Source: Planctomycetota bacterium (GTDB lineage Bacteria > Planctomycetota > Phycisphaerae > UBA1845 > Fen-1342). Taken from it: a DNA stretch of 22,930 nt. The position numbers and the translations under genes are program-made. Below are positions 1-22,930 of the stretch, in pieces; position 1 is the stretch's first letter; every line of letters begins with the position of its first letter. The stretch spans positions 322 through 23,251 of the forward strand of contig JACZRH010000042.1 of assembly GCA_022574815.1 (NCBI GenBank), read 5' to 3'. Under the pieces are notes generated by a model. The model had not been told where the DNA came from and made no database searches. It saw only the letters and a list, made by a program, of their open reading frames with translations.

Positions 1-980
1 GACTCGGGCGTGTAACCGCGGCGACGCAGACCGGCGAGGGTCGGCAGGCGCGGGTCGTCCCAGCCGCGGACGTGCCCGCCGCCGACCAGCTCGAGCAGTT
101 TGCGCTTGCTCATGACCGTATAGCTGAGATTCAGCCGGCCGAATTCGATTTGTTGCGGGTGCGGGATCGGTGAGCCCCATTCGCTGTCCGGCCCGCGGTC
201 CCGATTGACGGCGTCGATGAACCAGTCGTACAGCGGGCGGTGATTCTCGAACTCGAGCGTGCAGATGCTTTGCGTGACGTTTTCGATCGAGTCCTCCAGC
301 CCGTGCGCCCAGTCGTACATCGGATAGACGCACCAGTCGTTGCCCGTGCGATGGTGCGCCGCGTGCAGGACGCGGTACATGACCGGATCGCGCAGGTTGA
401 GGTTTGGACTCGCCATGTCGATCCGAGCCCGCAGCACCTTGGAGCCGTCGGCGAACTCGCCTTGGCGCATGCGTTCGAACAGCTCGACGTTTTCCTCGAC
501 CGAGCGGTCGCGGAACGGGCTGTTGCGGCCGGGCTTCGTAAGCGTGCCGCGGTTCTCGCGAATCTCGTCGGCGGTCTGATCATCGACGTAGGCCAAGCCC
601 TTGCGGATCAGCTCGACCGCCCAGTCATGGAGTTCCCGAAAATACTCCGAACCATACTTGACGCCGGCGGCCGGGTCGTCGACGCGGACGCCGTCCCAGC
701 GAAAGCCGAGCCAGCGCACGTCCTCGATGATCGCCCGGACGTATTCGTCCTCCTCTTTGACCGGGTTGGTGTCGTCGAAGCGCAGGTTGCACTGGCCGCC
801 GTAACGCTGGGCCAAGCCGAAGTTGAGACAAATGCTCTTGGCGTGGCCGATGTGGAGCAGTCCGTTGGGCTCGGGCGGAAAGCGCGTGTGGACGCGCCCG
901 CCCCATTTGCCGCTGCGGTTGTCATCCTCAATGATCTGCTCGATGAAGTTCAACGAGCGGTTCTCGTCCTTATCGGGCAT
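1..980 (-). CDS. glnS: Glutaminyl-tRNA synthetase, N-terminal ~326 aa (gene runs off the window start)
   Basis: Reverse-strand translation from the ATG at complement 978-980 gives [20 protein letters not shown]...[19 protein letters not shown] (class I HIGH motif)...[14 protein letters not shown]...VMSKRKL (KMSKS-type motif)...[19 protein letters not shown]. This is colinear with E. coli GlnRS. It is missing from the ORF track because there is no in-window stop. Confidence 0.9.
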
Positions 981-1203
981 CTTCGGGGCTACCTTGGCCC
1001 AATCAGTTACTGGAATCGACCCTGCGAATGATAGGCCGCATGGAGTCCAGTGGCGAACACGCCCACGGGTCGCGCCGCTGGCAACCTGAGGCCGCCTGAG
1101 CAAGCATCCACCTTCTGAACACTCGCGCGGCTTTGCGATCGGGCAAGAAAACCATCGGCGAAGCCCGTTTCCTCGCGTATGATAAACGCAACCTGGAGGT
1201 TTA

Positions 1204-1854
1204 ATGGCCGAGGCGAACGACGCGCGCGAAGTGGAGATGATTCGCGCCGCCATCCGCGGCGACGCCGACGCGTTCGACGCCGTGGTGCGGCACTACTCGG
1301 CTCGGCTGCGCTGGCTTATCCAGTTGCGGCTCTCGCCGGCGATTCGCGCGCGGGTCGGCCCGGATGATGTCCTGCAAGAGACGTTTCTCGTCGTTGCCAA
1401 GCAGCTTAGCTCGCTGGAGATCGACAGCGAAGCCGCGTTCTGGACCTGGCTGTGCCGCGTGGTCGAGCAGCGGCTGATCGACGTGCGCCGCCGCCACGTG
1501 CAGGCCGCCGCCCGCGACGTCCGCCGCGAGCAGCCGATCGGCCCGGCCAACCCGCAGTCGGCCAGCGTGCGGCTCGCCAACGTGCTGATGGACAGCGGCA
1601 CGTCGCCGAGCGGGAAGCTGCGTACCGCCGAGCAGCGTGAGGGCCTGGAGGCCGCGCTGGCCACCTTGCCGGCGTCTTATCGCGAAGTGATCGTGCTGCG
1701 CATTCTGGAGGGTCTGAGCGTCAGCGAGGCGGCCGAGATCATGGGCCGCAGCCCGGGGGCCATCAGTGTCTTGCTGAGCAAGGCAGTTCGCCGACTGGGG
1801 ACGCAAATAATGGCGAATGAACCGAAATCCGAACCGAGGTTCGGCGTTTCCTAG
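1204..1854 (+). CDS. ECF-type RNA polymerase sigma-70 family factor (sigma-24 subfamily)
   Basis: 216 aa. Region 2-like segment ([14 protein letters not shown]) and region 4 HTH ([39 protein letters not shown]). GGAGG-like SD (ctggaggttta) 5 nt before the ATG. Confidence 0.85.
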
Positions 1855-2036
1855 AGTACGATCGCATGCGCGCGGAATTGGACAGCGAGTGTGTCGTTTG
1901 ACCGCGCCGCTTACTACACCGCGCAAGAAGTGTTGAAATTCGTCAGTCCGAGCGCAGCGCGGAATCTTGCCGGGCTGCGGGCCGGAGGCTTCGCTGCGAA
2001 CAGCGTGACGTTTAATGCTTCGCGCCACAGGTAGAA

Positions 2037-2053
2037 GTCACCCTTCAGGTGAC
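2037..2053. promoter_or_regulatory. Perfect 6-bp inverted repeat GTCACC-N5-GGTGAC between the sigma gene and the kinase gene
   Basis: gtcacc cttca ggtgac read directly from the sequence, about 27 nt upstream of the kinase GTG. Candidate operator, or an RNA hairpin without a T-run. Function unknown. Confidence 0.2.
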
Positions 2054-2079
2054 GGCCGCTGGATAGTCTTGGTGCTCTC

Positions 2080-5000
2080 GTGAAACCCGGATCTTCCGCA
2101 ATTCGCACGACGACATTTTCCGCCACACAGACTGCCGGCGGCGCGGGCGTGTTCGATTCAATCCTGGAGCAGATGCGCCGGGGCGAAACGCCCGACGTGG
2201 AGCGACTGACCGCGCAGAATCCGGAGCTGGCCGACGAGATTCGGCAACTGGTCAAGGTGGTGGCCTTCGTGCAGGGAGCGGCCAACGCGTCCGATCCGTC
2301 GGCGGCGCTCGATGCCCGCGTCGCCGTCTCGCCGAAAAAACCCGTCCTGGGTGATTTCGAGATCGTGCGCGAGATTGCCCGCGGCGGCATGGGCGTGGTC
2401 TACGAGGCCATCCAGCGCTCGCTCGACCGTCGCGTGGCACTCAAGGTCATGCTTCCGGGCATCACCGTTTCGCGCGAGGCCCTGGAACGCTTCTCGCGCG
2501 AGGCCCGCACCGCCGGCGGCTTGCAGCACCAGCACATCGTCCCGGTCTACGCCATCGGCGAAGAGGACGGCGTGCCCTTCTACGCCATGCAGTACATCGA
2601 AGGCGAATCGCTTTCGGACTATCTCAAGAACGTGCGCAGCGAGCAGGGCGCGTTGGACTCCGAGCACTTCCGGCGCGTCGCCGAGTGGGGCGCCCAAGCC
2701 GCCGCGGCGCTGGACTACGCGCACCGTTGCGGCGTCGTGCACCGCGACATCAAGCCTTCCAACATGCTGCTCGACCGCGACGGCGACGTGTGGCTGACCG
2801 ATTTCGGCCTCGCGCGGCGCGACACGAACGTGACCATCACCGTGTCCGGCGACGTACTGGGAACCGTGCGCTACATGTCCCCGGAACAGGCCCGCGGCGG
2901 CTCGGGGCGGATCGACGAGCGTACCGACGTGTACTCGCTCGGTGTCTCACTTTACGAGCTGCTGACGCTGCGCCCGCCTTTCGACGGTCCCGACCGCGAA
3001 TCGACATTGAAACAGGTTTTGCTCGACGAACCCAAGCGGCTGCGCCAGCTCATCAAGGCCCTGCCCAAGCCGCTGGAAACGATTGTCCATCGCGCTCTGG
3101 AGAAGGAACCCGAGCGGCGCTATCCCAGCGCGGCACTGATGGGTGAGGATTTGCGACGCTACCTGAAGGGCGCGCCGCTGCTCACCAAGCCGCCTGGACT
3201 GATCGGGCAGCTCCGCCGAATGGCCGTGCGGCACAAAGCGGCCGCGGCGTTCGTGTCGGCGCTCTTTGCAGTCGTGCTGGGCTTCGGACTGTGGATGAGC
3301 TGGCTCTATGCGGACGCCGAGCGCCTCCGAACCGACGCCGAGCACGAGCGCACCTTGGCCGTTCAGGCGGCGCATAAGAGCGAGCGCATCAACACGTTCT
3401 TTCAGGACATGCTCGCCTCAGCGGACCCGGGCAAGCTCGGGCGTGAGATCACCGTGCTCGAGGCCCTTAACCAAGCGGCGCTCACCGTCGGTGAAGGTCT
3501 GAGCGACGAGCCCGAGCTCGAGGCCGGCCTGCGCCTGGCTGTGGCGCGCACCTATCAAAGCCTCGGTCAGTACCACGAGGCCGAAACGCACGCGCGCCGC
3601 GCCGTCGAACTCAATGAGCGCGTGCGCGGGGCCGATGACGCCCAAACGCTCTTTGCTCGGACCTGTCTGGCCGACGTGTTGCTCGATTTTGGCAAGGCCG
3701 GCGACGCGGAAACGCTCTACCGCTCGATCTACGAAACGTGGCAGCGTTTGGAGGGTGACGAACACGCCGAGACCCTTGGCGCGCACAACCGCCTCGGACG
3801 CGCGTTGGCCGCCCAGGCTCGCCATAGCGAGGCCGAAGTGATCCTGCGCGAATCGGTGGAGGGTCTGCGGCGCGTGCTGGGGCCGGAACACGCCAACACG
3901 GTGGCCGCAATGGGCAGTCTCGCGAATCTGCTCGTGGAATTACACAAGGTGGACGAAGGCGAGGCGCTGCTGAACGAGGTGCTGGCGATTGAGCGCGGCC
4001 GGTACGGAGAAGACCACCCCGCCCCGCTCGCCGCCTTGCGCGAGTTGGCCCATTTCTACCGTGCGCAGGGGCGGCTCGACGAGGCCGAGGCGACCGCGCG
4101 GCGGGTATTCGAAATCTCGACGCGCGTGCTCGGCGAGGAGCACCGGGACACGCTCAGCGCGTCGAACCTGCTGGCACTGCTGTTGCGCGACCTGGGTAAT
4201 CTGCACGACGTCGAACCGATCTACCGCAGAATCATCGAGGTGCTCGAGCGCACGCTCGGCGAAGATCACCCCCACACGCAGGCCACCTGGAACAACCTCG
4301 CGTCGCTGCTTCAGGATCTCGGCCGCTACGACGAAGCCGAGGAAATCCTCAAGCGCTTGATCAAGGCCCGCTCCGAACGGTACGGCGAGGATCATCCCTC
4401 CACGATCACTTCGATCAACAACCTGGGCACTCTCTACCAGGAGCAGCGCCGGCTGGACGAGGCCGAGACGATGCTCCGCCAAGCGGTCGAGGCGACGCGA
4501 AGCCACTACGGGGCCGATCATCCCCGCCTGCTGACCACGCTCTCCAATCTCGCGCTGCTGCTCGCGAGTCGGGAGAAGTTCGACGAGGCCGAACCGCTCA
4601 TGCAAGCTGTCCTGCAAACCAAGCGGCGCGTGCTCGGCGCCGAACACCCCAGCACGCTGGCGACGCTGTTCAATCTGGCCTCGCTCTGCTATGACCGCGG
4701 CGAGCTGCAACGCTCCGAAACGCTCTCGCGCGAGGCCCTGGCCGGCTGCGAAAGAACGCTCGGGCTCGAACACCCGAACACCATCCTGGCCATGCACCAT
4801 CTCGGATCTACGCTCGCCGAACAAGGAAAGTACGAAGAGGCTGAGACGTTCATTCGTCGCGCACTGCAGCTTCAAATCAAGACGGTCGGCGAGAACCACC
4901 CGTTCACTCTGGTCTTTCGGTCGGACCTCGGGCGGACGCTCTTTCGTCTCGGCCGGTTCACGGAAGCCGAGCAACTGTTTCGCTCCGTGCTCGAGCAGGG

Positions 5001-5268
5001 CCGAACCGACTCGCGCACCGGCGACTGGCAAGTGGCCTGGTTCCGCTTGTGGCTCGGGCGCTGCGTCGCCGCCCAAGGCCGCTACGAGGAGGCCGAAGCA
5101 GCCATCGTCGATGGATATCAGGCGCTCAAAGCCGAGCTGGGTGAAGAACACCGGCACACGCGCGAGGCCCTGGCGGCGGTCGTGCGACTCTATGAAGCGT
5201 GGGGCAAGGCGGACCGCGCCGCCGAGTTCCGCGCGGCCCTCCAAGCCCTTCCCGACAACAAGAAATGA
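2080..5268 (+). CDS. Membrane Ser/Thr protein kinase with a C-terminal TPR (kinesin-light-chain-like, TPR_10/TPR_12) array
   Basis: Hanks kinase motifs: GDFEIVREIARGGMGVVYEA (Gly loop), ALKVM (VAIK Lys), HRDIKPSNMLLD (catalytic loop), DFGLAR (DFG), SPEQ (APE-like). A single TM helix (AAAAFVSALFAVVLGFGLWMSWLY) follows. About 14 TPR units then carry recurring ...LG.EHP.TL....NLA.L.....Y.EAE.L... motifs. The ORF-track start at 2080 is GTG. An in-frame ATG at 2173 with GGAG 5 nt upstream is an alternative start. Confidence 0.88.
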   Translation: MKPGSSAIRTTTFSATQTAGGAGVFDSILEQMRRGETPDVERLTAQNPELADEIRQLVKVVAFVQGAANASDPSAALDARVAVSPKKPVLGDFEIVREIARGGMGVVYEAIQRSLDRRVALKVMLPGITVSREALERFSREARTAGGLQHQHIVPVYAIGEEDGVPFYAMQYIEGESLSDYLKNVRSEQGALDSEHFRRVAEWGAQAAAALDYAHRCGVVHRDIKPSNMLLDRDGDVWLTDFGLARRDTNVTITVSGDVLGTVRYMSPEQARGGSGRIDERTDVYSLGVSLYELLTLRPPFDGPDRESTLKQVLLDEPKRLRQLIKALPKPLETIVHRALEKEPERRYPSAALMGEDLRRYLKGAPLLTKPPGLIGQLRRMAVRHKAAAAFVSALFAVVLGFGLWMSWLYADAERLRTDAEHERTLAVQAAHKSERINTFFQDMLASADPGKLGREITVLEALNQAALTVGEGLSDEPELEAGLRLAVARTYQSLGQYHEAETHARRAVELNERVRGADDAQTLFARTCLADVLLDFGKAGDAETLYRSIYETWQRLEGDEHAETLGAHNRLGRALAAQARHSEAEVILRESVEGLRRVLGPEHANTVAAMGSLANLLVELHKVDEGEALLNEVLAIERGRYGEDHPAPLAALRELAHFYRAQGRLDEAEATARRVFEISTRVLGEEHRDTLSASNLLALLLRDLGNLHDVEPIYRRIIEVLERTLGEDHPHTQATWNNLASLLQDLGRYDEAEEILKRLIKARSERYGEDHPSTITSINNLGTLYQEQRRLDEAETMLRQAVEATRSHYGADHPRLLTTLSNLALLLASREKFDEAEPLMQAVLQTKRRVLGAEHPSTLATLFNLASLCYDRGELQRSETLSREALAGCERTLGLEHPNTILAMHHLGSTLAEQGKYEEAETFIRRALQLQIKTVGENHPFTLVFRSDLGRTLFRLGRFTEAEQLFRSVLEQGRTDSRTGDWQVAWFRLWLGRCVAAQGRYEEAEAAIVDGYQALKAELGEEHRHTREALAAVVRLYEAWGKADRAAEFRAALQALPDNKK

Positions 5269-5275
5269 GCGCCGG

Positions 5276-7573
5276 TCAGGGCCCGTTCCGCCACCAAGAG
5301 ATGCGGTCACTGGGGTTGCGCGCGTACGTCGCCGTGATCAGGTCGGCACCATTGGCGCCGTCGAGATTGGCGGCGGCAACGTCGCTCAAACCATCGTAGC
5401 CGCTGGCAACCGTTTCGGGCGCCCATCCGCCGCCGGGCAGTCGCGAATAAAGCAGCAGCTCGGCGGCCTCGTTCGAGGCCACCGCGATGTCGGTCAGCCC
5501 GTCGCCGGTGAAATCGTCGGCCGCGACGCGCGCGAAGAGCCCGTTGAAGGCGGCGTCAATCGTGCCGAGCGTCCAGGCGGCGTTCGGATTCGTGCCGGGG
5601 TCGTAGCTCGCGAGTCCCACGCTGTAGTCGGGCGTGGTCACCACTAGCTCGAGCTCGGCGTCCTGGTCGAGGTTCACCAACTCGATGTCGTAGGGCAGCA
5701 TCGGCGTCGCGATCACTTGCTTTTGAAAGGTCGCGTCGCCGCCGGCCCGCACCGTCCGGTACCAGGCGATCTCGCTTCCGAGCCGGCCGAGGGCCAGCAG
5801 GTCTTGGATACCGTCGCCGTCGACATCATGGCGGAGGATCTTCTCGACGCCGCGCAAGTTGGCGTCGATGGCGATGGGTGGACTCCACTCCACGCCGAAG
5901 GACATGTTACGGATCCAATACAGCCCGTTGCCGAGTGTGTTGCCGTTGTCTTCGACCTCGAGGGCGCCGACGACGATGTCGGCGAATCCGTTGCCGGTCA
6001 GGTCAAGACACTCGATCGAGCGCGCTCCCCAAATGCTGAAGCGCGGGAAGGTAACCTGGTGCGTCGTCCACGTTCCGGTCGCTACGCCGGGGTTCTCGTA
6101 CCACACGACCTCGCCGGCCGAGGAAAAGCCCACATTGCGGTCGAAGAGCCCGACCGCGGCGATGTCCGGATCGCCGTCGTTGTCGATGTCCCCCACGCAT
6201 ACGTCCATGGCGACGATCGCACCGATGCCGGAGACCTCGACCGTGGTCCAGTTCCGGCCCGCGCCGTTGTTGACATAGAGCCTGACGGCGTCGGTGAGGC
6301 TCAGGGCGGCGACGATGTCGATGTCGCCGTCGTTGTCGATGTCGATGGGTTCGACGTTCTGCCCGTGCATGCCCTGGCCGTCGATGAGCTGCTCGGTGAA
6401 TCCGCCCGGGCCGCCGCCATTCGGATCCGGATCGGGGTCCGGGTCGGGATCGGGATCGGGATCGGGGTCCGGATCAGGATCCCGCAACTGCGTGACCGCG
6501 ACGATCATGGTGTCGGTCGCCGAGCGCTCCGACAAATCGTCGTAGACCTCGAGTTGCATCGTAAAGATCGTCCGCAGCGTCACGTCGGGCGCCGTGAACG
6601 TCGGACGGACCGGATCGCTCAGGTCGAGCTGAAGCACCGGCGTGGCCGGCTCGAGCTGCGTCCAGGTATACGTCAATTGGCCGCCCGACGGGACGCGGCT
6701 CCCCGAACCGTCGAGCGTCACCAGCTCGCCCGCCATGGGATTGTGCTGGTCCGGACCGGCGTCCGCGATCGGCGGCGGAATGTAGCCCTGGGGCCGAACC
6801 TCGACCTCCATCCAGTCGTTGCTGGATTTCACGCCGTCCTCGGTTTCGCCGTAGACGAGCAGCAAGAAGCGGAAAGTCACCGGATTCTCGCCGACCTCGG
6901 GCGCCTCGAAGGTAGCGACGGGCGCGCTGGCGTCGTCGAACTCGACCATGAGGACCTCGGGCAACGGGATTTGCTGCCAGAGGTATTCGGTGATCTCGCC
7001 GTCGAAGTAGTGGTAGCTGGCGGTCGCGTCGAGCGAAACGACGTCGCCGGCGGTAACGATCAGGTCGGGGCCGGCATCGGCGATGGGGCCGCTGGCCTCG
7101 ACCGTCAGCACCGCGAAGCTCACGTCCGAGTTTCCTTGGTTGTCGCGCACGGTCTGGGCGAATGTGTACCGCACGGCGCTGCGAACAAAGGGCGCGACAA
7201 ACTCGGGTGCGGCCGAGTTCGGCTCTTCGAGTACGACGTCGGGCATCTGCTCCCGAGTCAAACGCTGGTACACCGACACCTTGCCGGTCATGCCCCACTC
7301 ATGGGTAATCGGATCGCCTTCGGGGTCGCTGCTGGCCGAGCCGTCCAGAGTGACGGTCTCCCCGCCGAGAAACACAGTCCGTTCGATTTGACTCCGCGCC
7401 TGCGGCGGTTGATTGCCCGGCTCTTCCTCGCCGGTTGGCTCCGGATCCGGATCGTAGAACGGCGGGAGCACGATTTCTTCGGTGTCGTCGAGTCCGATAC
7501 AGCCCGCGCAGCTCGTTAGCATCGCCGCGCCGGTCAGTGCCAGTGTCGCAATTCTCGTCGTGCATCCGGTCAT
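5276..7573 (-). CDS. Lipoprotein with three PKD-like domains, a (PD)10 linker and an FG-GAP/VCBS beta-propeller (integrin-alpha-like)
   Basis: The track ORF is 5276..7678. A start at MTGCTTRIATLALTGAAMLTSCAGC (ATG at complement 7571-7573) is preferred: GGAGAG sits 6 nt upstream and the signal peptide plus Cys match a lipobox-like site. PKD-like cores: VTLDGSASSDPEGDPITHEW, VSLDATASYHYFDGEITEYLW, VTLDGSGSRVPSGGQLTYTW. Then PDPDPDPDPDPDPDPDPDPN. Then FG-GAP-like Ca-binding loops: DIDNDGDIDIV, GDIDNDGDPDIAAV, DVDGDGIQDLLAL, DDFTGDGLTDIAV, NLDGANGADLITA. Confidence 0.8.
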   Translation of the reverse strand: MTGCTTRIATLALTGAAMLTSCAGCIGLDDTEEIVLPPFYDPDPEPTGEEEPGNQPPQARSQIERTVFLGGETVTLDGSASSDPEGDPITHEWGMTGKVSVYQRLTREQMPDVVLEEPNSAAPEFVAPFVRSAVRYTFAQTVRDNQGNSDVSFAVLTVEASGPIADAGPDLIVTAGDVVSLDATASYHYFDGEITEYLWQQIPLPEVLMVEFDDASAPVATFEAPEVGENPVTFRFLLLVYGETEDGVKSSNDWMEVEVRPQGYIPPPIADAGPDQHNPMAGELVTLDGSGSRVPSGGQLTYTWTQLEPATPVLQLDLSDPVRPTFTAPDVTLRTIFTMQLEVYDDLSERSATDTMIVAVTQLRDPDPDPDPDPDPDPDPDPDPNGGGPGGFTEQLIDGQGMHGQNVEPIDIDNDGDIDIVAALSLTDAVRLYVNNGAGRNWTTVEVSGIGAIVAMDVCVGDIDNDGDPDIAAVGLFDRNVGFSSAGEVVWYENPGVATGTWTTHQVTFPRFSIWGARSIECLDLTGNGFADIVVGALEVEDNGNTLGNGLYWIRNMSFGVEWSPPIAIDANLRGVEKILRHDVDGDGIQDLLALGRLGSEIAWYRTVRAGGDATFQKQVIATPMLPYDIELVNLDQDAELELVVTTPDYSVGLASYDPGTNPNAAWTLGTIDAAFNGLFARVAADDFTGDGLTDIAVASNEAAELLLYSRLPGGGWAPETVASGYDGLSDVAAANLDGANGADLITATYARNPSDRISWWRNGP
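6422..6481. repeat. Hexanucleotide microsatellite (GGRTCN)x10 encoding the (Pro-Asp)10 linker
   Basis: ggatcc ggatcg gggtcc gggtcg ggatcg ggatcg ggatcg gggtcc ggatca ggatcc. The reverse frame reads (DP)n inside the lipoprotein CDS. Confidence 0.85.
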
Positions 7574-7825
7574 TCGAACTCTCCGGTCGATCCGAGGTCT
7601 CCAGGGCCAATCGCTTGCCCATACGGGAAAGAAACGTCGGTGCGCCCGCTGGCTTAACCCGATGCCCGGATCGATCACGGAGCGTCAGCCCCGGCCGCGC
7701 CCCCCGGACGCTGGAGCCGCGAGGTTTGTTGGGGTAGGGTGCCGAGTCGCAGCGCACGTCACCGAATCGGATGGGCCGAGTGACGACGACGCGGGCGCAC
7801 CCGCCAGACGTCTGGAGAAGAACCG

Positions 7826-8443
7826 ATGGAATTCGAGAAGCTCGTGGCCGAGCGGCGCTCGGTGAGTCGTTTTGACCCCGGTCATTCGATCAGTGACGCC
7901 GAGTTAAAGTCGCTGTTCGAGCAGGTCGTGCTCTCGCCGTCCTCATTCAACCTGCAACATTGGCGGTTCGTGGTCGTGCGTGACGCCGAGAACAAGGCGA
8001 AGCTGCGCAAAGCCGCGCTGGGCCAAGCGCAGGTCGAGCAGGCCTCCGCGACGATCGTCGTGATCGGCAAGCTCGACGCGCACACGGATGCGGCGACGCT
8101 CTACGCCGACACACCGCCCGAGGTGCGTGACAACCTCGTCCCGATGATCGAGCAATTCTACGCCGACAAGCCGCAATTGCAGCGCGACGAGGCGGTTCGC
8201 AGCGTTTCGCTGGCGGCGATGACGCTGATGTACGCGGCCCGCGACATGGGCTACGCCACCGGCCCGCTGATCGGGTTCGACCCGCAGGCGGTCAGCGACC
8301 TGATCGGTCTCGACGGGAACCACATTCCGGTCCTGCTGATCGCGATCGGCAAACAGGTCGGCGACCTGCGTCCCCGCTCGGCGCGTCTGCCGGTCAGCGA
8401 AGTCGTGCGGCTCGAGACGATGAGCGGCCCGGGGCCGACCTGA
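7826..8443 (+). CDS. Nitroreductase-family NAD(P)H oxidoreductase
   Basis: 205 aa. N-terminal RRSVSRFDPGHSISDAELKSLFEQVVLSPSSFNLQHWRFVVV, typical of the nitroreductase fold. GGAGAAG SD before the ATG. Confidence 0.85.
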   Translation: MEFEKLVAERRSVSRFDPGHSISDAELKSLFEQVVLSPSSFNLQHWRFVVVRDAENKAKLRKAALGQAQVEQASATIVVIGKLDAHTDAATLYADTPPEVRDNLVPMIEQFYADKPQLQRDEAVRSVSLAAMTLMYAARDMGYATGPLIGFDPQAVSDLIGLDGNHIPVLLIAIGKQVGDLRPRSARLPVSEVVRLETMSGPGPT

Positions 8444-8586
8444 AGCGCGCAACGCTTTCCAGATCCAACGTTTCTTGCGAACGACAAATTCATACGCGGA
8501 TGGCGGCCGCGCACGCGTGCCTCTGCGTATCGCCTGCAAACTGCCGATTTCCTGCCGAGCTGCGCAAGTTCTGCGAGCCAGCCACC

Positions 8587-8613
8587 GAACCCTGAACCCC
8601 GAACCCTGAATCC
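8587..8613. repeat. Short tandem heptamer repeat (GAACCCY)x~4 in a 440-bp intergenic region
   Basis: gaaccct gaacccc gaaccct gaatcc, read directly from the sequence. No coding context. Confidence 0.4.
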
Positions 8614-8882
8614 TTGCGTTGCGCCCCGGGGCGGCGCTCGACGGCAGCCGATTCTGGGAGGTTATGAACGGCCGCGCGGTTTGTAATAGCGGCTTGCTCG
8701 GGCATCGGTTAGGCTATTCGTAGAAGGACCGCGGGCGTGGCATGAACCTGCGTTAAGCGCGTGCTGGGCAGCGACGCACCGCCGTTGCCGACGAAACACT
8801 CGCCGGCGCTACGGCAGTGTTCCCCGATCGCCCGAATTTGCAGCGCGGTCCTCGCTGATCTGGCGCAAGCTGGAGGTGTGCA

Positions 8883-9554
8883 ATGATTGAGCTCCTGGCT
8901 GTCCCACTAATTCTCGCGGCCTCGTTGCTCGCGACGATGACCACGATCTATTGGATCTGCGCGATTCTCGGCGGCGGGTTGCTGGTGATCTCGACGATGA
9001 CGGGCGGAGACGCGGACGTCGGCGGCCACGTGGACGCTGACTTTGACGTGGACGTCGACGCGGGTGACGTGTCGATCGAGCACGCCGGCCACCTCGACGC
9101 CGCAAGTGCCGGCGCCATGTCGCTTTCGGCGTGGCTTTCGATGCGGTTCGTCGTGTTCTTCATGGCGGTGTTCGGCATCGTCGGCTTGGGGTTGACGTAT
9201 CTGACCGAGAGCGGCGTGAGTGCCGGTCTGACGCTGGGCATCGCGCTGGTCGCGGGGGTCTGCGTCGGGCAAATCGTTCATCAGCTCGTGCGTGCGGTGC
9301 AGAGAAACTCCGGCGACAGCACGCCGCGCCCGCAGGACTACGTGAACAAACTGGCGCGGGTGAACATCGCGTTCAGCGCGCCGGACAAAGGGGAAGTGGC
9401 CTTGCAGGTGCGCGGGACCAAGCGCTATGTGCCTGCGGTGGCGAAACGCTCCGAAGCGGCGTTTGCCCGCGGCGACGACGTGGTGGTCGTCAGCTACCGC
9501 GGCGGCGTGGCGGAGGTGGTTTCACGAGAAGATTTCGAACAGTTGCACGGATAA
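8883..9554 (+). CDS. NfeD-like (YqiJ-type) membrane protein, partner of flotillin
   Basis: 223 aa. Two hydrophobic segments. An acidic DADVGGHVDADFDVDVDAGDV stretch. A C-terminal soluble OB-like region (VRGTKRYVPAV...DDVVVVSYRGGVAEVV). GGAGGTG SD. Lies directly upstream of an SPFH/flotillin gene with a 18-nt gap, which is the canonical NfeD-SPFH operon arrangement. Confidence 0.7.
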   Translation: MIELLAVPLILAASLLATMTTIYWICAILGGGLLVISTMTGGDADVGGHVDADFDVDVDAGDVSIEHAGHLDAASAGAMSLSAWLSMRFVVFFMAVFGIVGLGLTYLTESGVSAGLTLGIALVAGVCVGQIVHQLVRAVQRNSGDSTPRPQDYVNKLARVNIAFSAPDKGEVALQVRGTKRYVPAVAKRSEAAFARGDDVVVVSYRGGVAEVVSREDFEQLHG

Positions 9555-9572
9555 CGTCCAGGGAGGTTTCGA

Positions 9573-10907
9573 ATGGACAGCTTGCTCCTCGCACAGGCCG
9601 GGACCACGGGGATTTTCTTCGGGGTCGTCGGGTTAGCCTTTATCGTGGCGATCTTTGTAACGGTTGCCAAGCTGATCGTCGTCGGCAACCCCAGCGAAAT
9701 GGTGGTCATTACGGGCGCCAGGCAGCGCGACGGATCGGGGTACAAAGTGTTGATCGGCGGACGCAAGATCGTCATTCCGATCTTCAACAAGGTCTTGCGC
9801 CTCAGCCTGCGCAACATGCAGGTTGCGCTGGAAGTCAAGGCGCAGGCCGGCGGCGGGACGATGATGCCGATCACGGTGACCGGCGTCGCTAACGTGAAGG
9901 TCTCGTCCAACCCCGCCGAGCGCGGCGCCGCGATCGAGCGCTTCCTCGGCCAGCCGGAGCAGGAAATGCAGCGCGTGGCGCGCGAGACGCTCGAAGGCGG
10001 ACTGCGGGCGGTGATCGGCAAGATGACGCCCGAGCAGATCGTCGAGGACCGCGACTTGTTCGTCTCCACGGTCATGCAGGAGGTCTCGGACGACTTCCGC
10101 AAGCTCGGCATGATCATCGACAGCGTCAACATTCAGAACGTCCACGACGACCAGGAATACCTCGAGTCCATCGCACGCAAGGCGCGGGCGAACGTCATTT
10201 CCGAGGCGCGAAAGACCGAGGCGGCCCGGGCGGCCGAGGCGGTGGTCAAGGAGGCCGAGGCCAATGCTTCCGCCCGCACGGCCAAAGCCAACCGCGACGC
10301 CGAAGCGAAATTGGCCGAAGCGTCTTCGCGGCAGAAGGCCGAGCAGGCCCGCTACTCGGCCGACACGGCGATCGCCGAGAGCCAGAACACGCTCCGCATG
10401 CGCCAGGCCGAGCTGGCCCGCGAGGCGGCCATCAAGGAGGCCGAGCAGCAGAAGGCCGAGGCCCAGGTCGAGCAGGCCCGCCTGGCCGCGACCGATGTCG
10501 CCAAGGCGTTCGCCGAGCGCGACATTGCCAAGGCCAAGGCGGAAGGCGACGCGGCTTCGGTCATGGAAGAGGGCAAGGCCCGCGCGTCGGCGATCGAGCA
10601 GATCGGAGCATCGATCCAGAAGCATCCGGAAGCGCTGAAGGTCATGCTGATCGAGATGATGCCGTCGATCGTTCAGGAGTTGGCGAGCACGGTCAAGGAC
10701 GTCGATCTCGGCCAAGTCACGGTCATCGACAGCGGCGACGGGCGGGCGATGGCCGGGGCGGCCTTGGGCCGGGCCCGAATGCTGTCCGAGTCGCTGGCGA
10801 CGGTCGAATCGCTGCTCGGCATCGACCTGAAAGCACTGTCGCAGGGCATTGCCGGGCGTATGGGCAAGACGGCCGAGAAGGACACCGCACCCGCCCCTGC
10901 CGAATAG
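9573..10907 (+). CDS. Flotillin-like SPFH/band-7 protein (YqiK/FloT-like)
   Basis: 444 aa. N-terminal TM (IFFGVVGLAFIVAIFVTVA). SPFH domain (VVITGARQ...VLIGGRKIVIPIFNKVLRLSLRNMQVALEV...TVTGVANVKV). A long Ala/Glu/Lys-rich coiled coil (EA repeats), then a C-terminal flotillin-type region. GGAGG SD. Confidence 0.85.
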   Translation: MDSLLLAQAGTTGIFFGVVGLAFIVAIFVTVAKLIVVGNPSEMVVITGARQRDGSGYKVLIGGRKIVIPIFNKVLRLSLRNMQVALEVKAQAGGGTMMPITVTGVANVKVSSNPAERGAAIERFLGQPEQEMQRVARETLEGGLRAVIGKMTPEQIVEDRDLFVSTVMQEVSDDFRKLGMIIDSVNIQNVHDDQEYLESIARKARANVISEARKTEAARAAEAVVKEAEANASARTAKANRDAEAKLAEASSRQKAEQARYSADTAIAESQNTLRMRQAELAREAAIKEAEQQKAEAQVEQARLAATDVAKAFAERDIAKAKAEGDAASVMEEGKARASAIEQIGASIQKHPEALKVMLIEMMPSIVQELASTVKDVDLGQVTVIDSGDGRAMAGAALGRARMLSESLATVESLLGIDLKALSQGIAGRMGKTAEKDTAPAPAE

Positions 10908-11109
10908 GCCGTTTTCTTATATCGGACCCATCGGGCCGGGCCTTCGCGCCCGGCCCGTGTTCATATCCGCGATGCGGGACTTGCGCCACGAGCGGGTCCG
11001 TGCCGCGGTGCCGCAGGCGGACCGGGGCCACGACGGCTCTGTTGTGCAGCGGCGCTGGTTTCTGCAAGATTCTGTATTCGCGACAACATCCCTAAGGTAA
11101 GATCGGTGC

Positions 11110-11724
11110 ATGCTCCAGTCGGGAAAGAACCTCGGGACAGCGGCAGACGCGTCGGAGCGTGGGGGCGATCGCGCGGCGTTCGCTGAGCAGTTCAAAGCGT
11201 CCTTTCGAACGTTCTGGTACCTCGCCGTCGCGATCGTTCGCGATCATGCGCTCGCCGAGGATATCGTGCAGGAGGCCGCCATAGTCGCGCTCAAGAAGCT
11301 CGATCAGTTTCAGCCGGGGACGAGCTTCAAGGCCTGGATGTCGACGATGGTGCGCTACGTGGCTTTGAACCATGCCCGCAAGGAGCAGAGGCGGCGCGCC
11401 CAGCCGCTCGACGAGCAGCAGCCGGCTCGCGCGACGGCGGCCGACGCGCAGAGCCTGCGCGTCACGCCGGGCGGTGCCATGCATATCAACCGAGATTTGT
11501 ATGACGAGCGCATCGTAAAGGCGTTGGACGCGGTTAGTGATACCGCCCGCGCCTGTCTGTTGCTGCGGACGCTCGAAGACATGAAGTACGGCGAGATCGC
11601 CGACCTGCTCGGGATTCCCGAGGGCACGGCCATGAGCCACGTCCACCGGACCCGGCAGATGTTGCGCCAGAAATTGTCCGACCTCGCGCCCGCCGGAACG
11701 AGTAGCAAGAGAGCAGAAGCATGA
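11110..11724 (+). CDS. ECF sigma-70 family factor
   Basis: 204 aa. Region 2 (AEDIVQEAAIVALKKLDQFQP...FKAWMSTMVRYVALN) and region 4 HTH (ACLLLRTLEDMKYGEIADLLGIPEGTAMSHVHRTRQMLRQKL). Confidence 0.85.
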   Translation: MLQSGKNLGTAADASERGGDRAAFAEQFKASFRTFWYLAVAIVRDHALAEDIVQEAAIVALKKLDQFQPGTSFKAWMSTMVRYVALNHARKEQRRRAQPLDEQQPARATAADAQSLRVTPGGAMHINRDLYDERIVKALDAVSDTARACLLLRTLEDMKYGEIADLLGIPEGTAMSHVHRTRQMLRQKLSDLAPAGTSSKRAEA

Positions 11725-12539
11725 GCCAGGTGCCGGATGACACGCGGGAGGGGCTCTTCGACGCATACGTCGATGGCCTGTTGAGCGAATCGGCCCACAG
11801 GGAATTCGAGCGCCGACTCGAGCGAGACGTGAACTTGCGCGACGAATTGGCGCTCCAGGGTCAACTCAATGAACATCTGCGGACCCTGTTCGCCCCGCCG
11901 GACGCGGAACGAATTGTCGCGCGATTTCCGATACGGAGCACGTCCGGCGCGGGGGCGACCGCTTGGAACAAGCACTTCGCAAATGTGTCGAAAGGGCGCC
12001 GGTTCGCGTGGGCGGCCGTGCTGGTCGTGGTCGTCGGCGGCGGTTGGCTGCTGCGCGAGTGGATCGAGCCGCCGCCGCTCTGGGATCAATACAAATTGCA
12101 CACGCTGGTCGAGGTTTACCAGCACGAGATCGATACCGGCCTGAACCCGCTGTGGGTCTGCAAGAACGATCACGAGTTCGCCGGCACGTTTTGGAGAAAA
12201 GTCCGCCAGCCGCTGGTCATGGACGAGGCTCCGGAGCACTTGCAGGCGATCGGCCTGTCATACGTCCATGCGCTCTCGCCGGACACGACCTATCTGCTGG
12301 CTCGTGTCCGCTCGCGGCCGGTGCTCGTGTTTGTCGATCGGGTTGAGGTTGATACGCATCCGGAGATCGAAGGCGGCGACCTGAATCTGTTCCGCCGACA
12401 GGTCGACCAACTGATACTCTACGAGCTCACGCCGCTCGACGAGCCGCACGTCCTGAAGCTGTTCCGCAAGCCCGATGTCACCATTCAGTGGCTAGAAGAC
12501 GCACCGCTGCCCACGGTCACGCCTGCGGTGGGACCCTAG
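11721..12539 (+). CDS. Putative anti-sigma factor (single-pass membrane protein)
   Basis: Overlaps the preceding sigma gene by 4 bp (ATGA). The N-terminal approx 60 aa look like an anti-sigma domain (FDAYVDGLLSESAHREFERRLERDVNLRDELALQGQL). TM helix FAWAAVLVVVVGGGWLL at about residue 90, then an extracytoplasmic C-terminal domain. Confidence 0.6.
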   Translation: MSQVPDDTREGLFDAYVDGLLSESAHREFERRLERDVNLRDELALQGQLNEHLRTLFAPPDAERIVARFPIRSTSGAGATAWNKHFANVSKGRRFAWAAVLVVVVGGGWLLREWIEPPPLWDQYKLHTLVEVYQHEIDTGLNPLWVCKNDHEFAGTFWRKVRQPLVMDEAPEHLQAIGLSYVHALSPDTTYLLARVRSRPVLVFVDRVEVDTHPEIEGGDLNLFRRQVDQLILYELTPLDEPHVLKLFRKPDVTIQWLEDAPLPTVTPAVGP

Positions 12540-12596
12540 CAGGCGCTGCAATGAGCGGGCACGGGTAACGGCTCGGCTAGCTTTGGCCGGTAGGGG

Positions 12597-13781
12597 CTAG
12601 TCGCGGCCGATTTCGACGTCGGCAGCGTCGAGCTCGAGTTGGTCGGCCACCGCTTTCGCCTCGCGCCGCACACCGGCGGCATGCTTCGAATGGTTCCATC
12701 CGCTGAGCGGGCTGACCTCGACCGCCAGACGGCCGCGGCGTTGCTTGTGGGTCCAGGTCGCGACGGCGCGGCCGCGCGCCAGCACCACGGCCGCGACGAA
12801 CGCCGACTTGCGCCAAACGAGTTTGCGATCCGCCTCGATCGGCGTCGTCCAGCTCTTGTCGGCGTGCGCCATCAGCAGCGTTTCCCACAGCGGCAGCAGA
12901 CGCAGCGGCCACTTCTCCGCGCTTCGCGGCGGCTTGACGCTCAGGTCCGGCATGTCGGCGGTCAGCGCTACGAGGCCCTTGCGGTCGCCGCAGCTTACGG
13001 GTGCCAGTTCGCCATCTTTGTTCAGCAAGTCCAGCCACTCGATGGCACTGGACACGCGCGCGCCGAAGAAGTGGGCCAGGTCTCGGGCGGTCGCCGGCCC
13101 GTACGTAGCGAGATAGCGGCGTGCCAGAGCGGTCGCGGCTTGGCGCGGGGCAGTCGCTGAACGAGGCCATTTAAGCTTGGGGAACCAGTGCTCCCGGGCC
13201 ACGTAGGATTGCTCGGCTCCGACCTTGTCGGCCATGCAGACGTCGCCGCGATGCGCGAGACACCAGAACAGCCGCCCGGCGGCGAGCTGGCGAGCGGCGG
13301 AGCCCGGGCCGACTTTCTCTTCGGCCTCCCGCAGATAGCTCGCAGGCAGGATCGGCTGAAGATCACGCCGCGTGAGCGGCCCGGACGCCGACCTCAGCAA
13401 CTCCCCCGCCTTCTTAACCAGCGCCTCGGGCGGCATCGCCCCGCGCCGCCCGCCGGGCGCCCACTCGCCCCGCGCGGCGACGATCAGCTCCCAGTCATTC
13501 GGGTCGAAGATGTGCAACGTATCGCGCTGCCCCCAGGTCCGAACCACCTCCCGCGGCGGCTCGAGCAGCCGCGCTTTGAGCTCTGCGGTGGTCGGCCGAT
13601 CCTTCATCCGCATGCTGAGCGCGAGCAGCGACGGGTTCAACTGCTGTGACTGCGCCCCAATCATCGCCCGCGCCGCGGCCGCGGCGTCGGGAGCGCCGGA
13701 ATCGGTCAGGTGCCCGCGGCGGGCGCGGAAGTAGAGGATCTGTTCGTCGGAGTATTTGCGAGCGCCTGATTCCTTGGGCAT
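12597..13781 (-). CDS. Winged-helix DNA-binding protein of the AlkZ/YcaQ (HTH_42, DUF1006) DNA-glycosylase-like family
   Basis: 394 aa. The N-terminal MIGAQSQQLNPSLLALSMRM...VVRTWGQRDTLHIF looks like the Q-x-Q catalytic-motif region and the 'RxTxH' segment of AlkZ-like proteins. Family assignment is from memory of the family signature, not from a search. Confidence 0.45.
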   Translation of the reverse strand: MPKESGARKYSDEQILYFRARRGHLTDSGAPDAAAAARAMIGAQSQQLNPSLLALSMRMKDRPTTAELKARLLEPPREVVRTWGQRDTLHIFDPNDWELIVAARGEWAPGGRRGAMPPEALVKKAGELLRSASGPLTRRDLQPILPASYLREAEEKVGPGSAARQLAAGRLFWCLAHRGDVCMADKVGAEQSYVAREHWFPKLKWPRSATAPRQAATALARRYLATYGPATARDLAHFFGARVSSAIEWLDLLNKDGELAPVSCGDRKGLVALTADMPDLSVKPPRSAEKWPLRLLPLWETLLMAHADKSWTTPIEADRKLVWRKSAFVAAVVLARGRAVATWTHKQRRGRLAVEVSPLSGWNHSKHAAGVRREAKAVADQLELDAADVEIGRD

Positions 13782-13902
13782 TACAGTCCAGTTGCATCGG
13801 CACAGAGCGAAGCCGCATGAAAATCGTCAGCCCGTAAGTTGGCAGTCATGTACGGTGCGAATGGCCAGAACAGATCGCTGAAAAGTCGCTCGATCCTTCA
13901 GA

Positions 13903-14604
13903 CTATTGCGGGGCGGGCGTTGCGACGTGATCGCCGGATCTGATCGCTTCGCAAATCTCACGCACTGCGCGCTCAAACCGACGAAATGACCTAGGTCCGC
14001 AGGCGCGTATGGCCTCCAACGTAACCAACTGCGCCAACGGTTCTTGATCAGTCGATGGCTTATACCCGCGCTCCATATTCTGACTCAACCACTTCTTAGC
14101 GTCACGAGGTGATTCATCCGTATCCTGCTCGGACAAACGAGCCGAATCTCGAACGCCGGCGCGCCCGTCCGGGAGTTTCTTGCCGCAAAGCGACTCGATA
14201 CCGGCGAGCAACCAGGATTCGAACTCCTGTCGGGCAAAGACACAAGCAACCGAGAAAGTCGAACCAGCTCCGACCTTGCGAGCTTGCTCGGCCAAGTGGC
14301 GCGCCACAACGGCAGCGCAAAAAGGCTGTTTCTCTTGACCGATCCAGACGTGATCTCGATCGCCGTCCAGCACGAGTAAGATTCCGCCTACGTTCTTCTG
14401 CTTGACAGCCGCCCTGAGCCAATTGTGCCATTTCGTGGTATTTCGCCCCGTGAGGTTTTCGACGCCGCCCACCTTGAACGCGTTCGTACCGAGGACTATT
14501 GCCTCCCAGGCATCAATATGCCTGATGAGTTTCTTCGTGAGAGCGGCGACGGCGCCTTGGTCGCCTTCGCCCTCTACAAACAAAATCAGTCGTCGCGGGC
14601 TCAT
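13903..14604 (-). CDS. Standalone TOPRIM-like nuclease domain protein (DUF4276/RloB-like, OLD-family C-terminal-domain analogue)
   Basis: 233 aa. Begins RLILFVEGEGDQGAV (conserved TOPRIM Glu), later ILLVLDGDRDH (TOPRIM DxD). Overlaps the upstream ATPase gene by 4 bp. Local GC of roughly 50% against roughly 68% in the flanks. Confidence 0.65.
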   Translation of the reverse strand: MSPRRLILFVEGEGDQGAVAALTKKLIRHIDAWEAIVLGTNAFKVGGVENLTGRNTTKWHNWLRAAVKQKNVGGILLVLDGDRDHVWIGQEKQPFCAAVVARHLAEQARKVGAGSTFSVACVFARQEFESWLLAGIESLCGKKLPDGRAGVRDSARLSEQDTDESPRDAKKWLSQNMERGYKPSTDQEPLAQLVTLEAIRACGPRSFRRFERAVREICEAIRSGDHVATPAPQ

Positions 14605-15773
14605 TCCGGCGGTGCGGTACTTTCTGGATCAATCCGGGCGTCGTCGACCGTCAAGAGTTCGTCCGCGGTCATGAGATGCTCTTCGAGTGCCTCCCTTTGC
14701 TCTGGTGCCAACAGGCCGATTTTCGTTTCATACTGCTCCATCGTTACAACGCGAATCTGCTGCACATCGAAATGTTTCAGCAGTTGCGGGCTGTGCGTCG
14801 TCAGGATGATCTGCGATCGTCCGCTATGGGCCACCGCCTCGAACTGGTCGGCCAGCACTTCGAGCGCTCCTGGATAGATGCCCTTTTCCGGCTCCTCAAA
14901 CGTTAGAATCGGTTTCGGTGGTTGCTGGTTCAAAGCAATCATGTGTGCCAGGAATCGGCGGAATCCTTCTGATTCCTGAGGTAAGTGAAAGGAGAGCGTT
15001 TTTGCCTCACCGACTTTGTGACCGACTCGCACGTGAGACCCGTCGGGGGCCAGCTCAACACTGGTCACCGACGAATTCAACCGTCTCAATGCGGCAACAA
15101 TGTCACTGATCCGATAATACTCAGATAGATTGGTGGCGATCCCTTCGATGGCAGCCATATGGTTGCTCGCATCGTCCATGAGAGCCGTACCAATTGCGGG
15201 ATCGCCCATAAGAGCCGTACTAACTGTGGGGTGGAAATCTCCGTGAGCCAGCACATTCCCAGGAAAATCGTAACAACCGATCCCCTTGGTCAGCACAATG
15301 TGGGCGATTCGCGCTTCGGGAATCCCGTAGAGCAACCCAAAGACCGGCTGTCCGGGATTGGGTGGGTCGACAAGTTTCGGTCGTTTTGTCCACTGGTTTT
15401 GGTTTTGGGAGAAAAGTACGTCATCACCCAATGTTAGGCTTTCGGCAACGAAAATGGCTAGAGCCCGCTGCGGATCTATTCTGAATGCAAGCACGTAAGT
15501 GACGCGTTTGGAAAGACCGGGAACTTGAAACTCGAGCTCGAAGGACAACTTCGCGGTTGATTCATCTCGTGTGGCACACAGCAAGCGTTCCCATCCGCCC
15601 ATGTGAGTTACGGCCACATCGGCGTGCAACAGGTAGTCACGAAGGAACCGCAAAGCGTGAACGAAGTTGCTCTTGCCCGTGCCGCTTCGGCCGATCAGCA
15701 CCGTCACCGGCTCGAGTGACACAGAGACATCACGCAGACTCATGAAGTTGCGTATGCGAATCCGCTTGATCAT
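14601..15773 (-). CDS. ABC-type ATPase of the AAA_15/AAA_21 (OLD/AriA/AbiLi-like) family
   Basis: 390 aa. MIKRIRIRNFMSLRDV start typical of this family. Walker A LIGRSGTGKSNF. Signature-like ESEGFRRFLA. Walker B PILTFEEPEKGIYP. H-loop ILTTHSPQLL. ATG at complement 15771-15773. Confidence 0.85.
   Translation of the reverse strand: MIKRIRIRNFMSLRDVSVSLEPVTVLIGRSGTGKSNFVHALRFLRDYLLHADVAVTHMGGWERLLCATRDESTAKLSFELEFQVPGLSKRVTYVLAFRIDPQRALAIFVAESLTLGDDVLFSQNQNQWTKRPKLVDPPNPGQPVFGLLYGIPEARIAHIVLTKGIGCYDFPGNVLAHGDFHPTVSTALMGDPAIGTALMDDASNHMAAIEGIATNLSEYYRISDIVAALRRLNSSVTSVELAPDGSHVRVGHKVGEAKTLSFHLPQESEGFRRFLAHMIALNQQPPKPILTFEEPEKGIYPGALEVLADQFEAVAHSGRSQIILTTHSPQLLKHFDVQQIRVVTMEQYETKIGLLAPEQREALEEHLMTADELLTVDDARIDPESTAPPE
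15178..15237. repeat. In-frame 30-bp imperfect tandem duplication inside the ATPase CDS
   Basis: catgagagccgtaccaattgcgggatcgcc / cataagagccgtactaactgtggggtggaa. Encodes the tandem peptides VSTALMGDPA / IGTALMDDAS. Confidence 0.6.
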
Positions 15774-15893
15774 CCGTACGCCTCAGTCACGCCCACGGGT
15801 CCGGAGCCGACATAATTGGCTCTCTCACGCGCCATTCGTTGAAGCGTAGCGCGCATTTTCCAGCCAGCACGTGCAGTTCGAGATTATCACTTC

Positions 15894-16052
15894 TTAGCCC
15901 CGACATGCCAAGTCCACCGCCTTCTCCTGAGCCACCGCAACCGCCTCATCATACCCCGCATCCGCATGCCGAATCACGCCCGCCGCCGGGTCGGCGGTCA
16001 GAACGCGCTGCAGGCGCCGGGCAGCGTCGTCCGTGCCGTCGGCGACGATGAC
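15894..16052 (-). pseudogene. Displaced, diverged duplicate of the hutU 3' end (last ~50 codons plus its own stop)
   Basis: Positions 15908-16052 are about 90% identical to 16597-16742, which is the 3' end of the intact hutU. The reverse frame reads ...[14 protein letters not shown], against ...[14 protein letters not shown] in hutU. Homology stops exactly at the brnA-like stop codon. Confidence 0.6.
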
Positions 16053-16054
16053 CG

Positions 16055-16258
16055 TCAACTCGCCTGCTTGTGCTTCGCGATCAACTCCCGCACGGTCGCC
16101 ACAAGTTCCACCGGCACTTCGATCAGCGACTGTGTCCGATCGTGATAGGCCGCCTCGTCCTCGGCCACGGCCTCATCTTCCGACTGCCGCTCGTAGCTCT
16201 CAAGCACGCGACGCACGCGCTCCGCATCCCAACCGTCCGGGAACTTGGCTTGGCTCAT
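16055..16258 (-). CDS. BrnA-like antitoxin (RHH/BrnA family)
   Basis: 67 aa, [40 protein letters not shown]...[16 protein letters not shown]. Sits downstream of the toxin gene and overlaps it by 4 bp. This gene order is the hallmark of brnTA loci. Confidence 0.5.
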
Positions 16259-16539
16259 GTTTTTCTCCGGCGCATTCGCCGCCTGAACGCGGTCAGCGTT
16301 TTGCCTTTCAACTCGTAAGCCGTGATCACAAACACGCTTTCGGGCTCGGGTTCAGGTACGTAGATCACACGCAGGGACCGTCCTTCACGCGTCTGCCCCA
16401 GAGCAACCCGGCTGCCGTCACGTCCCGGCCGATCCTCGCCGGGTCGCGCAAGCACGTCTTCGATCTCATGCTCGCGCACGCCGTGACCGTAAACGTGCGG
16501 CTGTCCCGTCTCTTCATCAACATAATACCTCACAATCAT
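16255..16539 (-). CDS. BrnT-like toxin (DUF497/RelE-superfamily ribonuclease)
   Basis: Preferred start MIVRYYVDEETGQPHVYGHGVREHEIEDVL...RVALGQTREGRSLRVIYVPEPEPESVFVITAYELKGK (94 aa). It aligns with the BrnT consensus: KHGVsFEEA, then ERfvtlG..GRlLvVv.T.R...IRIISAR.A. The track ORF extends to 16656, but that extension runs into hutU and is Arg/Trp-rich junk. Confidence 0.55.
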   Translation of the reverse strand: MIVRYYVDEETGQPHVYGHGVREHEIEDVLARPGEDRPGRDGSRVALGQTREGRSLRVIYVPEPEPESVFVITAYELKGKTLTAFRRRMRRRKT

Positions 16540-16582
16540 GGCTGGATTCCATGAATTCCAAGACTGGCGCCGCGCGGGCGAA

Positions 16583-18400
16583 TCAGTTGAGCCGCGCCAA
16601 ATCCACCCCCTTTTCCCGCGCCACCGCAACCGCCTCATCATACCCCGCATCCGCATGACGAATCACCCCCGTCGCCGGGTCGGCGGTCAGGACGCGCTGG
16701 AGGCGCCGGGCCGCGTCGTCCGTGCCGTCGGCGACGATGACCATGCCGGCGTGCAACGAGTAGCCGATGCCTACGCCGCCGCCGTGGTGGATGCTGACCC
16801 AGGTCGCGCCGCAGGCCGTGTTGGCCATCGCGTTCAGCATCGGCCAGTCGGCGATCGCGTCCGAGCCGTCCTTCATGGCCTCCGTCTCGCGGTTGGGGCT
16901 GGCGACCGAGCCGCAGTCGAGATGGTCGCGGCCGATGACGAGCGGGGCGCTGACCCTGCCCGTGCGGACCAACTCATTGAACACGAGGCCCATCTTCGCC
17001 CGCTGGCCGTACTTGAGCCAGCAGATGCGGCTCGGCAAGCCCTGAAACGCGACCTTCTCGCGAGCCAGGCGAATCCAGCGGCAAAGGTGCTCCTCCTCCG
17101 GAAACGTCGCCAGAACGGCGTCGTCGGTGGCGGCGATGTCGTCGGGATCGCCCGACAACGCGCACCAGCGGAACGGGCCGGAGCCTTCGCAAAAGAGCGG
17201 GCGGATGTATTCGGGCACGAAGCCGGCGATCCGGAACGGATCGAATTCAGAATTGCGAATCGCGAATAACGAAGTCTCCGGGTCGAACAGGCCACGTTCG
17301 ACCGCTTCCTTTGCGTGGCCGCGGAGGTTGTTGCCGTAGTCGAAGGTGACGGCGCCGCGGTTTTTGAGTTCGAGCATGGCCGCGATGTGCTCGCCCATCG
17401 TGCGATAGGACTGTCGCGTGTATTCGTCCGGATTCTGCTCGCGCAAGCGCAAAAGCTCCTGGTAGAGCTCATCCGTCCAGCGCGGCGCCGCACCGCGCGG
17501 ACTGAAGTCCGCGGCTCGCCCTCCTGCGTGGGTTTCGTGGATTCCATTGGGGACGTAGCCGTTGAGCGGGTCGTGGGCCGAGGTCTGATCGGTCAGCACG
17601 TCGGGCGTGATGCCGCGCGCGATCAGCGCCGCGAGCAGGTCGGCGGCGTTGCCGACCCAGCCGACCGAAAGCGGCCGGCCGGCGTCCTTCGCTTTCAAGA
17701 CCCATTCCAACGCCTCGTCGAGACTGTCGGTCATACGATCGAGGTACTGGGTCTTGAGCCGCCGTTCGATGCGCTGCCGATCCACGTCCGCCCCGAGAAA
17801 CACGCCTTCGTTGAAGGTCGCGGCCAACGGTTGCGCCCCGCCCATGCCGCCGAGCCCGCCGCTGACGACGAGCTTGCCCTTGAGGGTTGCGCTGGCGGGC
17901 GAGACGCCCGCCTCGCCGCCGAAGTGTTTGCGGGCACAGGCGGCGAAGGTCTCGTAGGTGCCTTGCAGGATGCCTTGCGTGCCGATGTAGATCCAACTGC
18001 CGGCGGTCATCTGGCCGTACATGGTCAGGCCGAGTTTTTCGAGCCGGTTGAACTCGTCCCAGGTGGCCCATTTCGGAACGAGCATGGCGTTGCTGATCAG
18101 CACGCGCGGTGCGTCGGGGTGGGTCTTGATGACGCCGACCGCCCGGCCGGACTGCACGAGCAGCGTCTCGTCGTTTTCGAGCCGCTTGAGCGCCGCGACG
18201 ATGCGGTCGAAGTCCGCCCACGAACGGGCCGCCTTGCCCCGCCCGCCGTAGACGATCAGCTCGTCGGGATTCTCGGCGACGTCGGGGTCGAGGTTGTTCA
18301 TGAGCATCCGCAGGGGGGCTTCGGTGAGCCAGGACTTGCAGGTGAGCTGCGTGCCGCGCGGGGCGCGGACGGTGCGGGATAGTTTTTGATCCACGACCAT
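16583..18400 (-). CDS. hutU: Urocanate hydratase (urocanase)
   Basis: 605 aa. N-terminus [51 protein letters not shown] and the internal [21 protein letters not shown] before the ATG at complement 18398-18400. Confidence 0.92.
16597..16742. repeat. Resident copy of the ~145-bp hutU-tail direct repeat (partner at 15908-16052)
   Basis: Direct sequence comparison of the two segments. They bracket the brnTA cassette with a 689-bp period. Confidence 0.7.
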
Positions 18401-18467
18401 CTTAGAGTCCTCCGTGAGCTTCCGATCGCGATTATAACGGCTCTGGGAGCCTCAACGGGGCGATGAA

Positions 18468-18554
18468 TTATCAATTCTGATGAGTTTTGATAAAGAATGT
18501 TGACGGGCGCGTTATCGGGCGCTTATTATCAATTGTAAGATAGATTGATAAAGA
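18468..18554 (+). promoter_or_regulatory. AT-rich divergent promoter region with two copies of a palindromic operator-like element flanking a sigma-70-like promoter
   Basis: Copy 1 is ttatcaattctgatgagttttgataaaga (18468-18496). Copy 2 is ttatcaattgtaagatagattgataaaga (18526-18554). Each contains TTATCAA...TTGATAA inverted arms. TTGACG (18500-18505), an 18-nt spacer, then TATTAT (18524-18529) lies between and overlapping the copies, oriented toward the fic start at 18577. Confidence 0.4.
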
Positions 18555-18576
18555 TTGAGAGATTGCAGGTGCGCCC

Positions 18577-19935
18577 GTGAAGCTTCCGGAACGACCGCCC
18601 GACTGGCTTGAACTCGTACGAACATCGTCCGAACCGTTTCAGATCGTACGCGATCCGGAAGGGCGAAAGATTGTGCAACGCGCCAACGCCGAATACTGGC
18701 ACTGGGATCAGCTTCGCCGTCGGCCGAGCCCGAAGCGATGGAAACGCGAAATCGTTTGGGCTGCGGTCAAGCTTGCGCGCACAGCTCAAGTCCACGAGAT
18801 CGGCTTGCGCAGCACCGCCGGCGAGCCGTTTTGGTTCTGGCTGCCGCAACACGTCCTGGAGATCCTGCACGAGATCGATCTCGGGCTCGCCGGAACCATC
18901 GGCTTCAACCTGCCCGAGAGCGCGTCGCGCGATCGTCAACGCTACCTCGTGAATTCGCTGATGGAAGAGGCGATCGCCTCGAGCCAGATCGAGGGTGCGG
19001 CGACGACCCGAAAAGTCGCGAAGGAAATGCTCCGAAGCAAACGGCAGCCGCGCACGCACGGCGAGCGCATGATCGTGAACAATTATCGAACGATTCGCAT
19101 GTTGAGCGACTTGAAAGATCGCCCTTTGTCGGTCGATCTCATCACGGAGATGCAGCGCTCGATGACGGTCGGCACGCTCGATAACTCCGACGACGAGGGC
19201 CGGATTCGAACCGCCCGCGACCACGTGCGCGTCGTGGACGGGCGGGACGGCGAGGTGTTGCACAATCCGCCGAAGGCACGCGAACTGCCCGGACGGCTGG
19301 AATCGCTCTGCAAATTTGCGAATCACGAATCGGACACCGGATTTCTTCATCCGGTCGTGCGTGCGATTCTGGTGCATTTCTGGTTGGCGTACGATCATCC
19401 CTTCGTGGACGGCAACGGGCGGACCGCTCGGGCCCTGTTCTACTGGCTGATGCTGCGAAACGGGTATTGGATGTTCGAGTTCCTGCCGATCTCGCGGATC
19501 ATCAATCAGGCGCCGGTGAAGTACGGTCGGGCGTTCTTGTACGCGGAGAGTGATGAATCGGACGCCACGTATTTCATCATGTTTCACCTGCGCGCCATTC
19601 GTCAGGCGCTTCGCGACCTGCACGCCTATCTGGATCGACGTCAGGAGGAGATTCAAGAAGCGCGCCGTCTCGTGCGTGTCTTCCCGAACCTCAACCATCG
19701 GCAAGTCGCGGTCCTGCGCGAGGCTGTTTCCGATCCGCGCCGCGAGTTCACGATCGCAGCCCACCAAAGCGAATACTGCGTCAGCTACGGAACCGCCTAT
19801 GCGGACCTGACGGGGCTCGTCAAGCAAAGGATGATGGTACGGCGGCGGCTGCAAGGGCGACAATGGGTGTTCTTCGCCGATGATGACTTGGCGCGTCGTT
19901 TACGGGGACCGAAGCGGGCGAATCGAGTCCCCTAG
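18577..19935 (+). CDS. Fic-family protein (Fido domain, probable AMPylase/NMP-transferase) with a C-terminal winged-helix-like region
   Basis: 452 aa. Canonical Fic motif HPFVDGNGRTARAL. GTG start at 18577 per the ORF track. Confidence 0.85.
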   Translation: MKLPERPPDWLELVRTSSEPFQIVRDPEGRKIVQRANAEYWHWDQLRRRPSPKRWKREIVWAAVKLARTAQVHEIGLRSTAGEPFWFWLPQHVLEILHEIDLGLAGTIGFNLPESASRDRQRYLVNSLMEEAIASSQIEGAATTRKVAKEMLRSKRQPRTHGERMIVNNYRTIRMLSDLKDRPLSVDLITEMQRSMTVGTLDNSDDEGRIRTARDHVRVVDGRDGEVLHNPPKARELPGRLESLCKFANHESDTGFLHPVVRAILVHFWLAYDHPFVDGNGRTARALFYWLMLRNGYWMFEFLPISRIINQAPVKYGRAFLYAESDESDATYFIMFHLRAIRQALRDLHAYLDRRQEEIQEARRLVRVFPNLNHRQVAVLREAVSDPRREFTIAAHQSEYCVSYGTAYADLTGLVKQRMMVRRRLQGRQWVFFADDDLARRLRGPKRANRVP

Positions 19936-20274
19936 CTCGGCGGGAGCCTCGCCCGCTCGGGTCTGACTCAGTCGGCGAATGGCCGCCGCCCACAACGAGG
20001 CGGAAGAAGCCGCCGACCTCAAACCCGGCGATTGCGCCCGGGACCAGGCCACCGCTGGCGAAGCCGCGACCGGTCAAGCGGCCGGCGGAAGCGTCACACT
20101 CTTCGCGGGCCTTCGCGCCGAGGATTATCGCCCGAATCCCGAGCAAGATTCCGAAAGGCGGAATTGAGACGATGCCGCGGGCCGACGCCGCTACGACGAG
20201 AGCCCGCGCTCGGTCGGTCGGCCCGCGATTTTTTTTGTGGGGTCTGCGCTCGCGGCGCATCGGACGGGTAGTCA

Positions 20275-20853
20275 ATGACGACCCTGGAGAGCGAGCACGC
20301 CATGCACGTACAAGGGACCGCGGTTGCGGAGCCGGCGATGGACGTCGAACGCGTGTTTGAGCGGTGCGCCCAGGCGCTTTGTCGTTATTTCGCCGTCCGC
20401 ACCGGTGATGACGAGCACACGGTCGACGACCTGATGCAGCAGCTCTGGCTACAGGCTCGCCGCAAGGCCTACAGCGTGCGGCAGCCCAACGCCGAGGCGT
20501 GGCTGTGGCGCGTCGCACAGAATTTGCTGCGGGCACACTGGCGAAGCCGGGCGCGGCGGCCGCAACAGGTGCCGCTGGCCGACCCGCAACTCGCCGCGGA
20601 ACTGGCCCGACGCTTCGACACCGAAGAACTGCCCGCCGAAGTGCTGGCGCGCAAGGAGGTGCGCGATCAACTGTTGCTGGCGCTCACCGCGCTGCCCAGC
20701 GCCGAGCAGGAATTGCTGCTGGACCACTACTTCCACGGCCTCTCGCACGCCTCGTTGGCCGAGGAGCACGGCATCAGCGAACGCGCCGTCGAAGGGCGAC
20801 TCTATCGTGCCCGCAAACTGCTCCGCGAAAAGCTCAAGCACCTGGAAACGTAG
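20275..20853 (+). CDS. ECF sigma-70 family factor (third in the window)
   Basis: Region 2-like DDLMQQLWLQARRK...AWLWRVAQNLLRAHWR and region 4 HTH EQELLLDHYFHGLSHASLAEEHGISERAVEGRLYRARKLLREKL. Start is uncertain (ATG 20275, or internal ATGs at ~20299/20338). Confidence 0.75.
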   Translation: MTTLESEHAMHVQGTAVAEPAMDVERVFERCAQALCRYFAVRTGDDEHTVDDLMQQLWLQARRKAYSVRQPNAEAWLWRVAQNLLRAHWRSRARRPQQVPLADPQLAAELARRFDTEELPAEVLARKEVRDQLLLALTALPSAEQELLLDHYFHGLSHASLAEEHGISERAVEGRLYRARKLLREKLKHLET

Positions 20854-20863
20854 GAGAACAACC

Positions 20864-22291
20864 ATGACCGATCGAAAGGACATGCACGACGCCTATCGCC
20901 ACCGCAACCTTCAGCGGATGGGACGCGAGCTGGCCCTTCCCGCCGAACCCGACGCGCAGCGCGAGGAACGCTGGAAGCTGCGCCGGCCTCCTGCCAGTCA
21001 GACAGGGCCGAGTCGAACTGTTCGTTTTGTACAACGCCACAAGCCCATGGCCTTGCTGACGGGCGGTGCCGCGGCGGCGGCCGTGACATTCGCGGTTTGG
21101 CTTGGCGTCGGCGGCTCGACACCCGTTTCGGCAGCGACGATTCTTCATCATTTCAAAACGGCGCTGACGGAGGCCGTCACGATCCGCATCGAGGGCGTCG
21201 ATCTGGGTAATGTCACTATCGACGGGGAAATCATTCTTGATCGTGCTACCGGCGAGCCGAACGAGAAAACGGACACCTTCTACTCCGAACTGCACGTCGT
21301 GCTCAAGGCGGATAACCCCGATTGGAACGACCTGGACGGCGCTATCGTCGTCTGTCAATCGCCGACGCAAGCGTGGGTATACTGCCGCGGCAACGGGGGA
21401 TCGGGCGGTGGATTGTTCGCGCCGCGCCGCGTTCGCCCGACGGAATACCTCGCCAAGGGAACGAACTGGCCCGAGTTTGTAAAGGATCCGCTCGGACACT
21501 TCGGTGCTATGCCGCTACAGCTTACTTTCTACTCATGGAACAGCCGGGTCAGGTATCGTTTCCTTGCTCCGCAGCGGGCCTACGTTCGGCAACTGCTGCA
21601 TTTCCTGCTCGACCTGAGCAGCGCCGAAACGGTCGAAGGGCTGATCGCCGAGTTGCAGGCGGCGGCGGGCCGGACCAGCGTCACGCGCGTGGACGAGACG
21701 ACATGGGTATTGCACGCATCGAACTTCGGGCGGATCGGCTCACTCGAGCCGCCTCAGCCGAAGATGCCGGACGTTGAGGCGCTGCTGAAAGATGTTGTAT
21801 GGGAATTGAACTACGACGTGCATTCCAGGAGTATCGTGGGATGGAGCACGACCGGAGGAGGAACAGCCGAATTGAGCGAGCTCGGCATCGGCGTGGACCA
21901 AGTCAAGTTGTCGGAGTTGGATCTGCCGACGGAGTCGGCGGATGCCCTGATCAAGTATTTTGAGGACACGGCCCGTAAGGTGGAGGTCGACCGGTCTTCC
22001 TGGTTGGGCCGCTGGAAGATCCGCGTGACGGGCTATCCGCTTCCGCTGGAAACCAGCGGCAGGGACTGGGCCGTGGAGATCATGCCGAAACTGATGCGCG
22101 GCATGGAATTGTCCGTGTACTTCGACGCCGAGGCCGGGACGGTCCGCCGCGCGGAGTTTCGCAACATCGCCTCGCCGGGCAGCCGAATCACACTCGAGCT
22201 GGGCCAGGTAAAGCTCGACCCGGCCCGTCTCGAACCGGACCGCTGGGTCACGGAGTACACGACCATTTATGAGTCGAGCAAAAACCCCTGA
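20864..22291 (+). CDS. Sigma-coupled single-pass membrane protein of unknown function (candidate non-canonical anti-sigma or sensor)
   Basis: The track ORF starts at 20807. The preferred ATG is 20864, 6 nt after a GGAGAACA SD and 10 nt after the sigma stop. About 60 aa cytoplasmic N-terminus (MTDRKDMHDAYRHRNLQRMGRELALP...). TM helix LLTGGAAAAAVTFAVWLGVGG. About 390 aa extracytoplasmic domain with no motif recognised here. Confidence 0.55.
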   Translation: MTDRKDMHDAYRHRNLQRMGRELALPAEPDAQREERWKLRRPPASQTGPSRTVRFVQRHKPMALLTGGAAAAAVTFAVWLGVGGSTPVSAATILHHFKTALTEAVTIRIEGVDLGNVTIDGEIILDRATGEPNEKTDTFYSELHVVLKADNPDWNDLDGAIVVCQSPTQAWVYCRGNGGSGGGLFAPRRVRPTEYLAKGTNWPEFVKDPLGHFGAMPLQLTFYSWNSRVRYRFLAPQRAYVRQLLHFLLDLSSAETVEGLIAELQAAAGRTSVTRVDETTWVLHASNFGRIGSLEPPQPKMPDVEALLKDVVWELNYDVHSRSIVGWSTTGGGTAELSELGIGVDQVKLSELDLPTESADALIKYFEDTARKVEVDRSSWLGRWKIRVTGYPLPLETSGRDWAVEIMPKLMRGMELSVYFDAEAGTVRRAEFRNIASPGSRITLELGQVKLDPARLEPDRWVTEYTTIYESSKNP

Positions 22292-22335
22292 GACATGGGC
22301 GTCGAGCGCAGCCCAACAAGAATAGGAGGCCAGGC

Positions 22336-22930
22336 ATGATGAGCCATCTGCTTTCCGTCGCTGTCGCGCTGTTTGCATTCGCCCAGGATCCTGTCACCGA
22401 TCAGACGGGCGACTCGAGGGCCTGGAAGGAAGTCCAACGCCTCGAATTTGCACCCACGACGACATTCTCGAGCACGTCCTTCTCGGTCGGTGGAATCGTG
22501 ATCTGTCCGCTCGCGCAGGACAATCTTGGCGTGTTTCTGGCTTACGCCGTCGAAACGGTGCCCGAATCCGAGAACCTCCGTGTTGCGTTTATCGACAAAG
22601 ACGGCAAACGCCACGCGGCTTTTTCCCATGGTTACGGCGCCGGCGGACCAGATGGTAAACACATTCGGGCACACCTTTTCGTCACGCCGCAATCCTGCCC
22701 GCGCGCCCATGTCCGCAAGATCATCTTCGATCAGTTCAAGACCGTCAGCGCCGAGGAATTACCGGAATTGCAAGAGCGGGAACGGGATCTACAAAAGTGG
22801 GAAGACGACTTGCAAGAGCGCGAAGAGCAGCGCCTCGTCGAGTATGCGAAGGTCTCGCCGCTGGGCATCCCGATCGTGGGCAAGCCCTATCCGTTCAAAC
22901 TGACCGATCTGAACGGCAACGAGGTCTCAA
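22336..22930 (+). CDS. Secreted protein, partial (runs off the window end), with the start of a TlpA/ResA-like thioredoxin-fold domain
   Basis: AGGAGG SD, then ATGATG. Signal-peptide-like MMSHLLSVAVALFAFAQDP. Coiled-coil ELPELQERERDLQKWEDDLQEREEQRL. The end IVGKPYPFKLTDLNGNEVS resembles the 'PxFxLxDLxGkxVsL' opening of TlpA-like thiol-disulfide oxidoreductases. No stop in window, so absent from the ORF track. Confidence 0.5.
   Translation, partial: MMSHLLSVAVALFAFAQDPVTDQTGDSRAWKEVQRLEFAPTTTFSSTSFSVGGIVICPLAQDNLGVFLAYAVETVPESENLRVAFIDKDGKRHAAFSHGYGAGGPDGKHIRAHLFVTPQSCPRAHVRKIIFDQFKTVSAEELPELQERERDLQKWEDDLQEREEQRLVEYAKVSPLGIPIVGKPYPFKLTDLNGNEVS

Follow-up and report, generated by a model that had tools for sequence, protein, structure and literature searches.

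Which kind of system is encoded by two overlapping genes of a planctomycete, one for a putative ABC ATPase and one for a small protein with TOPRIM-like motifs, and does this pair act against phages? The two genes, here called A and B, lie in a stretch of 22,930 nucleotides from a Planctomycetota bacterium (GCA_022574815.1, JACZRH010000042.1:322-23251), which as a whole is referred to as the window. A preliminary description of the locus had proposed an ABC ATPase gene next to a standalone TOPRIM gene of DUF4276/RloB-like type, and had considered the pair a member or a sister of the OLD, PARIS and AbiL families, leaving the precise family open until HMM searches were available.

Pairs of this architecture are already catalogued, and they have been phage-tested twice in the literature. 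[quoted passage not shown] HEC-01/DUF4276 pairs are of interest because they are common, to the point of ranking near the top in abundance among the candidate systems of some metagenome surveys (PMC12881386), yet the published phage tests conflict: the discoverers' representative failed to protect E. coli MG1655 from any of the phages (bioRxiv 10.1101/2024.01.29.577857), whereas in E. coli B protection from one or more of T7, T5 and T4 was obtained with a cold-seep HEC-01, in a test that is reported with few details and that concerns a different homologue from the pair of the window (PMC12881386).

We hereby analyzed the pair by profile searches, structure prediction and comparison of related loci. 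The best explanation of the data, to which we assign a probability of about 70%, is a self-contained, horizontally acquired pair of HEC-01 type, encoding an ATP-gated Toprim DNA nuclease directed against phages or other mobile DNA.

Organization of the gene pair

The open reading frames, coordinates, motifs and ATGA overlap previously proposed were all found, on the minus strand of the window, and the features of the region are the following:

13782..13902, no strand: spacer of 121 nt (52.9% GC) that runs from the stop of B to the start of an AlkZ-like gene
13903..14604, minus strand: gene B (HEC-01B), 233-aa DUF4276 protein with a predicted Toprim core and a C-terminal helical region
14601..14604, minus strand: ATGA stop/start overlap, in which TGA is the end of A and ATG the start of B
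14601..15773, minus strand: gene A (HEC-01A), 390-aa ABC ATPase of AAA_15/AAA_21 (OLD/Rad50-like) type, starting with MIKRIRIRNF
15774..15911, minus strand: non-coding leader upstream of the operon, with a sigma-70-like site and, 8 nt ahead of the start codon of A, a GAGG
16055-16656: DUF4258 toxin-like gene and small partner, a TA-like cassette beside the pair
18577-19935: Fic gene (PADLOC SoFic, 1.1e-43)

The overlap at 14601-14604 can be read directly in the junction sequence (...ccggaATGAgcccg...) and implies that A and B are translationally coupled. The sigma-70-like site of the leader (TTGGCA-17-GATAAT, from 15911 to 15883) is suggestive only, because one such site was found where 1.1 are expected by chance; in general, the numbers of promoter-like and terminator-like sites around the module are within chance expectation. 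The spacer at 13782..13902 contains no terminator-like site, no direct or inverted terminal repeats flank the module, and neither Rfam families nor tRNA genes were detected across the whole window. A protein 100% identical to B is already held by NCBI under the name 'DUF4276 family protein [Planctomycetes bacterium]'.

Assignment to a family

In searches against Pfam, A matches AAA_21 (4.7e-24) and AAA_15 (4.7e-21), and B matches DUF4276 (1.4e-16, 61.7 bits, with a curated cut-off of 30.2), the only other match of B at E <= 1 being a weak one to DUF3226. With such scores, neither gene can be a chance reading frame, and the proposed combination of an ABC ATPase and a standalone TOPRIM protein is thereby borne out. 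The PADLOC models were more specific. The HEC-01A model PDLC04178 matches residues 2-384 of A over positions 9-385 of its 399 (9.1e-49), and 10 of the 11 top-scoring PADLOC models for A are HEC-01A models; the HEC-01B model PDLC04200 matches residues 1-223 of B over positions 1-211 of its 218 (2.8e-31), followed by PDLC04196 (1.1e-28). Because both proteins match the HEC-01A and HEC-01B models at full length, the pair is assigned to the HEC-01 type, whose gene order it also reproduces, the two genes being adjacent and co-oriented, the ATPase gene preceding that of B and the ATGA overlap joining them. The family that had been left open is, on these profile matches, HEC-01 of the DUF4276 type, which is catalogued but mechanistically unsolved, and the pair does not represent a novel kind of system.

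Related systems are found at a greater distance. The PADLOC models of AbiLi, AriA, Old and GajA match A more weakly (1e-26 to 1e-15), with values of 3.6e-26 for AbiLi and of 1.9e-22 and 9.1e-22 for the AriA models, and when the family profile of A was compared with PDB sequences it reached TsOLD at 1.9e-16 and GajA at about 8e-10, but AriA at just E 0.007. The family profile of B found no relevant chain among PDB sequences. No match of B at E <= 1 was obtained to Toprim or Toprim_Old in Pfam, nor to DUF4435/AriB or RloB/AbiLii in Pfam and PADLOC.

These results bear on the possibility that the pair is PARIS (AriA/AriB) or AbiL (AbiLi/AbiLii) proper, in which case an anti-restriction protein would be sensed and tRNA cleaved as in PARIS. 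The likeness to both systems is real: PARIS also consists of a split ABC ATPase and a small Toprim effector, in AbiL a small Toprim-like protein comes after an ATPase, and the AbiLi model does match A. The effectors, however, belong to different families, since AriB is a DUF4435 protein that cleaves tRNA and AbiLii is RloB-like, whereas B is a DUF4276 protein whose predicted fold is closest to a DNA nuclease, and its failure to match DUF4435 or RloB refutes membership in PARIS or AbiL. Moreover, the HEC-01A model is at least 20 orders of magnitude ahead of AriA or AbiLi for A, and the distance of A from the solved AriA points in the same direction; this reading is thus very improbable. Of the earlier proposal, what stands is the sister relationship: judged from the profiles, PARIS and AbiL are sisters of the pair, which has a general plan in common with them without being a member of either.

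The MAD3-MAD4 genes of MADS are a further relative, since there, too, the gene of an AAA_15/21 ABC ATPase precedes that of a DUF4276 Toprim protein (PMC11464382; PMC12065111). The pair of the window is not orthologous to them: A scores 76.6 bits with the NCBIfam model MAD3, whose cut-off is 420, B has no NCBIfam match, and beyond HEC-01B the only PADLOC match of B is a marginal and partial one to mad4 (E 0.015, first 84 residues). Neither a methyltransferase nor another MADS component was found among the neighbouring genes tested, and membership in MADS was ruled out by the MAD3 cut-off and by this absence of partner genes nearby.

Predicted structures and a candidate active site

Protein A carries the four motifs of an ABC ATPase, namely Walker A at G28-K34-S35 (GRSGTGKSN), the signature at Q266-E-S-E-G-F-R-R273 (SEGFRR), Walker B at F292-E293-E294-P-E296 (ILTFEEPE) and the H-loop at T325-T-H327-S-P329 (TTHSP), whose residues are conserved across homologues, as is the C-terminal tail ELLTVDxAR (372-380). 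The catalytic position of Walker B is, however, occupied by His in 9 of 50 homologues. The predicted model (pLDDT 91.4) has an ABC head fold of Rad50/SMC/PtuA-like form, with Rad50 and SMC as top fold matches, so that on motifs and model together A has all that would identify an ABC ATPase. It has no long coiled coil; unlike AriA, whose coiled-coil inserts build a hexameric scaffold, it has a short insert, partly disordered, with a loop at residues 183-193.

The place of B among TOPRIM proteins had been proposed from the motifs FVEGEGD and LVLDGDRD, both present in its translation, and a comparison of its predicted structure with the OLD C-terminal domain had been suggested as a check. DUF4276 is in fact treated as Toprim in the literature (PMC12065111; bioRxiv 10.1101/2024.01.29.577857). 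The AlphaFold2 model of B (pLDDT 94.3) comprises a predicted Toprim core (residues 1-135) and a C-terminal helical region (169-223), and its best solved match is the C-terminal region of the class 2 OLD protein BpOLD (PDB 6NK8), with its Toprim and helical domains. Among the matches listed by Foldseek, class 2 OLD regions alone align with B over its whole length (TM 0.45-0.51), and no PARIS entry occurs among them. Therefore the alpha/beta fold of B, at the level of the predicted model, is similar to that of solved Toprim domains, and the earlier proposal holds.

For B, the placement of the motifs weighs more than the fold scores. In the model, E11 follows strand b1 (residues 4-10) and D15 comes four residues further, D80-G-D82 lies where b3 (residues 72-81) ends, and E127-F-E129 follows b4. 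Residues E11, D80, D82, E127 and E129 are invariant in 50 of 50 homologous pairs, position 15 is occupied by D or E in all 50 homologues, and K170 is kept in 49 of them. In BpOLD, metal A is bound by E400, D455 and D457 and metal B by E404, T506 and E508, with K562 contributed by the helical domain (PMC6755086). In sequence, the spacing of these residues is alike in the two proteins, E11-x3-D/E15, D80-x-D82 and E127-x-E129 of B corresponding to E400-x3-E404, D455-x-D457 and T506-x-E508 of BpOLD. From this placement we infer that the acidic residues of B and the nearby K170 would form a candidate site equivalent to the two-metal site of OLD.

DUF4276 proteins have, to our knowledge, yet to be characterised biochemically. 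The likeness to class 2 OLD concerns both proteins, A belonging to the same ABC subfamily as the ATPases of class 2 OLD and GajA, and B resembling BpOLD in the spacing of the ligands of metal A and metal B and in the conserved lysine. In OLD and GajA, however, ATPase and Toprim are fused in one chain, whereas in the window they are encoded by separate overlapping genes; class 2 OLD pairs with a UvrD-like helicase, while none adjoins the pair; and B has no match to Toprim_Old of Pfam.

Co-conservation of A and B

A profile search with homologues of B retrieved 66 genome loci, nearly all from MAGs of Planctomycetota. The conservation of the two genes as a pair, on which the preliminary description depended, is evident in 62 of the 66, where an A homologue lies immediately upstream of B on the same strand; in the remaining four, B is truncated (three loci) or lies at a contig edge (one locus). 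At the junction, the two reading frames share 4 nt in 34 of the related loci and 1 nt in 4, and they are 3 nt apart in 12. The matrices of pairwise distances for A and for B are correlated (r = 0.79), a value that none of 2000 permutations reached, and the two genes thus co-evolve, as those of PARIS do (PMC11464382). A and B are one unit, inherited and diverging together. Decayed or truncated copies of the pair are also found (L035, L051, L060 and L076).

Beyond these loci, the profile of B matches 2027 clusters at E <= 1e-3, 165 of them at E <= 1e-30, among 1.84 billion representative proteins. The best 150 relatives are all standalone proteins of 100-289 aa, mostly of about 220-240 aa, and are too short to contain an ATPase domain, which is thereby ruled out for them. 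One entry, P0115, was considered as an ATPase-DUF4276 fusion and rejected; its ATPase gene is broken, and since it is no true fusion it provides no Rosetta-stone evidence.

Composition, neighbours and mobility

The module has a GC content of 55.9% (A 54.6%, B 57.8%) against 64.8% in the rest of the window, of which it is the lowest-GC stretch of 1871 nt, and its GC3 of 61-64% contrasts with 81-88% in the neighbouring housekeeping genes. The foreign composition claimed at first is confirmed, although the figure of about 50% GC given for it was too low. The same tendency was found elsewhere: in 57 of 60 loci the GC content of the flanks exceeds that of the pair, with a mean difference of 5.8 points. 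As far as composition and context indicate, the pair was acquired horizontally by the planctomycete, and the low-GC spacer at 13782..13902 is likely to be the downstream edge of the acquired segment.

The claim of a typical defence-island context did not survive closer inspection: the TA-like cassette and the Fic gene are nearby, yet the surroundings also comprise urocanase, the AlkZ-like glycosylase that adjoins B, and sigma/anti-sigma genes. No helicase family is matched by the flanking genes on either side, and no Hma locus surrounds the pair, whose neighbours are urocanase, the DUF4258 cassette and the AlkZ-like glycosylase. This is the main difference from the original HEC-01 copies, with which the order of an ABC ATPase gene and a small TOPRIM (DUF4276) gene is common: those lie inside Hma, a position that reflects how HEC-01 was discovered and that the system does not demand, while the pair of the window and the 62 planctomycete-dominated loci stand alone. 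In the other loci the first two genes to the left and right of the pair are heterogeneous, including SHMT, aminotransferases, tRNA synthetases, SecA, Hsp70 and kinases, and defence-like genes are isolated (one MmeI methyltransferase, two PIN and two nSTAND). An endonuclease V gene comes after the pair in L001. Unrelated housekeeping neighbours and low GC together indicate a self-contained and mobile cassette, outside Hma and MADS, that is not a resident of defence islands. Because the neighbours in related genomes are mostly housekeeping genes, the defence role draws no support from guilt by association.

An alternative is that the pair serves housekeeping or accessory DNA maintenance, as a repair or chromatin nickase comparable to the archaeal Cran1, and has no part in immunity. 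OLD-family ATPase-nucleases can have non-defence roles, of which Cran1 is an example (PMC12796447), and the fold matches of A to Rad50 and SMC, the AlkZ-like DNA glycosylase adjoining B, the endonuclease V of L001 and the negative phage test of one HEC-01 all agree with it. A maintenance function, however, is hard to reconcile with the foreign composition here and in 57 of the 60 other loci, with neighbours that differ from genome to genome and therefore provide no conserved repair context, with the occurrence of decayed and truncated copies, with the allele mosaic between sister strains described below and with the phage protection conferred by one HEC-01, so that we consider it unlikely.

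The neighbouring TA-like cassette raises a different possibility, namely that the pair itself is a selfish addiction cassette of TA-like type, with a nuclease toxin restrained by the ATPase, whose loss would be harmful and which would bring no anti-phage benefit. Two tightly coupled genes that pass together from genome to genome without a recombinase of their own would fit this description, and Pfam names AAA_21 'putative AbiEii toxin, type IV TA'; this name, however, is a historical label and not a test. Gene sizes, enzymatic motifs and family ties fit a sensor-effector defence and are unlike those of classical TA pairs. We regard addiction as improbable, and it is in any case weak as a rival, because addiction and abortive-infection defence can coexist.

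No carrier vector was identified by the IMG/VR, phage and plasmid searches: IMG/VR contigs contain no relatives, phage records contain one distant relative (26.5% identical), and three large Streptomyces plasmids carry relatives that are 28-31% identical. A metagenome scan with the AlkZ-like protein for an empty site gave only relatives of 48-63% identity, in whose vicinity hutU, A and B were all absent; since no empty site was found, the boundaries of the insertion are set by composition alone.

Divergence from a sister strain

One contig (L067) has the same gene arrangement as the window and comes from a sister strain. Its flanking proteins are 96-99% identical to those of the window, but identity is 91% for A and 87% for B. 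The differences within the pair cluster towards the 3' end of A and in the first half of B, where nucleotide identity falls to 72%. There, dS reaches 0.67, compared with 0.06-0.12 in the other parts, at a dN/dS of about 0.3, values that indicate recombination with a divergent allele and not positive selection alone; the mosaic of A/B alleles between the two strains thus points to such a recombination event. Taken over the full genes, dN/dS amounts to 0.39 (A) and 0.33 (B), and both are therefore constrained by purifying selection.

The mosaic could be taken as a trace of selfish spreading. The standalone planctomycete clade would then be a nuclease cassette that is not primarily immune, and the breaks made by its ATP-gated Toprim nuclease would promote its own copying to other chromosomal sites or other genomes. 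If true, this would explain the foreign composition in almost every host, the allele mosaics of sister strains and the insertion between unrelated housekeeping genes without a recombinase, but we hold it to be highly unlikely.

Proposed mechanism and significance

An ATP-gated Toprim DNA nuclease acting in defence remains the best explanation, and, by analogy with OLD, Gabija and PARIS, it would work as follows. The A and B proteins would form a complex in which the ATPase, as an ATP-dependent dimer, is both sensor and gate and keeps the nuclease inactive; PARIS is the best-understood model for an ATPase that cages a nuclease until it is triggered. An infection cue, which may be a phage protein or else DNA that is foreign or damaged, would alter the nucleotide state of the ATPase and release the nuclease. 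The Toprim domain would then nick or degrade DNA by two-metal catalysis, with metal A bound by E11, D80 and D82, metal B by D15, E127 and E129, and K170 assisting. As a consequence, replication of the phage or of another mobile element would be halted, possibly at a cost to the cell. DNA is slightly favoured over tRNA as the substrate, because the predicted fold of B and the spacing of its ligands resemble those of the class 2 OLD DNA nuclease and PARIS does not occur among the listed matches.

For the family as a whole, the locus contributes a clean, standalone and strongly co-evolving HEC-01 clade on which experiments may be designed, together with a high-confidence predicted protein model and seven candidate active-site residues, derived from the two-metal site of class 2 OLD.

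Allelic variation within the module

Comparison of the window with the sister strain (L067) revealed a hot spot of divergence within the pair formed by the ABC ATPase (gene A, HEC-01A, 390 aa, minus strand, 14601-15773) and the DUF4276 protein (gene B, HEC-01B, 233 aa, minus strand, 13903-14604). Over 14250-14690, which covers the 3' end of gene A and the first half of gene B, nucleotide identity falls to 72-85%, against 97-100% in the flanks and in the second half of gene B, and dS reaches 0.67 in codons 51-115 of gene B, against 0.06-0.12 elsewhere. This local rise in dS and loss of identity indicates allelic recombination inside the module.

Gene A also carries a tandem duplication of 30 nt (15171-15230, 83% identical; residues about 182-201) coding for a repeated segment, TALMGD and then TALMDD, which is absent from most homologues and falls within the one loop of the predicted ATPase structure that is disordered and modelled with low confidence. 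At a homologous locus (L076:3072-4891), the ATPase gene is broken in two: an N-terminal fragment of 186 aa, and a C-terminal part that is in frame with the DUF4276 gene, giving a protein of 296 aa (P0115). This was rejected as a true ATPase-DUF4276 fusion because the ATPase gene is broken; either this copy is in decay or indel errors of long-read sequencing produced the break.

Genes surrounding the module

Four further features of the window are considered here:

2080-5268, plus strand, Ser/Thr kinase of 1062 aa
12597-13781, minus strand, AlkZ-like DNA glycosylase (match 1.1e-42), directly downstream of gene B
15894-16058, remnant ORF of 54 codons, with the DUF4258 cassette on one side and gene A on the other
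18577-19935, plus strand, Fic-domain protein of 452 aa

A direct repeat of 147 nt (15907-16053 and 16596-16742, 93% identical) is a duplication of the 3' end of hutU, the urocanase gene, the second copy being that of the intact hutU. Since the remnant ORF sits between cassette and gene A, the toxin-antitoxin-like DUF4258 cassette (about 540 nt) is flanked by both copies, and it looks as if it had been inserted into the hutU end in an event that duplicated or replaced the target. The sister-strain contigs L067 and L068 share this layout.

The repair genes adjoining the pair, AlkZ-like here and endonuclease V as the next gene in a related locus (L001, 6537-7208), are probably there by coincidence, because no repair association recurs among the approximately 60 loci examined. 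The Fic gene, 2.8 kb from the module and beyond hutU, matches most of the PADLOC profile of SoFic, a single-gene defence model (1.1e-43). For the kinase, hits were obtained to many of the PADLOC models for PD-T4-6 kinases, the best at 4.9e-85, and also to mad6; as planctomycetes possess many Ser/Thr kinases of such kind, these are probably generic kinase-domain matches.

Variation of the Walker B glutamate

The catalytic glutamate of Walker B (E294) is retained in gene A of the window. Its equivalent is His in 9 of the 50 gene A homologues (loci L001-L066) and, in the protein alignment, Q in one; these replacements suggest that some members of the family may bind ATP with slow or no hydrolysis.

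Follow-up and report, generated by a model that had tools for sequence, protein, structure and literature searches.

The analyzed window, a stretch of 22,930 nt from a bacterium of the Phycisphaerae (Planctomycetota), carries the 3' end of the urocanate hydratase gene hutU twice. The second, orphan copy is probably the hutU 3' end of a related strain and marks the left edge of a swappable slot, which lies between hutU with an adjacent toxin-antitoxin (TA) pair and an alkZ-like DNA glycosylase gene. All DNA from the antitoxin stop codon to approximately 18 nt inside alkZ varies between strains whose flanks are 96% identical, and hutU, its functional tail, and the TA pair are old and inherited together, even at 83% nucleotide identity. 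The orphan tail is most likely a scar left by recombination, of a general type that is already known, with no new system involved. All features described below are on the minus strand, and all related sequences are metagenomic contigs, one of them (L173) being a single short Logan contig.

Duplication of the hutU 3' end

The hutU gene itself (16583..18400, 605 aa) is intact and matches the Pfam families Urocanase_N, Urocanase, and Urocanase_C (E 1e-60 to 4e-94); its nearest relatives in the protein search are hutU of Phycisphaerae with 77% amino acid identity or less. Its functional tail includes the R copy of the repeat (16596..16742, codons ~553-601), i.e., the last 147 nt ahead of the final four codons. 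The L copy belongs to an in-frame 54-codon ORF (15894..16058) that ends in ...VDLACRG*, the repeat proper occupying positions 15907-16053. The two copies align without gaps and share 136 of 147 nt (92.5%), including an exact run of 38 nt as the longest (blastn E ~1e-56), and this similarity is far above the chance level for GC-rich DNA. A duplicated hutU 3' end had been noticed in an earlier sequence-only reading of the same DNA, which placed it at 15908-16052 and 16597-16742 with an identity of ~90%; the duplication is real and its coordinates are essentially those given, whereas the identity is closer to 93%. The copies are in the same (direct) orientation, 689 bp apart, and enclose 540 bp that contain the TA pair alone. 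The encoded urocanase C-termini are 94% identical. The repeat ends with ...GAC/T TTG GC, and beyond the shared Ala codon the two reading frames continue for three diverged codons, not four as previously counted, and different stops (CRG-TAA vs RLN-TGA). The L copy terminates in frame, with a stop codon of its own, at the naturally variable C-terminus of hutU, and the DNA beyond it is unrelated.

On its other side, the repeat starts 1-2 nt past the stop codon (TGA, 16055-16057) of the upstream 67-aa gene, the putative antitoxin, in agreement with the boundary drawn earlier. At this junction (16053..16058) the antitoxin stop is followed directly by hutU codon ~553. The corresponding sequence in the related contig L169 is TTGATG, where the A of the stop doubles as the A of the hutU Met codon. 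Read-through or translational coupling from the antitoxin into the L tail was considered and rejected, as the frames differ and the Met codon is ACG in the window. As a protein, the L tail is presumably without function; the same 54-aa Urocanase_C ORF is annotated in the related contig L004 and in one NCBI metagenome-assembled genome, and such annotations should be treated as pseudogene fragments.

The arrangement of hutU, the TA pair, and the L tail recurs in no fewer than four assemblies of independent origin and exists in two versions with a mutual identity of 95-97%; it is therefore not an assembly artefact. A chimeric join of reads from two strains could in principle create a second tail, the more so as all data are metagenome assemblies and the repeat boundary is where two contigs (L165 and L173) break off; nonetheless, independent assemblies, samples, and assemblers agree, and the 95-97% identical version has its own substitutions in both copies, which makes this explanation hardly credible.

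The toxin-antitoxin pair

The pair enclosed by the repeats consists of two small overlapping genes with the toxin first. The toxin gene (16255..16539) encodes 94 aa of the DUF4258 family (PF14076; BECR fold, RelE/ParE superfamily), which was the sole match in the Pfam scan (E <= 0.01; 28.8 bits vs a cut-off of 25). The BrnT model (PF04365, DUF497) did not match the toxin in Pfam, no NCBIfam model matched it, and a phmmer search against PDB sequences gave no match. The toxin has 4428 homologues, mostly of 93-95 aa. The putative antitoxin (16055..16258, 67 aa) starts within the toxin stop, with a 4-nt overlap (ATGA), and has nothing above threshold in Pfam, NCBIfam, or PADLOC, nor a BrnA/CopG-like match. 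A partner of 67-69 aa also follows the toxin in L169, L170, and L173, and in L174, where the genomic context is unrelated; the gene order of the pair is conserved in all four. The antitoxin C-terminus ...KHK(Q/K)AS* is conserved as well, and is native, with no truncation by the junction. The pair was previously labeled brnTA. Both DUF4258 and BrnT belong to the BECR RelE/ParE superfamily (PMC11980606), yet at the family level the label is wrong, the toxin being DUF4258 and its partner having no family, and it should read DUF4258.

The 42 nt that separate the hutU stop from the start of the toxin gene (16541..16582) are kept in L004 and L169. They contain the repeat TGGAAT-N3-TGGAAT, which may serve as an operator.

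The TA pair follows hutU in every related contig that reaches this point (L001-L004, L169, L170, and L173, a small sample), and a hutU site that is empty or lacks the pair was not found among them. One of these relatives, L170, is 83% identical to the window at the nucleotide level across hutU and the TA pair, with no step in divergence at the repeat boundary; identity at third codon positions is 69.5% in the hutU body, 67.3% in the R tail, 74.5% in the toxin gene, and 59.1% in the antitoxin gene. The sequence-only reading had regarded the TA cassette as an insert bracketed by an integration scar and had proposed inspecting relatives for a hutU gene without it. Such a gene was not found among the related contigs, and both this and the common divergence at 83% identity speak against an inserted TA cassette; the polymorphic segment consists of the L tail and the genes beyond it.

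Variable cargo between hutU and alkZ

The variable segment of the window (13764..16053) comprises the L tail, a spacer, two genes similar to the HEC-01 system, and the first ~18 nt of alkZ. The first cargo gene (14601..15773, 390 aa, 54.6% GC) encodes a HEC-01A-like ABC ATPase (PADLOC HEC-01A, E 9e-49; Pfam AAA_21 and AAA_15), and the second (13903..14604, 233 aa) encodes a HEC-01B-like DUF4276 protein (PADLOC HEC-01B, E 3e-31; Pfam DUF4276). HEC-01B has been described as TOPRIM-like, and the HEC-01 representative assayed in the same study showed no protection (bioRxiv 10.1101/2024.01.29.577857). The GC content of the HEC-01 genes is 55-58%, compared with 67-71% for hutU and both tails (71% in each tail), which confirms the low-GC module noticed earlier beyond the L copy; this module corresponds to HEC-01A/B. 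A sigma-70-like promoter match (15883..15911; TTGGCA-17-GATAAT, 10/12) spans the last codons and the stop of the L tail upstream of HEC-01A, and is the only such site, against 0.2 expected in shuffled sequences. As a consensus match it is a candidate HEC-01 promoter, for which the L tail may be the source of the -35 element. The right flank of the slot is the alkZ-like gene (12597..13781; Pfam AlkZ-like, E 1e-42). The window itself is one base off the contig NODE_513.

Comparison with L169, whose flanks are 96% identical to those of the window, defines the slot. By blastn, homology between the two extends from 16789 to 16032 and resumes from 13763. L169 has the same junction after the antitoxin, followed by a decayed, frameshifted hutU tail of the 'VCDGTPEAD' type and by four ORFs of unknown function in place of HEC-01, for which no family matches were obtained; homology is back 18 nt inside alkZ. 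The L169 pseudo-tail is closest to hutU of the L166 type, a distant one (z = 15.6 vs 5.8 for L), and the DNA that follows it has no homology to the DNA after the window tail (z = -0.1). In both haplotypes, a hutU tail from a different allele opens the variable segment, and it begins at one shared hutU coordinate. A third tail copy is found neither between HEC-01B and alkZ in the window nor before alkZ in L169.

The remaining contigs add further haplotypes. In L173, which represents a third lineage, another hutU tail fragment, beginning at a coordinate other than that of the window junction, is fused into alkZ with a 7-nt microhomology (GCGTGAT). Both L170 and L173 keep 12-14 of the 18 nt of the hutU tail start after the antitoxin stop (P = 4e-5 to 1.4e-3), and the junction is therefore probably ancestral. 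Their cargo is a lipoprotein-like ORF (partial in L170), whereas L004 has HEC-01, as does the window. The alkZ gene is seen in the window, L004, L169, and L173; L170 stops short of it, and the contig of the 96% identical hutU (P0001/L165) ends at the repeat boundary and provides no downstream context.

The right breakpoint is located within the alkZ coding sequence, where the codons are homologous yet diverged. Over the first ~13 codons of alkZ, the window differs from L169, and over the comparable part from L173, whereas L169 and L173 agree; the N-termini read ..YSDEQILYFR in the window, ..FTEDQVLYFR in L169, and ..LTEDQVLYFR in L173.

These data bear on the opposite scenario, in which the TA pair with the R tail is the incoming part: a unit composed of the 3' part of hutU and the TA pair would have come from another strain and entered a resident hutU(L)-HEC-01-alkZ locus, with hutU homology on the left and, on the right, an illegitimate join within the resident tail, and L would be the original tail. 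The L tail is indeed contiguous with its own stop, spacer, and HEC-01, the structure is that expected from homology-facilitated illegitimate recombination, and the scenario may well fit an ancient founding event. As a recent event, it conflicts with the common divergence of hutU and the TA pair in the 83% identical relative. It also disagrees with L169, where the same junction is combined with another tail allele and other cargo, and with the alkZ 5' end, of which the window version is the deviant one; moreover, the same illegitimate breakpoint would be required twice. We consider it unlikely.

Origin of the orphan tail

In the homologous part, the L and R copies differ in 12 codons, nine of them synonymously and three non-synonymously. 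Nine synonymous differences out of 12 have a probability of 0.002 under neutral decay and of 0.015 if one copy alone decays. The three functional (R) alleles from the window, L169, and L004 agree at six sites where L differs, which places L outside the clade of R alleles; pairwise differences number 3-11 sites among the R alleles and 11-14 between these alleles and L. On the L branch, at most two of about eight changes are non-synonymous (P = 0.011 for a pseudogene), indicating that L still belonged to a functional gene during most of its divergence. All the substitution counts behind these inferences are small. The alignment and count of substitutions had been suggested in the sequence-only reading, and the result, together with the separate stop and the position outside the R clade, upholds its view of L as a hutU tail of separate origin and not a recent tandem duplication.

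Duplication of the tail in place, or gene conversion in which the real tail overwrote an old orphan one, with subsequent divergence, would require no foreign allele. The short distance between the copies and their direct orientation are favorable to gene conversion, and the three non-synonymous changes of L all affect residues conserved in the relatives read, as for a copy freed from selection, while the R copy has the conserved T, R, and G. Against this stand the synonymous excess, the in-frame end of L with unrelated DNA after it, and its position outside the clade of present R alleles; furthermore, conversion cannot explain the different cargo or the breakpoint in alkZ. This origin thus appears quite improbable.

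The preferred explanation, import of an orphan tail together with its cargo, proceeds in two stages. In an old founding event, a hutU tail with the TA pair would have been set ahead of the resident tail, leaving an orphan tail past the TA pair; the likeliest route is homology-anchored illegitimate recombination, a published model for Rhs, CDI, and T6SS arrays, in which older 3' parts are displaced (PMC5361080). In a later swap, the segment 13764-16053 would have been imported by recombination from a strain with HEC-01 directly after an intact hutU, the donor hutU 3' end pairing with the orphan tail on the left and the donor alkZ with alkZ on the right. The older orphan tail would act as the left homology arm: the donor hutU has homology to the recipient only as far as this tail extends, so that the replaced tract would run precisely up to the antitoxin stop and the TA pair would survive. 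HEC-01A/B would arrive as a single block together with the promoter-like site and the end and stop codon of the donor hutU. An exchange between hutU alleles was one of two possibilities named in the sequence-only reading and is the closer to the data, except that the exchanged part appears to be the downstream cargo and not the TA pair.

Several observations qualify this scheme. The direction of the swap, i.e., whether the window or L169 is derived, is tentative, as it depends on comparisons of two short stretches, alkZ codons 1-13 and the 18-nt remnant. Pairing with a donor tail of the L type would have been poor had the earlier orphan tail belonged to the VCD type. Between the window and L004, only two sites differ in L but eight in R, which calls for an additional recent exchange of the TA-L segment. 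The expected donor haplotype (full-length hutU ending in ...ACRG*, then HEC-01, with no TA pair) was not found in our searches; a protein search with the L-tail peptide retrieved the same 54-aa ORF (P0241) and short hutU fragments, and no full-length hutU of the L type. Two short ORFs for a hutU C-terminus, P0343 and P0316, both on long contigs, were considered as displaced tails and rejected, as they belong to frameshifted hutU genes.

The TA pair and the orphan tail could together form a guarded landing pad, at which incoming DNA of other strains, composed of a hutU end, cargo, and alkZ, could pair with either the real hutU or the orphan tail. Recombinants in which the donor pairs with the real hutU would lose the TA pair and be killed by the stable toxin, whereas recombinants through the orphan tail would survive. 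Defence cargo would then keep being exchanged while hutU and the TA pair stay fixed. We propose this extension tentatively, as a doubtful one.

Search for an integrative element

The other possibility named earlier was a decayed integrative element. By analogy with e14 at icd, a recombinase would have integrated at hutU codon ~553, with R as the surrogate tail and L as the displaced original; the rest except the TA pair would have been deleted, or tail-cargo cassettes would have been mobilized in trans. The geometry and the substitution pattern are near-identical to those of icd/icdC around e14, two different tail alleles occur at one junction coordinate, and two independent contigs (L165 and L173) both break exactly there. 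In one viral contig from another taxon (L175), an intact hutU is followed after 64 nt by a tyrosine integrase gene, although a second hutU tail is missing from the about 19 kb of this contig, and the integrase is thus a hint only.

On the other hand, no integrase, excisionase, or tRNA gene was detected in the window or within 10 kb in the related contigs; for integrases, this covers the window ORFs scanned with Pfam and the Pfam-annotated gene calls of contigs spanning 10 kb on either side of hutU, and it agrees with the earlier statement that the window holds no integrase. The enclosed DNA amounts to only 540 bp and ends at the native antitoxin C-terminus, and the divergence shared by the hutU body, the R tail, and the TA pair shows no step at the boundary. 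What varies lies distal to the TA pair rather than proximal to the hutU body, and no third tail follows; the right boundary inside alkZ resembles homologous exchange, and the tail fragment of L173 has a different start and a microhomology. Overall, the quantitative likeness to icd/icdC holds, while the missing integrase and third tail copy render the element itself improbable. More unusual even than the guarded landing pad would be a variant of it with integron-like cassettes, an attachment site at hutU codon ~553, and an integrase encoded elsewhere.

Scans of genome and metagenome contigs for hutU yielded relatives with at most 68% amino acid identity and no common neighbours, in which no empty site could be read, and no synteny is seen around the hutU proteins with 77% identity (P0002 and P0004). 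Among 160 distant hutU loci, a second tail match was present in L016 only, where it is a full-length hutU paralogue; at this distance, hutU thus does not behave as a general hotspot.

Comparison with known systems

The locus provides a natural example, from the poorly studied Phycisphaerae, of candidate defence cargo that appears to be exchanged next to a housekeeping gene with no visible mobile-element machinery. The orphan gene end would be a record of the origin of the cargo, and may also be a reusable homology arm beside a fixed TA pair.

As in the icd/icdC duplication at the prophage e14 of E. coli K-12, the ORF of a housekeeping gene is kept intact by one copy of its last ~50 codons, and an orphan copy lies downstream. 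The repeats are similar in size (165 nt for icd/icdC vs 147-162 nt for hutU), in identity (92.7 vs 92.5%), and in the numbers of synonymous and non-synonymous codon differences (nine and two vs nine and three). The e14 element, however, spans 15.2 kb, whereas the hutU repeats enclose a 540-bp TA pair and no recombinase. It encodes its own integrase, and strains without e14 exist; at hutU, the TA pair is co-inherited with the gene, and the polymorphic unit consists of the orphan tail and the genes beyond. Of the hallmarks of the e14/icd type, the locus has the direct repeat of the target-gene 3' end with one copy completing the ORF; it has no recombinase between or at the edge of the repeats, no empty site in relatives, and no further repeat bounding the added unit. 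An icd/e14-like signature, i.e., a duplicated tail with mostly synonymous differences, is thus by itself no proof of integrase-mediated insertion.

Orphan 3' ends of Rhs, CDI, and T6SS loci (PMC5361080) are similar in that a conserved 5' part of the gene anchors the incoming DNA and that older 3' ends, displaced in the downstream direction, survive as orphans that stem from alleles of other strains. A protective gene is retained in both cases, and microhomology occurs at an illegitimate junction, here in L173. The anchor at the present locus is, however, a metabolic gene with alternative tails that code for almost identical peptides and not for a polymorphic toxin tip, and its 3' ends contain no toxin domains with cognate immunity. 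A type II TA module is what is retained here, a candidate defence system makes up the cargo, and each haplotype has one orphan and not an array.

Defence-island or integration hotspots, at which homologous recombination in the flanks exchanges the cargo between conserved core genes, offer the third comparison. They share with this locus conserved flanks, here hutU with the TA pair and alkZ, and alternative cargo between flanks that are 96% identical; the cargo is of lower GC content and includes a candidate system recognized by PADLOC, and a SoFic-like gene (PADLOC) lies on the opposite side of hutU from the TA pair and the cargo. Ordinary flank-to-flank replacement at such hotspots leaves no duplicated flank, whereas at the hutU locus a piece of the donor left flank would be kept because the recipient holds an orphan copy of that flank behind the TA pair.

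Gene content of the hutU locus

The identity of hutU (18400→16583, minus strand, 605 aa) is certain, as all three urocanase domains were found. On the same strand it is followed by a 42-nt spacer (16541-16582), a toxin gene (16539→16255, 94 aa), a partner gene for a putative antitoxin (16258→16055, 67 aa) that overlaps the toxin gene by 4 nt, an ORF of 54 codons encoding a second hutU C-terminus (16058→15894), a spacer of 120 nt, an ABC ATPase gene (15773→14601), a gene for a DUF4276 protein (14604→13903), and an alkZ-like glycosylase gene (13781→12597). The toxin and its partner, read from the sequence alone as brnTA, are a different pair: the toxin belongs to DUF4258 (PF14076) and its assignment to BrnT (PF04365) was rejected, while the partner has no match in Pfam, NCBIfam, or PADLOC. 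Since DUF4258 and BrnT are separate families within the BECR RelE/ParE superfamily (2025 survey, PMC11980606), the term "brnT-like" applies at superfamily level alone.

In PADLOC, the ATPase matches HEC-01A (E 9e-49) and the DUF4276 protein HEC-01B (E 3e-31); HEC-01 is a candidate defence system whose tested representative was not protective (bioRxiv 10.1101/2024.01.29.577857). The low GC content ascribed to this module was borne out (55-58%, versus 67% in hutU, 71% in both hutU tails, and 70% in alkZ). A tandem 30-nt repeat (two copies, 83% identical) lies within the ATPase gene (15171-15230). Adjoining the other side of hutU, and divergent to it, is a SoFic-like gene for a 452-aa Fic-domain protein (18577-19935, plus strand; PADLOC SoFic, E 1e-43), so that hutU has a candidate defence or toxin gene as its neighbour on either side. 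Integrase, transposase, and tRNA genes were looked for in the window and in longer related contigs and none was found, in agreement with the sequence-only reading as to the integrase.

Duplicated 3' end of hutU

Two copies of the hutU 3' end do bracket the small-gene pair. The left, orphan copy (L; 15907-16053) and the end of the real gene (R; 16596-16742) align over 147 nt without gaps, and their limits and identity (93% by the repeat finder) replace the slightly different positions and the ~90% given before. By our own count 136 of the 147 positions are identical, and the longest stretch free of mismatches is 38 nt (blastn E ~1e-56). The homology starts directly 3' of the stop codon of the 67-aa gene and stops within the Ala codon of the conserved VDLA motif, beyond which the copies end separately, as described, after three unrelated codons rather than four, with differing stops and unrelated DNA.

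Twelve codons differ in the homologous part, nine of them synonymously. Under neutral decay ~30% of differences would be synonymous (P = 0.002 for the observed excess), and under selection on one copy with decay of the other ~40% (P = 0.015). The R alleles of the window and of two related contigs (L169 and L004) differ pairwise at 3-11 sites over the 147 nt, whereas L differs from these three at 11-14 sites; at six sites all three R alleles share a state from which L departs. L is therefore a separate allele and not a copy of any present-day R tail, which upholds the earlier proposal of a different origin, and its depth is about that of the population's own diversity. L carries three amino-acid changes (T→A, R→Q, and G→A), all at residues conserved in most Phycisphaerae hutU proteins compared; since T→A arose after the split from L004, L has been free of selection only briefly. 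L ends three codons past VDLA, where the hutU C-terminus is naturally variable (VDLAR, VDLAGE, VDLASCD, and others), as would be expected of a genuine gene end taken from a different strain.

Variation among related contigs

The organism represents a MAG lineage of Phycisphaerae or of another Planctomycetota group: the best named hutU relatives are from Phycisphaerae, and source names read "Planctomycetes bacterium". Relatives in public genomes and JGI metagenomes reach at most 68% aa identity in hutU without shared neighbours, and 77% relatives show no synteny with the locus. The informative contigs came from exact-protein look-ups; all counts are small and all sequences metagenomic.

Contig L169 (toxin 97% and flanks 96% identical to the window) has hutU with an R-type tail and the toxin-antitoxin pair; its similarity to the window breaks off precisely at the antitoxin stop and resumes 18 nt inside alkZ. 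Where the window has the L tail and HEC-01, L169 carries a decayed hutU tail, which reads MIHACDDTPVTDALLQPPPAADSATRIIRHAGPG, then a 4-nt insertion, then QPIEVARDRAVGLA, followed by four ORFs without family matches. This pseudo-tail is closest to the hutU of a distant "VCDGTPEAD" type (L166, z = 15.6) and less like the window R (z = 8.5) and L (z = 5.8) tails; the DNA downstream of the window and L169 tails is unrelated (z = -0.1).

Two further contigs, L170 and L173 (83% nt identity with the window), have a lipoprotein-like ORF downstream of hutU and the pair. Their sequence immediately past the antitoxin stop is ATCGCCGTCGTCTGCGCC, which matches the hutU tail start at 12-14 of 18 nt (P = 1.4e-3 to 4e-5, fixed position). 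At third codon positions, the window and L170 agree at 69.5% across the hutU body and at 67.3% across the R tail, and the figures for the toxin and antitoxin genes are 74.5% and 59.1%; no step in divergence marks the repeat boundary. In L173 (Logan SRR29092996_1328595, 1341-1722), an alkZ-like gene is cut by a further hutU tail fragment, fused at about codon 102, where the parents share GCGTGAT; it is a third, independent hutU-tail scar in the locus family.

Two independent contigs have one of their ends precisely on the repeat boundary (window 16741/16742): L165 stops there (7590-7683, NCBI GCA_022571925.1, contig end) and L173 starts there (position 1). Over its final ~30 codons the hutU of L165 changes to another hutU type, owing either to a fork of the assembly at the repeat or to a chimera.

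Two kinds of look-alike were rejected. A Thermosediminibacteraceae MAG (L016, 5068-6672 and 8001-9650) carries hutU twice at full length, as paralogues 1.3 kb apart with 49% and 63% identity to the query, rather than a displaced tail. In two long contigs (L171 and L172, ENA ERZ25039603), hutU is split into 2-3 ORFs by frameshifts, probably long-read assembly errors; such fragments resemble orphan hutU tails in protein databases.

Contigs L001/L003, L002, and L004 share the architecture of the window. L004 is 95-97% identical to it, with its own substitutions in both tail copies (2 sites differ in L and 8 in R); what looks like a deletion in its antitoxin gene is a stretch of N. Between 15700 and 16560 the two differ by ~0.6%, against ~3% in hutU and at least 5% in HEC-01, so that the stretch from the pair to the L tail was apparently exchanged between them more recently than its surroundings. 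Such an exchange fits a recombination-prone locus and adds a step to the model proposed below. The same comparison gives ~54 differences in 200 nt across the HEC-01A/HEC-01B boundary (14200-14500), ~5 in 800 nt across the pair and L tail, and ~5% in the 3' half of hutU versus 1.5% in its 5' half; the locus is a recombination mosaic. NODE_513 (L001) has a 12-nt in-frame indel relative to the window (7276-7287) within an 800-aa FG-GAP/PKD repeat protein; elsewhere the identity is 99.6%, and SNPs cluster at 10690-10980 and 20650-21710.

The toxin-antitoxin pair

The pair behaves as a two-gene module. A partner of 67-69 aa also lies downstream of the toxin in L169, L170, L173, and L174, and its C-terminus, ...KHK[Q/K]AS before the stop, is native, so that the junction left the partner gene untruncated. 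In L174 (Logan SRR15677231_364744, 630-1120; DUF4258 toxin and partner, 79% aa) the neighbourhood is unrelated to the hutU context of the window, the pair having a prolyl-oligopeptidase-like gene on one side and a trypsin/BACON-domain gene on the other; at greater distances it moves independently of hutU. The toxin comes first in L174, whereas DUF4258 is listed with the antitoxin first in the survey (PMC11980606). A direct repeat, TGGAAT-N3-TGGAAT, in the 42-nt spacer upstream of the toxin (16541-16582), which is kept in L004 and L169, could be an operator of the pair.

Origin of the locus and comparison with known systems

The left copy does come from another allele, whose tail persists at the hutU 3' end as a scar of recombination. 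The integration scar proposed earlier stands in this respect; the pair, however, is most likely the resident, and the orphan tail part of an imported HEC-01 segment. The stable part of the locus is hutU with the pair, and the slot between the antitoxin stop and the alkZ start is the variable one. Each variable segment readable from its left edge begins with the hutU tail of its own allele, and so originated in a genome that had it immediately downstream of hutU. A donor with an L-type hutU end directly followed by HEC-01 was not found; the comparison of the left copy with hutU of relatives, suggested by the sequence-only reading, returned only the same orphan ORF. At the right edge, the alkZ N-terminus of the window (..YSDEQILYFR) deviates from the one common to L169 and L173 (..TEDQVLYFR). 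This boundary, within homologous but diverged codons, looks like ordinary homologous exchange in which the window segment was imported.

On the left, the window and L169 share the boundary to the nucleotide though their tail alleles differ, and it is unlikely that illegitimate joining hit one position twice independently. The simplest account is a single old junction, probably common to L170 and L173, with later replacements. In each of these the donor hutU end would pair with the resident orphan tail; because homology stops at the end of that tail, the donor tract would run exactly to the antitoxin stop, leaving the pair intact. A sigma-70-like match (TTGGCA-17-GATAAT, 15911-15883) spans the L-tail end upstream of HEC-01A, and this end may carry the HEC-01 promoter; if real, part of the donor hutU end would travel with HEC-01 because it holds the promoter.

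An integrative element of the E. coli e14/icd type at the hutU 3' end is an improbable alternative, although the resemblance is strong: the final 165 nt of icd share 92.7% identity with the icdC pseudogene on the distal side of e14, and nine synonymous and two non-synonymous codon differences separate the two, close to the L/R numbers, and two contigs break at the repeat boundary. Yet no recombinase was found in the window or longer related contigs, no related contig has an empty site (hutU without the pair, a suggested check), divergence shows no step at the boundary, and the polymorphic unit is located beyond the pair with no further tail copy closing it. A viral contig from another taxon (L175, IMGVR_UViG_3300025298_000010, 1-2673) has a tyrosine integrase gene (PF00589) 64 nt after an intact hutU, on the opposite strand, and no displaced or second hutU tail in the ~19 kb readable. 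Elsewhere hutU ends may thus serve as attachment sites; the element remains improbable here.

For Rhs, CDI, and T6SS loci, where 3' ends are displaced in this way, homology-facilitated illegitimate recombination is a published model (PMC5361080), and the microhomology expected under that model is seen at the L173 junction. The phenomenon belongs, as a variant, with the known displacement of 3' ends and exchange of cargo at hotspots; it is a well-resolved example in Planctomycetota, and it warns that a duplicated gene tail alone, even one as similar to icd/icdC as this, is a risky basis for reading integrase activity.
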